A stretch of DNA of 64,000 nt from Bacteroidales bacterium (lineage in GTDB: Bacteria > Bacteroidota > Bacteroidia > Bacteroidales > GCA-2748055). Location of the stretch: assembly GCA_023138875.1 (NCBI GenBank), contig JAGLOO010000047.1, positions 26,056 to 90,055 of the forward strand. The letters are read 5' to 3'. The notes under the pieces were generated by a model. It did not search any database. It saw only the letters and a program-made list of their open reading frames with translations, and was not told the DNA's origin. How positions within the stretch are numbered: the stretch's first letter is position 1; each line of letters opens with the position of its first letter. Of the stretch, positions 1 through 64,000 are shown one piece after another. The position numbers and the translations under genes are program-made.

Positions 1-749
1 CAGATGGATCCTGCAGGCAACAGTTTGAATATCATCTCGCCTAGAAAATTCCTGAAATCCACAGGCAGTTTTCCGGTGATCTCGGAACTCATCTGCAAGA
101 GCTCACCGTGGTGGGTCCTGAGCTTTTCAATATACTTGAACCGCTTGACCCGAACGTTTGAGGCAATGATGCTGAGGTCATTTCTGATGAGGTCAACAAT
201 GGTATTGTGTTCAGCATCCTCCTTCTGATCAGATGTCAGCAACATATGTGCACCCGGAATATTTGCATCCATGGTGCCCTTCATTGGATTGGATGAGATG
301 GTCCTTCCACGGATGTTAATAAATCGCTCAGGACTGAAAATTACCAGTTTATCCGTTATATAAAGTTTATTGGTGGCCCTGCTGCTTACAAAAATATCCT
401 TTAGACTATAATTGGTTTGTACACGGGTGGGAAATGTCAGGTTCAGGAGGAAGGAGTTTCCGTAGTGGATCTGACCAATCACGTAGGAGAATGCTTCCTT
501 GTAGTATAAAGGATCGATGGGGTGCTTGCTGAATTGAATGGGTTTGGCCGGAGTTTCATTTAATGGATGGTTAATCATTCCTGGCATGTCCAGGTAAAAA
601 CCTGATCGGGCCGCCTCCGATGCAACGACCACGTAATTATGTTCACCGTCGAAGCTGATCAGAAAAACAAAAGGAACCTCCCTGGACGCATAATCATTGA
701 TCAATTCGATGGTCGTATTTCGTGACAAGCTCTCCAGTTCCTTCTTCAT
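1..749 (-). CDS. pabB: Chorismate-binding enzyme, most likely aminodeoxychorismate synthase component I (C-terminal part lies outside the window)
   Basis: Absent from the ORF track because it is truncated. My translation of the minus strand from the ATG at 749-747 gives MKKELESLSRNTTIELINDYASREVPFVFLISFDGE...GAHMLLTSDQKEDAEHNTIVDLIRNDLSIIASN..., which carries the AEHxxIVDLxRND motif of chorismate-utilising enzymes. The frame stays open to position 1. The start lies 3 nt after the upstream gene's stop. Confidence 0.6.
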   Translation of the reverse strand, partial: MKKELESLSRNTTIELINDYASREVPFVFLISFDGEHNYVVVASEAARSGFYLDMPGMINHPLNETPAKPIQFSKHPIDPLYYKEAFSYVIGQIHYGNSFLLNLTFPTRVQTNYSLKDIFVSSRATNKLYITDKLVIFSPERFINIRGRTISSNPMKGTMDANIPGAHMLLTSDQKEDAEHNTIVDLIRNDLSIIASNVRVKRFKYIEKLRTHHGELLQMSSEITGKLPVDFRNFLGEMIFKLLPAGSI

Positions 750-752
750 CTG

Positions 753-2813
753 TCAGGTGGCTTTTTGATTCCAGTCCAATGCAATCCTCGCAATATTTGT
801 GATATGACTATCGATGCTACTGAGTAGGGCGAGGATCTCCAGGTGTGTTTTGCTACTCTCAATGGATTCCTTCATACCTTCAAGTATGCGTGCATAATGT
901 TGCTTTTCCAATTCCTGTGAGAGTGATCTGTATTCTTTGTGTTTAGATTTCATCTTTGCAGCCTTTTGAAGATTGGTCTCCTCGAATACCACGAGGGCGC
1001 GTTTGAGCTGTTTCTCAATCTTTTGATGAAATTCCACCAGGTCCTTCTTCCCATCTTTTGAGAACTCATAATCTTTTACAGCCCACTTTTCCGCCCTGTT
1101 GGCGAGGCCGCCGGAAATAATATCTGCGATCTTTTCAAATTCATTCAATGAATAGAGCATCTGGAAAGATTCGTTGACCCGTTTACTGTTCACCGATTCC
1201 CGGCTGATCCCGAGCAGGTAATCCTTGATAGTGTCCCTCAGGTAATTTACTTCTTTCTCATGTATATAAACAGGATTCAGAGAGGAGGCGTCCTTATCCA
1301 GGAAGGGATGCAGCACCAGGGATAACATGGTCCTGACAATCATTCCCATCCTGATGATCTCTTGTTTGGCAAGGTTCAGGGCAAGGGATGGTGTGGTGAT
1401 CATGCTGTGATCCAGGTAAAGGGTAGTGAAACTTATTTTTTCATGTTCTTTTGTCCTGCCCATTATCCAGTCCACCAGGCTGGCCACCTTCGGTGTTACC
1501 GGAAGGACCACTATCATCAGTACAATATTGATAAAGGTATGTGCATTGGCGATGAGTCGGGGAAGGGACGCTTCCGGGGTAAGCTGAAGCAAGATCTTGC
1601 CCAGTTGCACAGTCCATCCCACGAAGATGAATACGCTTATCAGCTTGATTATTAAGAATGCCAGTGCCACTTTTTTTGCTTCCCGGCCTGCTTTTAGGCT
1701 GGAGAGAAGGGCTGTTACCGGTGTCCCCAGGTTGGATCCCAGGAGCAGCGGGATGGATGCATCAAGGGATATCAGGCCCTGGGAGGCCAGTACGATCATG
1801 ATCCCGATGAATGCACTGCTGGATTGGATCAGTGCCGTAAACGCTGCACCCACAAGGATACCCAGGAGGGGATTCTCCAGTTTCAACATCAGTTCAATAA
1901 ATGGGGTCCATTCCCGTATAGGAGCCATGGCATCCGACATGATTTGCATTCCGAAAAAGAGAACTCCAAAACCAAACAGGGAATAGCCAACCGATTTAAG
2001 CTGTTCCTTCTTTGAAAAAGCTTGCATAAAGAAACCCACAGCCACCAGCAGGAGACTGTATTCGGTGATTTTGAATGCAATCATCTGTGCGGTGATGGTT
2101 GTGCCTATGGCGGCACCCAGAAGCACCGGAATGGTCTGCCTGAATTGGAGCAGTTTAGCATTGACAAAACTGACCAGCATTACAGAAGTGGCACTGCTGC
2201 TCTGAATAATGGTGGTTACTACGGTGCCGATCCCTGCTCCAACAATGCGGTTGCGGGTGACATTTTCCAGAATGGACCGCATTCGTTCACCGGCAGATTG
2301 CTGCATTCCCTCGCTCATGGTATGCATGCCAAAGAGGAACAGTCCAAGACCGCCGAAAAGCCCAATAGTCAGCATGAGGATCCAGTTCCTGCGGTTGGCA
2401 GTGGCCTGAAAGATCACTTCGTTGTCAGGGAATCCTTCCCTGATCCTGCATGATACACGGTATGCACCCGGTTTTGAACCCAGAATAAGTTCCGTTTGTG
2501 CATGACCTGTAGAATCAGAGGTGATGATTTGATGACTGAGGCCGGCCCCTTTTGCCTGATCGGGTTGATAGATGATCCTGAAGGAAACCTGTATACCGTC
2601 AACCGGAACACCGAATTCATCAGTCACCCTTACCAGCACCGGTGATTGAAGCTGTTCATTGCATATTCCGGTTTTCGTTCCTGGTGCTGCTTCGTCCAGG
2701 GATATACTCAATTGTTTGAAAGCGGTATCCGGACCCAACGCAGTAGAGTCCCGGGAATATAAGGAAGGAATTATAAACCACAGAAATATGATGTATGCTA
2801 TAAGTCTGCCCAT
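753..2813 (-). CDS. Na/Pi cotransporter family protein with C-terminal PhoU-like helices and an extra N-terminal signal peptide plus Ig-like domain
   Basis: 686-aa ORF with multiple TM segments and duplicated QSSSA(T/F) motifs (IIQSSSATSVMLV, LIQSSSAFIGIMIV) typical of NptA-type transporters. The C-terminus is helical and PhoU-like. The N-terminal ~140 aa are beta-rich. Confidence 0.85.
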   Translation of the reverse strand: MGRLIAYIIFLWFIIPSLYSRDSTALGPDTAFKQLSISLDEAAPGTKTGICNEQLQSPVLVRVTDEFGVPVDGIQVSFRIIYQPDQAKGAGLSHQIITSDSTGHAQTELILGSKPGAYRVSCRIREGFPDNEVIFQATANRRNWILMLTIGLFGGLGLFLFGMHTMSEGMQQSAGERMRSILENVTRNRIVGAGIGTVVTTIIQSSSATSVMLVSFVNAKLLQFRQTIPVLLGAAIGTTITAQMIAFKITEYSLLLVAVGFFMQAFSKKEQLKSVGYSLFGFGVLFFGMQIMSDAMAPIREWTPFIELMLKLENPLLGILVGAAFTALIQSSSAFIGIMIVLASQGLISLDASIPLLLGSNLGTPVTALLSSLKAGREAKKVALAFLIIKLISVFIFVGWTVQLGKILLQLTPEASLPRLIANAHTFINIVLMIVVLPVTPKVASLVDWIMGRTKEHEKISFTTLYLDHSMITTPSLALNLAKQEIIRMGMIVRTMLSLVLHPFLDKDASSLNPVYIHEKEVNYLRDTIKDYLLGISRESVNSKRVNESFQMLYSLNEFEKIADIISGGLANRAEKWAVKDYEFSKDGKKDLVEFHQKIEKQLKRALVVFEETNLQKAAKMKSKHKEYRSLSQELEKQHYARILEGMKESIESSKTHLEILALLSSIDSHITNIARIALDWNQKAT

Positions 2814-2911
2814 GGTCCCGAATGATTATTCTCCGATTGAAACCATAAATATACAAATGAAACGCAATGGGTTTTGTACCTTTAATCATCAAATCAGTCA
2901 ATTTGCCATAT

Positions 2912-5212
2912 ATGAGACAGTTCTATATCCTTATCCTTGTGCTGTTCCCGGGTTATATGTCTGTGTTTTCCCAGGAAATGGGACTGAAGGAAAGCAAGGA
3001 ATTTAATAGCCTGGGCGACTATGCCAGGCTGGCACAATTTTCGCCTTACCGGAATTATTTTGCCTATACCATTGGTAATAATACCCTTCGGATCTATAAC
3101 CGGGACTGGGAGAAGGTATTTGAACACCAGGGAAATCCCAGGGCAGTGGGAGGGGTGTTCGCCTTTTCACCTGATGAGAAGTACCTGGCCTACGGACGTT
3201 ATAAAGGGAACAATGATATTGCCATTATTCGACTCGAAGACATGAAGGTAATCCAGGTAATTAACCGGCATTCTGAGTACATTACTCACCTGGAATTTAG
3301 CAACGACGGGGGTTTATTAGTGTCTACCTCATCGGATGGTAGCATGATCATCTGGCAGCATAGGAACGAAGCATTTCATATCCACCAGGTATTTAGTGAC
3401 TTCGAAACCTACCCGAATGAATCGAGTTTCAGCTTTGATGACCGATTCCTGGTGACAGGGGATACCCGGGGCCATGTGCTGGTATTGAAGCGCAGGGAAT
3501 CCACATATGAAAAATTCCAGGAATTCCAGTATCGCAGGCATAGTGTGAAAACTGTGGTTTTTAACCCTAAAGTGGATGAATTTGTGACAGGATCCCTCTA
3601 CGGTTTAAGGAGGTACAGGTTACAGAGTGACGCATTTGTGTTCACCGACTCTGTGGATGACAAAGCCAATGTCGACAATCCGGTCTGTTTCAGTCCTGAC
3701 GGCAGGTACCTGGGAACGTCCAACTACCAGACTGCAGTGATATTCAGGGTATCAACAGACTCCATTTACCCGGTGGATTTTGTATTCAGGCATATGGATA
3801 ATGTATTTGGGGCCACCTTTTCGGAAGACGGAGAGTTTTTCACCACCTTCAGCAGTGATCAACGGGTCATTGTATGGGAAATCGATCATATAAATCCTTC
3901 CGATAAATCCCGGGTCGTGTCATGGCTCAACGCTGATCTTTCACTGGCTCAGCGTCACGCACTGACTCCTTATACAGTGGGCCAGATCATTGGCGCGGTC
4001 GATAAATTTCTGATGCTGCCAAGGGATGAGTTTGAAACATCTGTAGAGTACAATGAGCGGTTGGAAAAGCTCAGTGATTGGACATTGATGATGCTTCAGA
4101 AGGAAATGGAAAGCCTATACAGTGTTCGATCCAGGTCCGGCATGATCGAAATCCCCATCCAGGGCCTGGTGGGTTACAATGCAGATCTTCAAATCTATAA
4201 GATCAAATTCATGGGGACCGAAGCAGGTGTGAGTATTCCCATTCCTGCTGCCCGGAATTTCAAGGAACAGTGGAAAAAAGGGTACATCAGGGCAACAAAA
4301 GAACGCAGTGCTGACGGGGAGAGCTACCGGTATGGGTCTTTCGAGCTTTATAATCCTGCTGATAAAAAGTATTATGTTTTGAATCCACTGGAAAATCCTT
4401 TTCATCTGGAGAATGAAGAGAAGGTGATCCGATCGACCTTCCGGGCTGAACCCGGTAGCGATAGCCTGACGGTAAAGGGAAAAGGTACTACCTATGCATT
4501 GATGTTTGCCTCCAATGTGTATGATTATTATGCAGACCTGGTAAATCCGGTACTGGATGCGCAGACCATTGCCGCTGAGCTGGGAGACAGTTATGGAGTG
4601 GTTTCAGAGGTTGTGATCAATCCAACCCTCTCTGAGACTGCATCGGTCATCAGAGAATTTGCATCCCGGGCTTACAATCCGGAAGATAACCTGATGGTCT
4701 TTTTTGCCGGACATGGGGTGTATGATGAAGTATTCAGGGAAGGGTATGTCATTTCGCGGGATTCCCGCATGGATGATCTGGGCAAGACCTCCTACCTATC
4801 CCATTCCAACCTGCGGACCATGATCAATAACATCGATTGTCCCCATATTTTCCTGGTGATGGATGTCTGTTTCGGGGGCACTTTTGATCCCCATCTGGCT
4901 TCCATGCACCGGGGTGCACCGGCAGTTTATGCAGACATTTCTACACAGGAGTTTGTGGAGCGGAAACTGAAGTACAAAACCCGCCTGTACCTGACTTCCG
5001 GGGGGAAAGAGTATGTGCCCGATGGAAGACCGGGTTTCCATTCTCCCTTTGCCAGGCGTTTTATTGAATCACTGCGCTACTATGGTGGGGATGACGGCGT
5101 GCTGACCACTTCTGAAATACTCCAGTTTGTAGAAAAGGTAAATCCCCAACCCAGGTTTGGTGAGTTTGGGGATAATGAACCTGGCAGCGATTTTATCCTG
5201 GTGGTACGGTAG
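2912..5212 (+). CDS. Secreted WD40-repeat / caspase-like (peptidase C14) fusion protein
   Basis: The ORF track starts at 2867. The ATG at 2912 gives a signal-peptide-like start, MRQFYILILVLFPGYMSVFSQ. WD40-like repeats are present (LEFSNDGGLLVSTSSDGSMIIWQ, FSEDGEFFTTFSSDQRVIVWEI, among others). The C-terminal caspase fold has His in FFAGHGV (codon at 4712-4714) and Cys in VMDVCFGG (codon at 4868-4870). Confidence 0.8.
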   Translation: MRQFYILILVLFPGYMSVFSQEMGLKESKEFNSLGDYARLAQFSPYRNYFAYTIGNNTLRIYNRDWEKVFEHQGNPRAVGGVFAFSPDEKYLAYGRYKGNNDIAIIRLEDMKVIQVINRHSEYITHLEFSNDGGLLVSTSSDGSMIIWQHRNEAFHIHQVFSDFETYPNESSFSFDDRFLVTGDTRGHVLVLKRRESTYEKFQEFQYRRHSVKTVVFNPKVDEFVTGSLYGLRRYRLQSDAFVFTDSVDDKANVDNPVCFSPDGRYLGTSNYQTAVIFRVSTDSIYPVDFVFRHMDNVFGATFSEDGEFFTTFSSDQRVIVWEIDHINPSDKSRVVSWLNADLSLAQRHALTPYTVGQIIGAVDKFLMLPRDEFETSVEYNERLEKLSDWTLMMLQKEMESLYSVRSRSGMIEIPIQGLVGYNADLQIYKIKFMGTEAGVSIPIPAARNFKEQWKKGYIRATKERSADGESYRYGSFELYNPADKKYYVLNPLENPFHLENEEKVIRSTFRAEPGSDSLTVKGKGTTYALMFASNVYDYYADLVNPVLDAQTIAAELGDSYGVVSEVVINPTLSETASVIREFASRAYNPEDNLMVFFAGHGVYDEVFREGYVISRDSRMDDLGKTSYLSHSNLRTMINNIDCPHIFLVMDVCFGGTFDPHLASMHRGAPAVYADISTQEFVERKLKYKTRLYLTSGGKEYVPDGRPGFHSPFARRFIESLRYYGGDDGVLTTSEILQFVEKVNPQPRFGEFGDNEPGSDFILVVR

Positions 5213-5267
5213 CAGGTACGTTTCAGCTGATGCTATCTATTCGCTTTCGTGTGAAGCTGTTTCGAAG

Positions 5268-5741
5268 TTACTCATCCAGTGATTTCGCCTCTTCGCGGTT
5301 CAGTTTAGCCATCCTTACCACCTTTTCTTTTGTAATGGTATTCAATGAAAGGACCACAATACAAAGGATGAAGATGACCAGTTGTTTGGCGTCCTTCAGC
5401 AGGATCAGGCCTACAATCGAAAAAAGTGCTGCACCTTCAATCATTGCCCAGCGGATGATCATGGCTGACTGGAATTGCTCAAATTTTCTCGAAAAGGGAT
5501 CGCCTGGCTCAATGGCCGCCATCTTTCTGTTTGAGATCATATAGCCTGCGGGAATAGAACCAAGCAGTAAAACGTTCACAATCGTCAGTATATCTACCTT
5601 ATCCTTAAAATCTGGTATTGCCATACCATTGAGGTAAACGCCTACAATAAAGAATATCAACAGGCCGGTATTCAGGGAATAAAAGATAATCCTTAAAGTC
5701 CTGTATGCCTGCCGTGGATGAAAATCCTGTCCTATCATCAT
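5268..5741 (-). CDS. Hypothetical small integral membrane protein (about 4 TM)
   Basis: 157-aa ORF with hydrophobic segments. It starts 1 nt after the stop of the upstream gene on the same strand. No motif recognised. Confidence 0.55.
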   Translation of the reverse strand: MMIGQDFHPRQAYRTLRIIFYSLNTGLLIFFIVGVYLNGMAIPDFKDKVDILTIVNVLLLGSIPAGYMISNRKMAAIEPGDPFSRKFEQFQSAMIIRWAMIEGAALFSIVGLILLKDAKQLVIFILCIVVLSLNTITKEKVVRMAKLNREEAKSLDE

Positions 5742-5742
5742 C

Positions 5743-6819
5743 TTATCTGTTTTGGTTGATCAATCCTTTCATCATCTCACAGCCCAATCCGGCGCACTGA
5801 TCGACAAAATCAATGCCTACGGTTTGTCCGTTGACCACTGGCAGCGGATGGCATAACTCATAGCTGAAATATCCTGTATAACCGATATCACTCATGGCTT
5901 GGACGAATTGCGGGTAAAATTCCTCCCTGATGATATTGCCATCAGTATCCCTTTCTTTTTTGTATTCCTGAATATCAATTACTTTACCATCCTTATCGCG
6001 TCCAAATTCACCCCCAAAGTGAGTCAGTACCTGCAATGGTCCGACAGCTTTTGCAGCTGCATTGATGTTTTCAGCACTCTTATCATCCATTATCGGTGCA
6101 TCCAGACAAACTTTCAAATTAGGAGAATCCACCTCTTCAACCATTCGCATCACATCTCTCCAGTCATTGATAACAGGTTTGTGATTCTGAAGAGCCAGGG
6201 TTACGCCATAATCTCCCGCGTATTTGCTGCACTCAATCAATCCTTCGCGGCACCAATTCCAGGTTTCTTCCGCAGTGAACTGGTAATGAGTATGCTGCCA
6301 GATATCATGGGCTATATCATAACGGCCCGGGTGAAGTGTTACACCTGGCCATCCGAGGAATACACGCAGAGGTTTAACACCAAGGTCTGAGGTCATACGG
6401 ATCAGATCGCGCACATAGACAATCTGACATTCCCTGTGTTCAGGAATAGGGCTGCTGAAATCATTGTTGGCGGAAACAGCAAAAATCTCCTGGTCCTGAT
6501 CTTCGGCTTTAGCTTTCAGTTCCTTGCATCTTTTTGCAGGCATATCAAGAGGGTTTCCATGTGGTCGCTTGCCGTCAATTTCGATACCGTCAAATCCCAG
6601 TTTTTTGGATCTTACTATCATTTCGTCCAACGTCAATGCTTTTCCGCTGTACCAGACTCCAAGATATGAAATGCTGTAAAGTCCTACCTTAGGTTTTGCA
6701 TTTGCCTTATCAGGTATTACCAAAGAAGGTATGGCTGACGTACCTAAACCAATTGCTGCAGCGCCAACTGCCGTGTTGCGAATGAAATCGCGTCTTTTAA
6801 TTGAATTTGAGCTGCTCAT
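5743..6819 (-). CDS. Sugar phosphate isomerase/epimerase (xylose-isomerase-like TIM barrel) with a Tat signal
   Basis: The N-terminus, MSSSNSIKRRDFIRNTAVGAAAIGLG, is a twin-arginine signal. The body resembles AP-endonuclease-2/xylose-isomerase-like TIM barrel proteins (LGFDGIEIDGKRPHG...). Confidence 0.7.
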   Translation of the reverse strand: MSSSNSIKRRDFIRNTAVGAAAIGLGTSAIPSLVIPDKANAKPKVGLYSISYLGVWYSGKALTLDEMIVRSKKLGFDGIEIDGKRPHGNPLDMPAKRCKELKAKAEDQDQEIFAVSANNDFSSPIPEHRECQIVYVRDLIRMTSDLGVKPLRVFLGWPGVTLHPGRYDIAHDIWQHTHYQFTAEETWNWCREGLIECSKYAGDYGVTLALQNHKPVINDWRDVMRMVEEVDSPNLKVCLDAPIMDDKSAENINAAAKAVGPLQVLTHFGGEFGRDKDGKVIDIQEYKKERDTDGNIIREEFYPQFVQAMSDIGYTGYFSYELCHPLPVVNGQTVGIDFVDQCAGLGCEMMKGLINQNR

Positions 6820-6968
6820 TTTATTTAGTTGATAAGTAGCTAATAAATTTACTTCCGGATAAATTTAAAGTCAAGTATTTGCCGTTTTTTATTTTTTCGA
6901 AACTGAAAAATCCATGTGATATTTCTCTCTCTTTGCTTTGGCAGATCCTTAGGTCCCTTGTTCAAAAT

Positions 6969-8168
6969 CTATTTACACGGCTTTTGAGGAAGATTATTCA
7001 TGTCAGGTTTATAATACCGAGCCACAAAATAGTAGGGATCGCCCGCATTAACAGGCATCCAATATGTACCATCTTGAGGATCTTCCACACTAAATGTGAT
7101 AGTTACATTGCCATTAGCATCTGGTTCGGTATTGTATGCGTTAAAAATATCGTTTTTTCCAGGTAGGGTATTCCTGTTTAATGCATTGTAACGAGTAACT
7201 GACCAGAACAACTCGACACCTTCAGGTTTGTATGGAAAAGTAAAGACTTCTGTCTGATCTCCATTAAGAACCTCATTGTCGCAGTTAGCGAAATAGGGTG
7301 CATAAAAAGCATGCTCAGCCGGAAGTCCAAGGTGACCTACTATTGCTCCTGCTCTGACTTCAGGATCGTCACTATTGGGCTCTTTGCTATCAATAGGCCC
7401 AAACATACCAATATTACCTGTAAACTTGGGAGCGATAAAGCCAAGATAATCACTTACTCTTTTATAATCTTCTTTGCTGAAGTCAGTTACAGTTGCCAAA
7501 ATACCCTTGTTTTGTGGGTAGATATCGTGGGTTTCAATGGTATGGATTATTGGATTTTCAATGGTTAGCTCTTTGCTTATTCCAGTAAGCACTATTTTTT
7601 CCTGAATGGCCAGAGTATTTACCATATCCTCAGCAGTTTTAACCTGGATGCGAATGAAGAGATGAGGGTAATCACCCGGACTTTCAATCACTTTTGCATC
7701 TTCAGGTACTACCATATCTTTTCCTTTACGCACAAAAGCGTATTTACCAACAGGGTGAATTTCATCATAAATGGTATAATGCTCCTGGTCGGTAATATGG
7801 ATGGAATAATATCTATCATCTGTGACATCAGGGAACTCTACTACAGCAGGACCGCTGGTAAGATCGATTACTGCTTTTGAATAGAGGTGATCAAGTGCAG
7901 GTGTAACTACCGGATCGGTTCCTTCAGTAGGCAATTGTTTTGTATGTAGCAATTTATTTGTACCACCTGCCTGTTTAGCCGTTGTTTCCATATACACCGC
8001 ATGGTGGTATACTTTAAATGCATGAAGTTCTGCATCAGTTGGTCGTTCAGGCGTAGAAACCTCTTCTGTTTTTTGAGTATCAGTTTCTTCCTTTTTGGTT
8101 TGCGTCCCACAGGCGAATAAGCCAAAAGTCAGGACAGTGACGAGTGTGATTTGTGTGATTTTTTTCAT
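6969..8168 (-). CDS. Lipoprotein, DUF1254/DUF1214-like
   Basis: Lipobox in MKKITQITLVTVLTFGLFACGT. The DRYYSIHITDQEHYTIYDE region resembles the DUF1254 signature. The assignment is from memory only. Confidence 0.5.
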   Translation of the reverse strand: MKKITQITLVTVLTFGLFACGTQTKKEETDTQKTEEVSTPERPTDAELHAFKVYHHAVYMETTAKQAGGTNKLLHTKQLPTEGTDPVVTPALDHLYSKAVIDLTSGPAVVEFPDVTDDRYYSIHITDQEHYTIYDEIHPVGKYAFVRKGKDMVVPEDAKVIESPGDYPHLFIRIQVKTAEDMVNTLAIQEKIVLTGISKELTIENPIIHTIETHDIYPQNKGILATVTDFSKEDYKRVSDYLGFIAPKFTGNIGMFGPIDSKEPNSDDPEVRAGAIVGHLGLPAEHAFYAPYFANCDNEVLNGDQTEVFTFPYKPEGVELFWSVTRYNALNRNTLPGKNDIFNAYNTEPDANGNVTITFSVEDPQDGTYWMPVNAGDPYYFVARYYKPDMNNLPQKPCK

Positions 8169-8440
8169 CTTTATTAGGTTAGGATTAATGTTTTATCAAT
8201 GGATAAGCTTTATAAAGTGATCATATTCTTTATGCCCTAGCGTGAGTTTATTACGACACGATGGAAATATCGCCATAACAAGCAGATAAACATAAAGTTA
8301 CACCTCATTTATTTGTATACACCAACAAGTCATTTTCTTTAGTCATTCATTATGAGCATTTTCCACAATGAAGGTGCCATATTACTCTATTTATTAGTCT
8401 ATTACAATATTACTTGTTAACAATTAGGCCCAGTAATCAA

Positions 8441-9046
8441 TTAAAAGTAATAACGGAATTTCAATCGAACAGCTGTACCCCAACCTTCAATGGCTGTTTC
8501 TTGGATGTCTGGACCATTTTTGTATTCTGACTTACCTTTCAAGCGAAGCAGATTGTATTCGCAGCCTAATCTAAACTTATCCACAATTTTATATTCTAAT
8601 CCAACTGTGGGTCCTATTCTTGACTGACCAGATTCATTTTCACGCGTATCAGGATAATCAATATTTGTATAGTCGCTTATAGTTCTCTTATAATCGATGA
8701 ATAATCCTAAGTAGGGAGTTATTTTATTTGAATTAATTAGCCAATATGTCCCTATACTGTAATTAATACTCTTTGAGTTCGAAATTCTACTACCGTTCTC
8801 GGAATCGGAATTATTAGAATTAAAACCGATGCCTGGTTCAATTCGAAGTGAATTAAATAATTCAACGCTTACCATCACATTGGGTGGTGGAATTATGGGG
8901 TAATACTCAAAGCCTGAAAACTCTAGGTCAATGCCAATTCCGACTCTTAATTGAGAATCTTTCTCGTCCGTGGATTGAGAATATCCTATACTGCTGTTTG
9001 ACAACATGATAAGGATAGATACGAATGCAATGAAGTAATTTTTCAT
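8441..9046 (-). CDS. Small outer-membrane beta-barrel (porin-family) protein
   Basis: Signal peptide, alternating beta-strand pattern, and a C-terminal ...RLKFRYYF ending in Phe as in OMP sorting signals. The gene is low in GC. Confidence 0.55.
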   Translation of the reverse strand: MKNYFIAFVSILIMLSNSSIGYSQSTDEKDSQLRVGIGIDLEFSGFEYYPIIPPPNVMVSVELFNSLRIEPGIGFNSNNSDSENGSRISNSKSINYSIGTYWLINSNKITPYLGLFIDYKRTISDYTNIDYPDTRENESGQSRIGPTVGLEYKIVDKFRLGCEYNLLRLKGKSEYKNGPDIQETAIEGWGTAVRLKFRYYF

Positions 9047-9199
9047 ATTTTATTATTATTGGGCAATAACATTTAGTTTAAGAATAGTAGCCGATTACGG
9101 GCTTCATTCCTGTCAAGTTACAAGTAAATTGATGCGGGCTACTACCCTTTAAATTAATACTATCTCGGCTATTATTTTTATACATTGTGTGTAGTTTTA

Positions 9200-9796
9200 T
9201 TATGCTAATTTCTGTAATTCATTTTTTAAGTTTACCTTTTCTTTTAAATGAATTGTTTTAAAACCAAGTTTATTGGCAGCTTTAATATTTTCCTGATTGT
9301 CATCAATAAACAATGATTCATTCGCTATTAATCCATACCGAGTAAGTAACAATTTATAAATTCTTGCATCAGGTTTTACAATTTTCTCTGTTCCTGAAAC
9401 TACGATACCTTCAAATTCTTTAAAAAAAGGATATTGATTATATACTATAGGAAAGGCTTCATCCGACCAATTAGTGAGTCCAAATAAGCGATATTTATTT
9501 TTCAAATCCTCTATTAGAACCACGTTTTCTTCGATTGCTCCTCCAATCATTTTTAGCCAATTAGAATAATAATTCCTAATCTCATTTTCGTATTGAGGAA
9601 ATTTATTTACTAATTCTTTAGTGGCTTCATTGAAAGAGCGACCAGCATCTTGTTTGAGATTCCATACAGGACTGCAAATTTTCTCTAAAAAGAATTCCAT
9701 CTCAATTTCATCGTGAAACACATTGCGATACAGGTATCTTGGATTCCAATCAATTAGTACACCTCCAAAATCAAATATTATATTTTTAATTCCCAT
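9200..9796 (-). CDS. HAD-superfamily hydrolase (subfamily IA)
   Basis: HAD motif I at the N-terminus (IIFDFGGVLIDW) and a C-terminal FIDDNQENI motif IV. Confidence 0.8.
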   Translation of the reverse strand: MGIKNIIFDFGGVLIDWNPRYLYRNVFHDEIEMEFFLEKICSPVWNLKQDAGRSFNEATKELVNKFPQYENEIRNYYSNWLKMIGGAIEENVVLIEDLKNKYRLFGLTNWSDEAFPIVYNQYPFFKEFEGIVVSGTEKIVKPDARIYKLLLTRYGLIANESLFIDDNQENIKAANKLGFKTIHLKEKVNLKNELQKLA

Positions 9797-9799
9797 AAT

Positions 9800-10189
9800 C
9801 TATTCTGTGATTTCAACCCAATTACCTTCACAATCTTCAATAACACTTTCATAATAACCATCTCCTGTTGTTCTAGTCTCTCCAACAATTTTAAATCCAT
9901 CAAAACGCAATTTTTCAGTTAGCTTATCAACTTTCCTTTTACTCCCGACTGATATTGAAAAATGAGTTAATCCGAAAGAAGTAGAATTTTCGCCACACAG
10001 CTCTGTAATAGCAGGTCGGCTCATGATTTCTATTCGGGTTGATGCTCCTTCGAACGATAAAAAATAGGAAGAAAAGCTCTTTTTGATGTTGGTGTATTTT
10101 TCGCTACACTTCATTTCAAAATACTTGATATAAAATTCTTTTACTTCTTCTAAATCATGTACCCAAATTGCTAAATGTTCTATTCTCAT
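9800..10189 (-). CDS. VOC/glyoxalase-family protein
   Basis: 129 aa. MRIEHLAIWVHDLEEVKEFY is a typical glyoxalase/bleomycin-resistance fold start, and the C-terminus DCEGNWVEITE fits the family. It lies 3 nt upstream of the HAD gene. Confidence 0.7.
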   Translation of the reverse strand: MRIEHLAIWVHDLEEVKEFYIKYFEMKCSEKYTNIKKSFSSYFLSFEGASTRIEIMSRPAITELCGENSTSFGLTHFSISVGSKRKVDKLTEKLRFDGFKIVGETRTTGDGYYESVIEDCEGNWVEITE

Positions 10190-10661
10190 ACTATTTTAAA
10201 TTTTAATTACAGAACAAAAGTATGTAGTACGAAACTTAAGAAATTGTATATTTTAAACACGCTAAAATAATTTGAAGTTGTAATTAATGATTTTGCTTTC
10301 CGTATCAGCTAATTTTATTAATGCTTGGTAATCTGATGGTGTTTATTTCTCTTATATGCGTTTTTTCTGGATAGCTTATTCAACAAGCATTCCAGAGTAT
10401 TTAATGCTTAAATCAAAGTAAGATCTTTTGCAAATCCCAATATCCCTTAATACGGAAATATGGAAGAATCGATACATGTTGTTGAATAGACTCATGAAGA
10501 TGTCGGGGTTGATGGCACTACTAATCTAACGAAAATCAAAATGAATCATTGTGAGGATGGGAATAATTGCCAAAACAGGCCCCAAATAAGCCCCATTTCT
10601 GGCAGATCTCCGCTTTGGAGTATGATGCCAGTGAAAGCGTAAAATCCAATGTTGGTGAAAT

Positions 10662-10697
10662 CAAAAAGGCAGCTACAAGAATTATGTTGTAACTGCC
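10662..10697 (-). terminator. Intrinsic terminator downstream of tRNA-Arg
   Basis: Hairpin GGCAGCTACAA / TTGTAACTGCC (10 of 11 pairs) at 10668-10697, followed on the minus strand by TTTTT. Confidence 0.55.
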
Positions 10698-10708
10698 TTA
10701 TTATCAAG

Positions 10709-10782
10709 TGAACTAGAGAGGAGTCGAACCCCCAACCTCCTGATCCGTAGTCAGGTGCTCTATCCAGTTGAGCTACTAGTCC
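10709..10782 (-). tRNA. tRNA-Arg (anticodon ACG)
   Basis: The reverse complement, GGACTAGTAGCTCAACTGGATAGAGCACCTGACTACGGATCAGGAGGTTGGGGGTTCGACTCCTCTCTAGTTCA, folds as a cloverleaf. The acceptor stem is GGACTAG/CTAGTTC, the D arm is GCTC..GAGC, the anticodon stem is CCTGA/TCAGG with loop CTACGGA, and the T loop is TTCGACT. No CCA is encoded. Confidence 0.9.
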
Positions 10783-10853
10783 AGTATTTCAATTTCTTTT
10801 ATTTCTACCCACCGGAGAAAAAGCTGTCTTATACGCAACCTTAGAAGCGACTG

Positions 10854-10861
10854 CAAATTTA
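10854..10861 (-). promoter_or_regulatory. Candidate Bacteroidota -7 promoter box (TAAATTTG) for tRNA-Arg
   Basis: The minus strand reads TAAATTTG, matching TAnnTTTG, about 70 nt upstream of the mature tRNA 5' end. Confidence 0.3.
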
Positions 10862-11293
10862 AACAATTCAGTACAATACCAAAACACTTTACCCATATTT
10901 CCAGGGCCAACGCATTTAAAACTCAGGAATTAGGTTTCTGTCAACATTTTTCAGATGATTATTAACAGGGTTTTCTCGCTTATTCGTGCTGTTGTAGCTG
11001 ATATCTTTCTTAAAAATTCCCTTCTCCGTCTTTCAAGATCTGAATGTCACATCATTGTAACATTTCAACCTGGGAAGCAGGATATAAGTATTCCCCCAAC
11101 TCTTTAAATATCAGTTGTATATAATCTTGATGGCAGTAAGGCTATCAAATATGAATGTAACAACAGTGTGATATTAGTATCTTCTGAAATGAAGACTCCT
11201 TTTTCCTGCTTTGTACGATGGGATAATGAGTTCTAGCTAAAAATCCTCACAATTTAAATGCGTTGGCCCTGCCCATATTTTACGTTCCTTTCA

Positions 11294-11301
11294 TATATTT
11301 G
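11294..11301 (+). promoter_or_regulatory. Candidate -7 promoter box (TATATTTG) for the asmA-like gene
   Basis: Matches TAnnTTTG, 17 nt upstream of the ATG at 11318. Confidence 0.35.
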
Positions 11302-11317
11302 TTTAAAACCGGTTGTT

Positions 11318-14137
11318 ATGAAGAAATTCCTCAGGATCTTGCTAATTACCATTGGTGCAATATTCATTTTGCTGATCACCCTGCCCATTCTGTTTAAATC
11401 GAAGATTGAGGCATTTGTGAAAGAGCAGGTCAACCAGAATGTCTATGCGACGGTGGACTGGTCCAGGTTCGGGATCTCTATGATCAGGGGATTCCCTGAC
11501 CTGAGTATAAACCTTCACCAGGTTTCGGTGGTTGGAGTGGAGCCTTTTAAGGGCGACACCCTGGTGGGTTTGAAACGGTTCGAATTCAGGGTAAATCCCT
11601 TCAGTGCTATCCGCAAGAATCTGCAGGTAAAGTCGATCTTGCTGGATCGGCCCCTGATCAACGGAATTGTCCTTGAGGATGGTACGGCCAACTGGGATAT
11701 TGTTCCGGAGACAGAGATTGAAGACGGTGATGTGGAGGTAGACACTATGAAGGGTCCTGATACGGAATCGGGGACATCCATGGGTTTAACCCTTAAACGG
11801 TTTGCCATCAGGGATGGACGTATATATTATAAGGATGAGATGTTGGATGTAGATGCATCCCTGGAGGGTTATAATATGGAACTGACAGGAGACTTTTCGA
11901 TGGACCAGACCGAGCTTACCCTGAAGATGATGATAAACAGGATCAATGCAAAATACGAAGGGATACGCTATATGAGGGATGGCAGCTTTGGACTTGATCT
12001 GATTGCTGCAGCCAACATGGTTGATAATGTTTATACCCTGCAAAAGAATCAGATCAGTTTGAACGGACTGGTACTTGGCGCAGAAGGGGTGGTTTCCCTG
12101 ATGGAAGATGGTGCCATGGATATAGACCTGAACTTTTTTTCGCAGGAAACTTCATTTCATACACTACTTTCCTTGGTACCGGCTATTTACCTGACGGAAT
12201 TTGAAACCCTTAAGACCAGTGGAAACCTGCAACTGGACGGGAGTGTTACAGGAATCATGAAAGATTCAATACTACCCGATGCAACCCTGAACCTGGTGGT
12301 GTCAGATGGCTATTTTGCTTATCCCGACCTGCCGAAAGATGTTTCCGATGTACAGATCCGTCTGAATGTGGATTACAGGGGGACAAATATGGATGAAACC
12401 ACAGTGGACCTTAATGAATTTCACATGTTGATCGGGGGGAATCCATTCGATATGAACCTTCATGTTGCCCATCCGATCAGCGATATGCATGTGGCCGGAA
12501 AGGCCCTGGGAATGATCGACTTTGCTTCGCTCCAGGACGTGATCCCGCTGGAAGACGTTAGACTGGAAGGCCGGCTTGAGACAGATTTTAGCTGGGATAC
12601 GCGATTGTCTTACATCGAGCAGGAACAGTTCGAAAAGGTGGATATGGCAGGCAGCCTGGTTATCGAGGGGGTTCGGCTGGCTGCGCCCGAAATTCCTGTA
12701 GAAGTAAAACTTCAGCGACTGGAGCTGGATTTCAATCCAAGGATTGTGGACCTGGTTACCCTGGATCTCATTCTGGGATCTTCAGACCTGCATATGGAAG
12801 GGAAGCTTACCAATTTCATTCCGTACATATTTGATGATCAGACCATATCGGGATCACTGAATATCTCTTCCGGCTTACTTGATGTAAATGAGTTGCTTCC
12901 TGAGCTTGAGGAGGATTCAGTTGCTGTCATCAGTGAAATGCCTGCAGATTCCATTGCTGAACCGGCCCAGGTGAGGATTCCGGAAAATATCGATTTCATC
13001 ATGGCGCTGGATCTGAAAAAAGTGATCTATGATCAGATCCTGGTTGAGAATATCTTCGGGAATATGGTAGTAAGAGAAGGTGTAGCTAACCTGGAGCAGT
13101 TGAAAATGGATATTATAGAGGGAACTGTAACTTCAACCGGAATGGTAGACACCCGTGGGGAATTCGCGGAAGTAAATGTTTCACTTGAAATGAAAGGAGT
13201 GGATATCCCTGCATCCTATGAAACGTTTATGACAGTAGAACGATTGGCACCCATGGCTAAATACTGTAAAGGGACCGCCAATGTGAAGATGCAGTATCAC
13301 TCTCTGCTGGATGCCTCCTTCAGTCCTGTTTACCATTCCATCGATGCAAAGGGACGCGTTTTCACGAGCGGACTGCAGATTTATAATCTAAATACTTTCG
13401 TACGCCTGAGTGAGCTTCTGAAGAATGAGAAATTCAGGGATATGGCCCCGGACGAAGTGGATTTGGGATTTACCATCAGGGAGGGTCGTGTAATGGTCGA
13501 TCCTTTTGATATGGATTTTGATGACTCAAAAATAACGGTTTCCGGTTCTCATGGCATCGACCAGACCATGGATTATCTGCTGGATATGCAGATCGCAAAG
13601 AGTGACCTGGGAGCGGAGGCCAATGAATTGATGAGCGGTATAACAGCCCTGGCTGCCGGTGCCGGATTTCAGATCCCTCAATCGGATAATGTGAAGGTAA
13701 AGGCAAGGATTACCGGTACATTCAATGATCCAAAGGTAACTACCGACTTCAGTGAGAATCTGAAATCAGCGGGGGAGTCTGTAAAAGCTACGGTTAAGGA
13801 GAAGATTACTGAAGAGGTGGAGAAGGTGGAAGAAAAGGTACGAGATGAAGCCAGTGAAAAGGCAGAGAAGATAATCAGTGATGCAGAGGCTGAAGCAGAA
13901 CGGTTGGTTGAACAGGCCCGGAAAGCAGGAGATGACCTTGTTAAGGAGGCTGAGCTACAGGGAGAGAATCTTATAAAAGAAGCGGGCAATAATCCGTTCA
14001 AACAGATTGCTGCAAAGAAAGCAGCTGAAGAGTTGAAGCGCCAGGCTCAGAAACAATCGGATAACCTGGTGCGTGAGGCTGAGGTGAAAGCGGATGAGAT
14101 CATTGAAAAGGCCAGGGAAAAAGCGGAAAAGCTCTGA
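11318..14137 (+). CDS. AsmA-family outer-membrane assembly protein
   Basis: The track ORF starts at 11258. The ATG at 11318 gives MKKFLRILLITIGAIFILLITLPILF, an N-terminal anchor. The body is long and beta-rich, and the C-terminal tail is made of K/E/A-rich helical repeats. Confidence 0.75.
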   Translation: MKKFLRILLITIGAIFILLITLPILFKSKIEAFVKEQVNQNVYATVDWSRFGISMIRGFPDLSINLHQVSVVGVEPFKGDTLVGLKRFEFRVNPFSAIRKNLQVKSILLDRPLINGIVLEDGTANWDIVPETEIEDGDVEVDTMKGPDTESGTSMGLTLKRFAIRDGRIYYKDEMLDVDASLEGYNMELTGDFSMDQTELTLKMMINRINAKYEGIRYMRDGSFGLDLIAAANMVDNVYTLQKNQISLNGLVLGAEGVVSLMEDGAMDIDLNFFSQETSFHTLLSLVPAIYLTEFETLKTSGNLQLDGSVTGIMKDSILPDATLNLVVSDGYFAYPDLPKDVSDVQIRLNVDYRGTNMDETTVDLNEFHMLIGGNPFDMNLHVAHPISDMHVAGKALGMIDFASLQDVIPLEDVRLEGRLETDFSWDTRLSYIEQEQFEKVDMAGSLVIEGVRLAAPEIPVEVKLQRLELDFNPRIVDLVTLDLILGSSDLHMEGKLTNFIPYIFDDQTISGSLNISSGLLDVNELLPELEEDSVAVISEMPADSIAEPAQVRIPENIDFIMALDLKKVIYDQILVENIFGNMVVREGVANLEQLKMDIIEGTVTSTGMVDTRGEFAEVNVSLEMKGVDIPASYETFMTVERLAPMAKYCKGTANVKMQYHSLLDASFSPVYHSIDAKGRVFTSGLQIYNLNTFVRLSELLKNEKFRDMAPDEVDLGFTIREGRVMVDPFDMDFDDSKITVSGSHGIDQTMDYLLDMQIAKSDLGAEANELMSGITALAAGAGFQIPQSDNVKVKARITGTFNDPKVTTDFSENLKSAGESVKATVKEKITEEVEKVEEKVRDEASEKAEKIISDAEAEAERLVEQARKAGDDLVKEAELQGENLIKEAGNNPFKQIAAKKAAEELKRQAQKQSDNLVREAEVKADEIIEKAREKAEKL

Positions 14138-14185
14138 GTTTCCCCTTAAATTCTGCTTCATTAAGCAGTTTCTTTATTCTGGAAA

Positions 14186-14227
14186 TAAAAAAGGCTGAAT
14201 CTTTCGAAACAGCCTCGTTTTTATTTT
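14186..14227. terminator. Bidirectional intrinsic terminator between asmA-like and rplS
   Basis: Stem AGGCTG (14192-14197) / CAGCCT (14210-14215), flanked by an A-run upstream and a T-run downstream. Confidence 0.55.
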
Positions 14228-14586
14228 GATTCAGGTACCTGGAATTTCCTCTCCTTGATACGTGCTTTCTTACCGGTAAGCTCCCGGAAATAGAAAATGC
14301 GGGCCCTTCTTACGCGACCGTATTTGTTGATTTCAATCTTATCAATAAATGGCGATGCTGAAGGGAAGATCCTTTCTACACCAATGTTCCCGGACATTTT
14401 CCGTACAGTGAAAGTTTCTGTATTCCCTTTTCCGCGTCGCTGGATCACTACTCCCCTGAATTGCTGGATACGCTCTTTGTTTCCCTCTTTGATCTTATAG
14501 TGAACGGTAATGGTATCACCGGCACTGAACTTGGGCAATTCAGTCTGGGGAGCATATTCCTGGTCTACAACCTTCATTAAATCCAT
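14221..14586 (-). CDS. rplS: 50S ribosomal protein L19
   Basis: 121 aa. [44 protein letters not shown] is the classic L19 sequence. Confidence 0.95.
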
Positions 14587-14630
14587 GATTCTATACTTTA
14601 TGGTTTTCTACACCTTGATTTTACAGGTCG

Positions 14631-14638
14631 CAAAAGTA
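14631..14638 (-). promoter_or_regulatory. Candidate -7 promoter box (TACTTTTG) for rplS
   Basis: The minus strand reads GTACTTTTGCG and matches TAnnTTTG, about 45 nt upstream of the rplS ATG. Confidence 0.35.
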
Positions 14639-14695
14639 CAAATATTTTTCTATTAGTAATAGTATATACCGAGAATTATTAACAACCCATTGTTA

Positions 14696-16381
14696 TTAAT
14701 GGGCATCCTGTTTGGGCATTCTCAACTTCTTTCCAGTATCTTTTGCTACCATTTCTTTCCATCTCTCTGAATACCCTGGCTGGTCAGGTCCCAGGGGATA
14801 CCCATCGGGACTTCTCAGGAATTCACCATTTTCCTCCTTTTTAATGTTTCCGTCAATGTATTTCACAAGCAGGAACTGTCCCAGTTCTTTGTACCTTTTG
14901 ACAGTGTAATCTCCCATGCTGACCGAATAGTTGGTGATAAATTCCCTTGCCATTTCCGGATTGGTTTCAAAGAGCACCGCAGCAGCAGCATCTATTGCGG
15001 GGACCTCAGCAAGAAATTTTTGTTCAAGCTCTGATTGTACCTTGTGTACATCCTCCATCATCACATTGTACCTGAGGTAGCTGAAATTGGAGACAAAGCT
15101 GAATGTCCAGAAAGCTGAAGTTTCCGAATAGGTGAGCAAATCACCGTTGCCTACAGCATAGGAATCGGGAACCCTGGTCATTCCACAGTACATAGGTACG
15201 TATGTGGTTGCAGCGGCATCATCAATACCAAACCAGAAGATCCCTCCAAGGAAATCTGGTTTGACAGACCTGCTTTCAGCCACAAAAGAAAATCCTGTTT
15301 GCTGTGTGGCAGCGGCCCTTTCATTGCAATACATTTTGCCATCAGTTTCCCATGTAAGTGGTCTCCAGCGATAGGGGAGGCCAAAAGGTCCTGCTCCTGC
15401 ATCCTTGGTCATATCGAGTTCGGTACCTTCAAGGTGATCCCTCATGAAATCCATCAGGTCAGCATTGGATAATTTCCGGTTCGGTTTGATGTAAAGAGGC
15501 ATCCGGTTATCCAGCTCCTGTCCTTTCACATATTCAAGGTATTGATCCATGTCATCATTGATCTCCTTGAAGAAAGACCAGACACGCACTTCGCAAAATC
15601 TTGCTCCACCGAAATCAACAGGTGCATAAGTGTCAGAAAAACTGAAATTCTCATCGGTTCCTTCATAATATTCTTTTTCGCGTGCAAACGTGATTACATC
15701 GGGAGCATAGAGGCAGTTATCGGGATCATCCTGTGGGAATTGCCGGATCCTGGCCTGGTTGGCATGCCCCGATACATAACCATCAGGAATCCGGACAGCA
15801 ACCCATACAGCCCCTTTGTTTTTATTATAGGTCTTGCCGCCCTCTGTAACCATTCCGGTTCCTTTGCCAATCAGTTCCATGATCCACACTTCGTTGGGAT
15901 CAGCAATGGAGAAAGATTCACCGGAGCTGCAATAACCATGTTCAGCCACCAGTTCACCCATGATGTTCACCGCTTCCCTGGCAGTTCTGGCCCTTTGAAG
16001 GGTGATGTACATCAGACTTCCGTAATCGATAATTCCGGTTGTATCCACCAGTCCTTTTCTTCCGCCATAAGTGGTTTCGCCAATGGCAACCTGATGTTCA
16101 TTCATGTTGCCCACCACCGAATAGGTATGTGAAATCTGGGGGATCCTTCCAAGGAATTTATTGGTATCCCACTCGTACACATCCAGCAGGGTGCCTGCCG
16201 GATAATCTGCTGCCGGTCTGAAATACAACTCTCCATACAATACATGTGCATCGGCAGCATAAGTGATCATTGCCGTGCCATTCACTGATGCTCCCGGGGT
16301 TACCAGGAAGTTGGTACATCCAAGCAGGTTGCTGCTCCATAAGGTCATTAAGATTCCTGTTAATAATACTGCTCTTTTCAT
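14696..16381 (-). CDS. Peptidase family C69 dipeptidase (secreted)
   Basis: A signal peptide is followed by the nucleophile Cys context LLGCTNFLVTPGASVNGTAMITYAADAH, which is typical of C69 dipeptidases. Confidence 0.8.
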   Translation of the reverse strand: MKRAVLLTGILMTLWSSNLLGCTNFLVTPGASVNGTAMITYAADAHVLYGELYFRPAADYPAGTLLDVYEWDTNKFLGRIPQISHTYSVVGNMNEHQVAIGETTYGGRKGLVDTTGIIDYGSLMYITLQRARTAREAVNIMGELVAEHGYCSSGESFSIADPNEVWIMELIGKGTGMVTEGGKTYNKNKGAVWVAVRIPDGYVSGHANQARIRQFPQDDPDNCLYAPDVITFAREKEYYEGTDENFSFSDTYAPVDFGGARFCEVRVWSFFKEINDDMDQYLEYVKGQELDNRMPLYIKPNRKLSNADLMDFMRDHLEGTELDMTKDAGAGPFGLPYRWRPLTWETDGKMYCNERAAATQQTGFSFVAESRSVKPDFLGGIFWFGIDDAAATTYVPMYCGMTRVPDSYAVGNGDLLTYSETSAFWTFSFVSNFSYLRYNVMMEDVHKVQSELEQKFLAEVPAIDAAAAVLFETNPEMAREFITNYSVSMGDYTVKRYKELGQFLLVKYIDGNIKKEENGEFLRSPDGYPLGPDQPGYSERWKEMVAKDTGKKLRMPKQDAH

Positions 16382-16576
16382 ATTTCCCTCAACTTTTAAC
16401 TTTTAGACTTTTGATTATCGGCTTAAAGATTCCACTTTTATCCTTAACTACCAACAGATCCTATTGAATAACATAAGAAATCTTGCGGGATTTCCGCTAT
16501 GTATTTATACTTGCGGCATAATTTTTGTAGTTATTTAAAAGAAGTAGTTTAGTTGGTAGTTTTAGTTAGTTAGGTA

Positions 16577-16607
16577 GAAAAGGGTATGTCGCCAGACGGC
16601 CCTTTTC
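16577..16607 (-). terminator. Intrinsic terminator after the alcohol dehydrogenase gene
   Basis: 8-bp stem GAAAAGGG (16577-16584) / CCCTTTTC (16600-16607), immediately downstream of the minus-strand stop at 16614. Confidence 0.5.
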
Positions 16608-16613
16608 TTTCTT

Positions 16614-17753
16614 TTAGAACACGTATGTCAGCAACTCTTCGCGTTCCGGATCAGAAAGTTTGTGGTGGATTCCTTCGGCATGGTTCTTATTCATCAATTC
16701 GAGGATCTCATTTCGGTGTGATGCATCAATGCCGGCATCAGCGCATTTCACCGGACTTCCAAGCAAAGAAAAGTAAGCCTTAAACTCCTTAATGGTCTCA
16801 TCCACATCGGATTTTCCAAATAACTCAAGGCCCAGTTGCTCAATCCTGTTTTTTGCCCTCATTTTCATTACTTTCATCCAGGCCGGGTACAGGATGGAAA
16901 GGGTTGCGCCGTGTGGTGTGTCGTAAAGGAAAGAGAGCACATGTCCCAGTGCATGTACGCCCCAGTCGCCTGAAGATCTGCCATATATGGTCAGGTTATT
17001 CAGGGCATTGGTAGCAGCCCACATGATCCTTGCCCTGAGGTCATAATTTCCGGTATCGTTCATCAGGGCAGGGCCGTATTCCAGGGCCTCCCTGATAATG
17101 GATACAACAAATCGATCAGACAGGGATGCATCCCCCTCCCCAAACCAGGCTTCCAGGCTATGGGCAATCAGGTCCACAGTACCAAATGCAGTGTAGTTTG
17201 AAGGAACTGAAAGTGTATAGGTTGGATCAAGGAAAGAATGGGCGGGATACAGAAGGTCATTTTTAAAACCGATTTTCTCCCTGGTCTCATGGTTTTGAAG
17301 TACGGCTATTGCATTCATTTCGGTTCCCGTTGCAGCCAGTGTGAGTACAGCAATGATCGGCAAAGCCCCGGAAGGTTCATGCTTGCCGGTCATTACCTTC
17401 CAGGCATCACAATCATCTGGAATACAAATGGCAATGATCTTTGCCGAGTCGATCACACTTGCTCCTCCTACAGCGACAACCATATCCACGCCTGCTTCCT
17501 GTCCGGTTTTTACTGCTTCCTTCACATCATCCACCGCCGGATTTGGTTTGATCCCACTGATTTCTGTAACACCGATACCTTGTTCCTCCAGCTGTTTAAG
17601 GGTGTCTGAGTAGCTGCCGTTCCGCAGGACAGAACCCCCTCCATACACCAGAAGGGCGTGTTTTCCAAGTTGTGATGCATTGATTCCAAGGTCGTTTACT
17701 ACTCCACTACCAAAGTGAAGCTTTGTAGGATTGTAGGCAATAAAGTTGTTCAT
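16614..17753 (-). CDS. Iron-containing (group III) alcohol dehydrogenase, YqhD/butanol-dehydrogenase-like
   Basis: 379 aa. Contains LLVYGGGSV and VVAVGGGSVIDSAK-like (VVAVGGASVIDSAKII) nucleotide-binding motifs and the His-rich metal site (HALGHVLS). Confidence 0.85.
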   Translation of the reverse strand: MNNFIAYNPTKLHFGSGVVNDLGINASQLGKHALLVYGGGSVLRNGSYSDTLKQLEEQGIGVTEISGIKPNPAVDDVKEAVKTGQEAGVDMVVAVGGASVIDSAKIIAICIPDDCDAWKVMTGKHEPSGALPIIAVLTLAATGTEMNAIAVLQNHETREKIGFKNDLLYPAHSFLDPTYTLSVPSNYTAFGTVDLIAHSLEAWFGEGDASLSDRFVVSIIREALEYGPALMNDTGNYDLRARIMWAATNALNNLTIYGRSSGDWGVHALGHVLSFLYDTPHGATLSILYPAWMKVMKMRAKNRIEQLGLELFGKSDVDETIKEFKAYFSLLGSPVKCADAGIDASHRNEILELMNKNHAEGIHHKLSDPEREELLTYVF

Positions 17754-17761
17754 GGTGTTAT

Positions 17762-18832
17762 TTATTTTTTGTTTTCGTGAATGATTCCGGCGGAAAGATC
17801 ACTTTTGCCACCGGTAGCACTGGCAAGGCAATTGATATCACCCAGCATCCTTAATAAACCAAGCAATGCAAATACCAGCGCTTCTTTAAACTGAACCAGC
17901 AGATCATCAGGTATGCGTATCCGGGCTTCTGCATGATTCTGTAACCTCTCCATCAGCATTTGGTTCAACGCACCTCCCCCTGATGCAAGCACCGAATCTA
18001 TCCCGGACGAGTTTATTGCGGAGGAAATCTGTATGGCAATATGTTCCACAAGGGTGGCCATCCGGTCACTAATGGGCAGGTTTTCTTTGTCAATCTCAGG
18101 CAGGAAAGTATCCAGGAACCATTCTCTACCCAAAGATTTTGGAGGATGGGTACTGTAGTAGTCCAGGTTATTCAGGGTATTGAGTAAACCTGTATGCACA
18201 TGGCCCTGCCGTGCAATGGATCCATTATGATCGTAGTCGAGGCCCATTAATCCTGCAATCCGGTTTAAGGCCATGTTCGCCGGACAGACATCATAAGCAA
18301 TTCTCTGGTTGAACTTGTCTTCATAGGAGATATTGGCAAATCCGCCCAGGTTCAGGCATGCATCATAGTTGCCAAAAAGTAACCTGTCACCCACGGGTAC
18401 AAGTGGTGCTCCCTCTCCTCCCTGTGCTACATCTTCCTTTCTGAAATCATTGACCACTGTCAATCCGGTTTTTTCCGCCATGATCCCACCATGGCCTGCC
18501 TGGTAAGTAATTCCTTTATCTGGTTCGTGCAGGATGGTATGTCCGTGTGATGAGATAAGGTCCGGGGCAAGGTTGTGAATGGAGTGGAATTGATTGATCT
18601 GGGATGCAAAAAACTCCCCTAATTCAATATTTAGCTTATCAATTTTCTCCATGCTCCATTTGCATGCCTGTTCGAGCTTATCCCTGGTATCAACAGGATA
18701 AGGGAGGGTTTCTGCTGCAATGATCCTGAACCTCCACCCAGACCCATCCCTGGAGAACTCGCAACAGGCCAGGTCAACACCATCCAGGGATGATCCCGAC
18801 ATTAGTCCGGTTACTGTGTACATATCAGTCAT
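17762..18832 (-). CDS. anmK: Anhydro-N-acetylmuramic acid kinase
   Basis: The N-terminal GLMSGSSLDGVDLA motif and overall length (356 aa) are typical of AnmK. Confidence 0.85.
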   Translation of the reverse strand: MTDMYTVTGLMSGSSLDGVDLACCEFSRDGSGWRFRIIAAETLPYPVDTRDKLEQACKWSMEKIDKLNIELGEFFASQINQFHSIHNLAPDLISSHGHTILHEPDKGITYQAGHGGIMAEKTGLTVVNDFRKEDVAQGGEGAPLVPVGDRLLFGNYDACLNLGGFANISYEDKFNQRIAYDVCPANMALNRIAGLMGLDYDHNGSIARQGHVHTGLLNTLNNLDYYSTHPPKSLGREWFLDTFLPEIDKENLPISDRMATLVEHIAIQISSAINSSGIDSVLASGGGALNQMLMERLQNHAEARIRIPDDLLVQFKEALVFALLGLLRMLGDINCLASATGGKSDLSAGIIHENKK

Positions 18833-18842
18833 GGCAAGGTTT

Positions 18843-20555
18843 CTACCATGTATAAGTAGTGTGAAATAGATTTACATTTCCCTTCGCATCAGAAACATAG
18901 AGTTCCAGTTCATGGGTGGTGTTGCGGGCTGTTTTTTCACTGTCAAAGGTATAGGTAAGAAGATTATTCTTTGGATCAAATTCAAACAGGGCCCAGCCGT
19001 TGTCGATATAGCCTTCGTATTTTTCAATTCCGGAAAGATCATCGCGTATGGTAAATTTCAGCGCTTTCTTACCTGAAAGATCACTGGCTGCAGATCCATT
19101 CAGCGGAATGATCTCCGGAGCAATTGTATCAACGGATATGGCATAACTCCCGAAGCTTCTCAGGCTGGCCACCACTGCTCCGTTTCGATATTCACCTCCG
19201 GCAGATGATACTACATCTTCATTATCATAAGTAATAAGCAACAGTTTGTTAAGGAGTGAGGTCTCCATACCCTCGGCTTTAATGGAGAGGATATAGGGCA
19301 GGTGAACCGGGGTTTCAGGTGTGTGTATATGGAAGATATCGGTCAGTGTTCCATTTGTCCGGGGTGATGTCGCATACCTGAATTCCAGGTCCTGGTACAG
19401 GGCATTGACCGGTATTTCCACAGTCACTCTACCTTGGTCAAACCTGTTTGGTTCATCATATTTCATGATCTTTACATAGTTGTGATGAGGTGGGTCCACT
19501 GGTAATACCTCTCTTTTTCCGGTTACCTGGAATTTGAGCTCTGACCGGTTTCCAGTCACATCGGTGGCCACTACCCGGATGTTATATATCCTGTTTTCTT
19601 CCATATCCAGGATCCCGTTCTGAATAAGCTGACCGTATATTCGCATCCGGTCATTTGGAAGACGCAGGAGGCGGTGTACCTTGGTTCCGGATCGGATCCT
19701 TTCACCATAATCAATGTGTGCATTAATATACCGGGTTTCGGAAAATGAAAACTCATTCATCACATGGCTGTAAGTCAATTCATCATCCACGAATAGTTGC
19801 AGGGTGTATACACCACACCGGTTTGATGATCCATTCAGATAATCAAATACTTCAACTCCAAATCCGAGGGTTCCGGATGCATCGATCACTGCACCGGATG
19901 GCAGGGTGTAGCATCCATTCTCTGAAACCACCTTAGAAATTAGCTTCTCCGCTGATCCGTTCACCTGACTTCCGTTGCTCGTGGGATAGACATGCAGTGA
20001 AAGGAATCTGGGAGCAACACGGTCCACAATGTCAAAGTTATACTTAAGAACATTGGTGGGATGTTGATTTCCTGAAGTGCGGATTTCAAAATGGAGATGT
20101 GGACCTGAAGAGCTTCCGGTGTTTCCTGAATAGGCAATAAACTCCCCCTTTTCCTGATGGAAGCGATCAGGTTTCAGATAGATATCTACTCCATGGGACC
20201 TGCGCTGGTATTGAATACTTTTCACATATGCTGCAATATCTGGCCGGAAGCGGTCAAGGTGACCATATACCGAAGTATATCCATTTGGATGTGCTATGTA
20301 GATCGATTTTCCGTAACCGTTCGCCTGGACTTTTATCCTGGAAACATATCCGCTTTCAATGGAATAGATATGGTGACCGGTGACCCCCTGGGTTTTTATA
20401 TCGATACCTGAATGAAAGTGATCAGAACGAATCTCACCAAAGTTACCTGAGAGATACATGGGGATTTCTAATGGTGGGCGGAATGATATTTCGCTCTGTC
20501 CAGGTACCTGTAATATAATGATTTGGGATAGAAGAATCAGTATCAGTCTACACAT
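18843..20555 (-). CDS. M23-family metallopeptidase with a large C-terminal extension
   Basis: HSGIDIKT and GNTGSSSGPHLHFEI motifs (HxxxD / HxH of LytM/M23), plus a signal peptide. Confidence 0.85.
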   Translation of the reverse strand: MCRLILILLSQIIILQVPGQSEISFRPPLEIPMYLSGNFGEIRSDHFHSGIDIKTQGVTGHHIYSIESGYVSRIKVQANGYGKSIYIAHPNGYTSVYGHLDRFRPDIAAYVKSIQYQRRSHGVDIYLKPDRFHQEKGEFIAYSGNTGSSSGPHLHFEIRTSGNQHPTNVLKYNFDIVDRVAPRFLSLHVYPTSNGSQVNGSAEKLISKVVSENGCYTLPSGAVIDASGTLGFGVEVFDYLNGSSNRCGVYTLQLFVDDELTYSHVMNEFSFSETRYINAHIDYGERIRSGTKVHRLLRLPNDRMRIYGQLIQNGILDMEENRIYNIRVVATDVTGNRSELKFQVTGKREVLPVDPPHHNYVKIMKYDEPNRFDQGRVTVEIPVNALYQDLEFRYATSPRTNGTLTDIFHIHTPETPVHLPYILSIKAEGMETSLLNKLLLITYDNEDVVSSAGGEYRNGAVVASLRSFGSYAISVDTIAPEIIPLNGSAASDLSGKKALKFTIRDDLSGIEKYEGYIDNGWALFEFDPKNNLLTYTFDSEKTARNTTHELELYVSDAKGNVNLFHTTYTW

Positions 20556-20642
20556 GGTCTTTCTTCTGAATATAAATTCCCAAAGCTAGAGTTTTATGCC
20601 TGATTTGGAAACATCTGTCATTTATTATTATTAAAATAATTC

Positions 20643-20650
20643 TATATTTG
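20643..20650 (+). promoter_or_regulatory. Candidate -7 promoter box (TATATTTG) for the zapB-like/zapA operon
   Basis: Matches TAnnTTTG, 22 nt upstream of the ATG at 20672. Confidence 0.35.
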
Positions 20651-20671
20651 TATTAATTATATCTCTATTGA

Positions 20672-20965
20672 ATGAGTGTTGAAAAGGTTGAAATACTGGA
20701 AGGAATCAAGGAGAAAATTCAATCGGTGAAAATCCGAATGCGTGAGCATCAGGACGAAAATCATCGGTTGAAGCATAAGAATGAGGAACTCCAACAAGTG
20801 GTTCAGCAAAAACAGTCATTGATTGATGAATTGGAACAAAAAAATCAGCAGTTGTCGCTGGTTAAAAGTATCATGGCCGACAGTGAAGATACACACGACG
20901 CCAGGATACGAATAAATAGAATTGTGCGGGAGATTGACAAGTGTATTGCTCTTTTAAACAAATAA
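20672..20965 (+). CDS. Coiled-coil protein (ZapB-like) preceding zapA
   Basis: 97 aa and almost entirely heptad-like Q/E/K/L sequence. It lies directly upstream of zapA. The function is inferred. Confidence 0.45.
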   Translation: MSVEKVEILEGIKEKIQSVKIRMREHQDENHRLKHKNEELQQVVQQKQSLIDELEQKNQQLSLVKSIMADSEDTHDARIRINRIVREIDKCIALLNK

Positions 20966-20975
20966 TGTGTGGATT

Positions 20976-21266
20976 ATGGATAAGCCGCTTTCCATAAAGG
21001 TTCAGATTGCAGAACGGTTTTATCCGCTGAAGATAAAACGGGAGGACGAGGAGAAGATTAGAAAAGCAGCCAGTTTAATTAATGGTAAGGTCTTACAGTA
21101 CAAACAGAGATATACGGACAAGGATGCTCAGGACTTTATGGCCATGGCTGCACTTCAATTTGTGATAAATCTACTAGATTGCGAACATCAACAAAATGTT
21201 GTATCTTTGGAAGAGGAGTTAGGAGTTTTAAGTAGTGAACTGGATAATTTATTAAATAAAGAGTAA
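20976..21266 (+). CDS. zapA: Cell division protein ZapA
   Basis: SIKVQIAERFYPLKIKREDEEKIRKAASLINGKVLQYKQRY is ZapA-like. The track start at 20967 is a GTG, and the first ATG is at 20976. Confidence 0.8.
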   Translation: MDKPLSIKVQIAERFYPLKIKREDEEKIRKAASLINGKVLQYKQRYTDKDAQDFMAMAALQFVINLLDCEHQQNVVSLEEELGVLSSELDNLLNKE

Positions 21267-21290
21267 TAGCGTTCTTATACATATTAAGAG

Positions 21291-21494
21291 TTTGCCCGCA
21301 TTGTTTCTTCAATTATTTTTGAAACTCAACATTTATTACATTGGAACCAAGCTCGGGTTGTAAAGAGCAGGCCAAAATCCCGGTTAGCCGGGATACTGAT
21401 ACGTTCGGTCATTGGACACTCGATATGATCTGGCAGTTCCTCCCATGACATATTGGGGTTTTATAAAGTTTTGAAGAAGGATGCGGGTTTTTTA
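21291..21494 (+). ncRNA. ssrS: Structured rod-like RNA of about 200 nt, candidate 6S RNA
   Basis: The closing helix is CCCGCAT-tgt-TTCTTCAA (21295-21312), which pairs with TTGAAGAA-gg-ATGCGGG (21471-21487), followed by TTTTTT. A perfect 7-bp hairpin, ATCCCGG-TTAG-CCGGGAT (21377-21394), sits at the exact midpoint. GGAAC/GTTCC pairs between the two arms. The element lies directly downstream of zapA, as ssrS does in E. coli. Confidence 0.45.
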
Positions 21495-21514
21495 TTGTCT
21501 AAAATGAACAACCT

Positions 21515-23089
21515 ATGGAACTGTTAATGCAATTATTGGTGTTACAGACACCTATGGTCCTGTATCTTGTGATCGGAGGAGTTTCGTTGCTGGTGGGGAC
21601 AGGTGTTGCATTTTTCGTTTTCAACACAGTGGTGAAAAAGAAGAGCAACAACGTTATTAGAGAGGCTGAAGGTGAAGCCGAGATGATTAAGCAGCAGAAG
21701 ATACTGCAGGCCAAGGAGAAATTCCTTCAGTTAAAGGAGGAACATGAAAAGGTCATCAATGAGAAGAATAGTAAGCTGAATCAGCGTGAGAATGAGGTAA
21801 AACAGAAGGAGTTTTCCATTTCCCAGAAGCATGAAGATGTGCAGAGGAAAAATCATGAAATGGATACCGTTCGTGAAAACCTCAGTGTACAACTTGACAT
21901 TGTAGAAAAAAAGAGAGAGGAACTGGAAAGATCACACCGGATGCAGGTGGAACAGCTTGAAACCATCTCGGGTTTTTCTGCGGAAGAAGCCAAGTCACAA
22001 CTTGTAGAATCCTTGAAAGAGGAAGCCAGGACCGAGGCCATGTCCCTTATCAATGAAATTGTTGATGAGGCGAAGATGACGGCAAATAAAGAGGCTAAGA
22101 ACATTGTAATCAAAACCATCCAGCGGGTGGCCAGTGAGACGGCCATTGAAAATGCTGTGACTGTATTTCACATTGAATCGGATGAGCTAAAAGGTCGGAT
22201 CATTGGCCGCGAAGGACGGAATATTCGGGCCCTTGAGGCAGCCACCGGAGTGGAAGTGATCGTGGATGATACCCCGGAAGCCATCATCCTGTCAGCATTT
22301 GATCCTGTCAGAAGGGAAGTAGCCAGGTTATCCCTGCATCAGCTGGTAACCGACGGAAGGATACATCCTGCCAGGATTGAAGAAGTCGTGGCCAAAACCC
22401 GGAAACAAATTGAAGAGGAGATTGTTGAGGTGGGTAAGCGCACTGCCATTGACCTTGGTATTCATGGACTGCATCCTGAACTCACACGAATGGTGGGCAA
22501 AATGAAGTACCGTTCTTCTTATGGTCAGAACCTGCTGAAGCATTCCCGGGAAGTATCCAATCTATGTGCAATCATGGCAACGGAACTGGGATTGAATGCA
22601 AAACTTGCCAGGCGGGCCGGATTGCTGCACGACATTGGGAAGGTGCCCGACGATGAGCCGGAAATACCACATGCAGTGTTTGGAATGAAACTGGCTGAGA
22701 GGTACAAAGAGAAAGCCGAAGTTTGCAATGCCATCGGATCCCACCATGATGAGGTTGAGATGACCACCTTGCTGGCTCCTGTTGTCCAGGTCTGTGATGC
22801 CATTTCAGGAGCGAGACCCGGAGCCCGTCGAGAAGTGGTAGAGTCCTATATCAAACGGCTGAAGGAGCTGGAAGCAATGGCATTGTCTTACCCGGGTGTA
22901 TTGAAAACATATGCAATCCAGGCAGGGCGTGAACTCAGGGTTATCGTGGGAAGCGAAAAGGTGTCGGATAAGGATGCGGAGAGTCTTTCCTTTGACATTG
23001 CACGTAAGATCCAGGATGAAATGACCTATCCGGGACAGGTGAAGATCACCGTGATCAGAGAAACCCGTGCCATAAGCTATGCCAAGTGA
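21515..23089 (+). CDS. rny: Ribonuclease Y
   Basis: N-terminal TM helix, coiled coil, KH domain ([15 protein letters not shown]) and HD domain (LLHDIGK ... GSHHD). Confidence 0.95.
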
Positions 23090-24144
23090 TGAAGCGGGTA
23101 CTTGTAACAGGAACAGCAGGATTTATCGGGTTCCACCTTGCCAGGAAACTGGTTGATCTTGGGTTCCATGTCACCGGTCTGGACAACATTAACGATTACT
23201 ATGATGTAGAACTGAAATATGCAAGGCTTAAACAGTCAGGCATATCCCCGGATAAAATTTCTTATAACCAGCTTGTATCCAGTAGTATATCCGATAATTA
23301 TCAATTTATTCAGCTCCAACTCGAAGACAGAGATGCACTCCATGAGCTATTTGCGAATAGCAGCTTCGATGTGGTGGTAAATCTTGCCGCCCAGGCAGGA
23401 GTCCGTTATAGCCTTACCAATCCCCAGGCCTATATTGATTGTAATATAACAGGTTTCCTGAATGTGCTGGAGGCCTGCAGGCACCATCCGGTTGACAACC
23501 TGATTTACGCAAGCAGTTCAAGCGTATACGGGTTAAACAAGCTGATGCCCTTTTCTGTCAGCTCCAATGTGGATCATCCGGTAAGTTTGTATGCTGTCAG
23601 TAAGAAAAGCAATGAACTGATGGCTCATGCTTACAGCCATCTTTTTGGTATACCTACCATCGGACTGCGTTTCTTTACCGTTTACGGTCCCTGGGGGCGA
23701 CCGGATATGGCATTGTTCTTATTTACGAAAGCAATCATTGAAGGCAAACCTATCCAGGTTTTTAACCATGGTAAGATGGAACGGGATTTCACCTACGTAG
23801 ACGATATTGTGGGAGGGATCGAACAAATGGTTATACAATCCCCACCCGGACCGGCAGAAGGCTGGGATCCTGCATCACCCGATCCATCGGTTTCTTCAGC
23901 ACCATACAGGATTTATAACATCGGAAACAGCGGTCCTGTAAAACTGAATGACTTTATTGAAGCTATTGAACAAGCTGTTGGGAGGAAAGCGACCAGGGAG
24001 ATGATGCCCATTCAACCCGGTGATGTGGAAAAGACCTGGGCCGATGTCTCTGCCCTGGTAAATGACTACGGTTATAGTCCAAACACCCCGGTTGAAGAAG
24101 GTATTCGGAAATTCGTCGACTGGTACAGGAATTACTACAAATAG
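23089..24144 (+). CDS. NAD-dependent epimerase/dehydratase (UDP-glucuronate 4-epimerase-like)
   Basis: Rossmann motif VLVTGTAGFIGFHL and the YAVSKKSNE (YxxxK) catalytic motif. The ATG at 23089 overlaps the rny stop (TGATG). The track start at 23086 is a GTG. Confidence 0.85.
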   Translation: MKRVLVTGTAGFIGFHLARKLVDLGFHVTGLDNINDYYDVELKYARLKQSGISPDKISYNQLVSSSISDNYQFIQLQLEDRDALHELFANSSFDVVVNLAAQAGVRYSLTNPQAYIDCNITGFLNVLEACRHHPVDNLIYASSSSVYGLNKLMPFSVSSNVDHPVSLYAVSKKSNELMAHAYSHLFGIPTIGLRFFTVYGPWGRPDMALFLFTKAIIEGKPIQVFNHGKMERDFTYVDDIVGGIEQMVIQSPPGPAEGWDPASPDPSVSSAPYRIYNIGNSGPVKLNDFIEAIEQAVGRKATREMMPIQPGDVEKTWADVSALVNDYGYSPNTPVEEGIRKFVDWYRNYYK

Positions 24145-24149
24145 TGCTT

Positions 24150-25007
24150 TTACTTGCTGCGAAACAGCTGCTTCAACATAGCTGCTTTATCGGGCTGTCC
24201 CGATCGGTCATACGCGTACTGAAGGTTTATAACCAGGCGCTCAATGATATCAACATTGGAACAGGGCTTGTAGTAAAACTCCTTCTCTTCGATTTTCAGC
24301 TGACTTAAAAAGTGCCTTAACTCTCTCAGTCCCAGAACTTCCCCGTTGTCTGAAGGATTGATATAGAAAAGAATACCGTTGGGATCATCCTGGAAATCCT
24401 GGTCATAATAGCACAGTACGAAATTCCGTGGAAGGTTTACTCCGAATATGGGAAGGTTCAGCCTTCTTGCAAGTTCGGCATAAATCAAACCCAGTAGCAC
24501 GGGACTGCCCTTGTGAGTATCAATGACATGGTTGATCAGATATAGCTGGGGAGTATGGGCTATTTTAAGGCTCTTAGCAAACTTGTGGATGTCATACATG
24601 AAGTAGTTGATCACCTTCACTTTCTCAAGGGCTGTTAACTCGTTGTTGAGTTCAAGCCAGATATCCCGTTTGATCTTCTCGATCATTTCATTGATAGGAT
24701 CAAATCCAAGATCAGGGTACTGGAATCGTGCTACAAAATAAGCGCCATAGAGAAGGTCACTTCCCCCCGAAGTTTTCCAGGCCTCCATATCACGTGCCAG
24801 GATATTGAATTGGATTTGCTTGATCACATTCTCGATTTTTTCCTGCAAATCGGGTTTGAGTGTTGCTTCCCAGCGTTTTTCAAGCGGCAGAACAACTTCT
24901 TCGCCCAATTCAATGAGGCGATCTGCTACTGTACCGAAAATCTGACTGTCGGGATCCTCCAGCAGTCTCATCAAAGCTTCAAGTTCTTTATGGCTATGAC
25001 CGGTCAT
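24150..25007 (-). CDS. Transglutaminase-like / SirB1 (YchA)-family protein
   Basis: The region KGSPVLLGLIYAELARRLNLPIFGVNLPRNFVL resembles the SirB1/UPF0162 core. Assignment from memory only. Confidence 0.5.
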   Translation of the reverse strand: MTGHSHKELEALMRLLEDPDSQIFGTVADRLIELGEEVVLPLEKRWEATLKPDLQEKIENVIKQIQFNILARDMEAWKTSGGSDLLYGAYFVARFQYPDLGFDPINEMIEKIKRDIWLELNNELTALEKVKVINYFMYDIHKFAKSLKIAHTPQLYLINHVIDTHKGSPVLLGLIYAELARRLNLPIFGVNLPRNFVLCYYDQDFQDDPNGILFYINPSDNGEVLGLRELRHFLSQLKIEEKEFYYKPCSNVDIIERLVINLQYAYDRSGQPDKAAMLKQLFRSK

Positions 25008-25881
25008 TCAACACCAGTTTTTCAAGGACCATTTTTATCAAATTATCCACAGGCGGTTTGTAGTCCTCCAGGAAATCTTTTGTAACACGGTTTGCGATGG
25101 CCACACAGATTGTAATTGCTTCGTGTCCGAGCATTGCAGATAGTGCATATAGCGCGGAGCTCTCCATTTCGAAATTATTGACGCGCATTCCATTGAAACT
25201 GAAAGATCCTATTTTCCGGATCAGGTCTTCATCAAATGGGGAAAGACGGAGGGAACGGACCTGTGGGGCATAAAAGCCAGGTGTTGAAAGGGTAATTCCG
25301 CAGAATTGATCTGGTCTGGAAAAAAGATTGATCAGTTGTTCAGATCCTTCTGTAAAATACGGATCAGACAGGTTTTTTGTCCACCCGGTGTAATTTATGA
25401 ATGCCTCTGATAATTCTGGGATGGAAACGCCTTTGTTATCCTGGTAAAAGTAGTACAATCCGTCAAATCCTCCTGCAACATGCGATACAATTTCAGATCC
25501 TGCCGGAATATCCGAATGAAGGGCACCACTGGTCCCGATCCGGATCAATTTCAGATGTTTATGGCTGGTCCTGATCGTCCGGTTTCCAAGGTCCACATTC
25601 ACAAGTGCATCCAGTTCGTTGAGGACAATATCGATGTTATCTGTACCGATCCCGGTTGAGAGTACACTGATGCGCTTTCCTTTATACGTACCTGTGTGGG
25701 TGACAAACTCACGGTTTTCTTTCTGAATTTCCACACTGTCAAAATGGGAGGATACCTGGGTTACCCGTCCAGGATCACCTACAAGAATGATGGTATCGGA
25801 TATATCACCGGGTAAAAGATGAAGGTGATATATGCTTCCGTCAGGATTTAATATCAGGTCTGTAGGTGAAATAGTGTCCAT
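24994..25881 (-). CDS. Nucleoside phosphorylase (PNP/UDP family)
   Basis: ILVGDPGRV..., GKRISVLSTGIGTDNIDIV and a C-terminal FEMESSALY motif are typical of uridine/purine nucleoside phosphorylases. It overlaps the downstream gene by 14 nt. Confidence 0.75.
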   Translation of the reverse strand: MDTISPTDLILNPDGSIYHLHLLPGDISDTIILVGDPGRVTQVSSHFDSVEIQKENREFVTHTGTYKGKRISVLSTGIGTDNIDIVLNELDALVNVDLGNRTIRTSHKHLKLIRIGTSGALHSDIPAGSEIVSHVAGGFDGLYYFYQDNKGVSIPELSEAFINYTGWTKNLSDPYFTEGSEQLINLFSRPDQFCGITLSTPGFYAPQVRSLRLSPFDEDLIRKIGSFSFNGMRVNNFEMESSALYALSAMLGHEAITICVAIANRVTKDFLEDYKPPVDNLIKMVLEKLVLNDRS

Positions 25882-25970
25882 TGAGCCTCTTTTGCAACAT
25901 TTTCAATAAAAATAGTGTATTTTTACAGCCTCATGGAAAATACTTACACACAAAACAAAATTCCATAGTT

Positions 25971-26783
25971 ATGAAAAAAATGCAATATGTAGTTGTAAGC
26001 GTGGTGGCCCTTGTGGTGCTGTTGCTTATCTTTGGCAGTCAGATGTTTTTTGTTCTTAAGCCAGGGGAACGTGCGGTCATTTTTAAGAAATTTGGTGCCG
26101 GACTTGATAAGGAGAATATTTTCATTCCCGGATTCCACATCATTGCACCCTGGAATGACTTGATCCGCTATGATGTGAGGGAACAGAAGAGCGAGGAGAC
26201 CATGGACGTTCTTGACAAAGGTGGACTCTCTATCAATGTGGATGTGACCATCATTTTCAATCCTTTTTATGAAAAAATCGGTCATCTCCACGAAAGCATT
26301 GGTGTCAATTATGTTAATGTGATGGTGACACCTAACGTAAGGTCATCTGTAAGGGCAGTGACCGGTCGTTATTCTGCGGAAGAGATATACTCCACCAAAC
26401 GCAGCGAGGTAGAGGCCGCTATTATTAAAACTACCCGGGAAGCGTTGAAGCTAAAGAACATTGAGATGAAGGATCTGCTGATCCGTTCCATAACTTTGCC
26501 CGGCACGATCAAGCAGGCCATTGAAAGCAAGTTAGAGCAACAGCAGGAAGCACTGGCTTACCAGTTCAGACTGGACAGGGAAGAGAGTGAAGCTCAAAGA
26601 AAGAGGATTGAGGCCCAGGGGATCGCAGATTATAACCGCATCATCAGTGCCTCCCTTACCGACCGCATACTGCAACAGAAGGGTATTGATGCAACCCTGG
26701 AACTGGCCAGCTCACCCAACAGCAAAGTAGTTGTGATTGGAAGCGGGGATGATGGAATGCCCCTGATCCTGGGTGGAAATTAA
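25971..26783 (+). CDS. SPFH/band-7 (prohibitin-like) membrane protein
   Basis: The ATG at 25971 gives MKKMQYVVVSVVALVVLLLIFG, an anchor. The SPFH body follows (ERAVIFKKFG..., coiled AEAQRKRIEAQGIADYN). The track start at 25881 is a TTG extension. Confidence 0.85.
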   Translation: MKKMQYVVVSVVALVVLLLIFGSQMFFVLKPGERAVIFKKFGAGLDKENIFIPGFHIIAPWNDLIRYDVREQKSEETMDVLDKGGLSINVDVTIIFNPFYEKIGHLHESIGVNYVNVMVTPNVRSSVRAVTGRYSAEEIYSTKRSEVEAAIIKTTREALKLKNIEMKDLLIRSITLPGTIKQAIESKLEQQQEALAYQFRLDREESEAQRKRIEAQGIADYNRIISASLTDRILQQKGIDATLELASSPNSKVVVIGSGDDGMPLILGGN

Positions 26784-26795
26784 ACGCTGCAGGCC

Positions 26796-27254
26796 ATGTT
26801 GCAACGATCACAGACCCTCTACTTGCTGGGGGTCTTTTTCCTTTCTTTATTCCTGTTTACCGGACCACTGGCGCTGATCACACTGGAAGGAGGGGAGCTT
26901 ATTCTGAAGAATTCAGGAGTTTTCGACATGGAAGGGATGAAAATGGATGTGGCAACCTGGCCGCTGACCCTGTTTTTTATCCTGGTGGCCGTACTGATTT
27001 TCTTAACTATCTTCTCCTATAAGAACCGGGTAAGACAGATGCGCCTCTGTGTTTTTCTGATGCTGCTCAATGCCGGGATGGTAGTTCTGGTATTTTATTA
27101 TATCTACTTTATCAGGATGAAGTTTGACGGACTGCAGACCATCCATCAATGGAGAATTGTTCTTCCAGCCATAGCCATCATCCTGATATACCTGGCGTTC
27201 AGAAGGATTCGCAGGGATGAGTTGCTGGTAAAAGCGTACGATAGGATCAGATGA
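26796..27254 (+). CDS. DUF4293-like small membrane protein
   Basis: 152 aa with 4 TM segments. The start, MLQRSQTLYLLGVFFLSLFLF, is typical of this Bacteroidota family. The 3' end overlaps the pyrI 3' end by 8 nt (convergent). Confidence 0.55.
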   Translation: MLQRSQTLYLLGVFFLSLFLFTGPLALITLEGGELILKNSGVFDMEGMKMDVATWPLTLFFILVAVLIFLTIFSYKNRVRQMRLCVFLMLLNAGMVVLVFYYIYFIRMKFDGLQTIHQWRIVLPAIAIILIYLAFRRIRRDELLVKAYDRIR

Positions 27255-27702
27255 TTTCTATATTATCCTGGTTGGTGATCTTTTCGCAATAGTGGCATTT
27301 AAGCTTCACCTCCGATTTTGAAACCACATCGAACTTTGTACTCACCTCTTCGTTATTGGTGATGCATTTAGGATTCACACATTTAACGATATCCACAATC
27401 ACATCAGGGATAGCAACCACTCTCTTTTCCACTACTTCGTAATTGCGGATGATATTCAATTTTGCACTGGGGGCCACCAGTGCTATTTTATTGATATCAT
27501 TGTCCTGGAAAAACACCTCGGATAACTTGATAATCCCTTTCTTCCCCAGTTTCTTACTTCCCAGGCTGTTTCCGATGGTGATCATGGTATCCAGTTTATC
27601 CAGGTTCAGAATGGAGACCACTTTGAATAATACAGAAGCCGGTATATGGTCGATCACGGTTCCTTCTCTTATCGCGCTGACTGATAGTTGTTTATCTTTC
27701 AT
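27247..27702 (-). CDS. pyrI: Aspartate carbamoyltransferase regulatory subunit
   Basis: LSVSAIREGTVIDHIPA and the C-terminal Zn-binding CxxxxC...CxxC (CVNPKCITN...CHYCEK). Confidence 0.9.
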   Translation of the reverse strand: MKDKQLSVSAIREGTVIDHIPASVLFKVVSILNLDKLDTMITIGNSLGSKKLGKKGIIKLSEVFFQDNDINKIALVAPSAKLNIIRNYEVVEKRVVAIPDVIVDIVKCVNPKCITNNEEVSTKFDVVSKSEVKLKCHYCEKITNQDNIEII

Positions 27703-27733
27703 CTGTCAAAATTCTATTCGATTAATCAAGTAA

Positions 27734-28642
27734 TTACTTCACTCCTAATATGGAACTGAGGATTGCCATGCGCACGAATACACCATTCCTGGCCTGGTCA
27801 AAGTAGTAGGCATGCGGACTATCATCCACATCTGTATGAATTTCGTTCACCCTGGGGAGGGGATGAAGGACCTTCATGGTCTTCTTGGTTCCTTCGAGCA
27901 TACTTCTCCGAAGGATATAGGCATTTTTAACCCTCTCATATTCAATAGGATCGGTAAATCGCTCCTGTTGTACCCGGGTCATATAAATGATGTCTGCCTC
28001 TGTTAAGAATTCAGTTAGATCTTTTCCTTCGTGATAGTTCAATCCGATTTTATCCAGTTGGATCTTATAGGTGTCCGGCATCATCAATTCATCCGGAGAG
28101 ATAAAATAGAAAGTGGCATTGAATTTGGACATGGCCTGGAGCAGGGAATGCACCGTACGGCCATACTTCAGGTCTCCAACCATGAAGATCTTCAGGTTAG
28201 TGAGTGTGCCCTGGGTCTTCAGAATGGAATACATGTCCAGCAGGGTTTGGGTGGGGTGTTGATTGGCGCCATCTCCGGCATTAACGATGGGTACGGAAGA
28301 GACTTCACTTGCTAGCCTGGCACTGCCTTCAAGTGGATGACGCATAACAATCAGATCGGCATAATTACTCACCATTTTAATGGTGTCATGCAGGGTTTCT
28401 CCTTTGGATGCGCTGGTAGCGCCTGAATCACTGAAACCTATGACCCTTCCACCCAGGCCATTGATGGCCGTTTCAAAACTTAACCGGGTTCTTGTTGAGG
28501 GCTCAAAGAAAAGGGTTGAGATCACAAATCCGTTCAGGATATCCTGCCTGGGTTGTTTTTCAAACCCTTCAGCCAGTTCCAGGATCCGCAGATATTCCTC
28601 CTTGGTGAAATCTGTGATTGAAACGAGATTTTTGTTTTTCAT
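27734..28642 (-). CDS. pyrB: Aspartate carbamoyltransferase catalytic subunit
   Basis: Carbamoyl-phosphate binding motif [13 protein letters not shown] plus the HPTQ and HPLPR motifs. Confidence 0.95.
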
Positions 28643-28675
28643 CCGTAAAAATTTTCCAGTTAGTATGATTTATTA

Positions 28676-28683
28676 CAAATATA
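28676..28683 (-). promoter_or_regulatory. Candidate -7 promoter box (TATATTTG) for pyrBI
   Basis: The minus strand reads TATATTTG, 34 nt upstream of the pyrB ATG. Confidence 0.35.
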
Positions 28684-28736
28684 ATATAGTGTCTGTTGGA
28701 CGATCCGGAATGTTTATAATATCTTAAAACTTCCAT

Positions 28737-29339
28737 TCAATCCAATTCAACTACCCTGCATCCTTCAATTGTTGAAAACCTGTCCAAAACCTGGATCTCT
28801 GTGCGTTTCCAAATGTTTAATATAAGCGAGCACCTCAGATCAAACTGCCGGTCATCAAACCCCAGCTGAAAGTCTTTGATTACTTTCATCACCGAATTCA
28901 TCTGAGTATATTCGAATTCCAGTTTCAGGCGGCTATATACTTTCAACTCAATGATACAGGCCCGGTCCAGTGCGTCGGATGCAGCAGACCTGTAAGCATT
29001 GATCAAACCACCCACACCCAGTAATTTGCCACCAAAATAGCGAACCACCACCACCAGTACATCGGTAAGGTCCCTCGACTGGATCTGTCCAAATATGGGT
29101 TTCCCTGCAGAGCCAGAAGGTTCCCCATCATCATTTACCCTGTAACGATCCATATCTTCTCCCAGCCGCCATGCGAAACAATGATGACGCGCATCGTGAT
29201 AATGCTTTTGCAAATCTGTGATTTGTGCCTTGATGATGTTTTCAGAGCCCACGGGAAAGGCAAAAGCCAGGAATTTACTGCCCTTATCTTTATAGAGGCC
29301 TTCTGATGGTGATTGTATGGTTTTAAACAGATCGTTCAT
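28737..29339 (-). CDS. YigZ / IMPACT-family protein
   Basis: KGSKFLAFAFPV..., ARHHCFAWRLG and DDGEPSGSAGKPI are the UPF0029 signatures. Confidence 0.85.
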   Translation of the reverse strand: MNDLFKTIQSPSEGLYKDKGSKFLAFAFPVGSENIIKAQITDLQKHYHDARHHCFAWRLGEDMDRYRVNDDGEPSGSAGKPIFGQIQSRDLTDVLVVVVRYFGGKLLGVGGLINAYRSAASDALDRACIIELKVYSRLKLEFEYTQMNSVMKVIKDFQLGFDDRQFDLRCSLILNIWKRTEIQVLDRFSTIEGCRVVELD

Positions 29340-30221
29340 TTAACCCAGGGTAAAAAGAATAAGGGCAACAGCTGAAAGAATGATGCCCAACCAGTTGAGT
29401 GGCAGCAGACGCTCTCTGAAGACCCATAGTCCTATGAGCACACTGAGCCCCACAATGCCAATATTGTTTACTCCGAAAATTGCCGAACCGTTTACACCTG
29501 AACCTGCAGGAGATATAAAATTCAGGGCGCGAACGAGGAAAAAGATAGAGCCGAAGTTGACACTACCCAGCAGTAATCCCCATCCCCAGATGGCCGGATT
29601 GAGGAATCTGCGATGATACTTAGGATAAAAGACCAGAATAGCGATCCCCGTTAAGAAGGCATTAAGGAAGAGAATTGCGCTAAAAAGAGCTGTATCACTA
29701 TCGCATACATAATGATGCTGTGCATATTTTACCAGTGAGTCAACAAATCCCATTCCAACAAACAGGATTAAAGGGATGTAAATAGCCGCCCGATCAAGGG
29801 AGCCCTGACGGGGTTTATATACAGTCATTGCCACACCACTGAGGGTGCAGATGATCGCAGCTGTTTTAACCATAGTTAACTGGTCGGAAGGATCAATGAT
29901 CAGTGAAAGGAGGATGGGAAATATTACCGACATTTTGCTGGCAACAGTGGTAACCGAAATCCCGGCTTTCCGGGTGGAAAATGCGATAATAAAAAACAAA
30001 ATGATGAACAACACGCCGATGATCAAGCTTATAGGAAGCCAGTCCATTTTCCTGATGGTGGATACGCTTACCTGCTGAGGGTTTATAAGAAATCCCAGAA
30101 GGGCGGCAACCAGGTAATTGATCACAATAACAGGGAATGAGGGAATGCCGAACCGGTCAATGGATTTGAAAATTATAAAAATGCCAGTGGAAGAGAGTAT
30201 GCAGAGGATTAAAAAGTGCAT
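29340..30221 (-). CDS. DMT-superfamily (EamA-like) transporter
   Basis: 293 aa and about 10 TM segments arranged as two 5-TM halves. It abuts the yigZ-like start. Confidence 0.65.
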   Translation of the reverse strand: MHFLILCILSSTGIFIIFKSIDRFGIPSFPVIVINYLVAALLGFLINPQQVSVSTIRKMDWLPISLIIGVLFIILFFIIAFSTRKAGISVTTVASKMSVIFPILLSLIIDPSDQLTMVKTAAIICTLSGVAMTVYKPRQGSLDRAAIYIPLILFVGMGFVDSLVKYAQHHYVCDSDTALFSAILFLNAFLTGIAILVFYPKYHRRFLNPAIWGWGLLLGSVNFGSIFFLVRALNFISPAGSGVNGSAIFGVNNIGIVGLSVLIGLWVFRERLLPLNWLGIILSAVALILFTLG

Positions 30222-30236
30222 TCAGACCTATGGGTT

Positions 30237-30266
30237 AAAAAAAAACAGGTCCCCCCGGAACCTGTT
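30237..30266 (-). terminator. Intrinsic terminator after dnaA
   Basis: The minus strand reads AACAGGT-tccgggggg-ACCTGTT followed by T9, 11 nt after the dnaA stop. Confidence 0.75.
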
Positions 30267-30276
30267 TTCGTTGTTG

Positions 30277-31698
30277 TTACATTTTTAACTTTTTTTCGAT
30301 TTCGTCGACCTGTAGTCGAAACCGTTTATCTGTTTCAATCAGATTGTTCACTGTTTTACATGCATGGAGAACGGTTGCATGATCCTTTCCTCCAATCTGG
30401 GATCCAATGGTTGCAAGGGAGGATTTTGTAAGCGACTTGGAAAAGAACATGGCCACCTGTCTGGCCTGGACAATCTCCCGTTTGCGTGTTTTTGACTGAA
30501 GTTGTTCCAGTCCGATGTTGTAATAATTACAAACCACTTTCTGGATATAATCGATGGAAATCTCACGCTTGGTGCTCTTAATGAGCTTATCAATCATCTC
30601 CTTGGTCAGATCCAGGGTGATCTCTTTCTTATTCAGGGTTGATTGAGCAAGCAGTGAGATCAGTGCGCCTTCCAATTCCCGGATGTTGTCGGAAATGTGA
30701 GTTGAAATATACTCCAGCACCTCTTCCGGCAGGACAATCCCGTCATTGTATGTTTTCTTTTTCAGGATGGCCATCCGTGTTTCAAAGTCAGGAGCCTGCA
30801 GATCAGCGGAAAGGCCCCACTTAAATCTGCTCAAAAGCCTGGACTCCATACCCTGCAATTCAACCGGAGGCTTGTCGGAAGTCAGAATCAGTTGTTTACC
30901 GCTCTGGTGAAGGTGGTTGAAGATATGGAAAAATGTGTCCTGTGTTTTTTCCTTTCCTGCAAATTCATGCACATCATCGATAATCAGCACATCGATCATC
31001 TGGTAGAAATGGAGAAAGTCATTCTTGTTGTTGTTCCTGATGGCATCCACAAATTGTGTCTGGAATTTATTGGCATTGACATAAAGAACCGTTTTTTCAG
31101 CAAATAACTCTTTTACTTCTATGCCAATAGCCTGCGCCAGGTGTGTTTTGCCCAATCCGCTCTCACCATAGATAAGGAGTGGATTAAAAGCTGTACCTCC
31201 GGGATTTTTTGCTACTGCGTATCCGGCCGATCTTGCAAGCCTGTTGCATTCACCTTCAATGAAATTTTCAAAGGAGTTTTCCGGATTTAGCCTGGGATCA
31301 ATTTCCAGCTTTTTTAATCCCGGAATCACAAATGGATTTCTAATGGTGTTTTGTGTGTTGTCCATGGGAATGGTGACCGGAATATTCTTGATTTCCTTAT
31401 TGTTCTTAGCCGGAAACCTGACCGTATAGGGTTTGCTGTTGCTGTACGAGTTATTCTGCATCACCACATTATACTCCAGCTTGGCGTCCGGGCCTAACTC
31501 TTTCTTAACTACTTTGCGAAGGATATCAATATACTGTTCTTCAAGATATTCGTAAAAGAAAGGGCTGGGAACTTGAATGGTTAATACATCATTGTCAAGC
31601 TTCAGTGGAACAATAGGCTCAAACCAAGTACGATAACTTATTGAAGGGACGTTGTCTTTGATTACATTCAGACAATTGTTCCAGACACGTTCATGCAT
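30277..31698 (-). CDS. dnaA: Chromosomal replication initiator protein DnaA
   Basis: Walker A GESGLGKTHL, box VII and sensor motifs, and a C-terminal DNA-binding domain (DHATVLHACKTV). Confidence 0.97.
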   Translation of the reverse strand: MHERVWNNCLNVIKDNVPSISYRTWFEPIVPLKLDNDVLTIQVPSPFFYEYLEEQYIDILRKVVKKELGPDAKLEYNVVMQNNSYSNSKPYTVRFPAKNNKEIKNIPVTIPMDNTQNTIRNPFVIPGLKKLEIDPRLNPENSFENFIEGECNRLARSAGYAVAKNPGGTAFNPLLIYGESGLGKTHLAQAIGIEVKELFAEKTVLYVNANKFQTQFVDAIRNNNKNDFLHFYQMIDVLIIDDVHEFAGKEKTQDTFFHIFNHLHQSGKQLILTSDKPPVELQGMESRLLSRFKWGLSADLQAPDFETRMAILKKKTYNDGIVLPEEVLEYISTHISDNIRELEGALISLLAQSTLNKKEITLDLTKEMIDKLIKSTKREISIDYIQKVVCNYYNIGLEQLQSKTRKREIVQARQVAMFFSKSLTKSSLATIGSQIGGKDHATVLHACKTVNNLIETDKRFRLQVDEIEKKLKM

Positions 31699-32055
31699 TG
31701 CAAACGTCGGTTTTAGGTTCAGGTTAATATGTTAAAAGCTTTCGGGATTCCCTTAAGCAAAGATTGTGAAAAAAAAGTAGAAAAAAAATTCAAATTCACT
31801 TAAAAATCTCAGAATAACTATATCAGTTTTAAGGTCAATTCTTTATAGATTGAAAAAAAAATGATATTTTTTATTTATTTGATAATCAAGACTATACCTA
31901 AATTTATTCCTAAAATAATCTTAATAAATTGTAATTTAAACCTTTAGCTGACCCAATTCAATATTTGGTTTAATGCAGATGTCCGAGATTGAGGCACATT
32001 GGTCAATAGAAAATGCTAAATGGTCAAAAAAGATGAATGTTTATTCTCTTCAAGA
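31699..32055. other. AT-rich dnaA upstream region (dnaA promoter, possible oriC/DUE candidate)
   Basis: 357-bp non-coding region with several A8-A9 tracts. There are only degenerate DnaA-box-like words and no perfect TTATCCACA. Confidence 0.3.
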
Positions 32056-32994
32056 TCACTGATTATCCTTTTTCGATTTTCCAAACAGTGAAATCTGAAC
32101 ATAATCCTGTGGATTTTCATTCAGGTCCCTGACCAGTTTATCAAGATCTGAGATGAGGATTTCCATATTCAGGTAAAGACTGTCAGAGTAAATTAATTTG
32201 CCAGCATTTCCTTCTCCTGAGTTGATGTGTTCAAGGAGAATATCGAACTGGTTGGTAACCGAGAGCAGCTTTTCAGCGAGCTGATCTATACCTGAACTGT
32301 CCACAGATTGGCTGATGGAGTTTAAATGCCGGATTAGTGAGGCCATCTCATCCTGTTGGGCTTTTAACATGGCTGAGAATGACTCCATATTCCTGAAGCT
32401 CTGATCCAGAGCGCCTCCCGTATCCAGGGAAGTCTTGAGGGACTTTGAAATGGAGGAGAGGTGCTGCATGGTCTCCCTGGTCGTTTCTGAACCCAAAAGC
32501 GTATCCAGTCTATGAGCAAGCGTGTCGAGCGAAACAGCAAGGGTGTTGATCTGCTGCATCACAGGAATGATCTGAGCCTGCAGGGCGGTAAGTAAATCCG
32601 GCTTCACCGAAGTCAGGATGGTATCGTTGTCCTTAAAGTATCGTTCGTTTTCCGATGAAGATATCCTGATGGCCTTTGTCCCCAGCAGATCAGCACTGTA
32701 TAATTCTGCTCGAGAATCCTTCCGGATGGGGTATGCTTTATCGATACTCAGGACTGTTTTGATGGGAGGGATCTCTCCCGGAAGGAGCTGGACTTCATTC
32801 ACGAAACCTATTTTTACACCGTTCATAAGTACAGGTGCAGTGGATTCAAGTCCGCCTGCATGGTTATAAAATGCATGAAGGGTGTAAGTACTGCTGAGGA
32901 TGTTTTTACCCTTCAGGTAATTAATCCCCCAGATGAGGATGGCGATGGTTGCAATGCCTATGACCCCTACTTTTGCTTCACTGCTGATCTTCAT
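32056..32994 (-). CDS. MlaD/MCE-family protein
   Basis: The ATG at 32994 gives MKISSEAKVGVIGIATIAILIWGINYLKG, the typical MlaD N-terminus. An MCE domain and a helical tail follow. The track start at 33024 would overlap the upstream gene. Confidence 0.8.
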   Translation of the reverse strand: MKISSEAKVGVIGIATIAILIWGINYLKGKNILSSTYTLHAFYNHAGGLESTAPVLMNGVKIGFVNEVQLLPGEIPPIKTVLSIDKAYPIRKDSRAELYSADLLGTKAIRISSSENERYFKDNDTILTSVKPDLLTALQAQIIPVMQQINTLAVSLDTLAHRLDTLLGSETTRETMQHLSSISKSLKTSLDTGGALDQSFRNMESFSAMLKAQQDEMASLIRHLNSISQSVDSSGIDQLAEKLLSVTNQFDILLEHINSGEGNAGKLIYSDSLYLNMEILISDLDKLVRDLNENPQDYVQISLFGKSKKDNQ

Positions 32995-32995
32995 G

Positions 32996-34165
32996 TTACC
33001 TGTTGATTTCAATAATGGCATCATTCAGAGGGATGAGTTTTCCATTTTTTAAAGCCACCACGAACGCATCCGGAAAATCATCCTTTACTACCAGGCACCT
33101 GTCAAGGGCTTTGCGGTAGCTTACTTCCTGACCCACTATATATTTAAACCATCTTCCATCCTGCACCACCATCACTTCCTTCTGACCTTTAAAAGAAGAC
33201 GGATCGGTGGATATTTTGTTTTTTGAAGAGGCAATCTGGATGCTGAATACGACCTGGTTTGCCGGGAGTACTGCAGGTTGAACTTCAACCCCGGGTGCCT
33301 TCTCAATTACGGACTCTTCCCTGACCACTGAAGAGAAGTTACTGCGGCGGTCAATTTCTTCCTTATATTCCCTGAAACCGCGGTATATGGCCGATGCAAT
33401 GACGTCCTGTCCGTACTCAGTCATAAGGTATTTTTCTTCCTCCGCATTGGAAATAAATCCTGTTTCGATCAATACACCCGGCATGGAGGTTTGCGCCAGG
33501 ACCAGGAGTCCCTGCTCGCGAACACCAAAGTCCCTTCGCTGAGCCCTCTCCTTGAATTGTTTCTGAACGAAAGCACCAAATTCTATGCTCTGCTTGAAAT
33601 ATGTTTTTTGCATCAAAGAAAACATAATATAGGATTCGGTCGATTCAGGGTTGAAGCCTTCATAGATGGTTTTATAATCCTCTTCGAGCAGGATCACAGA
33701 ATTTTCCCTGACAGCCACATCAAAATTCTCATCTGAACGATGCTGGCCAAGAACCAGGGTAAGGGTACCACGGGCGGATGTACGCGTATGGGCATTCACA
33801 TGGATGGAAATGAACAGGTCGGCTTCAGCTTCGTTGGCTATTTCTGCACGTTTCCAGAGATCAACAGCAACATCGCTCTTCCTGGTATAAATAACACTTA
33901 CATCCTTCATGTTCTCCTCCACATAATGACCCACCTTGAGCGCAATGGCAAGGGCAAGGTCTTTCTCCTTTGCTATTTTACCTACAGCTCCAGGATCCTT
34001 ACCACCATGTCCGGCATCGATCACAATGGTCCGGATTCTCTTGCCCACACCATTGTCACCACTGCCTGCTGCAAATAATGTGCAACAGAAAGTCAATAAT
34101 GTTGAAACAAGAATTGTCTGAAATGACCGTTTTATATTTATTGGCATTACCTTTGCATTTAGCAT
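32996..34165 (-). CDS. N-acetylmuramoyl-L-alanine amidase (AmiC-like) with a C-terminal SPOR-like domain
   Basis: Amidase_3 motifs are present (IVIDAGHGGKDPGA, LFISIHVNA, ETGFISN). The C-terminal ~80 aa are SPOR-like (VVFSIQIASS...). The track start at 34174 is a GTG, and ATGs occur at 34165 and 34147. Confidence 0.85.
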   Translation of the reverse strand: MLNAKVMPINIKRSFQTILVSTLLTFCCTLFAAGSGDNGVGKRIRTIVIDAGHGGKDPGAVGKIAKEKDLALAIALKVGHYVEENMKDVSVIYTRKSDVAVDLWKRAEIANEAEADLFISIHVNAHTRTSARGTLTLVLGQHRSDENFDVAVRENSVILLEEDYKTIYEGFNPESTESYIMFSLMQKTYFKQSIEFGAFVQKQFKERAQRRDFGVREQGLLVLAQTSMPGVLIETGFISNAEEEKYLMTEYGQDVIASAIYRGFREYKEEIDRRSNFSSVVREESVIEKAPGVEVQPAVLPANQVVFSIQIASSKNKISTDPSSFKGQKEVMVVQDGRWFKYIVGQEVSYRKALDRCLVVKDDFPDAFVVALKNGKLIPLNDAIIEINR

Positions 34166-34236
34166 GTATACCACGTAATACCTGGTTAGTCCGGGTATCA
34201 GAGGACAACCTGTACAAAATTATAAGTTTATTCAGA

Positions 34237-37002
34237 TTGCACTACGACCATATTAAGATATTTTTCATCATCTTACTAACTGTTTCCGCCAGTAGATTAT
34301 TGTATGCGCAACAGCCTGATTCTCTGGATGCTGTTGATGTCCGAGCTTTGACAGATAGCTTACTATTACCGGTCGATTCGCTGGGACATGAAGAATCTTC
34401 AGTCCTTCAATCCGACTCTGTTCTATTCGATGAACCACCCCGGTTCACGATTGATAGCTTAACCGGGGATACCATTCCGGTTCCGGCGGCTGCAGGGAGT
34501 GACATTGCAGCGGAAGTGGATTATAATGCTATTGATTCGCTTGTATTTTCATTGGATGGAGGCACTGTGGAACTATATGGTGGTGCCCATATTACATATG
34601 AGGATATCGTACTTGAAGCAGATTATATTCGTTATGAAATGGATGAAAACCTGGTCATAGCCCACGGACTTGCCGATTCGTCGGGTAACATAGCCGGGAA
34701 TCCTGTCTTCACAGATGAGAATAATTCATTTAATTCGAAGCTGTTAAGATATAACTTCAGGACGCAGAAGGGATATATCGAAGAGGTTATTACAGAGCAG
34801 GAGGGGGGATACCTGCATGCGGAGCAGACAAAAAAGCAGGCCAACGGACATATCCATCTGAAAGATGGTAAGTATACTACGTGTGATGCCGAGCATCCCC
34901 ATTTTTACATTGCTTTAACCAAGGCCATTTCCATGCCAGGCGATAAGATTGTATCCGGACCCGCATATATTGTCCTGGCCGATGTACCCCTGCCGCTCGG
35001 TATACCATTCGGTTTTTTTCCAAATTCCAAAACAAAGACATCCGGGCTGCTTATACCCCAGTATGGTGAAGAGCAACGCAGGGGGTTTTACCTGAGGGAT
35101 GGCGGTTATTATTTTGCCATGAACGATTACATGGACATGAGGATTACCGGTGATATCTATACCAACGGGACCTGGGGTGTACGTGTGGGGAGCAATTACA
35201 AGCTGAATTATAAGTTTTCAGGAAACCTGCGGTTGCAGTATTTTAAAAATGTTACCGGATACAAAAACATAGAAGGCCTGTACAGCGTGAGCAGGGATTA
35301 CTCCATAGGATGGAGTCACAGTCAGGATTCAAGGGCCAATCCAACGAGTTCATTCAGGGCCAGTGTGAACCTTACCAGTTCTGCCTACGATAAAAACCAT
35401 ACCAGGAACATCAACAGCGTGATGACCAATACCAAACAATCCAGTATATCATTCCAAAAATCCTGGCCAAACAGTCCTTTCAATCTAAGTTCATCTGTAA
35501 ACCATTCCCAGAATAGCAACACCAAAGGAGTAAGTATGACCATGCCAAAAATATCGCTGAATATGGCACGGATCAATCCATTCAAAAGGAAGTCAGCAAC
35601 AGGACCTCAGAGATGGTATGAGAATATCCAGTTCAGTTATACAAGTATTCTTGAGAACCGGATCAGTACGTATGATTCTCTTCTGTTTACCAGTAGTGTA
35701 TGGGACGATATGAAAAACGGGTATAAACACACGATCCCCTTAAGTCTTAGTATCAAGCCATTTAGAAAGGTGCCCGTGTTACAGAGTTTTGCAATTACGC
35801 CATCCATGAATTATAAAGGCATGCTCTACACAAGGCAGACCTATAAATTTGTTTACGATCATGATGAAACCACTGGCAGGCCTCTTGTCACAGACTCACT
35901 GATCAATAAGTTTTCTTATGCACAATCGCTCTTTCCCAGCATCGGTTCCGGATTTGCACCCAAGGTTTATGGAATGTACCAGTTTGCGGGCGATGGAAGG
36001 TTGGAAGCCATCAGGCATGTGATGACCCCATCCGCCAGTTTTTCATTTGTTCCCGATATGACAGCCATCCAGGCAGATTACTACAGGGCTGTGTATGATG
36101 AGGTGAATAACGATACTGTTGAAGTCTATTCCATTTATGAGGATCAGATCTATGGAACTCCCACGTTCAATGGGGCATCCGGATCGCTGAACCTGTCGTT
36201 GCGGAACAACATTGAGGCCAAAATGAGGTCGAAAAACGATACGGTGGATGAATTGGAAAAGGTCAAGCTCCTGGATAATCTCAATTTCAGTACCAGCATG
36301 AATCTCTTCCATACCGACACCCTGACCCCACGATGGCGGCCAGTAAATTTCAATGGAAATACCCGCCTGTTCAACAATAAACTGAACCTGACATTCAGGG
36401 GGGTCCTGGATCCTTTCGGATTTGATTCAACCCGGTCCAGAACGGCAGAAACCTATTTTTCACAGACAGGCAAAGTGGTCAGGCTAACCAATGCCAGTAT
36501 TTCCGCGGGATTCACCTTCAAATCAAACTCGGGAAAAAAAGATGATGACAAAACAGACCGGCCCGATGTGAACCGGGAGTCCCGGTTGAACAATCCTGAT
36601 ATGGACGGAAGGGATCCGGCGACGGGATATGATCCGGCAGCAGACGATTATTATGGGGATTATGTGGATTTTGATATACCGTGGTCGCTTCGGATCGATT
36701 ACAGTTTCAGCTATTCCAAACCGAAATATGATTCCAGAGTAGTTCAGACAGTCCGGGCATCGGGTGATTTTAGCCTGTCTCCCAATTGGAAGATCGGATT
36801 TAATTCAGGGTATGACCTGGACCGCAAGCAATTTACCACCACCAATCTAAGTATTTACAGGGATTTACATTGCTGGGAAATGAGGATTTCAGTGGTTCCG
36901 TTTGGTACCTACAAGTCATATAACTTCCAGATTAATGCGAAATCATCCATCCTGTCAGACCTGAAATATAACAAGAGAAAGTCCTGGCATGACGATTTTT
37001 AA
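34237..37002 (+). CDS. lptD: LptD-like LPS-assembly outer-membrane protein
   Basis: OstA-like N-domain (VELYGGAHITYEDIVLEADYIRYEMDENLVIAHG), a large beta-barrel, and a C-terminal ...SWHDDF. The start is uncertain. The signal peptide (H)IKIFFIILLTVSASRLLYAQQ is preceded only by TTG (34237) and ATT (34252). The upstream in-frame ATGs overlap the divergent amidase gene. Confidence 0.7.
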   Translation: MHYDHIKIFFIILLTVSASRLLYAQQPDSLDAVDVRALTDSLLLPVDSLGHEESSVLQSDSVLFDEPPRFTIDSLTGDTIPVPAAAGSDIAAEVDYNAIDSLVFSLDGGTVELYGGAHITYEDIVLEADYIRYEMDENLVIAHGLADSSGNIAGNPVFTDENNSFNSKLLRYNFRTQKGYIEEVITEQEGGYLHAEQTKKQANGHIHLKDGKYTTCDAEHPHFYIALTKAISMPGDKIVSGPAYIVLADVPLPLGIPFGFFPNSKTKTSGLLIPQYGEEQRRGFYLRDGGYYFAMNDYMDMRITGDIYTNGTWGVRVGSNYKLNYKFSGNLRLQYFKNVTGYKNIEGLYSVSRDYSIGWSHSQDSRANPTSSFRASVNLTSSAYDKNHTRNINSVMTNTKQSSISFQKSWPNSPFNLSSSVNHSQNSNTKGVSMTMPKISLNMARINPFKRKSATGPQRWYENIQFSYTSILENRISTYDSLLFTSSVWDDMKNGYKHTIPLSLSIKPFRKVPVLQSFAITPSMNYKGMLYTRQTYKFVYDHDETTGRPLVTDSLINKFSYAQSLFPSIGSGFAPKVYGMYQFAGDGRLEAIRHVMTPSASFSFVPDMTAIQADYYRAVYDEVNNDTVEVYSIYEDQIYGTPTFNGASGSLNLSLRNNIEAKMRSKNDTVDELEKVKLLDNLNFSTSMNLFHTDTLTPRWRPVNFNGNTRLFNNKLNLTFRGVLDPFGFDSTRSRTAETYFSQTGKVVRLTNASISAGFTFKSNSGKKDDDKTDRPDVNRESRLNNPDMDGRDPATGYDPAADDYYGDYVDFDIPWSLRIDYSFSYSKPKYDSRVVQTVRASGDFSLSPNWKIGFNSGYDLDRKQFTTTNLSIYRDLHCWEMRISVVPFGTYKSYNFQINAKSSILSDLKYNKRKSWHDDF

Positions 37003-37076
37003 CTGCTTACTCTTACAGTGGCTCACATATATACCAGTTTTTTTTTCATTTTAACACTACTTAAAACTAAGAAAAG

Positions 37077-38444
37077 ATGAAATTCAGAAACACACTTATC
37101 GCTCTTGTTTTATTTCAGGCACTTGGTGTGACAGCTCAATTGCCTGTAGAAACACCGGAACAAAAAGCGGAGAGGTTGCAATGGTGGACCGATGCGCGGT
37201 TGGGAATGTTTATTCACTGGGGTTTGTATGCTTCGCCTGCAAGGCATGAATGGGTAAAGAAATACGAGAGGATCAGTGATGAAGAGTATCAAAAATATTT
37301 TGATCTGTTCAACCCGGATCTTTATGATCCGCATAAGTGGGCGAGGATGGCTAAAAAAGCAGGTATGAAATATGCTGTGATCACCACCAAACATCATGAA
37401 GGATTCTGTCTGTTCGATACAAAATATACAGACTATAGTGCAACCAATACCGCGTATGGCAAAGACCTGATAAAGGAATGGGTGCAGGCCTTCCGTGATG
37501 AGGGTCTGGGAGTCGGATTCTACTACTCACTGATCGACTGGCACCATCCTGACTATACCATCGACAGCCGTCATCCTCAAAGCGCCGAAACTGACGAGGA
37601 ATATGAAATGCTCAATGAAGGCAGGGATATGGATAAATACAGGAAGTATCTTAAGGACCAGGTCAGAGAGTTGCTTACCAATTACGGAAAAGTTGATATC
37701 CTCTGGCTCGATTACTCTTTTCCAGGAGAACATGGAAAAGGAAGGAATGACTGGGATTCGGAAAATCTGTTACAAATGGTCAGGGAATTGCAGCCAGGCA
37801 TTATTGTAAATGACCGCCTTGACCTGCGGAATGTTGAAGGAGGCTGGGACTTTACAACACCAGAACAATACAAGGTCACACGATGGCCGCATCGAAACAG
37901 TGTGCGGATTCCATGGGAGACCTGCCAGACCTTTTCCGGTTCCTGGGGATATTACCGGGACGAGACTACCTGGAAGGGTAACAAACAGCTGCTTGTACTG
38001 CTTATCGAATCGGTGAGCAAGGGTGGAAACCTGCTTCTTAATGTCGGACCAACAGCCAGGGGAACCTTCGATTCCAGGGCACAGGAAAGACTTGAAGGAA
38101 TGGGGGAGTGGATGCAATATAACAGTCCCTCAATATACAACTGTACACAGGCTCCCGATGAATTCATCCGACCTGATAATTGCCTGCTTACCTATAATCC
38201 GGAAACCAGGCGCTTGTATGTTCACCTGCTGGATTATCCACTGAAAAGATTTTACCTGAAAGGATTTGCCGGAAAAATTAAATATGCCCAGTTTTTGCAT
38301 GACCGTTCGGAGATTCATTTCGGAAGCCCCAGGAAAACAGTTACCTATAACGAGAAGCAGGAGTCCGAAGATATTATATTAATGCTCCCGGTTGTAAAAC
38401 CAGACATTGAGATCCCGGTCATAGAACTTATCCTGCATGACTGA
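37077..38444 (+). CDS. Alpha-L-fucosidase (GH29)
   Basis: Signal peptide followed by WWTDARLGMFIHWGLYASPA..., KYAVITTKHHEGFCLFDT and the GGNLLLNVGP motif. Confidence 0.9.
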   Translation: MKFRNTLIALVLFQALGVTAQLPVETPEQKAERLQWWTDARLGMFIHWGLYASPARHEWVKKYERISDEEYQKYFDLFNPDLYDPHKWARMAKKAGMKYAVITTKHHEGFCLFDTKYTDYSATNTAYGKDLIKEWVQAFRDEGLGVGFYYSLIDWHHPDYTIDSRHPQSAETDEEYEMLNEGRDMDKYRKYLKDQVRELLTNYGKVDILWLDYSFPGEHGKGRNDWDSENLLQMVRELQPGIIVNDRLDLRNVEGGWDFTTPEQYKVTRWPHRNSVRIPWETCQTFSGSWGYYRDETTWKGNKQLLVLLIESVSKGGNLLLNVGPTARGTFDSRAQERLEGMGEWMQYNSPSIYNCTQAPDEFIRPDNCLLTYNPETRRLYVHLLDYPLKRFYLKGFAGKIKYAQFLHDRSEIHFGSPRKTVTYNEKQESEDIILMLPVVKPDIEIPVIELILHD

Positions 38445-38454
38445 AAGTTTACTT

Positions 38455-38979
38455 TTAAAACGCATATCCTAAACTGACTCCCAAAAAAGGAGTAACTGAT
38501 AGATTTTCTAAAAAGTGTTCTCCTGAAAGATAAATCAACGGATTTGCATAAGCCCTGAAAACCAGATTGTTTTTGAAGTTTTTTCTCCATCCGATAATAG
38601 GGGAAATATGATAAGAGTTTATAGTTTCAGTGTAACCTGATGAATTACTTTTACCGCTCCAGAAGTTTCCACCGATACCAAGTTCCAGAAAGCTGCTTTT
38701 CTTACCCAGGTTGAAAGTGACTTGGTGTGGAAGCGAAATTCCACCAATAAATGGAACGGTTCCTATTCCAACAGAAGTGTTAATAAAATAGTTTGATTTA
38801 ACTGCCAATATTCTGCTGTAATTTACTGAGAGGAACAACCCTGTCCCGCCAATTGTTAGATCAACTGAATTCTTTCTTTCTAAAATCTTCTTCAAATCGC
38901 CATTGTTTTCCTGACTATATACGATAGGTGATAACAAAAGGCAAAAAGCGATGAGACTAAATCTTATTTTCTTTTTCAT
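38455..38979 (-). CDS. Small outer-membrane beta-barrel-like protein (hypothetical)
   Basis: Signal peptide MKKKIRFSLIAFCLLLSPIVYSQ, G/S/N-rich strands, and a C-terminal ...GVSLGYAF. Confidence 0.5.
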   Translation of the reverse strand: MKKKIRFSLIAFCLLLSPIVYSQENNGDLKKILERKNSVDLTIGGTGLFLSVNYSRILAVKSNYFINTSVGIGTVPFIGGISLPHQVTFNLGKKSSFLELGIGGNFWSGKSNSSGYTETINSYHISPIIGWRKNFKNNLVFRAYANPLIYLSGEHFLENLSVTPFLGVSLGYAF

Positions 38980-39001
38980 TTTTTCACATTGTTATTAAAA
39001 C

Positions 39002-39042
39002 ATAATTTGCCCTTATGCTTGTAAGGCATAAGGGCAAATTAT
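39002..39042. terminator. 17-bp perfect inverted repeat (hairpin/terminator) between the lipoprotein and OM-barrel genes
   Basis: ATAATTTGCCCTTATGC-ttgtaag-GCATAAGGGCAAATTAT. T-rich sequence follows on both strands (GTTTTAAT on minus, GGTTTTAT on plus). Confidence 0.6.
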
Positions 39043-39054
39043 GGCTGGTTTTAT

Positions 39055-39993
39055 CTAAAAGGAAACTGCTGTACTGTCTCCATACTGAACATCATCTTCA
39101 AAAAACCCTTCATCATCATAGTCTACTACATAGGTTTTTCCATCTTCTGTAATAGTTACAATGTTATCGCATTTTCCATCGCCGTAATCTATTTCGTAGC
39201 TGCCAACACCATCTTCCCACAGTTCGATCCCACTGACCGGTAAATAACTGTTCTGGCACTTGAAATCAGAAACAACGGGTTCGATTATTTTATATGTGAA
39301 TTTTTCCCCTGTTGAACTGCTGTATTCGAACTCTCCCTCAACCATTATATAGGAATCCTGTGTGTATTTATCGGTGAAAGAGGATTTATAAGTAAAGGTC
39401 TCTCCATCTTCATACGAAATGACAAGGTTCTCCTGGCATGTAGAAATGATTTCAAAATCTTCTTCTGTACCTGTATAGTCAAAAAAAGGCCACTCCCCTT
39501 CAGAAGAACAATTGAAGGATCCATTCATGGTCATGCCATAAGCTTCATAATCCTCATAAATCTCTTCAAAATAACTACTGTTATTATCCGTCTTCCATTT
39601 TATAGTGATCTTCCCTTTAATTAGAGAACCCCACTCTTCGCATCCTTGTTCTCCATAATCCATTACTGTTACAAAAAAACCATTCTCGTCTTCATATTCG
39701 GAAATTTCGGCACATGACTCCCAATCCCAATATTCACCTATTGAATCACCAACAACATCTGTTGAGTCACCTTCATCCAGTCTTCCGCTTTTCAGCGCTG
39801 AACTTTTCAGGTTTGAATTTGCAGGGATACGAAAATGAGTAATCCCATTGTTTCTGAGGCTCTTTAGCCTCATGTTCCGTTCAGTGAGCATTTTTATGTC
39901 CTCAGGCAATTTGTCTTGTGGTACTTGCACTCGCTCACAACCTATTATTGCTATCAGCAATAATACGGTAATCCAAAAAAATCTTGTTTTCAT
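39055..39993 (-). CDS. Highly acidic Cys-containing lipoprotein (hypothetical)
   Basis: Lipobox LLIAIIGCE. The protein is D/E/Y/G-rich with a repeated DGETFTYK / GEKFTYK / DGKTYVV motif. No family recognised. Confidence 0.6.
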   Translation of the reverse strand: MKTRFFWITVLLLIAIIGCERVQVPQDKLPEDIKMLTERNMRLKSLRNNGITHFRIPANSNLKSSALKSGRLDEGDSTDVVGDSIGEYWDWESCAEISEYEDENGFFVTVMDYGEQGCEEWGSLIKGKITIKWKTDNNSSYFEEIYEDYEAYGMTMNGSFNCSSEGEWPFFDYTGTEEDFEIISTCQENLVISYEDGETFTYKSSFTDKYTQDSYIMVEGEFEYSSSTGEKFTYKIIEPVVSDFKCQNSYLPVSGIELWEDGVGSYEIDYGDGKCDNIVTITEDGKTYVVDYDDEGFFEDDVQYGDSTAVSF

Positions 39994-40022
39994 AACTAAT
40001 AGTTTAATTTACAATTAATACA

Positions 40023-40880
40023 TCATTTATTTTTGATTTCAATTTCTGATTCGTTGATTATTCTATATCTCATGTTCATAGGAACACAAATGAGGTTTAG
40101 CGCCTTTTTCAGATCATTTTTCGGAAAAGATCCCGTGTAGAATCTGTTATCTGTATTCTGAGTAGTAACGGTTACATTGTATTGCTCTTCAAACTCAGAG
40201 AGTACTTTTATAAAAGGCGTATTTGTGAAAAATAATTCATTGCAATGCCAGGAAGCAACCCTGTCAGGATCAAAAGCTTCCGGAGTACTGAACTGATCAG
40301 AATCCAAGTATTCCACAAATTGCCCTTGTGAAAGCGTAGTGGATGCCTTTTTATCTGATGATTCTACCGATACTTTCCCCGTAAAGCATGATACTTGAAA
40401 ACTGTTATTTCTCGAAAGCACATTAAAACTTGTTCCTAATACAGTTACATTACCCAGATGTGTTCTGACAATGAATCGTTTGCCCTTTTTAACGTTGAAA
40501 AATGCCTCTCCATTAAGCTCAATAATTCTCTTTCTGTTCCATTTTTCAGGATTGAATTGCAATTCTGTTTCAGCGTTGAGTACTACTTCTGAACTATCGG
40601 GAAGGAATATGGAATATGTTGATCCGGAATCTGTAATGCATGCTTGTTTCTCCTGTTGAGGGAGCCTGGTCAGAAATATTGTAGCTATCAACACCAATGA
40701 GGCAGCTGTGGCAATCATTGGGGAAATTACTTTTCGATACAATGGGAATGACCTGATCGTATGACCATTTTCTTCCCTGATCTTATTTTCAATTCTTTTC
40801 CAGGCAATCTCTTTCGATATATGAACAGGAACAGATAAATCAAGTACCTTATCAACTCTATGTTCTCTGAATCCGGTCAT
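40023..40880 (-). CDS. FecR-family anti-sigma/transducer protein (paralog 2)
   Basis: Single TM segment, a FecR domain (LNGEAFFNVKKGKRFIVRTHLGNVTVLGTSFNV) and a DUF4974-like C-terminus (ALNLICVPMNMRYRI). The first ATG is at 40880, and the track start at 40889 is a TTG. Confidence 0.8.
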   Translation of the reverse strand: MTGFREHRVDKVLDLSVPVHISKEIAWKRIENKIREENGHTIRSFPLYRKVISPMIATAASLVLIATIFLTRLPQQEKQACITDSGSTYSIFLPDSSEVVLNAETELQFNPEKWNRKRIIELNGEAFFNVKKGKRFIVRTHLGNVTVLGTSFNVLSRNNSFQVSCFTGKVSVESSDKKASTTLSQGQFVEYLDSDQFSTPEAFDPDRVASWHCNELFFTNTPFIKVLSEFEEQYNVTVTTQNTDNRFYTGSFPKNDLKKALNLICVPMNMRYRIINESEIEIKNK

Positions 40881-40936
40881 TTTTATCAACTTCTTTTATC
40901 CTGTATACAATTCAGACAAAAAATACCCTACCCGGG

Positions 40937-43528
40937 TTAGAAGTTGATACTCAGAAACAGACTTGGAGCAAATCCAAGGTGCTTAATATCCACGGAGATA
41001 TGAACAGGCTCATTGGAAAGGTAATCGTATTCCTGGAAAAACAGCCTTGACTTAATGTTTTTTCTGTTATATACATTGATAACGGATACACCTGCATGAC
41101 CCCTGACCCTGCTAAAAGAATAGTTATAGGTGACACTAATGTCCAACCTGTGATAGTCAGGCAGTGTATACGTATTTATTTCATCCACCGGATCATTATA
41201 GAACAATTCGCTATTTTCAGAAGGTTTTGAATACGGAATGCCGGAACCATAGATCCAGGTTGAAGAAAAGTCCCACTTCTTTATTCTCAGCACACCTGCG
41301 AATTTCAGTTCATGTTGTTTATTATTATTGGCTGGGAATGGTTTCCCCATGTTCAATCCATCGAACCGGCATACATTCTTGCTTGATGAATAGCTTATCC
41401 AGCCTGTAAAAGGGCCGAACCTGTTCTTAATTATTATATCCATTCCGTGAATAGTTGCCTGTCCCGAATAGAACACTCCACTGGCATATGAAATGGTATC
41501 ATAAACGAATCTGAATTCTGATAATCCGTCTATATCTTTTCTATAAAACTCTGCATCTAAACTAAATGCACCATTTCTATAATTAAAACCAACAATGTAA
41601 TGGTTTGCCGAGATAACGGGTATATCCAACTCATCAGCTAAAGCCCAGAAACTGGTATTATCTCCGAATTGATCAGAAACAGATAGTCTGGAGACGAACT
41701 GATAATATCTCCCAAATGCTGCTTTCAGATAGAAACCTTCATTCAGGTACGAATAGATGGATAATCTGGGTTCCGCATAAAGCTTGTTTGTCTGTTCATA
41801 ATAGCCAAGTCGCAATCCTGGTATCAACTTAATCTGTGAAAATGGTTGAAATGTATATTGCAGGTAACCAGTTGTCAGATTGCTATTCTGACCTAAACTG
41901 GTAATATCAACTGTATCACTGTAACTACTCATATAATTGATCCTGGTATTATTCCTTTCCAGGCCAAATTCCATTTTGCTTGTTGAATTAATCTGCCATT
42001 CACTATTAATCCTCACTCTTGTTTCGACTATCTCATTGTCATTAGTAAAATTATCAACCTGCAGATCGTTATCAAAATCATAATAAAAATAACTCTCTGA
42101 GAAGTTATTGTAGAAACTTGAATGACTTATTAGCAATTCGGAATAAAACTTTTTACTCCATTGTCTGTTCCATTTCAAGCTTGTGCCCGTGTTTCCCCAC
42201 GAATCATTGTTATAATAATCAAAATCCGGGTCAGCAACATTCAAATTGTCTTTGCTTGAGTAGAGGCTTATCGACAGCACATCCTTCTCTGAAGCGTTGT
42301 ATGTTATTTTTGAATTCAGGTCATAAAAAAAGAAAAGAGGGTCAATTGTACTGCTATAAATACGTTGGGTTCCCCCAACACTCAGAACCAGCATTTCATC
42401 ATCAGCAAACAGGCTATTGAATACTTCGTTATAAAGTGGAGTTTGTAATATATCTGTATATGAGCGTCTCCCGGCCATAATGATAGAACCCCTTTTCTTA
42501 AACAGTGGAGCCTCAACCAGTATATCTGCACTGATCATATTCATTCCTATATGAAACGCAGGCTTATACTGGTTACCCGATTTACCGGTAATGTCAATTA
42601 CTCCACCAACCTTACCTCCGAATTTCGATTCAAAACCTCCCTTATATACCTGAATATTTTTAATCACTTTAGAATTAATAGTGCTGAATAAACCAAAACA
42701 GTGGTCTTGCTTATACAGGGAAAAACCATCCAACAACAATAAGTTTTGATCGGCTGTACTACCTCTTATTGATATACCATTCGAAGTTTCATTTGAAGTG
42801 GAAATACCAGGTAATAACCGCAGAGAATTGAATATATCCACCTCTCCCATATTCGGTAGTGCAATAAATTTGTTGGGATTAAGAATAAAGTGCCCCATTT
42901 TTTCACCTGATTCTACTATTTCATTTTCATCACTATTAATGGAAACCCCATCCAACACTTTAGCTTCATGGGTTAAGTGAACCAGCACTCTTTCATTACG
43001 ATTCAGGGACGAAAGATCCAGGATTTGTGTCTGGTAACCTAAATATTTTATGGTTAGCTTTATGGTATCATTATATGCTACATCTGAGAGAGAGAATACC
43101 CCGGTATTATTGGAAGAAGTCCCCACGTTGGTACCTTCAATATATACATTGGCATAAGGCAGTGTCTCACCGCTGTCTCTGTCTTTTATGATGCCACTAA
43201 CAGTAATATATTTGCTTTGCGGTGTCTCTTTTCCTGGATATATTACGATGATTTGATCAATCACCTGATAGGATAAATTTGTTCCTTCCAGTAATTGATC
43301 TATTGCTCCATATAAATCGGTAGTATGAATACGCTTGGTAATGGTAGTTTTATTAAGGAGCTGACTATCATATGCAAACCGGATATCGTAGGTATCAGAG
43401 AGTTCACTCAGGGTGCTTGCAAGTGATTTGTTTCGAACCGAAATATCAATAACCGGTGACTGGCTCAGAGAAACAGTCATCCCGATTGACATGATTATCA
43501 TGGTTGTAATGATCTTCTTATACACCAC
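40937..43528 (-). CDS. TonB-dependent transducer (STN domain + CarboxypepD_reg + plug + barrel)
   Basis: The N-terminal STN-like region is NKSLASTLSELSDTYDIRFAYDSQLL...LEGTNLSYQVIDQIIVIY. This is followed by VSGIIKDRDSGETLPYANVYIEG, a plug (LRLLPGISTSNETSNGISIRGS) and a terminal ...LFLSINF. The start codon is GTG. Confidence 0.85.
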   Translation of the reverse strand: MVYKKIITTMIIMSIGMTVSLSQSPVIDISVRNKSLASTLSELSDTYDIRFAYDSQLLNKTTITKRIHTTDLYGAIDQLLEGTNLSYQVIDQIIVIYPGKETPQSKYITVSGIIKDRDSGETLPYANVYIEGTNVGTSSNNTGVFSLSDVAYNDTIKLTIKYLGYQTQILDLSSLNRNERVLVHLTHEAKVLDGVSINSDENEIVESGEKMGHFILNPNKFIALPNMGEVDIFNSLRLLPGISTSNETSNGISIRGSTADQNLLLLDGFSLYKQDHCFGLFSTINSKVIKNIQVYKGGFESKFGGKVGGVIDITGKSGNQYKPAFHIGMNMISADILVEAPLFKKRGSIIMAGRRSYTDILQTPLYNEVFNSLFADDEMLVLSVGGTQRIYSSTIDPLFFFYDLNSKITYNASEKDVLSISLYSSKDNLNVADPDFDYYNNDSWGNTGTSLKWNRQWSKKFYSELLISHSSFYNNFSESYFYYDFDNDLQVDNFTNDNEIVETRVRINSEWQINSTSKMEFGLERNNTRINYMSSYSDTVDITSLGQNSNLTTGYLQYTFQPFSQIKLIPGLRLGYYEQTNKLYAEPRLSIYSYLNEGFYLKAAFGRYYQFVSRLSVSDQFGDNTSFWALADELDIPVISANHYIVGFNYRNGAFSLDAEFYRKDIDGLSEFRFVYDTISYASGVFYSGQATIHGMDIIIKNRFGPFTGWISYSSSKNVCRFDGLNMGKPFPANNNKQHELKFAGVLRIKKWDFSSTWIYGSGIPYSKPSENSELFYNDPVDEINTYTLPDYHRLDISVTYNYSFSRVRGHAGVSVINVYNRKNIKSRLFFQEYDYLSNEPVHISVDIKHLGFAPSLFLSINF

Positions 43529-43534
43529 CCGATA

Positions 43535-44455
43535 TTATTCAATTTTAACTCTGTTCTTATCAATAATGCTGTAATCCAGGTCCATTGGAATACAGATCAT
43601 ATCCAATGCCAGTTTGAGGTCGTCATTCTTAAAGAATCCGGTATATTTTCTATTATCGGCATAAGGATAATCAACCTGAATATTGAACTGTCTTTCAAGT
43701 TCATCAAACACATTTCTAACCGGAGTTTGTTCAAAACGATATTCACCTTTTCTCCATGTTGCAGCACTCTCCGGATCAAATTCGTAAGGAGTTGTGAATT
43801 GTTTGGTACCATTAGAATATTTTATAGCTTCATTACCACGCAACAAAACGGGAGAATCATTGAAAGCGGAAACTTTAATGCTTCCTGTAAAACACTCTAT
43901 TTCAAGATCATTCTGCCTTGAAAAAATGTTAAAGCTGGTGCCTAATACTGAAATCAGACCATGATCACAAGTTACTTCAAACTTGCCACCTTTTTTCACA
44001 ACGAAAAAAGCTTCACCTTCAAACTTTATTTTTCTATTGTTTTTCCAATTAAAACTTGAATACCTTAATCTGGAATCAGCATTTAATAACACCGTGGAAC
44101 TATCAGGTAGTAAAACCGTTTGTTGCTGTCCTGGGGGAACAATAATTGACTTTATCGAATAGTGATATACAACGTAGATACTCATTAATAATAGTATGGA
44201 GGCTGCCAGCGGGTAGACAATTCTCTTGTAAATACCAATATTCCGTGTAATGGTCACATCTTGTCTGCCTTTTCTGATTTTCTTATGAAGGTCAGTCCAT
44301 GCTTCCTCTTTGGTTTTAGTTTGAGGCACCTTATATGCTGAAGAGATTTCAATTATCTTCTTAAACTGATGTTTCCCGGTCCCGGATTCCAGCTTTCTTA
44401 CCTCATCTTTAAGGTCCTTTTCTTCAAATGTTATGCCTTTCTTTCTCTTTTCCAT
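43535..44455 (-). CDS. FecR-family anti-sigma factor (paralog 1)
   Basis: TM segment at about aa 80-100, a FecR domain (FEGEAFFVVKKGGKFEVTCDHGLISVLGTSFNI) and the C-terminus ALDMICIPMDLDYSI. It lies 6 nt downstream of the sigma gene. Confidence 0.85.
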   Translation of the reverse strand: MEKRKKGITFEEKDLKDEVRKLESGTGKHQFKKIIEISSAYKVPQTKTKEEAWTDLHKKIRKGRQDVTITRNIGIYKRIVYPLAASILLLMSIYVVYHYSIKSIIVPPGQQQTVLLPDSSTVLLNADSRLRYSSFNWKNNRKIKFEGEAFFVVKKGGKFEVTCDHGLISVLGTSFNIFSRQNDLEIECFTGSIKVSAFNDSPVLLRGNEAIKYSNGTKQFTTPYEFDPESAATWRKGEYRFEQTPVRNVFDELERQFNIQVDYPYADNRKYTGFFKNDDLKLALDMICIPMDLDYSIIDKNRVKIE

Positions 44456-44461
44456 ATGAAC

Positions 44462-44983
44462 TCATACCTTGTAATTAGTATGCGTATTCCAGTAACTAAG
44501 CGCTTTATGCATCCGTTTTTCAACGGCTTTTATACTTATATTTAATCTCCTGGCAATGTCCTTATAAATAAGTCCGTCGATTCGATTCAATAAAAAAACA
44601 ACCCTGCTTTTTTCAGGCATAGAGGCGAGTACGTCTTGAATTTCCTTGTCAAATTCCTTCATTTCCAATATATAATCAGGCGATTCAGAGGTTGGATTAT
44701 TTCCCAGTGAATTTATAAAATTGAAGGAAATACTATTTCGTTTATAGTGATTTTTCAGGAGATTTGATGCAATGGTATACAGGTAGCCCTGAACCGATTC
44801 TTCTTTGATGTTATTTCTGTTATCCCATACTTTTAAAAACACTTCCTGCGCAATATCTTCAGATGTTTCAATATCTCCGGATTTGTAATACATGAAGTTT
44901 ACTATTTCGTCGTAATATGTATCGAATAGTTCCTTAAAGGTATCAATATCCTTTTCTGCTGAAGATCCATCACTGTATGTCAT
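44462..44983 (-). CDS. ECF-type RNA polymerase sigma-70 family factor
   Basis: Region 2 (EDIAQEVFLKVW) and region 4 (YKDIARRLNISIKAVEKRMHKAL). The first ATG is at 44983, and the track start at 44989 is a TTG. Confidence 0.9.
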   Translation of the reverse strand: MTYSDGSSAEKDIDTFKELFDTYYDEIVNFMYYKSGDIETSEDIAQEVFLKVWDNRNNIKEESVQGYLYTIASNLLKNHYKRNSISFNFINSLGNNPTSESPDYILEMKEFDKEIQDVLASMPEKSRVVFLLNRIDGLIYKDIARRLNISIKAVEKRMHKALSYWNTHTNYKV

Positions 44984-45137
44984 ATTCAATAACGAAGTAG
45001 TTCTGGTAAACCTTATTTACACAAATATGTTGCAATATAGCTATTGAACGTTATATTTCTTCATGAAATTGTAGGGTATATCTTCTTGTAGTTGTAATAA
45101 ATAATATACAGTACTAAATGATAAACACCATTACCTG

Positions 45138-47522
45138 ATGAGAAAGGTTCTTCTGATTTTACAAATAGTATTCTTGAGCGTTGCAATATTTGGACAGAAC
45201 AGGTTCACTGTAAGTGGATATATTTCGGATGCCGCTACCGGTGAGAAACTAATTCAGGCACATATTTTTGACGCTAATAGTGAATCCGGAACAGTATCCA
45301 ATCTATATGGTTTCTATAGCATCACACTCCCTGAAGATTCAATAAAGGTGATCGCATCATATGTGGGTTATAAGCAGCGGGATCATCATTTTTATCTCGA
45401 TAAGGATATAACACTAAATATCAAGCTTCAGCAGTCCCTTGCCATAGAGGAAGTTCAGGTTGTCGCGAGAGAAAGGGTTCTTATCGAAGAAGAATCACAA
45501 ATGAGCATGATTGATATTTCTATTAAACAAATAAAGAGGATGCCTTCACTCCTGGGAGAAGTGGATGTGATAAAGGCAATTCAGTTGTTGCCAGGCGTAC
45601 AATCCGGAAGCGAAGGACAAAGTGGCTTATATGTCAGGGGTGGTGGTCCCGACCAGAACCTTATTCTTTTAGATGGGGTTCCTGTTTACAACGCATCACA
45701 CTTATTCGGTTTCTTTTCTGTGTTTAATGCAAATGCGATCAGTGATGTCAAGCTGATTAAAGGTGGTTTTCCTGCGCGTTATGGCGGCCGGCTTTCATCC
45801 GTATTGGATATCCGGATGAAGGAAGGTCATAAAAGTGAATATCACGGAAATGCTTCCATCGGACTGATATCATCAAAGTTCACATTTGAGGGACCTGTTA
45901 TTAAAGATAAAACATCGTTTATCATATCCGGCAGACGAACCTATCTGGATGTTCTGGCACGACCTATTATTAAGAAGTCGTTTTCCAAACAGGGAGGAAA
46001 AGGAAACGCCGGTTATTATTTTTACGATTTAAATGCCAAGATAAATCATACATTCAGTCACAAAGACAGATTGTATTTAAGTATGTACATGGGGAATGAC
46101 AAATTCTATTTCAGCAATCAAAACAAGAATGAGGATTTTAAAACTGAAGAAGCTAACAAGTTAGGGTGGGGTAATATGATTACTGCTGCCAGGTGGAATC
46201 ACTTATGGACTGGTAAGCTATTCTCAAATACAACCTTGACTTATAGCAGTTATAATTTAGGTACGCTGTTTTCATACAAAACAGAAGATCTCGTTAAGGA
46301 TAAGTTTGCAGAGGACGCAAAAATGGAATACTCATCAGGAATAGACGATATTGCCCTGAACATTGATTTTGACTATATACCTAATCCGGATCATTTCGTT
46401 CGTTTCGGGGTAAAGGGCATTCGCCATCAATTCAACCCGGGTTTGTTCGATATGCATTTTTTAATTGATGAAGAGGGAACTCAATCTACATTTGATACTA
46501 TTATTGGACAAAAAAAATTGCAGGCTTCTGAATTTGCAGTATATCTGGAAGACGATTATCGCATAACAGATAATTTCAAAGCGAACATTGGTCTTCATTT
46601 TTCAGGCTTTTTGATGGATAATAAGCATTATACTTCACTGCAACCCAGGCTTAGCCTTCGCTATTTGTTGCCGGGAAAGATTGCAATTAAGGCAAGCTAT
46701 GCCAATATGCGGCAGTATATTCATCTCCTGGCATTTAGCAGTATCGGTCTGCCAACTGACCTTTGGCTGCCTACTACGGAAAAGGTAAAACCACAGGATT
46801 CCTGGCAGGTAGCTCTTGGCCTGGCTAAAACCATTAATAATAAGTATGAAGTCAGTCTGGAAGGTTATTACAAGGAGATGAACAACGTTATTTCTTATAA
46901 AGAGGGAGCTGGTCTTTTTCAGTTCGATGACTGGCAGGAACGTATCACACAAGGAAGGGGAGAAGCGTACGGTGTGGAATTATTTGTGAATAAGAAAAGA
47001 GGGAAGTGGACGGGATGGTTGGGATACACACTTTCATGGTCCTGGAGGCAGTTTGATGATTTGAATTTCGGAAAAAAGTATCACTATAAATACGATAGAC
47101 GTCAGGATGTTTCCCTTGTGGTCAACTATGATATTACCGAAAATATTCTTTTTTCAGGTACATGGGTCTATGGAACGGGGAATGCAATTACGCTGGCCAA
47201 TTCCTCATATTACGGATTTTTCCCATCCGATGACGGATCTCATGAGAGTATTGAAACAAATTATTACGCTGATAAGAATAATTTCAGGATGAAACCATAT
47301 CATCGTTTGGATTTTGGTTTCGATTTCATTAAAGAGAAGAAAAAGTATACCAGGAAATGGTCTGTTGGGGTATACAATGCTTATTCAAGAAAAAATCCGT
47401 TTTTCCTGAGGATTGACACAAATCATTCATACGAAAACGGAGAGCCTAAAATTGAAAAAAAATTGGTGCAGATCAGCCTGTTCCCGATTATACCATATGT
47501 GACTTATAGTATTGATTTTTAA
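45138..47522 (+). CDS. TonB-dependent receptor (CarboxypepD_reg + plug + barrel, no STN)
   Basis: FTVSGYISDAATGEKLIQAHIF..., a plug (IQLLPGVQSGSEGQSGLYVRGGGPDQN) and a terminal ...YVTYSIDF. It is a paralog of 40937-43528. Confidence 0.85.
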   Translation: MRKVLLILQIVFLSVAIFGQNRFTVSGYISDAATGEKLIQAHIFDANSESGTVSNLYGFYSITLPEDSIKVIASYVGYKQRDHHFYLDKDITLNIKLQQSLAIEEVQVVARERVLIEEESQMSMIDISIKQIKRMPSLLGEVDVIKAIQLLPGVQSGSEGQSGLYVRGGGPDQNLILLDGVPVYNASHLFGFFSVFNANAISDVKLIKGGFPARYGGRLSSVLDIRMKEGHKSEYHGNASIGLISSKFTFEGPVIKDKTSFIISGRRTYLDVLARPIIKKSFSKQGGKGNAGYYFYDLNAKINHTFSHKDRLYLSMYMGNDKFYFSNQNKNEDFKTEEANKLGWGNMITAARWNHLWTGKLFSNTTLTYSSYNLGTLFSYKTEDLVKDKFAEDAKMEYSSGIDDIALNIDFDYIPNPDHFVRFGVKGIRHQFNPGLFDMHFLIDEEGTQSTFDTIIGQKKLQASEFAVYLEDDYRITDNFKANIGLHFSGFLMDNKHYTSLQPRLSLRYLLPGKIAIKASYANMRQYIHLLAFSSIGLPTDLWLPTTEKVKPQDSWQVALGLAKTINNKYEVSLEGYYKEMNNVISYKEGAGLFQFDDWQERITQGRGEAYGVELFVNKKRGKWTGWLGYTLSWSWRQFDDLNFGKKYHYKYDRRQDVSLVVNYDITENILFSGTWVYGTGNAITLANSSYYGFFPSDDGSHESIETNYYADKNNFRMKPYHRLDFGFDFIKEKKKYTRKWSVGVYNAYSRKNPFFLRIDTNHSYENGEPKIEKKLVQISLFPIIPYVTYSIDF

Positions 47523-47533
47523 ATATATTTGTT

Positions 47534-48427
47534 ATGAAAAATCTAGTAATCGGTGTACTGATCATTGCACTTAGTTCGTGTGAGGATTTTTTTCAGACAA
47601 CCATTAAAATTGATCCCCCGGAACATACTCCCTCATTGGTTGCGCACATGTATATTAATGACAGTGGTGACTCTATTCAGGCAAGTGTTACTAAAAGCAT
47701 AGGATCACTTGAAACCATTAAAAGTAAAGAAGAAATACTTATTGATAATGCAATTGTTCAGATCAAAAACCAGCAAGGCGACGTGTTGTATGAACTTCAT
47801 AATATAGATCCTGAGGAGGAGAGCGTTATTAATTACTCTCTCGGTTTAGAGAGTGATTTTGGGGGCAATGATCAGATATTTAATCTTGAAATAAAGCATC
47901 CCGCGTTAGGAACAGCAAGCGCAGTTCAAACAATGCCCCGGCCAGTGGAAATATCGGAGCCGGTATTCACTAAAGATGCAGGTGTTGATATTGAAGGCTA
48001 TAAGTACAGTACGGTAAGCTTTAAGCTTCATGATCCGGCCGACCAGGAGAATTATTACCAGGTAAAAGTTTTGTTATCCGATGAAACCGAAGGTGGATCA
48101 TATTATTTATCTCTTTTCAGTAATGACCCGGTTTTTTCCACCTCTTATGATTGGCAGGCACTATTACTGTCAGATAAAACATTTAACGGAAAAAATTATC
48201 TTGTAAAGGTACGGGTCGATATCTATGAAGAAGAATTTCAGGGTGAATTATTCATTGATATTAAAGGAATCAGTAAAGACTTCTATCTGTATGCCAGGTC
48301 TATGTATGCATCTCAGGAGTCAGGTGATTTTGGATTTACGGAGCCGGTTTCTATTCATAAAAATATAAATAATGGTTTGGGTATTTTTAGCTTGAGTTCC
48401 CGGAAATTGTATCGGGTAGAGTATTAA
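47534..48427 (+). CDS. DUF4249-like lipoprotein (usual partner of this TBDR class)
   Basis: Lipobox VLIIALSSCEDFF. The C-terminal NINNGLGIFSLSS motif is typical of DUF4249. It lies 11 nt after the TBDR stop. Confidence 0.65.
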   Translation: MKNLVIGVLIIALSSCEDFFQTTIKIDPPEHTPSLVAHMYINDSGDSIQASVTKSIGSLETIKSKEEILIDNAIVQIKNQQGDVLYELHNIDPEEESVINYSLGLESDFGGNDQIFNLEIKHPALGTASAVQTMPRPVEISEPVFTKDAGVDIEGYKYSTVSFKLHDPADQENYYQVKVLLSDETEGGSYYLSLFSNDPVFSTSYDWQALLLSDKTFNGKNYLVKVRVDIYEEEFQGELFIDIKGISKDFYLYARSMYASQESGDFGFTEPVSIHKNINNGLGIFSLSSRKLYRVEY

Positions 48428-48464
48428 TCTGGATTTTATCACTATTTAACTTAATTGTTTTCTC

Positions 48465-48842
48465 ATGAAAAAGATTATTGAAACCAGTGAAGCTCCCTCA
48501 GCGGTTGGACCTTACTCCCAGGCTGTGGAAATCAATGGAATGTTGTTTATATCCGGACAGGTCCCCTTAGATCCCGGTACTGGTAGTATTATGGAAGGAG
48601 GGATCCGGGAGCAAACAGAACGGGTGATGATAAGCATCGGAAAGATCCTTGAAACTGCAGGGTATGAATTTGAAGATGTGGTTAAATCCACCTGTCTGCT
48701 TTCTGATATGGCGAATTTTAAAGCAATGAATGAAGTGTACGCGAAATACTATCCCGAAAATCAGCCTGCCAGGGCAGCATTTGCAGTAAAGGAATTGCCA
48801 TTCGGGGTTCTTGTTGAGATCGAAACCATCGCAGCGAAATAG
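48465..48842 (+). CDS. ridA: RidA/YjgF-family reactive-intermediate deaminase
   Basis: APSAVGPYSQAVEINGMLFISGQVPLDP ... ARAAFAVKELPFGVLVEIE is the classic RidA sequence. Confidence 0.9.
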   Translation: MKKIIETSEAPSAVGPYSQAVEINGMLFISGQVPLDPGTGSIMEGGIREQTERVMISIGKILETAGYEFEDVVKSTCLLSDMANFKAMNEVYAKYYPENQPARAAFAVKELPFGVLVEIETIAAK

Positions 48843-48860
48843 AATCATCTCAAGGAAATA

Positions 48861-48893
48861 AAAAAAGCCGCCGGGTTATCCCGACAGCTTTGT
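48861..48893. terminator. Bidirectional terminator between ridA and rplI
   Basis: AAAGCCGCCGGG-ttat-CCCGACAGCTTT (10 of 12 pairs) with A/T flanks. Confidence 0.45.
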
Positions 48894-48915
48894 AATATGG
48901 TTCTAAGAGTTTCGC

Positions 48916-49362
48916 TTATTCAGAAACGATTTCAAAGGGAATATCCACAAGAACTTCTCTATGAAGTTTCACTGTAGCCGAATAGTTACCAATCTCCTTG
49001 ATCAAATCATCTTTGATTGAAATATTCTTTCTTTCCAATTCAAATCCCTTTTCATTCAAAGCTTCTGCAATCTGGATGGTATTTACAGAACCGAAAATCT
49101 TGCCTTTGGTGCTGGTCTTAGCGCCAATGGTCAGAGATATTTTCTTTAATTGTTCTGCCATCTGTAGTGCTGCTACCTTCAATTGTTCTTCTTTGTGAGC
49201 ACGCTGACGAAGAATCTCGGCGTGAACTTTTTTTGCCTGTTCAGTTGCATTGATTGCATAACCCTTAGGGATCAGGTAATTCCTTGCATAGCCATTTTTT
49301 ACTATAACTATCTCGTCTTTGTGTCCGAGGTTGGGCATATCCTGTTTTAAGATCACATTCAT
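48916..49362 (-). CDS. rplI: 50S ribosomal protein L9
   Basis: MNVILKQDMPNLGHKDEIVIVKNGYARNYLIPKGYA is the canonical L9 N-terminus. Confidence 0.95.
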   Translation of the reverse strand: MNVILKQDMPNLGHKDEIVIVKNGYARNYLIPKGYAINATEQAKKVHAEILRQRAHKEEQLKVAALQMAEQLKKISLTIGAKTSTKGKIFGSVNTIQIAEALNEKGFELERKNISIKDDLIKEIGNYSATVKLHREVLVDIPFEIVSE

Positions 49363-49378
49363 TTCAAGTTCCTCCTAT

Positions 49379-49648
49379 TTACTTTAGCATATCGATTACA
49401 TAGGGAAGCATTGCCAGGTGCCTTGAACGTTTGATGGCCACTGCAATTTTTCTCTGGTACTTCAAAGAAGTTCCGGTTAACCTCCGGGGAAGTATCTTAC
49501 CCTGTTCGTTCAGAAATTTCTTAAGGAATTCAGGATCTTTATAATCTATATATTTGATCCTGTTTTTTCTGAACCTGCAATATTTCTTCTTCTTGATCTC
49601 AACCGAAGGGGGAGTTAAATATCTGATTTCCGAATTATTTTGTGCCAT
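49379..49648 (-). CDS. rpsR: 30S ribosomal protein S18
   Basis: KKKYCRF...[31 protein letters not shown] is S18. The start overlaps the rpsF stop (TAATG). Confidence 0.95.
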
Positions 49649-50004
49649 TATTCATCCTCCTGTTTTTGTTCTGCTGATTTTCTTGCTCTCTTCTTCTCAC
49701 TGTAAACTACCGCGTATTTTTCCATCTTCATGGTAAGGAACCGGATGATTCGCTCATCCCTCCGGTACTCTGTTTCAAGTTTCGCGATTAAGCCAGGCTC
49801 AGCTCTGAACTCGATCAGGTGGTAAAAGCCAGTGGATTTTTTCTGAATGGGGTAAGCAAGTTTCTTCAAACCCCAATCTTCCTCATGTACGATCTCACCT
49901 TTGCTATCGGTGATCACTTTTTTGAATTTGTTAACCGCTTCCTTCATCTGGCTTTCAGACAAAACGGGAGTAGCAATGAAAACGGTTTCGTATTGGTTCA
50001 ACAT
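49648..50004 (-). CDS. rpsF: 30S ribosomal protein S6
   Basis: The ATG at 50004 gives [17 protein letters not shown]..., the canonical S6 start. The track extension to 50079 is not S6-like. Confidence 0.9.
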
Positions 50005-50036
50005 GTAATAAAATTTAGTTATTAAAAAATCGACTG

Positions 50037-50044
50037 CAAAAGTA
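50037..50044 (-). promoter_or_regulatory. Candidate -7 promoter box (TACTTTTG) for rpsF-rpsR-rplI
   Basis: The minus strand reads CTACTTTTGCAG, 33 nt upstream of the rpsF ATG. The core TACTTTTGC is the same as the one upstream of rplS. Confidence 0.4.
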
Positions 50045-50095
50045 GGAAGTTTTTGAATAACAGCCAAGAATGCATTCATTTTTCTCTAAACAATT

Positions 50096-50141
50096 TCACT
50101 TTCCACCTTTCTCACTTTCCACTTTTTTACTATTCCACTTT
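50096..50141 (+). repeat. Three direct TTCCAC(C/T)TT repeats at exact 16-bp spacing
   Basis: TTCCACCTT at 50101, TTCCACTTT at 50117 and TTCCACTTT at 50133. The first two extend to 15-mers, TCACTTTCCACCTTT / TCACTTTCCACTTTT. The array lies between the rpsF and dnaX promoter candidates. Confidence 0.6.
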
Positions 50142-50167
50142 CTAACTAAGTTGTTATCTTTAACAAT

Positions 50168-50175
50168 TAATTTTG
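50168..50175 (+). promoter_or_regulatory. Candidate -7 promoter box (TAATTTTG) for dnaX
   Basis: Matches TAnnTTTG only 5 nt before the dnaX ATG at 50181, which implies a leaderless or near-leaderless mRNA if it is used. Confidence 0.3.
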
Positions 50176-50180
50176 AGTAC

Positions 50181-51938
50181 ATGGATAAATATATTGTATC
50201 GGCCCGTAAGTACAGACCCGCTAGTTTTGGCGATGTCATTGGGCAATCTTCCATTACCACTACACTCAAGAATTCCATACTGAATAATCACCTTGGACAT
50301 GCGTACCTGTTTAGTGGTCCCCGCGGAGTGGGGAAAACCACCTGTGCACGGATTTTTGCCAAAACCATCAATTGTTTCAATATATCCGATGCAGGTGAAG
50401 CATGCAACCAGTGCGAATCCTGCCAGTCATTCAATGAAAACCGTTCTTACAACATTCATGAACTGGATGCAGCATCCAATAACTCGGTGGATGATATCAG
50501 GACGCTGACCGAGCAGGTAAGGATCCCTCCTCAGATCGGTTCTTACAGCATATACATCATAGATGAGGTGCACATGCTTTCACAGGCGGCATTCAATGCG
50601 TTTCTGAAGACCCTGGAAGAACCTCCGCGTCATGCCGTTTTTGTGCTGGCCACTACAGAAAAGCACAAAATCATTCCTACCATTTTATCCCGTTGTCAGA
50701 TCTTTGATTTCAACAGGATCAGGATTGAGGATGCGGTCGAATACATGAAACAGATAGCTCTTAAGGAGTCGCTTGACTACGAAGAAGATGCGCTGCATAT
50801 TATCGCTCAAAAAGCCGACGGGGCTATGCGAGATGCCCTATCCATCTTTGACCAGGTAGTGAGCTTTGCCGGAGAAAAGATTACCTACCAGGATGTTATT
50901 AAGAACCTTAATATCCTGGATTATGAGTATTTCTTCAGGCTTACATCATCCATGCTTGAAAATAATACTGCATCTGCACTGTTGCTTTTCAATGAGGTCC
51001 TGGTCAAAGGATTCGACGCCAGGAATTTCATCAATGGATATGCTGCACATCTGCGTGATCTCATGGTATGTAAAAACCCGGAGACCATACAGCTTATGGA
51101 GGTGGGTGCCGGCATTAAGGAAAAATACCTTTCCCAGTCTGACCAGGTTTCCCTGCCTTTTCTCTATGCCGGGCTGGATATCTGTAACCAGGCAGACATA
51201 CAATTCAGATCAAGCAGAAACCAGAGATTGACCATTGAACTTGCCCTTGTGAAGCTGGCCAATCTCTCAGAGGTTCAAAAAAAAAAATCAGTAACTGAAC
51301 CGGTTGTTCCGGCAAGTTCGGAGCAAACTTTAAAAGCGGAACCATCCGCTGAGACGCTACAACCCACAATAGCGGAACCATCCGCTAAACCTGAGCAACC
51401 CTTAGAGTCTGAGAACGCAGAGCACAACAATAACGGTAGCAGGGTAGTAAGAAAGCCCTCCATATCCATCAAGGAGACCCTGCAGGGAGTATCAGCAGAA
51501 CCGGAGAAAGTTGAAGAGGTTGTTGCTTCGGAGGGAGAGGTTGAATCCCTCCCGGCCCAGGAGAAGGAAGCAGTGGATCCGGACCGGATCCTGAATGCAT
51601 GGAACGACTATGCTACTTCCATCGAGAAAAGCAATCCCCGGATCTTCAGCACCCTCAAGTACAACCGACCGGTGATAAAGGCCGATGGTACGATTATGGT
51701 ACTCCTCAATAGTGAAGCCCAGCGTGATCACTTCTTACAGAGTATTAAATCGAAGATGGTCGGCTTCATTCAAAATGCTACCGGGATGGACTCGGTGGAA
51801 ATCATGACCGAGGTTGCTGAAGGTGAGCAGAATGGAAAGAAGATATATACAGAACAGGATAAGCTGGATTTCCTGATGAATAAGAATCCTGAGCTGGGTC
51901 ACTTGAAATCGCTGTTTAATCTTGATTTTGATGATTGA
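50181..51938 (+). CDS. dnaX: DNA polymerase III subunits gamma/tau
   Basis: The ATG at 50181 gives MDKYIVSARKYRPASFGDVIGQ. The Walker A motif is GPRGVGKTT, the zinc module is CNQCESCQ, and SRC is present in TILSRCQIFDF. A P/E/A-rich linker and a tau C-terminal domain follow. Confidence 0.92.
   Translation: MDKYIVSARKYRPASFGDVIGQSSITTTLKNSILNNHLGHAYLFSGPRGVGKTTCARIFAKTINCFNISDAGEACNQCESCQSFNENRSYNIHELDAASNNSVDDIRTLTEQVRIPPQIGSYSIYIIDEVHMLSQAAFNAFLKTLEEPPRHAVFVLATTEKHKIIPTILSRCQIFDFNRIRIEDAVEYMKQIALKESLDYEEDALHIIAQKADGAMRDALSIFDQVVSFAGEKITYQDVIKNLNILDYEYFFRLTSSMLENNTASALLLFNEVLVKGFDARNFINGYAAHLRDLMVCKNPETIQLMEVGAGIKEKYLSQSDQVSLPFLYAGLDICNQADIQFRSSRNQRLTIELALVKLANLSEVQKKKSVTEPVVPASSEQTLKAEPSAETLQPTIAEPSAKPEQPLESENAEHNNNGSRVVRKPSISIKETLQGVSAEPEKVEEVVASEGEVESLPAQEKEAVDPDRILNAWNDYATSIEKSNPRIFSTLKYNRPVIKADGTIMVLLNSEAQRDHFLQSIKSKMVGFIQNATGMDSVEIMTEVAEGEQNGKKIYTEQDKLDFLMNKNPELGHLKSLFNLDFDD
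51277..51287 (+). other. A11 slippery run inside dnaX (candidate frameshift/transcriptional slippage site)
   Basis: The 0 frame reads CAA AAA AAA AAA TCA GTA ACT GAA. The -1 frame reads ATC AGT AAC TGA. The +1 frame reads AAT CAG TAA. Confidence 0.5.
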
Positions 51939-51993
51939 ACATAAACGATGAAAAATTGTATTTATATACATTAACCTCACTTGTTTTACAGAT

Positions 51994-53259
51994 ATGACAG
52001 GAGAAAAAATCATCAATCAGTACGGGAGCATTCAGGTTCCCGATTTCCCCATAGTTCCTTTTATTGAAGGGGACGGAACAGGACCTGATATCTGGGCTGC
52101 ATCCGTCAGGGTGTTGGACGCAGCAGTAGAAAAGGCATACGGTGGGAAGAAGAAGATAGTCTGGAAAGAAGTATATGCCGGTGAAAAAGCATATAACCGG
52201 ACAGGAAAGTGGCTGCCGGAGGAGACACTGGATACCATCCATGAACACCTTGTGGCCATCAAGGGTCCGCTTACGACCCCGGTAGGAGGTGGCATCAGAT
52301 CTTTGAATGTGGCATTGAGACAGATCCTGGATCTTTATGTTTGTCTTCGCCCTGTAAAATATTACAAAGGAGTCCCCTCTCCGGTTAAGAATCCGACCAC
52401 AACTAACATGGTAATCTTTCGGGAAAACACGGAAGATATTTATGCGGGGATAGAGTGGATGACAGGTACCGAAGAGGGAGAGAAGATCAAGAAATTTCTT
52501 ATGGAAGAGATGGGGGTTTCTACCATTCGTTTCCCGGAAACTACATCCATCGGTATCAAACCGATTTCAAAAGAAGGTACATCAAGACTGGTTCGTGCAG
52601 CTATCCAGTATGCGATTCGCAACAATCAGCCTTCTGTAACCATTGTCCATAAAGGCAATATCATGAAATTCACCGAGGGACAGTTCAAGCAATGGAGTTA
52701 CGAACTGGCTGAACAGGAATTTGGTGGCCAGGTCTTTACCTGGAACCAGTATGACAGGATCGCAGAAAAGGAAGGCAAACAAAAAGCGGATGAGGCGCAG
52801 GAAGCTGCTCTTAAATCCGGGAAGATTCTGATCAAGGATGTAATTGCCGATGCATTCCTGCAGCAGATACTGACACGTCCGGCCGAATATTCGGTGATAG
52901 CTACCATGAACCTGAACGGGGATTATATTTCCGATGCACTGGCGGCAATAGTAGGAGGGATCGGAATTGCTCCGGGTGCCAATATCAATTATGAAACGGG
53001 CCATGCTATATTTGAAGCCACCCACGGAACAGCTCCTAAATATGCAGGTCTGGACAAGGTAAATCCAGGCTCTGTGATCCTTTCAGGAGTGTTGATGTTG
53101 CAGTACATGGGATGGAACGAGGCGGCCGATCTGATCATCAAAGGACTTCAGGATGCCATCCTGAAGAAGCAAGTGACCTATGATTTTGCACGTTTGATGG
53201 ATGATCCCACCGAATTAAAATGTTCCGAATTCGGTTCAGCAATCATCGAAAATATGTAA
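51994..53259 (+). CDS. icd: NADP-dependent isocitrate dehydrogenase
   Basis: [14 protein letters not shown]-like start ([14 protein letters not shown]), [31 protein letters not shown] and HGTAPKYAG motifs. Confidence 0.95.
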
Positions 53260-53291
53260 GCTAACAATATTAACTTTCTAACTAACGAAAT

Positions 53292-53798
53292 ATGTTACCT
53301 GAAAAAGTAGAAGAGATACTTAATGTACAGATCTACAAAGAAGATTATTCTTCCCAATTGTACCTTTCAATGGCATCGTGGGCTGAAAACAAGGGTTTTG
53401 AGGGTGTGTCAAACTGGTTATATAATCAGGCTGAGGAGGAACGGATGCATATGTTAAAGCTGGTAAAATATATCAACGCCAGAGACGGCAATGCAGTTAT
53501 TCCGGGAATTGAAAAGCCACCCGTTGATTTTGGAGATGTGAAAGTGATGTTTGATAAAGTCCTGGAGCATGAGAAGTTTATCTCTGGATCAATCAATGAG
53601 ATCGTGGTGGTTTGTATTGCTGAAAACGATTTTACTACCCAGAACTGGATCCAGTGGTTTGTAACGGAGCAAATTGAGGAAGAAGCATCGGTGAAAACGA
53701 TCATTGACAAACTGAACCTGATCGGTAAGAACAACCTCTATATGTTTGACCGCGATATTATGTCCATGCGGGGAACCGAAGGGGAGACAGAAGCATAA
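53292..53798 (+). CDS. ftnA: Ferritin (non-heme, FtnA-like)
   Basis: LNVQIYKEDYSSQLYLSMASWAENKGFEGVSNWLYNQAEEERMHMLKL contains the ferroxidase-centre ligands (E, ExxH). Confidence 0.9.
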   Translation: MLPEKVEEILNVQIYKEDYSSQLYLSMASWAENKGFEGVSNWLYNQAEEERMHMLKLVKYINARDGNAVIPGIEKPPVDFGDVKVMFDKVLEHEKFISGSINEIVVVCIAENDFTTQNWIQWFVTEQIEEEASVKTIIDKLNLIGKNNLYMFDRDIMSMRGTEGETEA

Positions 53799-53855
53799 AA
53801 AGGTAAATTTGTCATCGCTCAACAATTAATAGTAATTAAATAAACACATCGGATC

Positions 53856-56800
53856 ATGGATGTTGGCAAAATCATAGGAAAGTTGGCAGGAAATAAGGCG
53901 GACAGGGATATGCGCGAGGTGACGCCTTTTGTGAACGAGATAGAGAAATCATATGAAGTCATTAAGGGTTTAACCAATGATGAATTACGAGAGCGATCCC
54001 GGGCCCTTAAAAAGAGGGTTGAGGACCATGTGTCAGAGGATAAGTCGACGCTGGAAGATATGAAGGTGAAAGCTGAAGATCCGGAAGTTGATGTTACGGA
54101 AAAGGAATTCATATACCAGGAGATTGATAAACTGGGAGATGACATTGATGAGAAGTATGAGACTGTATTAAATGAGATCCTTCCGGAAGCCTTTGCAGTG
54201 ATCAAAGAGACTGCCAAGCGATTCAAGGAGAATGATCAAGTTGAGGTAACAGCCCTGGATTACGACAGAACCCTGGCTGCTTCCAGAGAATCGATTGAGA
54301 TCAAAGGCGATAAGGCCATCTGGGAAAACAGGTGGATGGCAGGTGGAAATGAGATCACATGGGATATGGTGCATTATGATGTACAGCTTATTGGTGGTGT
54401 TTCACTTCACAGTGGCAGGATCGCTGAAATGGCAACCGGAGAGGGAAAGACACTGGTGGCAACCCTGCCTGTATTCCTCAATGCGCTTACCGGAAAAGGA
54501 GTTCATTTGGTGACGGTAAATGATTACCTGGCCAAACGTGACTGCGAATGGATGGGGCCGATCTATGAATTCCATGGGCTTACTGTGGATTGTATTGACA
54601 AACACCAGCCCAACTCTGAAGCAAGGAGGAAAGCCTATAACTGTGATATCACTTTTGGAACCAACAATGAATTCGGTTTTGACTATCTGCGTGACAATAT
54701 GGCGCACAGTCCGGGTGAGCTGGTACAGCGCAAACACAATTATGCCATCGTTGATGAAGTGGATTCTGTCCTGGTAGATGATGCCAGAACCCCCTTGATT
54801 ATTTCAGGGCCTGTCCCCAAGGGCGAACACCACGAGTTCGGGGAGTACAAGCCAAAAGTAGAAAAACTGCTAAGTACTCAAAAACAACTGGTTAACAGCA
54901 TATTTTCCGAGGCCCGTAAATTACTGAGTGAGGGCGATACTGAAAAAGCAGGCTTCAAATTACTGCAGGCCCATAAGGGATTGCCAAAGTACAAACCACT
55001 GATCAAATTATTGAGTGAAGAGGGAAATAAATCCCTGATGCTGAAGACGGAGAATCATTATATGCAGGAGCAATCCAAAAACATGCACGTGGTGACTGAT
55101 GATCTTTGCTTTATCATTGAAGAAAAGATGAATTCAGTGGAGCTAACTGAAAAAGGCATTGATTTGATCACGGGAGCCTCGGACGATCCGGCTTTCTTTA
55201 TACTTCCGGATATCGGAAGCGAGGTAGCTGATATTGAAAAGTCTGAAATGTCGGACAAGAAGAAGCTCGAGGTCAAGGACAAAATGCTCCAGGATTATGC
55301 TGTAAAGTCAGAACGCATCCATACGGTCAATCAGCTCCTGAAGGCCTATACCATGTTTGAGAAAGAAGTGGAGTATGTGCTTATGGACAACAAGGTAAAG
55401 ATTGTCGATGAGCAGACAGGCAGGATCATGGAAGGTCGAAGGTACAGTGACGGATTACACCAGGCCATTGAGGCCAAGGAGAATGTGAAGGTAGAAGCTG
55501 CTACACAAACATGGGCCACCATCACCCTGCAAAACTACTTCAGGATGTATCACAAATTGGCAGGAATGACCGGTACAGCTGAAACAGAAGCAGGCGAACT
55601 ATGGGATATCTATAAGCTGGATGTGATGGTGATCCCCACCAATAGACCCATTGTCAGAGATGACCAGGAGGACCTGGTCTACAAAACGAAGCGTGAGAAG
55701 TACAATGCAGTGATCGATGAACTTGTCAAGCTCAATAAAGCGGGTCGGCCCGCGCTTGTTGGAACCACCACAGTTGAAGTATCCGAGTTGTTGTCAAAAA
55801 TGCTCAACATCAGGAAAATAAGCCATAATGTACTGAATGCCAAGCTTCATCAGCGAGAAGCAGAAGTGGTGGCCCAGGCCGGAAAAGCAGGAACGGTTAC
55901 CATCGCCACCAATATGGCAGGCAGGGGAACCGATATCAAGCTGAGCCCGGAGGTAAAGAAAGCAGGGGGCTTGGCCATCATTGGTACAGAACGGCATGAA
56001 TCAAGAAGGGTAGACCGTCAGTTGCGTGGTCGTTCAGGAAGGCAGGGTGATCCTGGATCTTCCCAATTCTATGTTTCACTTGAAGATGACCTGATGCGGT
56101 TATTTGGTTCGGACCGGATTGCAGGGATGATGGACCGCCTTGGACTTAAAGAAGGGGAAGTCATACAGCATTCTATGATCACCAAATCCATTGAACGGGC
56201 TCAGAAAAAGGTGGAGGAGAACAATTTTGGGATCAGGAAGAACCTGCTGGAGTATGACGATGTAATGAATTCTCAACGGGAGGTTATTTATAAGAGGAGA
56301 AAGCATGCATTGTTTGGGGAACGGATCGGTCTGGATATTGCAAACATGATGTTTGATGTGACCGATAGCATTGTAAATACCTTTCACCTGAACGGTGACT
56401 TTGATGGATTTAAGCTTGAACTGATAAGGTTCTTCTCCATTGAATCCCCTGTTTCTGAGGAGGAGTTTAAAAAGTCAGATAGCCAGGAACTGATCGATTC
56501 AATTTATGAAGTCCTGCTTGATTCTTATAAGCGAAAGCAGGAAAGTATTTCCGAGCAGGCCATGCCGGTGATCAACCAGGTGTATGAGCATCAGCGGCAG
56601 GTATATGAAAATATAGTGGTACCCGTTTCCGACGGGACACGGGTATTTCAGGTACTTGCAAACCTTGAGAACTGCTATGAATCGAAAGGCAAGGAGCTGG
56701 TCAGGTCTTATGAAAAAAGCATTATCCTTGCTACTATTGATCAGTCATGGCAGGAGCATCTGCGCGAATTGGACGACCTCAGGCAATCGGTCAGAAACGC

Positions 56801-57170
56801 CCAATATGAACAGAAAGATCCTTTATTGATCTATAAGTTCGAAGCATTTGAACTCTTTTCGGCCATGATTGATAAAGTGAACCGGGATGTGATATCCACA
56901 CTGATGAAAGCCCATATTCCATTGCGTGATCCCCAGAGTGTTAAGCGGGCTGAAGCTCCCAAAAGGATGGACCTGAGTAAATTCGAAGCCAATAAGGATG
57001 ATATGCCCAGGTACAATGATCCTTCAGTCGGAGGACAGGGGAAAGATGGCCGTACACAGGCACAGCAACCGATCAGGGTTGAAAAGAAAGTTGGGCGCAA
57101 TGATCCCTGTCCGTGTGGCAGTGGAAAGAAATATAAGAATTGTCACGGCAGGCCGGGAGCAGCCGGGTAA
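53856..57170 (+). CDS. secA: Preprotein translocase ATPase SecA
   Basis: Contains [33 protein letters not shown] and [12 protein letters not shown], plus the C-terminal zinc motif [14 protein letters not shown]. Confidence 0.97.
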
Positions 57171-57175
57171 GGAAT

Positions 57176-58066
57176 TTAATGAAGCTTGCTATCCAGGTCC
57201 CTGATCTCCTGATATAATTTTCCGGTGGCCGGTACAAGCGGCAATCTTAACACATTCTCCATCCATCCCTGGATCTCCATTGAGGCTTTCACACCTGCTG
57301 GATTTCCCTCCTTAAAGATGGCTTTCATCATGGATGACAGCTTGTAGTGTAATTCGCGAGCTTTTTCGAATGAACCATCAAGTGCTGCTGAAACCATGGT
57401 TGAAAAGAGGGCAGGGTAGGCATTTCCGATTACGCTCACCACCCCATCACCTCCAATAGCGATCATGGGAAGGGTAATGGAATCGTCGCCCGATACCACC
57501 AGGAAATCCTCCGGCTTTTTTTCTATGATATCCATAACCTGCTCAAAGTCACCAGAAGCTTCCTTCACTGCAACGATGGTCCCATGGAAGTCGTTTGCCA
57601 GGCGAAGTACTGTTTCAGCCGAAATGTTTGAACCCGTGCGACCCGGAACATTGTATAACATCACCGGAAGGTCTGCTACTGCAGCGAGTGCTGCAAAATG
57701 CTGATACATTCCTTCCTGTGAAGGTTTGTTATAATATGGGGCTACGCTCAATAATCCGTTCACCCCGTTCAGGTCCATGGATTTTACCAATTCAACCACT
57801 GACCTGGTATCATTTCCGCCGGCACCAACGATGATAGGGACCCTGCTTCCGCAAGCATCCACCACGCACCGGACCACATCTGATTTCTCACTGGCTGAAA
57901 GGGTAGGCGTTTCCGCTGTTGTCCCCAGAACAACAAGGTAATTGATCCCATTCTTGATCAATCTGTCTGTATGCAAAATGAGTCTGTCGAAGTCTACTTC
58001 GCCAACCTGGTTAAATGGTGTAACCATTGCAACACCTGTGCCTGTAAATTGATGTGTTAATGCCAT
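57176..58066 (-). CDS. dapA: 4-hydroxy-tetrahydrodipicolinate synthase
   Basis: GTGVAMVTPF..., VVLGTTAETPTLS, the active-site Lys context VAVKEASGD, and YNVPGRTG. Confidence 0.95.
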   Translation of the reverse strand: MALTHQFTGTGVAMVTPFNQVGEVDFDRLILHTDRLIKNGINYLVVLGTTAETPTLSASEKSDVVRCVVDACGSRVPIIVGAGGNDTRSVVELVKSMDLNGVNGLLSVAPYYNKPSQEGMYQHFAALAAVADLPVMLYNVPGRTGSNISAETVLRLANDFHGTIVAVKEASGDFEQVMDIIEKKPEDFLVVSGDDSITLPMIAIGGDGVVSVIGNAYPALFSTMVSAALDGSFEKARELHYKLSSMMKAIFKEGNPAGVKASMEIQGWMENVLRLPLVPATGKLYQEIRDLDSKLH

Positions 58067-58074
58067 TAATTGAA

Positions 58075-58614
58075 TTAGTTTGAAGGATTTAACATGGAAA
58101 CATAGTGTTTGATCTGATCCGCCAGGTATCCGATATCGGTTTTCCCGGTGAGATTGATCATCAGATCATAGTCATTTTCCTGTTCGGTATAGCAGCCAAT
58201 TTTAAACCTGGCAGTGGAAAGCTGAACCAGGAACTGCAGTTCGAGCGGAGCCTGCATGGTAAAATCGATCAGGATATCAGGATCCAGAGTATAAAACGCA
58301 TCCACAACCTCTCCTGTGGGTTTCAGATACCAGTTTCTGTCGCTTCGGGTAATGAATGAATAGTTTTTCCAAAAGAGCATCTCCTGCGGTATCTCTTTTT
58401 GACGAACAAATCCAAAAGCCCTGCATTGAATGCCCTTTTCTTCAATAAACTTTCTGAATTCTTTGATTACCGGAAAGGATTCCGGATCGCTGGTGTCGAA
58501 AAGGAGCACAGCTGATTTTGCAGTTTCAAAATTGTGTACTTGAATTTCCCGCTGAAATCCCTTCTTTTTCTTTTTCAGAACCCTCCAGCCAATGTATTCT
58601 TTCAATCCCGCCAT
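58075..58614 (-). CDS. Conserved hypothetical protein
   Basis: 179-aa ORF packed between ligA and dapA on the same strand. No motif recognised. Confidence 0.55.
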   Translation of the reverse strand: MAGLKEYIGWRVLKKKKKGFQREIQVHNFETAKSAVLLFDTSDPESFPVIKEFRKFIEEKGIQCRAFGFVRQKEIPQEMLFWKNYSFITRSDRNWYLKPTGEVVDAFYTLDPDILIDFTMQAPLELQFLVQLSTARFKIGCYTEQENDYDLMINLTGKTDIGYLADQIKHYVSMLNPSN

Positions 58615-58651
58615 TGTTCAGGCAAAAATACAATTAAAAAATGATTGACCG

Positions 58652-60664
<2,013 letters not shown>

Positions 60665-60721
60665 TTAAACAAAAGTAAAAAATATTTCTCCTTTAGGTTT
60701 TATTCTCTACTTTTAGGAGCA

Positions 60722-62425
60722 ATGGGAATGGATATTTCAAGTAAATACAGGCTGGCTCTGCTGGGATCCATTTTGATCACCGCGATCATTTCGATGGATG
60801 CCCAGCTTCAGTTTCCAGGAAAACCGATGGGGGATTACCGCCAACTGAAGGCTGCTGATGTGATGTATGTGCTGCCACCGGTGGATCCGCTGGAAATTGA
60901 AGCAGGAATGCTGTCCAACGAGTCAAGCCAAAAGAAACCTTTTCAGTTTGCAATAGAGCGGCCTGTTGATATATCTCCTGATCTGCATGGAAGCTGGGTG
61001 AAACAGGACGGGAACCGCATCTGGAGGGTGCACATCCTATCTCCCGATGCGTATTCCATGGGCCTGGTATTTAATGAGTATGCACTTGAAGAAGGTGTAA
61101 AGGTTTTGATCTATGATCCCGGCCAGGATCATATCAAAGGGGCTTTTACATCGGGAAACAACAAAGCCTCGCGTATTCTGGCCGTTGGACATCTTTCGGG
61201 TGATGAACTGATTGTTGAATTACAAGTGCCTGCTGATGTTCCGGATTATGGACGTTTGAGCATAGAATCCATTTCCCATGCTTTTCTGCCGCTGGTTCTG
61301 AATGATCAAAAGAAAGACGGAAGGTTTGGCCGTTCCCAGGAATGTGAAATAGATATTAATTGTGAAGAAGGAGCTGACTGGCAATTGAGCAAACGATCGG
61401 TGGTCAGAATCTTCACAACAACACAGTATTGTACAGGTGTGCTGGTCAACAATACATCCTATGATGGTAAGCCTTATGTCATTACTGCAGAACACTGTAT
61501 AAACACAGAGAATAATGCCCAACGATCAGTTTTTGTATTTAATTATGAAAGTCCTGAATGTTTTGGCAATGACGGATCTGTTGCTATGTCAATTTCAGGA
61601 TCTGAACTTCTCGCAGTAGGAGATAGCGTTGATTTCTGCCTTGTGAAATTATCTGTTACTCCTCCCGATTCCTTCGATGTATATTACACAGGATGGGATC
61701 TGAACAATAATCAGGATTTCGCTACTACTACGATCCATCATCCTGAAGGAGACGTAAAAAAAATCTCGTACGATTCTGAAGCGCCATCTACACCTGCCAA
61801 TATTGATGACTTGCCAAACAGCGATATAAGAGACTACCACTATTTCTCATATTGGTGGATTAAGCAATGGGATATCGGATCAACGGAAGGAGGATCATCA
61901 GGATCACCTTTATTCAATTCGGACAGAAGAATGATCGGTAGTTTGAGTGGAGGCAGGGCAAAATGCGGGGATTCCATTGGATATGATGCAGAAAATGATC
62001 GGATTATATATAGAAAAATCTTCAACATAGATGATTACTACACCAAGCTCAACGTTGCATGGGATTATTATCCCGAAGACGACCGTTCACTAAAACCCTG
62101 GCTTGATCCCATGAATACAGGTGATGAGAAAATTGATGGCTATCATCCCACCCATACAGATCCGCCGGGAGTGTTGGGTAATTCCAGCTTTATCCTTTAC
62201 CCAAATCCGGTAAATGAGGTTCTTTACATCTCCTCCGGACCGGGATCAGGGGAAAAGATTTCATACCAGGTCTTTGATCTTTCCGGAGTCCGGAGGTTAT
62301 CAGGATACGGAGATGAAGCCGGACCGGTGAAAATCAGTACAGGATCTCTGGAACCGGGGATTTACCTGATCGGTGTTGAAGCAGGTGGAAGCCGGGAATT
62401 TCTCAAATTTATTATAACACGATGA
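60722..62425 (+). CDS. Trypsin-like (S1, lysyl-endopeptidase-like) serine protease with a T9SS C-terminal sorting domain
   Basis: The ATG at 60722 gives MGMDISSKYRLALLGSILITAIISMDAQ. The catalytic triad contexts are VITAEHCI (His), DFCLVKL (Asp) and EGGSSGSPLF (Ser). The C-terminus, FILYPNPVNEVLYIS...GIYLIGVEAGGSREFLKFIITR, is a T9SS type-A CTD. The track start at 60515 is a GTG inside ligA. Confidence 0.8.
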   Translation: MGMDISSKYRLALLGSILITAIISMDAQLQFPGKPMGDYRQLKAADVMYVLPPVDPLEIEAGMLSNESSQKKPFQFAIERPVDISPDLHGSWVKQDGNRIWRVHILSPDAYSMGLVFNEYALEEGVKVLIYDPGQDHIKGAFTSGNNKASRILAVGHLSGDELIVELQVPADVPDYGRLSIESISHAFLPLVLNDQKKDGRFGRSQECEIDINCEEGADWQLSKRSVVRIFTTTQYCTGVLVNNTSYDGKPYVITAEHCINTENNAQRSVFVFNYESPECFGNDGSVAMSISGSELLAVGDSVDFCLVKLSVTPPDSFDVYYTGWDLNNNQDFATTTIHHPEGDVKKISYDSEAPSTPANIDDLPNSDIRDYHYFSYWWIKQWDIGSTEGGSSGSPLFNSDRRMIGSLSGGRAKCGDSIGYDAENDRIIYRKIFNIDDYYTKLNVAWDYYPEDDRSLKPWLDPMNTGDEKIDGYHPTHTDPPGVLGNSSFILYPNPVNEVLYISSGPGSGEKISYQVFDLSGVRRLSGYGDEAGPVKISTGSLEPGIYLIGVEAGGSREFLKFIITR

Positions 62426-63564
62426 GAAGGCTGGTTCTGCTTGGAATAGCAGTCATTCTTGCTTCCGGTTGTGTTCGAAATAACAATATGGATGTAGGGC
62501 AGCAGGGGCTGACTGTGCGATCATCTGCCAGGTATGCATCCGGATTTGAAGTGTTCGACCACGAGGATTTTAAGTTACTTCATGTATATAATCCATGGCA
62601 GAATAGCAGGGACATAACCTTATCATATGTCCTGGCTGAAGATGATGCCCTGATCCCAGATTCCCTGAAAGAAGTTCCATATATCAAAACGCCTGTCGGT
62701 CGTGTAATTACACTTTCCACAACCCATGTTGCCATGATCCATCAGCTGGGAAAATCAGAAACCATCAAAGGTGTTTCGGGGACCGGATTCATTTACAACC
62801 AGGAGGTCAGAGACAGAATCAATGCGGGTGAAGTGCTTGAGGTGGGGTATGACCAGGGACTAAACTATGAAACCATTGTTTCACTGGATCCGGATGTGCT
62901 TTTTATATATGGGGTGGAGAGCAATATCCGGGCCACTTCAGAAAAACTTATTGAACTCAGGATACCGGTGGTTTTTTGCGGTGAATACCTGGAAACCCAT
63001 CCCCTGGGTAAAGCTGAGTGGATCAGGTTCTTTTCCCTTTTTTATAATATGGAGGAGAATACAGATCTGTTTTTTAACCGGGTCGATTCAACCTACCAGT
63101 CCCTGGTCGAACTGGCTGCCCATCAGGAGGATAAGCCAAAAGTACTTACTGGCCTTCCCTGGAAAGATACCTGGTATATGGCTGGGGGTAAAAGCTTTGC
63201 AGCAAGGTTGATTGAGGATGCAGGAGGGACCTATCTCTGGAAGGAAAACCTGTCAACCGAAGCCATCCCCCTTGACCTGGAATCGGTATATGCACGTGCT
63301 GTCAGGGCCGACATCTGGATCAATCCGGGAGCTGCAAATACCATTGGTGAGTTAAACCGGTTTGATGAGCGGTTCCGGGACCTGCCTGTGTTGCTACAGG
63401 GCATGGTGTTTAGTAACAATGCCCGTATAAATGAGATGGGCGGAAACGACTACTGGGAATCAGGGACCATACGTCCGGACCTTGTCCTGGCTGATCTGAT
63501 CGGGATCTTTCATCCTGATTTATTGACAGATCATCGCTATATTTATTACAGGAAATTAAAATAA
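62422..63564 (+). CDS. ABC-transporter periplasmic binding lipoprotein (BtuF/FhuD-like, class III)
   Basis: Lipobox LGIAVILASGCV. The PBP type-2 pattern is present (RVITLSTTHVAMIHQLG, DPDVLFIYG...). The start overlaps the protease stop (ATGA). Confidence 0.75.
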   Translation: MRRLVLLGIAVILASGCVRNNNMDVGQQGLTVRSSARYASGFEVFDHEDFKLLHVYNPWQNSRDITLSYVLAEDDALIPDSLKEVPYIKTPVGRVITLSTTHVAMIHQLGKSETIKGVSGTGFIYNQEVRDRINAGEVLEVGYDQGLNYETIVSLDPDVLFIYGVESNIRATSEKLIELRIPVVFCGEYLETHPLGKAEWIRFFSLFYNMEENTDLFFNRVDSTYQSLVELAAHQEDKPKVLTGLPWKDTWYMAGGKSFAARLIEDAGGTYLWKENLSTEAIPLDLESVYARAVRADIWINPGAANTIGELNRFDERFRDLPVLLQGMVFSNNARINEMGGNDYWESGTIRPDLVLADLIGIFHPDLLTDHRYIYYRKLK

Positions 63565-63598
63565 TCCTTACTTTTGGATTTTATCAATACCATCATCC

Positions 63599-63871
63599 AT
63601 GGCAAGTATCAGGCTTTTAAAAAAGGATATTAACAAACTTGCATTCGAATTATTGCAGGATTGTTTCTCCTACAGACGCTATTCAGAAGAGCTTTCCGAA
63701 GATAAATTTGATGATGTCATCAAAAAACTCGTTTTGCTGAGGAATGATCTTATCCTGAGGGTAAACCATCCAGAGACTGATGCTGATTCCATTTCACTGA
63801 AGGAACACTACCGACATGTACAACTTGATCTGTTTAAACTGGCAGAAGTTGTAGAAGATCTAAAAAAGTAG
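63599..63871 (+). CDS. Hypothetical 90-aa helical protein within the ABC-importer operon
   Basis: ORF with charged, helical composition lying between the binding-protein and permease genes. No motif recognised. Confidence 0.45.
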   Translation: MASIRLLKKDINKLAFELLQDCFSYRRYSEELSEDKFDDVIKKLVLLRNDLILRVNHPETDADSISLKEHYRHVQLDLFKLAEVVEDLKK

Positions 63872-63874
63872 GGT

Positions 63875-64000
63875 GTGAAATCACATTCCCGGAGTTTCCT
63901 GATGATTGTTTCACTGGTTCTGCTCCTGGTAGTTCTGGTAGTGCTGGATATTAGGTTTGGCAGTGTGAGGATCACCCTGGTCGACATGGTGAGGCACCTG
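63875..64000 (+). CDS. FecCD/BtuC-family ABC permease (N-terminal fragment, continues past the window)
   Basis: My translation from the GTG at 63875 (the ATG at 63902 is in frame) gives VKSHSRSFLMIVSLVLLLVVLVVLDIRFGSVRITLVDMVRHL. This matches the usual FecCD N-terminus (TM1 followed by LDxxxGSVxI). The frame is open to position 64000. Confidence 0.6.
   Translation, partial: MKSHSRSFLMIVSLVLLLVVLVVLDIRFGSVRITLVDMVRHL

Follow-up and report, generated by a model that had tools for sequence, protein, structure and literature searches.

Bacterial proteins that combine a caspase with a WD40 propeller are normally read as cytoplasmic machines of cell death or immunity. In the 64,000-nt stretch of Bacteroidales DNA analyzed here (the window), one gene encodes such a pair in which both parts appear to lie outside the cytoplasm, and the locus raises the question of what a propeller and a caspase-family protease would do there. 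A preliminary description had divided the protein into four parts: a signal peptide, a WD40 propeller, a middle region without assignment and, at the C-terminus, a C14 domain whose catalytic dyad is intact. This anatomy was upheld by Pfam, AF2 and the orthologues.

Gene and Start Codon

The list of open reading frames contained an ORF of 781 aa (2867..5212, + strand) with an internal ATG at 2912 that yields 766 aa. Two features were delimited:

2912..5212, + strand: complete gene, 766-aa precursor with TAG stop at 5210-5212 (ORF list, orthologue lengths and aligned starts, stop codon check)
2867..2911, + strand: in-frame upstream extension MGFVPLIIKSVNLPY, probably untranslated

The segment 2867-2911 is probably not translated, because nearly all orthologues begin at the position equivalent to 2912, with lengths of 766-768 aa. 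Among the aligned orthologues the extension MGFVPLIIKSVNLPY was common to P0001 alone (92% identical), the closest relative, for which the gene call is the long form of 781 aa. A few other orthologues had unrelated, longer N-terminal extensions that resemble gene-call artefacts. No site for the strict Bacteroidetes promoter TTTG-N(17-23)-TAnnTTTG occurred upstream of the gene, and a sigma-70 promoter scan gave a result no better than shuffled sequence. A one-mismatch version of the Bacteroidetes promoter, TCAATTTG at 2898-2905, was spotted by eye; it carries no weight for the choice of start codon.

Signal Peptide and Predicted Location

The features at the N-terminus of the 766-aa form were:

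2912..2971, + strand: Sec/signal-peptidase-I signal peptide, aa 1-20, predicted cleavage between Ser20 and Gln21 (conserved features in homologues, AF2)
2972..2974, + strand: Gln21, +1 residue of the mature protein, following the Bacteroidota Q-rule, expected to form pyroglutamate (alignment A1, homologue survey)

The N-terminus, MRQFYILILVLFPGYMSVFS followed after the predicted cleavage site by QE, carries the features of a signal peptide. Extracytoplasmic proteins of Bacteroidota typically carry signal peptides that obey the Q-rule (PMC5837995, PMC10653852). Gln was found at +1 in 109 of 113 full-length homologues and one residue off in the remaining four, and Gln21 was invariant in alignment A1. 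The residue at -1 was S, A, G or T in 103 of the 113, and a lipobox Cys at +1 occurred in none of them. Nearly all untruncated homologue N-termini had a basic start (mostly MK or MR) and a strongly hydrophobic core, with a 10-residue Kyte-Doolittle maximum of ~2.1-3.75. AF2 placed a helix at the N-terminus and modelled the segment behind it, aa 14-20, with low confidence. Export from the cytoplasm, as proposed in the preliminary description, is strongly supported because a signal-peptidase-I site that obeys the Q-rule is conserved family-wide.

The preliminary description had made this proposal depend on the start codon, a start at 2867 without a signal peptide being the contrary case. Such a cytoplasmic protein, with a hydrophobic N-terminus of some other function, is extremely unlikely. 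It would agree with the reading frame being open from 2867 and with the 781-aa gene call for P0001, but the starts of nearly all orthologues align at 2912. Although the signal-peptide sequence has only 25% mean pairwise identity among orthologues, its hallmarks are kept, from the basic start and the hydrophobic core to the small residue at -1 and the Gln at +1. The long form, too, would have its hydrophobic core inside the first 36 residues if translation began at 2867.

The surface location that had also been considered is unsupported, because the protein has neither a lipobox nor a C-terminal domain of the T9SS. Por_Secre_tail and other T9SS C-terminal sorting domains had no match in NCBIfam or Pfam scans, lipoprotein models had none in the NCBIfam scan, and the C-terminus belongs to the conserved caspase domain (alignment A1). 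Membership among T9SS cargo or surface lipoproteins was ruled out, as there is no sorting domain and no Cys at +1. An outer-membrane-associated or secreted fate may be reached through an unrecognised route.

Propeller, Middle Domain and Linker

Three segments follow the signal peptide and precede the protease:

2975..3895, + strand: 7-bladed WD40 beta-propeller, aa 22-328 (Pfam, AF2, Foldseek)
3896..4402, + strand: 'post-propeller' alpha/beta domain, aa 329-497, ~170 aa (AF2, recurrence in other proteins)
4403..4486, + strand: variable linker, aa 498-525, ~28 aa, probably flexible (low identity, low pLDDT)

The Pfam WD40 family (PF00400), suggested earlier as a check, matched with 61.4 bits, where the gathering threshold is 27. 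About six WD40-like blades had been counted by eye; the propeller stands, and AF2 and Foldseek put the number of blades at seven. The AF2 model had a pLDDT mostly of 84-95 and ~28 strands, and Foldseek searches of the PDB returned G-beta and the bacterial 7-bladed PkwA WD40 (5yzv) at E ~1e-17, the TM-score on the target reaching 0.89. The propeller sequence matched the WD40 region of Apaf-1 (E ~4e-15), and a match of the protein to TolB was weak and sub-threshold (13.7 bits). A role of the propeller as a putative substrate or ligand sensor is plausible.

The region of ~190 aa left unassigned in the preliminary description has no Pfam or PDB relative, but it is really a folded domain of ~170 aa and a linker of ~28 aa. 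The AF2 model of aa 325-525 had a mean pLDDT of 83 and a fold consisting of a helical bundle and a beta-sheet. The helical first part of the domain bears an RDEFET..EY..R motif (nt 4022-4039 onward) and includes a long helix, and the second part consists of eight beta strands and one helix, with GYNAD and ENPFH motifs. No match was obtained in Pfam even at E<=10, in a Foldseek search of the PDB (best E 0.16) or in a sequence-profile search of the PDB, and the proposed examination by AF2 and Foldseek thus yielded a folded domain with no PDB relative. Homology to the Ig-like N-domain of Cytophagales caspases was ruled out (hhalign probability 0.2%). The domain recurs in 209 representative clusters, mostly behind WD40 propellers. 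The exported module of WD40 and middle domain is followed by C14, by a probable transglutaminase-like domain with TPR, or by nothing; the proteins with the transglutaminase-like domain share the module and differ in their partner domains. It is an undescribed domain and a recurrent companion of exported WD40 propellers. The linker behind it had a mean pairwise identity of 0.18, against 0.48-0.77 for the domains, a pLDDT of ~31 (AF2) and a varying length in alignment A1.

Caspase Domain, Predicted Specificity and Processing

The C-terminal part of the protein contains:

4487..5209, + strand: caspase-family (Peptidase_C14) catalytic domain, aa 526-766 (Pfam, PDB profile search, conservation)
4712..4714, + strand: catalytic His601, CAT codon, within FFAGHGV (4700-4720)
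4862..4870, + strand: Asp651-Val652-Cys653, the catalytic Cys and the Asp at C-2, a predicted S1-pocket residue (codons checked)
4910..4912, + strand: Arg667, invariant, 14 residues past the catalytic Cys, inferred candidate autoprocessing site (alignment A1)

Peptidase_C14 (PF00656) matched aa 528-743 with 49.5 bits when the whole protein was searched and 53 bits when the C-terminal domain was isolated, against a gathering threshold of 21.4, which bears out the family assignment made at the outset. The His/Cys dyad had been located correctly, the codons agreeing with it (TGT for Cys653 at 4868-4870, inside DVCFGG at 4862-4879). None of the 118 full-length orthologues lacked His601, Cys653 or Asp651, and the His and the Cys were always 52 residues apart. 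In the wider subfamily His was present in 99/99 members; the Cys motif was located in 92 of the 99, with the Cys in all 92. The mean pairwise identity of the domain among orthologues was 0.77. A profile search of the PDB returned caspase-1 p20 (E 6e-4), caspase-4 and the metacaspase Yca1, with the GHG of the WD40-caspase protein aligned to the SHG of caspase-1; the alignment to solved C14 structures spans only the first half of p20 and ends at the His. Similarity of the catalytic domain to C25 or C13 was not detected, and its Pfam and PDB matches were to C14 only. AF2 gave poor confidence on the domain (pLDDT 30-60 in the full-length model), so that the caspase fold and the S1 pocket are drawn only from profile matches and motif positions.

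Two residues before the catalytic Cys, caspases have Gln, and MALT1 and TbMCA2 have Asp, according to the review of clan CD peptidases from which the structural equivalences of the S1-pocket residues were taken (PMC4357240). In the profile alignment, Leu543 aligned with Arg179 of caspase-1. The enzyme would probably cleave after Arg or Lys, because Asp651 falls at the position of caspase Gln283 (MALT1 Asp462) and Leu at that of Arg179. Caspases are processed ~14 residues after beta4 (PMC4357240), and an R[GA] dipeptide was found 13-15 residues past the Cys in all but one of the 118 orthologues; in the wider subfamily 91 of 92 members had it at a distance of 11-15 residues. Self-cleavage at Arg667 probably matures the enzyme, since this residue is invariant and lies 14 residues past the Cys, where caspases are processed.

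Family Distribution and Sister Architectures

The search for relatives gave 445 homologues, mostly of 766-768 aa, and, among the GTDB species genomes, 507 loci that lie almost exclusively in Bacteroidales/Bacteroidia MAGs. Full-length orthologues with 49-92% identity occurred in hundreds of uncultured Bacteroidales/Bacteroidia genomes, where the NCBI annotation is "caspase family protein". The caspase subfamily as a whole comprised at least 2,203 protein clusters and was also found behind other exported N-terminal modules (Ig-like, TPR, double propeller). The sister architectures were a signal peptide with Ig-like and caspase domains (Cytophagales, 385-398 aa), a signal peptide with TPR, Ig-like and caspase domains, and a signal peptide with double WD40, Ig-like and caspase domains; these had 52-59% identity in the catalytic domain and differ from the WD40-caspase protein in their partner domains. 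N-terminal signal-like sequences were present in the inspected examples of these architectures and of the proteins with the transglutaminase-like domain (P0177, P0204, P0239, P0143, L078, P0249, P0267, P0279 and P0285). This branch of caspases is apparently an exported one and for the most part restricted to Bacteroidota. Exported proteins of the caspase subfamily are not unusual within Bacteroidota, where there are thousands. Literature searches gave no experimental study of any member of the exported branch.

Genomic Context, Mobility and Selection

The gene is chromosomal and monocistronic and, as the preliminary description had it, stands alone, with no conserved neighbours in the clades compared. 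Its neighbours include the Na/Pi cotransporter, a TIM-barrel isomerase, a DUF1254/1214 protein and similar genes, which differ between clades; across clades they are ordinary metabolic genes, and the clade at ~50% identity has quite different housekeeping neighbours. The Na/Pi transporter pointed out earlier as the divergent neighbour is linked only within the closest clade (>=63% identity); it was ruled out as a functional partner, other genes taking its place elsewhere. A 157-aa membrane protein (5268-5741) was likewise ruled out, its distance from the gene end being ~1.3-7 kb in same-clade relatives. Elsewhere in the window, at 14696-16381, lies a gene for a C69 dipeptidase. Gene context indicated no substrate or partner. 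The neighbourhoods examined held no conserved defence or effector gene, the commonest or Pfam-annotated neighbours included no obvious defence or gasdermin-like gene, and no linkage to peptide transporters or peptidases was seen across clades.

Plasmid and phage collections contained no full-length homologue, and the GC and GC3 of the gene match those of neighbouring genes; a mobile-element origin was ruled out on these grounds. Fixed length and clade-specific synteny are consistent with vertical descent. The dN of the caspase domain was 0.04-0.09. Because dS was saturated with every usable orthologue, the per-domain comparison is limited to dN and approximate ratios. The closest locus, L062, was unusable for dN/dS, as it appears frameshifted in the assembly and its values are meaningless. 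The dN values and pairwise identities of the other orthologues indicate purifying selection on all domains, very strong in the catalytic domain, with no sign of a hypervariable sensor.

Predicted Function and Alternative Explanations

The preferred reading, held with moderate confidence, is that of a soluble periplasmic C14 protease from a divergent, Bacteroidota-specific branch, targeted by its propeller, specific for Arg or Lys, self-processing, and acting in envelope processing or turnover. After cleavage between Ser20 and Gln21 the protein would remain in the periplasm, where the propeller and the middle domain would together dock a protein or peptide target. The catalytic domain on its tether, matured by self-cleavage at Arg667, would cut the docked target after Arg or Lys, and the role would be to process or turn over proteins of the cell envelope or periplasm constitutively. 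Such a role is most likely, and an NTP-driven death or immune switch less likely; the housekeeping-like reading is suggested by the fixed length of the family, its presence in hundreds of genomes, its varying and ordinary neighbours, purifying selection and the absence of plasmid or phage copies.

The preliminary description had placed WD40-caspase proteins among NLR- or apoptosome-like conflict and death modules. That framing is unsupported for a protein that has no detected NTPase, reaches 48 bits with the EACC1 model where 140 are required, has no conserved defence or effector neighbour in the neighbourhoods examined and no full-length homologue in the plasmid and phage collections, and keeps a fixed length in hundreds of genomes, with very strong purifying selection on the catalytic domain. 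A related idea is a module for conflict, surveillance or programmed death that works outside the cytoplasm and without an NTPase, in which the WD40 and middle domains would sense a foreign or damage-associated ligand in the periplasm (a component of a phage, predator or toxin) and free the tethered caspase, which would destroy envelope proteins or the invader. In its favour, prokaryotic caspase homologues are fused to WD40 more often than to any other partner (10.9% of 671 sequences), and WD40-caspase proteins are usually treated in cell-death contexts (PMC3501461). The caspase subfamily is combined with alternative N-terminal modules and the WD40 and middle domains with alternative C-terminal ones (C14, probable transglutaminase-like with TPR, none); the placing of this module before another probable cysteine-peptidase-like domain resembles the effector swapping typical of conflict systems, and there are weak matches to PADLOC 'caspase' (E 2e-5) and to caspase_w_EACC1 (48 bits). 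This module is nevertheless unlikely, given the EACC1-type score far under its cut-off, the missing NTPase, the lack of conserved neighbours or of obvious defence or gasdermin-like genes among the commonest or Pfam-annotated ones, the fixed length with a synteny consistent with vertical descent, the purifying selection on all domains with no hypervariable sensor, and the absence from plasmids and phages. Quite unlikely is the broader proposal that the WD40 and middle domains are the sensor of an unrecognised, NTPase-independent class of extracytoplasmic surveillance systems in Bacteroidota, in which a ligand bound in the periplasm would activate a tethered cysteine-peptidase effector (the caspase here, the transglutaminase-like domain in the sisters) that would then kill an invader or take apart the envelope of the cell itself.

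Among the exported proteins of Bacteroidota are many clan CD and propeller-containing peptidases, and the propeller-bearing S9 peptidases of the phylum and gingipain-like protein degradation offer analogues for a nutritional periplasmic peptidase whose propeller restricts oligopeptides or feeds them to the protease. An extracellular protein-degrading role has been speculated for metacaspases of Bacteroidetes (PMC4933709), and a C69 dipeptidase lies in the same window. This, too, is an unlikely explanation. A WD40 propeller of the G-beta type typically binds proteins, and here a 170-aa domain and a flexible linker stand between it and the catalytic domain, so that it does not sit on the active site as a gating propeller would. 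The protein moreover has no T9SS C-terminal domain for secretion and no linkage to peptide transporters or peptidases across clades, and the extreme conservation of the catalytic domain would be unusual for a broad-specificity digestive enzyme. Clan CD also includes transamidases, sortase-like enzymes such as PorU or GPI8. That the domain is a transpeptidase or ligase of this kind, or a non-catalytic scaffold, and not a hydrolase is very unlikely. Export and a highly conserved catalytic domain are the related observations, neither of which bears on it directly, and against it stand the absence of C25 or C13 similarity, with Pfam and PDB matches to C14 only, the absence of linked candidate acceptor or cargo genes and, for a pure scaffold, the intact dyad.

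The family architecture is fixed across hundreds of uncultured Bacteroidales genomes. New to view are a large, apparently exported C14 branch and a domain of ~170 aa that regularly stands behind exported propellers. If the envelope protease favoured here has a defined periplasmic substrate, it would be a new kind of enzyme in the biology of Bacteroidota, and a warning not to take "bacterial caspase + WD40" as synonymous with programmed cell death. The practical value is that a gene so far generically annotated "caspase family protein" becomes a well-defined target for biochemistry.

Comparison With Known Systems

The orthocaspases, or bacterial metacaspase-like proteins (MEROPS C14B), are alike in the Peptidase_C14 match, the His/Cys dyad and the Asp two residues before the Cys, which predicts Arg/Lys specificity. 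In contrast to these, including their WD40-fused forms, the propeller here is N-terminal and the caspase C-terminal, NACHT and NB-ARC are absent, the protein is exported, and an undescribed domain stands between propeller and caspase. N-terminal hydrophobic helices, probable signal peptides, were already reported in 2012 for prokaryotic caspase homologues (PMC3501461). Compared with solved C14 structures the catalytic domain is remote (best E 6e-4).

The Apaf-1 apoptosome and the STAND and EACC1 caspase systems likewise pair a WD40 sensor propeller with a caspase-family protease. Unlike them, the protein has no NTPase oligomerisation domain, its sensor and protease are in one exported polypeptide, and no linked effector genes were seen. 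P-loop NTPase families (NACHT, NB-ARC, other STAND) were absent from Pfam and NCBIfam scans at E<=1. The periplasm is not known to contain ATP, and outside the cytoplasm ATP-driven oligomerisation would be impossible. Membership in the NLR/STAND proteins was ruled out, there being no NTPase domain between effector and WD40, as was membership in the EACC1-type caspases (NCBIfam NF047832, caspase_w_EACC1, 48 bits against a cut-off of 140) and in gasdermin-type or known anti-phage systems (a generic match only to the PADLOC 'caspase' model, 21.9 bits, and clade-variable neighbours).

Some exported clan CD proteases of Bacteroidota are specific for basic residues. The C25 gingipains, PorU and C11 enzymes such as PmC11 are alike as clan CD His/Cys proteases of this phylum (PMC4357240); the present protein differs in being C14, in having no T9SS C-terminal domain, lipobox or recognisable prodomain, and in carrying a WD40 propeller where they have Ig-like or adhesin domains. 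The likeness to periplasmic propeller proteins lies in the layout. TolB, S9 prolyl-oligopeptidase/DPP4 and tricorn have a periplasmic propeller that binds or selects ligands beside a second domain. Their propellers are of the PD40 or POP type, whereas the one here is a canonical 7-bladed WD40 of the G-beta type, and their catalytic domain is a serine hydrolase capped by the propeller, whereas here it is a tethered cysteine protease.

Gene Model and Domain Architecture

The caspase gene was a single long ORF (2867..5212, +) with an internal ATG at 2912, from which a 766-aa product starting MRQFYILILVLFPGYMSVFSQE is predicted. Pfam matched the whole protein to WD40 (PF00400) with 61.4 bits (gathering score 27) and to Peptidase_C14 (PF00656, aa 528–743) with 49.5 bits (gathering score 21.4), the isolated C-terminal domain reaching 53 bits with the latter. 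The catalytic codons named in the preliminary description were in place, CAT (His601) at 4712–4714 inside FFAGHGV and TGT (Cys653) at 4868–4870 inside DVCFGG; the combination of WD40 and C14 is therefore real and far above chance. The propeller (aa 22–328) was modelled by AF2 with ∼28 strands (pLDDT mostly 84–95) and matched G-beta and the 7-bladed bacterial WD40 protein PkwA in Foldseek (E ∼1e-17, target TM-score up to 0.89), giving seven blades instead of the six or so first counted. The middle region, described earlier as 190 unassigned residues, does exist, and was divided by the AF2 model and pairwise identity into a folded domain of ∼170 aa (aa 329–497) and, directly after it, a variable, low-confidence linker of 28 aa.

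Domains of the 766-aa protein and mean pairwise identity among 30 orthologues
Signal peptide, 0.25
Propeller, aa 22–328, 0.48
Middle domain, aa 329–497, 0.51
Linker, aa 498–525, 0.18
Caspase domain, aa 526–766, 0.77

Start Codon and Predicted Export

The whole-protein search returned 445 proteins at E ≤ 1e-5. Nearly all of the best 120 were 766–768 aa long with a start aligned with 2912, in agreement with the start preferred in the preliminary description over 2867. Among aligned homologues, the upstream extension from 2867 was common only to P0001, a 92% identical protein, and the longer N-terminal extensions of a few others were unrelated to it. Within 113 full-length homologues, nearly all untruncated N-termini opened with a basic segment, most commonly MK or MR, ahead of a hydrophobic core; 103 had S, A, G, or T as residue -1 and 109 had Gln as residue +1, with Gln one residue off in the remaining four and Cys at +1 in none. 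The Bacteroidota "Q-rule" of signal-peptidase-I substrates places Gln at +1 (PMC5837995, PMC10653852). The signal-peptide sequence had a mean identity of only 25%, yet Gln21 was invariant, a pattern expected of a functional signal peptide, and the family-wide Q-rule site and hydrophobic core lend support to the export first proposed. Pfam and model scans found no match to T9SS C-terminal domain or lipoprotein models, and in the alignment the C-terminus belonged to the conserved catalytic domain. Taken with the signal-peptide pattern, these observations make a soluble periplasmic protein most likely.

Catalytic Domain

The caspase domain was by far the most conserved part of the protein. In comparisons with four orthologues, in which dS was saturated, dN was 0.04–0.09 for the caspase domain, 0.21–0.26 for the middle domain and 0.24–0.35 for the propeller. 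His601, Cys653, and Asp651 (Cys-2) were kept in all 118 orthologues, with a constant His–Cys spacing of 52 residues, indicating a family without pseudo-enzymes in which the dyad of the preliminary description is nowhere lost. Solved structures were remote: the family profile reached caspase-1 p20 (E 6e-4), caspase-4 and the yeast metacaspase Yca1 (E 0.013), and its alignment to caspase-1 ended at the catalytic His, with GHG opposite SHG and Leu543 at the position of Arg179. The residue at Cys-2 is Gln in the Asp-specific caspases and Asp in MALT1 (Asp462) and TbMCA2 (Asp211), both Arg/Lys-specific (PMC4357240); from Asp651, we infer cleavage after basic residues. Arg667, 14 residues C-terminal to the catalytic Cys, was invariant, and R[GA] occurred at C+13 to C+15 in 117 of 118 orthologues. 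As caspase processing occurs ∼14 residues beyond beta4 (PMC4357240), self-processing at Arg667 as a candidate site is a reasonable hypothesis.

The caspase domain (4487–5209) had the lowest AF2 confidence (pLDDT 30–60), so that modelling was poor for the most conserved domain and good for the propeller and middle domain, which are less conserved. This likely came from a shallow alignment of 30 sequences with little variation in the caspase domain.

Middle Domain

Modelled alone, aa 325–525 had a mean pLDDT of 83 (AF2). The model comprised five helices, including a long one after a conserved RDEFET..EY..R motif, followed by an eight-stranded beta part, which includes one helix and has the GYNAD and ENPFH motifs. 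The middle domain had no match in Pfam even at E ≤ 10, in the PDB by Foldseek (best E 0.16, TM-score 0.19) or among PDB sequence profiles. Its profile, run against 1.84 billion representative proteins, matched 209 clusters at E ≤ 1e-3 and 62 at E ≤ 1e-10. WD40 repeats preceded the middle domain in 44–46 of 66 scanned matches, and the N-terminus was hydrophobic in 101 of 123 middle-domain proteins (Met-starting, ≥300 aa).

Architectures containing the middle domain
WD40 + middle + C14 (family of the caspase gene)
WD40 + middle alone, ∼480–560 aa
WD40 + middle + GDCDDLS...PGH region + TPR, ∼1,035–1,060 aa
Variants with CARDB + C14

This recurrence, together with the lack of relatives in these searches, identifies the middle domain as an undescribed companion of exported propellers; together with WD40 it behaves as a portable module. 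A sister family (P0249 and P0267, ∼1,036–1,058 aa) consisted of a signal peptide, WD40 propeller, middle domain, GDCDDLS...PGH region and C-terminal TPR. The GDCDDLS...PGH region was sub-threshold for Transglut_core (17.9 bits vs. 23); the sensor-like WD40 and middle module is thus followed in these proteins by a different domain, probably cysteine-peptidase-like.

Wider Caspase Subfamily and Distribution

The catalytic domain alone matched at least 2,203 proteins at E ≤ 1e-10. Many were 385–398-aa proteins of Cytophagales (Cyclobacteriaceae, Chryseosolibacter, Flammeovirgaceae), 55–59% identical to the window's catalytic domain, with a Q-rule signal peptide and a ∼110-aa Ig-like domain before the caspase domain (P0177, P0204, P0239, P0143, and many others). 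No study of these proteins was found in the literature. The middle domain was considered as a relative of their Ig-like domain, and comparison showed the two to be unrelated. Further N-terminal modules preceded the same caspase domain at homologous loci:

L077, 6918–9947, 1,009 aa, exported: signal peptide + two consecutive WD40 propellers + Ig-like domain
L078, 7176–8720, 514 aa: signal peptide + unknown domain + Ig-like domain
L080: TPR + Ig-like domain

Given these varied modules, exported caspase-family proteins appear widespread in Bacteroidota, the WD40 form being one architecture of several.

The best 120 of the 445 whole-protein homologues were almost all full length (49–92% identity), came from Bacteroidota, Bacteroidales, and Marinilabiliales MAGs, and were named "caspase family protein" (NCBI) or "WD40 repeat protein" (JGI). 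A motif-based scan of GTDB, with one genome for each species, gave 507 loci encoding relatives, of which the best 80 were almost all from uncultured Bacteroidales/Bacteroidia, plus a few Cytophagales. No full-length relative was found in plasmid and phage collections, and the GC and GC3 of the caspase gene were those of adjoining genes. The top-identity orthologous locus of the genome scan (L062, 8001–10300; 90%, long-read MAG) was 2,300 nt long, not a multiple of three, and gave nonsensical dN values, which suggests that the record contains a frameshift or an assembly indel.

Gene Context

The caspase gene was flanked on either side by opposite-strand genes.

Genes near the caspase gene
753–2813 (−), Na/Pi cotransporter with PhoU domain, upstream and divergent
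5268–5741 (−), predicted membrane protein, 157 aa, no Pfam match
9800–10189 (−), small glyoxalase-family gene, a few kb downstream
Further neighbours: TIM-barrel isomerase; DUF1254/DUF1214 protein; outer-membrane beta-barrel protein

Genes of cell-wall and peptide turnover (run at 14696–20555, −, at least 9 kb away)
14696–16381 (−), C69 dipeptidase
Within the run (−), Fe-alcohol dehydrogenase
17762–18832 (−), anhydro-MurNAc kinase AnmK
18843–20555 (−), M23 peptidase

Linkage to the Na/Pi gene was restricted to the closest clade (≥63% identity). The ∼50%-identity clade had propionyl-CoA carboxylase subunits upstream and an Ogt-type methyltransferase, glyoxalase and redoxin downstream. With neighbours thus differing between clades, no conserved partner was found across those examined, and the gene indeed stands alone, as first described. 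Neither was any obvious defence, toxin or gasdermin-like gene seen in these neighbourhoods.

The Na/Pi cotransporter had a signal-like N-terminus and ∼140 aa without a Pfam match ahead of the transporter domain, which may be an extracytoplasmic Ig-like extension. The 157-aa membrane protein was conserved at 66–74% identity in 12 related loci, lying ∼1.3–7 kb from the caspase-gene end, and is probably not a partner. A small glyoxalase-family gene also lay a few hundred bp downstream in the distant ∼50%-identity clade (L081, 10871–11338, −), and its presence in both clades may preserve a trace of ancient synteny. Upstream of a lone tRNA-Arg (anticodon ACG; 10708–10782, −) stood a perfect Bacteroidetes-type promoter motif (TTTG-N18-TAAATTTG; 10854–10883, −); the 64-kb window contained just four exact matches to this motif, this one included.

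Possible Function and Comparison With Known Systems

The best-supported reading of these sequence data is a periplasmic caspase-family protease, a nutritional peptidase or transpeptidase role being less likely. The propeller, together with the middle domain, would serve as the docking site for a protein or peptide target, and the catalytic domain, on its flexible linker tether, would cleave the docked target after Arg or Lys, probably having first matured itself at Arg667. The apoptosome- or NLR-like switch in whose terms the protein was initially framed is argued against on several grounds. Pfam and NCBIfam scans detected no NTPase domain in the 766-aa protein, and the periplasm is without ATP; the NCBIfam conflict-system model caspase_w_EACC1 scored far below its cut-off; a conserved partner gene was absent; and the architecture was fixed, with purifying selection on every domain. 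The main reading that competes with a periplasmic protease of this kind is a surveillance or conflict module acting outside the cytoplasm, since effector domains were swapped behind the same sensor module and sensor modules before the same caspase, patterns also seen in conflict systems.

For specialists, the WD40-caspase protein is a modest surprise, yet a clean target open to testing. Its family is already in public databases under generic names, and the general kind, a bacterial C14 protease with WD40 and sometimes a signal peptide, has featured in surveys since 2012. In the 2012 survey, WD40 was the partner domain found most often with prokaryotic caspase homologues, many of which had an N-terminal helix that was probably a signal peptide (PMC3501461). 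Compared with these, what is new is the extracytoplasmic location of the WD40-caspase protein, which is well supported by the predicted signal peptide, the reversed architecture without an NTPase, the undescribed middle domain and the extent of the exported caspase branch in Bacteroidota.

Follow-up and report, generated by a model that had tools for sequence, protein, structure and literature searches.

At least three times in evolution, a single dnaX gene has come to yield both tau and gamma: by ribosomal frameshifting, by transcriptional slippage and by proteolysis. The C-terminal part of E. coli tau binds the polymerase and the helicase, and the need of cells for gamma is still debated. 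In E. coli, the shift site A_AAA_AAG is combined with a Shine–Dalgarno (SD)-like element and a stem-loop. In Thermus thermophilus, according to later accounts of the work of Larsen et al. 2000 (PMC1088944; PMC5009743), the two other frames of dnaX are closed by stops at an A9 run, and experiments demonstrated slippage. Antonov et al. 2013 reported A10 runs in the two-ORF dnaX genes of Flavobacterium, Cytophaga, Capnocytophaga and Chlorobi, as well as of Verrucomicrobia (PMC3711429, Suppl. Fig. S3). One-ORF members are not listed in that study, because GeneTack finds only frameshifted genes (PMC3711429). In Caulobacter crescentus, DnaX is processed by ClpXP (bioRxiv 10.1101/2022.11.10.516041). 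A search of the literature turned up no experimental studies of dnaX recoding in Bacteroidota.

Here, the dnaX gene of an uncultured Bacteroidales lineage is compared with these systems. Its A11 run is very probably a conserved slippage site giving tau and gamma from one gene, and it is likely that the run was selected for slippage of RNA polymerase, in the manner of T. thermophilus dnaX.

The dnaX locus and its A11 run

The window, that is, the whole stretch of 64,000 nucleotides (64 kb) that was analysed, was taken from a MAG. The gene was identified as dnaX by the match of its product to NCBIfam PRK14971 (752 bits), and the 585-aa protein is identical to MCK5137071.1. ATG 50181 was taken as the start, and the 585-aa form is matched from its residue 1–4 onwards by the relatives and by E. 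coli DnaX alike; an upstream ATG of the same ORF, at 50070, is probably not the true start. The features of the locus are the following.

50181..51938, + strand: dnaX coding sequence for tau, stop codon included (585 aa, 65.5 kDa; assigned by PRK14971, 752 bits)
50901..51287, + strand: clamp-loader domain III, residues 241–369 (Pfam PF12169, DNA_pol3_gamma3), with the A-run as its last codons
51277..51287, + strand: candidate slippage-prone A11 run, zero frame C-AA AAA AAA AAA (Q366 K367 K368 K369), template T11
51288..51935, + strand: tau-only region, a P/E/A-rich linker and a C-terminal domain with PF28557 in its C-terminal part; predicted to be missing from gamma
51292..51294, + strand: +1-frame stop TAA, read as AAT CAG TAA, one codon after the run
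51296..51298, + strand: −1-frame stop TGA, read as ATC AGT AAC TGA, after three codons
51302..51329 (about), + strand: local RNA hairpin, starting 14 nt past the run, species-specific

Positions 51270–51320 read GAGGTTCAAAAAAAAAAATCAGTAACTGAACCGGTTGTTCCGGCAAGTTCG, and the zero frame at the run is GTT CAA AAA AAA AAA TCA GTA ACT GAA (V Q K K K S V T E). This frame stays open for 216 codons past the A11 run, up to the stop at 51936–51938, so that tau is uninterrupted through the run. The run lies at 63% of the length of dnaX, exactly at the end of domain III, and the aligned E. coli gamma/tau structures place the end of this domain at the A-run too. A11 is the only homopolymer of at least nine bases within any ORF of at least 100 aa in the window. 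No tandem repeats were found in the dnaX linker of the 64-kb window.

The preliminary description had placed the A11 run at 51277–51287, with stops in both other frames, at about codons 366–369 of 585 and after domain III. Coordinates and frames hold, the codons are Q366–K369 when counted from ATG 50181, and the run sits at the end of the Pfam domain (residues 241–369). Described there as the longest homopolymer within a coding sequence, it is even the longest of the whole window. In shuffled 64-kb windows, A11 or T11 occurred 0.27 times per shuffle on average and at least once in 17 of 100 shuffles. As this composition test is not significant, the significance of the run comes from its conservation and not from the run alone.

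Conservation of the run among relatives

A run of A10–A13 is found at the same spot in 31 of 31 close sequences, the 30 closest species (L001–L030) included, which are only about 77–81% identical to the window at the DNA level. The same holds for 17 of 17 related dnaX contigs from metagenomes. These contigs had been fished with a pattern that left out the A-run itself; the scan gave 77 matches, from which 60 unrelated chance matches were dropped and the 17 with dnaX homology used. A candidate relative without the run, L117, was rejected as it is not dnaX. Among Bacteroidota, 55 of 81 dnaX genes carry at least nine A's (A9 in four, A10 in 22, A11 in 26, A12 in one and A13 in two), and the run is never shorter than nine where the architecture is intact. 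This length matches that at which bacterial RNA polymerases slip (PMC1088944; PMC5009743). In the Bacteroidaceae and Prevotella dnaX genes of the Bacteroidota comparison set the A-run is wholly absent; therefore, gamma made by slippage is not indispensable across the phylum.

Codon usage sets the run apart from the rest of the gene. In the 31 close sequences its lysine codons are always AAA, with no AAG, whereas elsewhere in the same genes lysine is encoded by 257 AAA versus 281 AAG (48% versus 52%), and the five other invariant lysine columns are mixed AAA/AAG. A single codon is used in all 31 sequences at only two of the 177 invariant amino-acid columns with degenerate codons. In this analysis one sequence was mis-indexed, the aligner having stripped an internal stop, and its run was checked directly. 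The additional A's of the run are borrowed from flanking codons that differ between genes (CAA...TCA or TCA...ACA), which points to selection on the length of the run rather than on the peptide.

Out-of-frame stops and the frame of tau

In the 55 dnaX genes with at least nine A's, one frame continues past the run without a stop for over 180 codons. Both non-tau frames are closed within three codons in 40 of the 55 (73%), against a background of 3.2%, and within 11 codons in all 55, against 26%. Tau is in the zero frame in 26 close relatives; of these, 24 have the +1-frame stop within one codon and 22 the −1-frame stop within three codons (background for such close stops 1.5–3%), the +1 stop being as strongly conserved as the −1 stop. 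The double stop TA[AG]-CTGA is kept while the amino acids vary (V/I/L, then T/A/I/S, then E/D), and the relatives keep both the NTA-[AG] pattern of the +1 stop and the NNT-GAN pattern of the −1 stop. The two ways in which, according to the preliminary description, close relatives might have spoken against the site, lack of the run or of the nearby out-of-frame stops, were thus not encountered: A10–A13 and the double stops are retained.

The tau C-terminus itself is found in any of the three frames: zero in 39 genes, −1 in 13 and +1 in three (L037, L057 and L058). In the 13 related loci of the −1 arrangement, among them the isolates Sunxiuqinia dokdonensis DH1 and Roseimarinus sediminis DSM 28824, a zero-frame stop stands right after the run; the window is not of this kind, its tau being in frame. 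Loci L026–L030, L034, L036, L039, L045, L046, L048, L056 and L062 are of the two-ORF type of Antonov et al. In two-ORF loci generally, the frame past the run continues over more than 200 codons, and most of those that reach far enough show C-terminal homology (E ≤ 1e-9). Relatives with tau at −1 or +1 can obtain this essential long product only by slippage. The out-of-frame state is fixed across the whole family Prolixibacteraceae, and the phase of the run (0, 1 or 2) varies among relatives.

Two pairs of sister species, L016/L029 and L021/L030, are 94–96% identical over the gene, without other gaps, and differ by exactly one A in the run. Many of the relatives with a shifted frame are known as MAGs, some of which were assembled from nanopore reads, where errors of homopolymer length are common. 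Some of the A10/A11 flips between these sister species may be artefacts.

RNA structure and other signals near the run

The fold of 51288–51335 has an MFE of −12.3 kcal/mol (z = −1.96; 10 of 200 shuffles were as good). Downstream folds of the relatives differ from it (mean z = −0.87 in 55 relatives), and RNAalifold gave zero consensus pairs downstream of the run in an alignment of 26 relatives. The hairpin at 51302..51329 is thus probably not part of the signal, and a downstream stem-loop was rejected as a frameshift stimulator, being specific to the window and without consensus in relatives. The stem-loop proposed earlier at 51297–51319 is neither the best fold, as the MFE hairpin spans about 51302–51329, nor conserved. 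A hairpin of the nascent RNA upstream of the run was likewise discarded as a stimulator of slippage: the 52 nt upstream have z = +0.40, and the mean z of the relatives is about 0. An Rfam scan of 51150–51450 at E ≤ 10 gave no match, the DnaX frameshift element included. A role of the run in a terminator or promoter was also set aside, with no terminator-like site and promoter-like matches at chance level.

At 3–6 nt 5′ of the run, the window and many close relatives carry the tetranucleotide GAGG. Other close relatives have GGTGGT or CGGCTC in its place, and other families lack it (e.g., CACCTT-A10). Ribosomes of Bacteroidia generally rely little on SD pairing, so that an SD-like stimulator would be unlikely.

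Proposed mechanism and alternative explanations

On the proposed mechanism, RNA polymerase would copy the T11 template and the all-rA:dT hybrid could slide, giving a pool of dnaX mRNAs with A10, A11, A12, A13 and further lengths. Full-length tau of 584–586 aa (~65.5 kDa) would be encoded by those with A11 (or A8, A14). All others would meet a stop after two to three codons and give gamma-like proteins of 370–372 aa (~42 kDa), close to the short product of about 370 aa predicted earlier; these would end exactly at domain III, without the tau-only C-terminal part. An mRNA with A10 or A13 would be read to the TAA at 51292–51294, with the ends ...KKNQ (370 aa) or ...KKKNQ (371 aa), respectively, and one with A12 or A9, or a −1 ribosomal shift, to the TGA at 51296–51298 (...KKKISN, 372 aa). 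We infer that slippage occurs in this organism, that it acts on the RNA, and that the cell accumulates and uses gamma.

The evidence fits transcriptional slippage better than ribosomal frameshifting of the E. coli type. The preliminary description had drawn on both mechanisms; the Thermus-type reading is now favoured and the E. coli-type one is not; A_AAA_AAG, a conserved hairpin and an Rfam match are all missing. An unlikely variant of the latter is programmed −1 frameshifting on A_AAA_AAA, in which ribosomes with tRNA-Lys in both the P and A sites would move back by one base on unaltered A11 mRNA and stop at the TGA at 51296–51298, giving a 372-aa gamma. The run does contain two in-phase A_AAA_AAA heptamers with a −1 stop within three codons, a moderately stable hairpin follows in the window, 13 relatives need a net −1 shift for tau, and A_AAA_AAA is among the enriched −1 heptamers of GeneTack (PMC3711429 Table S1). 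Frameshifting on such tandem heptamers could contribute or even dominate, and for the −1 product the sequence cannot separate the two mechanisms. However, these genes never employ the shiftier A_AAA_AAG, even though lysine is more often encoded by AAG in them, at least nine A's are always kept where seven would suffice, the phase of the run varies, and neither a conserved downstream structure nor an Rfam match accompanies it. The +1 stop, useless under pure −1 ribosomal frameshifting, is equally conserved, which speaks for slippage, and three relatives need a +1 change for tau. For Antonov et al., shifts in both directions within one gene family distinguish transcriptional from ribosomal recoding (PMC3711429), and the occurrence of tau in both the −1 and the +1 frame places these genes on the transcriptional side.

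It is quite improbable that no recoding takes place, with the run coding only for a conserved Lys-Lys-Lys hinge that joins domain III to the linker and the out-of-frame stops being incidental. KKK is indeed conserved as a peptide, an A11 in 64 kb is not improbable by composition, and out-of-frame stops are common at 43% GC, at median distances of 8 codons (−1) and 17 codons (+1). Yet a constraint on the peptide leaves unexplained the exclusive use of AAA in 31 diverged genes, the borrowing of flanking A's, the stops that outlast amino-acid changes, the excess of double stops (73% versus 3%) and the intact but out-of-frame tau C-terminus of 16 genes. Phase variation at the DNA level, by which replication slippage would alter the run and subpopulations would swap tau- and gamma-encoding alleles, is very improbable. 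The single-A differences between the sisters L016/L029 and L021/L030 show the length changing on a short evolutionary scale; however, tau is essential, as established for E. coli (PMC5009743), and a cell with only the out-of-frame allele would die unless rescued by slippage of RNA polymerase or ribosome, whereby this explanation collapses into the main one. Moreover, the out-of-frame state of Prolixibacteraceae is fixed family-wide and does not flicker. Hardly credible is a sequencing or assembly artefact with a different true run length or an unreal run. Homopolymers are error-prone and the window comes from a MAG, but an independent Logan assembly of SRR13892605 yields the identical 585-aa protein, so that A11 is not a one-off assembly error, and the run is present in every close relative, across many studies and sequencing platforms.

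Implications

With this locus, a well-supported candidate site of the slippage type is added from an uncultured Bacteroidales lineage. Within the comparative set, tau can lie in any of the three frames behind one and the same A-run. Such tolerance would be genomic evidence, of an unusually direct kind, for the dependence of an essential replication protein on programmed infidelity of RNA polymerase. A wider reading is offered tentatively: slippage at dnaX in Bacteroidia may be so efficient that the genomic frame of the essential tau C-terminus is nearly neutral and flips again and again among the three frames, even in sister species with 94–96% identity, the only invariants being a run of at least nine A's and one open and two closed frames. 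On the same tentative reading, the +1-offset arrangement (as in L037, L057 and L058) and the one-ORF arrangement in this uncultured Bacteroidales family would not have been described before; the former is absent from Antonov et al. 2013 (PMC3711429). If this reading is true, these genes would form a natural series for measuring how the stoichiometry of a replisome subunit is set by RNA-polymerase infidelity. For annotation, a frame shift in dnaX of Prolixibacteraceae and related MAGs should not lead to a pseudogene call, and the short predicted gamma should be added for genes like that of the window.

Comparison with known systems

Among the known systems, E. coli dnaX is the same gene, likewise gives tau and a C-truncated gamma, and has an A-rich shift site with a −1 stop just after it. 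In contrast to E. coli, with its A_AAA_AAG, SD-like element and stem-loop, the present site has no AAG, no conserved stem-loop and no match in Rfam, and both of its alternative frames are closed. The preliminary description had assigned the two sites the same relative position, which is correct as a fraction of gene length and not by domains: the A-run aligns with residues ~365–368 of E. coli DnaX, about 60 residues upstream of the end of E. coli gamma at 431. Caulobacter DnaX shares with the predicted products a gamma that lacks the tau C-terminus and comes from one gene; there, however, it arises by proteolysis, without a slippery sequence.

The two-ORF genes of Antonov et al. belong to the same phylum and resemble the present one in the position and nature of the A-run and in the inferred mechanism. 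The difference lies in what the slip would produce: there it makes tau, whereas here tau is in the zero frame and gamma would need the slip. In T. thermophilus, as far as the later accounts of that gene describe it, the likeness extends to a single tau ORF, a sense-strand run of at least nine A's 3′ of the clamp-loader core, near stops in both other frames, and a truncated gamma from any number of A's other than the templated one ± 3n. As described in those accounts, the Thermus run is A9, lies late in the gene and comes with experimental proof, whereas the present run is A11, lies at 63% of the gene, belongs to Bacteroidota and is a candidate predicted from sequence. The slippage trick known from Thermus had already been predicted for Bacteroidetes, and the dnaX gene described here is a further, probable member.

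The dnaX gene and its adenine run

The dnaX gene in the window contains a run of A's followed closely by stop codons in both alternative reading frames (the zero, -1 and +1 frames after the run are named relative to the upstream dnaX frame).

Features of the dnaX region
50070-51938, + strand: dnaX ORF as called in the window
DnaX residues 241-369, + strand: clamp-loader domain III (Pfam)
51277-51287, + strand: run of exactly eleven A's inside dnaX
51292-51294, + strand: +1-frame stop after the run (AAT CAG TAA)
51296-51298, + strand: -1-frame stop after the run (ATC AGT AAC TGA)
about 51302-51329, + strand: predicted hairpin downstream of the run (fold of 51288-51335: -12.3 kcal/mol, z = -1.96)

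The start is placed at the ATG at 50181, from which relatives and E. coli DnaX align, giving a protein of 585 aa. It is identical to MCK5137071.1, annotated as 'DNA polymerase III subunit gamma/tau' (Bacteroidales MAG GCA_030635075.1, contig DAOVZM010000003.1), scores 752 bits against NCBIfam PRK14971, and is also encoded in an independent Logan assembly of SRR13892605. The ORF extends 37 codons upstream of this likely start (50070-50180); homologues lack this stretch, which overlaps the beginning of the rpsF-rpsR-rplI operon, encoded divergently on the minus strand (48916-50079).

In the zero frame, the run reads GTT CAA AAA AAA AAA TCA GTA ACT GAA. The preliminary description had reported an A11 with nearby stops in both other frames, and its coordinates and three frame readings are all correct. 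It had also called the run the longest homopolymer inside a CDS; A11 is indeed the longest of the whole window and the only one of at least 9 bases within ORFs of at least 100 aa. Composition alone does not make it unusual, as A11 or T11 is present in 17 of 100 dinucleotide-preserving shuffles of the window, and the case therefore depends on the comparison with relatives.

Elsewhere in the window, A8 runs occur at 46510-46517 and 47455-47462, both in a TonB-dependent receptor ORF (45138-47522; CarboxypepD_reg and Plug domains), and at 61756-61763 in the gene (60515-62425) for a trypsin-like protease that carries a T9SS sorting domain; all three are below the slippage threshold length seen in dnaX. 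The remaining A9/T9 runs and an A8/A9 cluster (30237-30245, 31769-31861, 37038-37046) fall in no ORF of 100 aa or longer and presumably sit between genes; they include an A-rich stretch around 31.8 kb.

Conservation of the run

One genome per GTDB species was scanned, which provided 80 dnaX loci; together with the window they make 81 sequences. The 30 closest (L001-L030), all from uncultured Bacteroidales, form with the window a close set of 31 (protein identity 76-91% over residues 1-362; DNA about 77-81% to the window). The wider set also takes in Prolixibacteraceae, Marinifilaceae, Sphingobacteriales, Chitinophagales and Bacteroidaceae/Prevotella. A10-A13 stands at the same position in all 31 close sequences, and at least nine A's are found where domain III meets the linker in 55/81 (A9 in 4, A10 in 22, A11 in 26, A12 in 1 and A13 in 2). 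A metagenome scan whose pattern was drawn only from the upstream KLANLxEV codons, and was thus blind to the run, recovered 17 dnaX contigs, all carrying A10-A11. The contigs of L027, L028, L055 and the further loci L103, L121 and L157 end within about 100 nt 3' of the run; in L157, the N-terminal part of dnaX lies on the strand opposite to the C-terminal part, probably an assembly artefact.

Throughout the 31 close genes, the Lys codons of the run are AAA, and their N-terminal 362 codons hold 257 AAA versus 281 AAG. The other five invariant Lys columns are mixed (AAA/AAG 9:22, 23:8, 11:20, 16:15 and 17:13), and a single codon is used in all sequences at only 2 of the 177 invariant amino-acid columns with degenerate codons. 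The run reaches 10-11 bases through its neighbours: some species read CAA-AAA-AAA-AAA-TCA, others TCA-AAA-AAA-AAA-ACA. Since the A's are borrowed from differing flanking codons, this points to selection on run length rather than on the encoded peptide. Directly 3' of the run, the block NNN-NTA-[AG]NT-GAN is retained despite changing amino acids (V/I/L, then T/A/I/S, then E/D), and the linker beyond it has diverged completely among relatives. Just after the run, the P/E/A-rich linker consists of direct repeats in L001, L012, L017, L024 and L028; a search for tandem repeats in the window's own linker found none.

The dnaX genes of Bacteroidaceae, Prevotella and Phocaeicola are without the A-run. 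Run-less loci (L032, L033, L040, L041, L044, L047, L053, L054, L063 and L072-L080) share the peptide G-R-[RS]-P-x(2-4)-[LI]-K-P-[IL]-F about 60-90 nt past the end of domain III, near locus position 4150. Its DNA is GGGCGTAGCCC...AAGATTAAAACCC; because the codons vary, the motif is probably a protein-level one. Prolixibacteraceae (L036, L039, L062) have a similar [LI]-x-P-I-F in the tau frame after the run. The motif may be a short linear one, for interaction or processing, within the tau-only region.

Closed frames and the moving tau frame

In each of the 55 genes with at least nine A's, exactly one frame runs on without a stop for over 180 codons or until the contig ends. Both other frames are closed within 3 codons after the run in 40/55 (background 3.2%), within 5 codons in 46/55 (background 8.1%) and within 11 codons in 55/55 (background 26%). 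Of the 26 close relatives that have tau (full-length DnaX) in the zero frame, 21 have their -1 stop no more than 3 codons and their +1 stop no more than 1 codon past the run; the same pair of stops is found at 1.5% of random codon positions in these dnaX genes.

Past the run, 39 genes encode the rest of tau in the zero frame, 13 in the -1 frame and 3 (L037, L057, L058) in the +1 frame. The -1 genes comprise the whole Prolixibacteraceae group, including the isolates Sunxiuqinia dokdonensis DH1 and Roseimarinus sediminis DSM 28824, as well as L026-L030 inside the close clade. Where tau is out of frame, the zero-frame stop lies 0-2 codons past the run and the shifted frame encodes a typical P/E/A-rich linker; most shifted-frame genes that extend far enough have homology to the window's C-terminus (E 1e-9 to 1e-64). 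As tau is the essential product (PMC5009743), these organisms must produce it via slippage at the run. In the sister-species pairs L016/L029 (96% identical) and L021/L030 (94%), one member has A11 and tau in frame, the other A10 and tau out of frame, with no other indel; this reflects either an easy, very recent evolutionary frame flip or a wrong homopolymer length in the MAGs. In the genomes compared, isolates and family-wide fixation show that the -1 arrangement, at least, is real.

Mechanism of the probable recoding

The run had been proposed as a tau/gamma recoding site of E. coli or Thermus type. Recoding is supported, and judging from the sequence comparisons some programmed form of it is very probable; the mechanism has been narrowed to transcriptional slippage. 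Realignment of the RNA polymerase is favoured, with reasonable though not strong confidence, over E. coli-type ribosomal frameshifting because of length, codon, phase, stop, offset and stimulator features. A -1 ribosomal slip on A_AAA_AAA may contribute, but this heptamer would need just 7 bases, whereas the run always has at least 9, and AAG, to which the E. coli site owes its high shiftiness (PMC5009743), never occurs in it. Moreover, the run phase differs from relative to relative, the +1-frame stop is as strongly conserved as the -1 stop, and tau offsets occur in both directions inside one dnaX family, the criterion of Antonov et al. for transcriptional realignment (PMC3711429).

Nor was a stimulator conserved in relatives found. 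The stem-loop of the preliminary description is discounted: the predicted window hairpin differs from the one drawn and has no counterpart in relatives, whose downstream folds vary in shape (mean z = -0.87). RNAalifold gave 0 consensus pairs for the relatives' downstream region, the 52 nt upstream of the run fold no better than shuffles, and an Rfam scan, whose database includes the DnaX frameshift element, gave no match at the site.

Under transcriptional slippage, mRNAs with A11, A8 or A14 would yield tau of 585, 584 or 586 aa, respectively (about 65.5 kDa). A12 or A9 would give a short form ending ...KKKISN (372 aa) or ...KKISN (371 aa), and A10 or A13 one ending ...KKNQ (370 aa) or ...KKKNQ (371 aa), with computed masses of about 42 kDa. 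In the alignment with E. coli DnaX the run falls at about residues 365-368, so that the predicted short form would consist of clamp-loader domains I-III alone; relative to the fold, E. coli gamma (431 aa) extends about 60 residues further.

Comparison with known systems

With its one ORF, the window dnaX belongs to a recoding family that had been predicted before in its phylum. The dnaX species in Suppl. Fig. S3 of Antonov et al. include Flavobacterium johnsoniae, F. psychrophilum, Cytophaga hutchinsonii, Capnocytophaga ochracea, several Chlorobi and Coraliomargarita, for which the Thermus mechanism was inferred (PMC3711429). A literature search found no experimental study of dnaX recoding in Bacteroidota. 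The comparison adds modestly to what is known: it shows a family of uncultured Bacteroidales with the one-ORF form, a conserved TA[AG]-CTGA double stop, tau offset by +1, and dnaX genes of Bacteroidaceae and Prevotella that have lost the run. As stated in the review by Atkins et al., at about 50% efficiency a one-base change can exchange which product requires the shift (PMC5009743). In form the window gene is Thermus-like: T. thermophilus dnaX is described as encoding tau in one ORF through an A9 run, with each of the other frames closed by a stop and transcriptional slippage proven experimentally (PMC1088944, PMC5009743).
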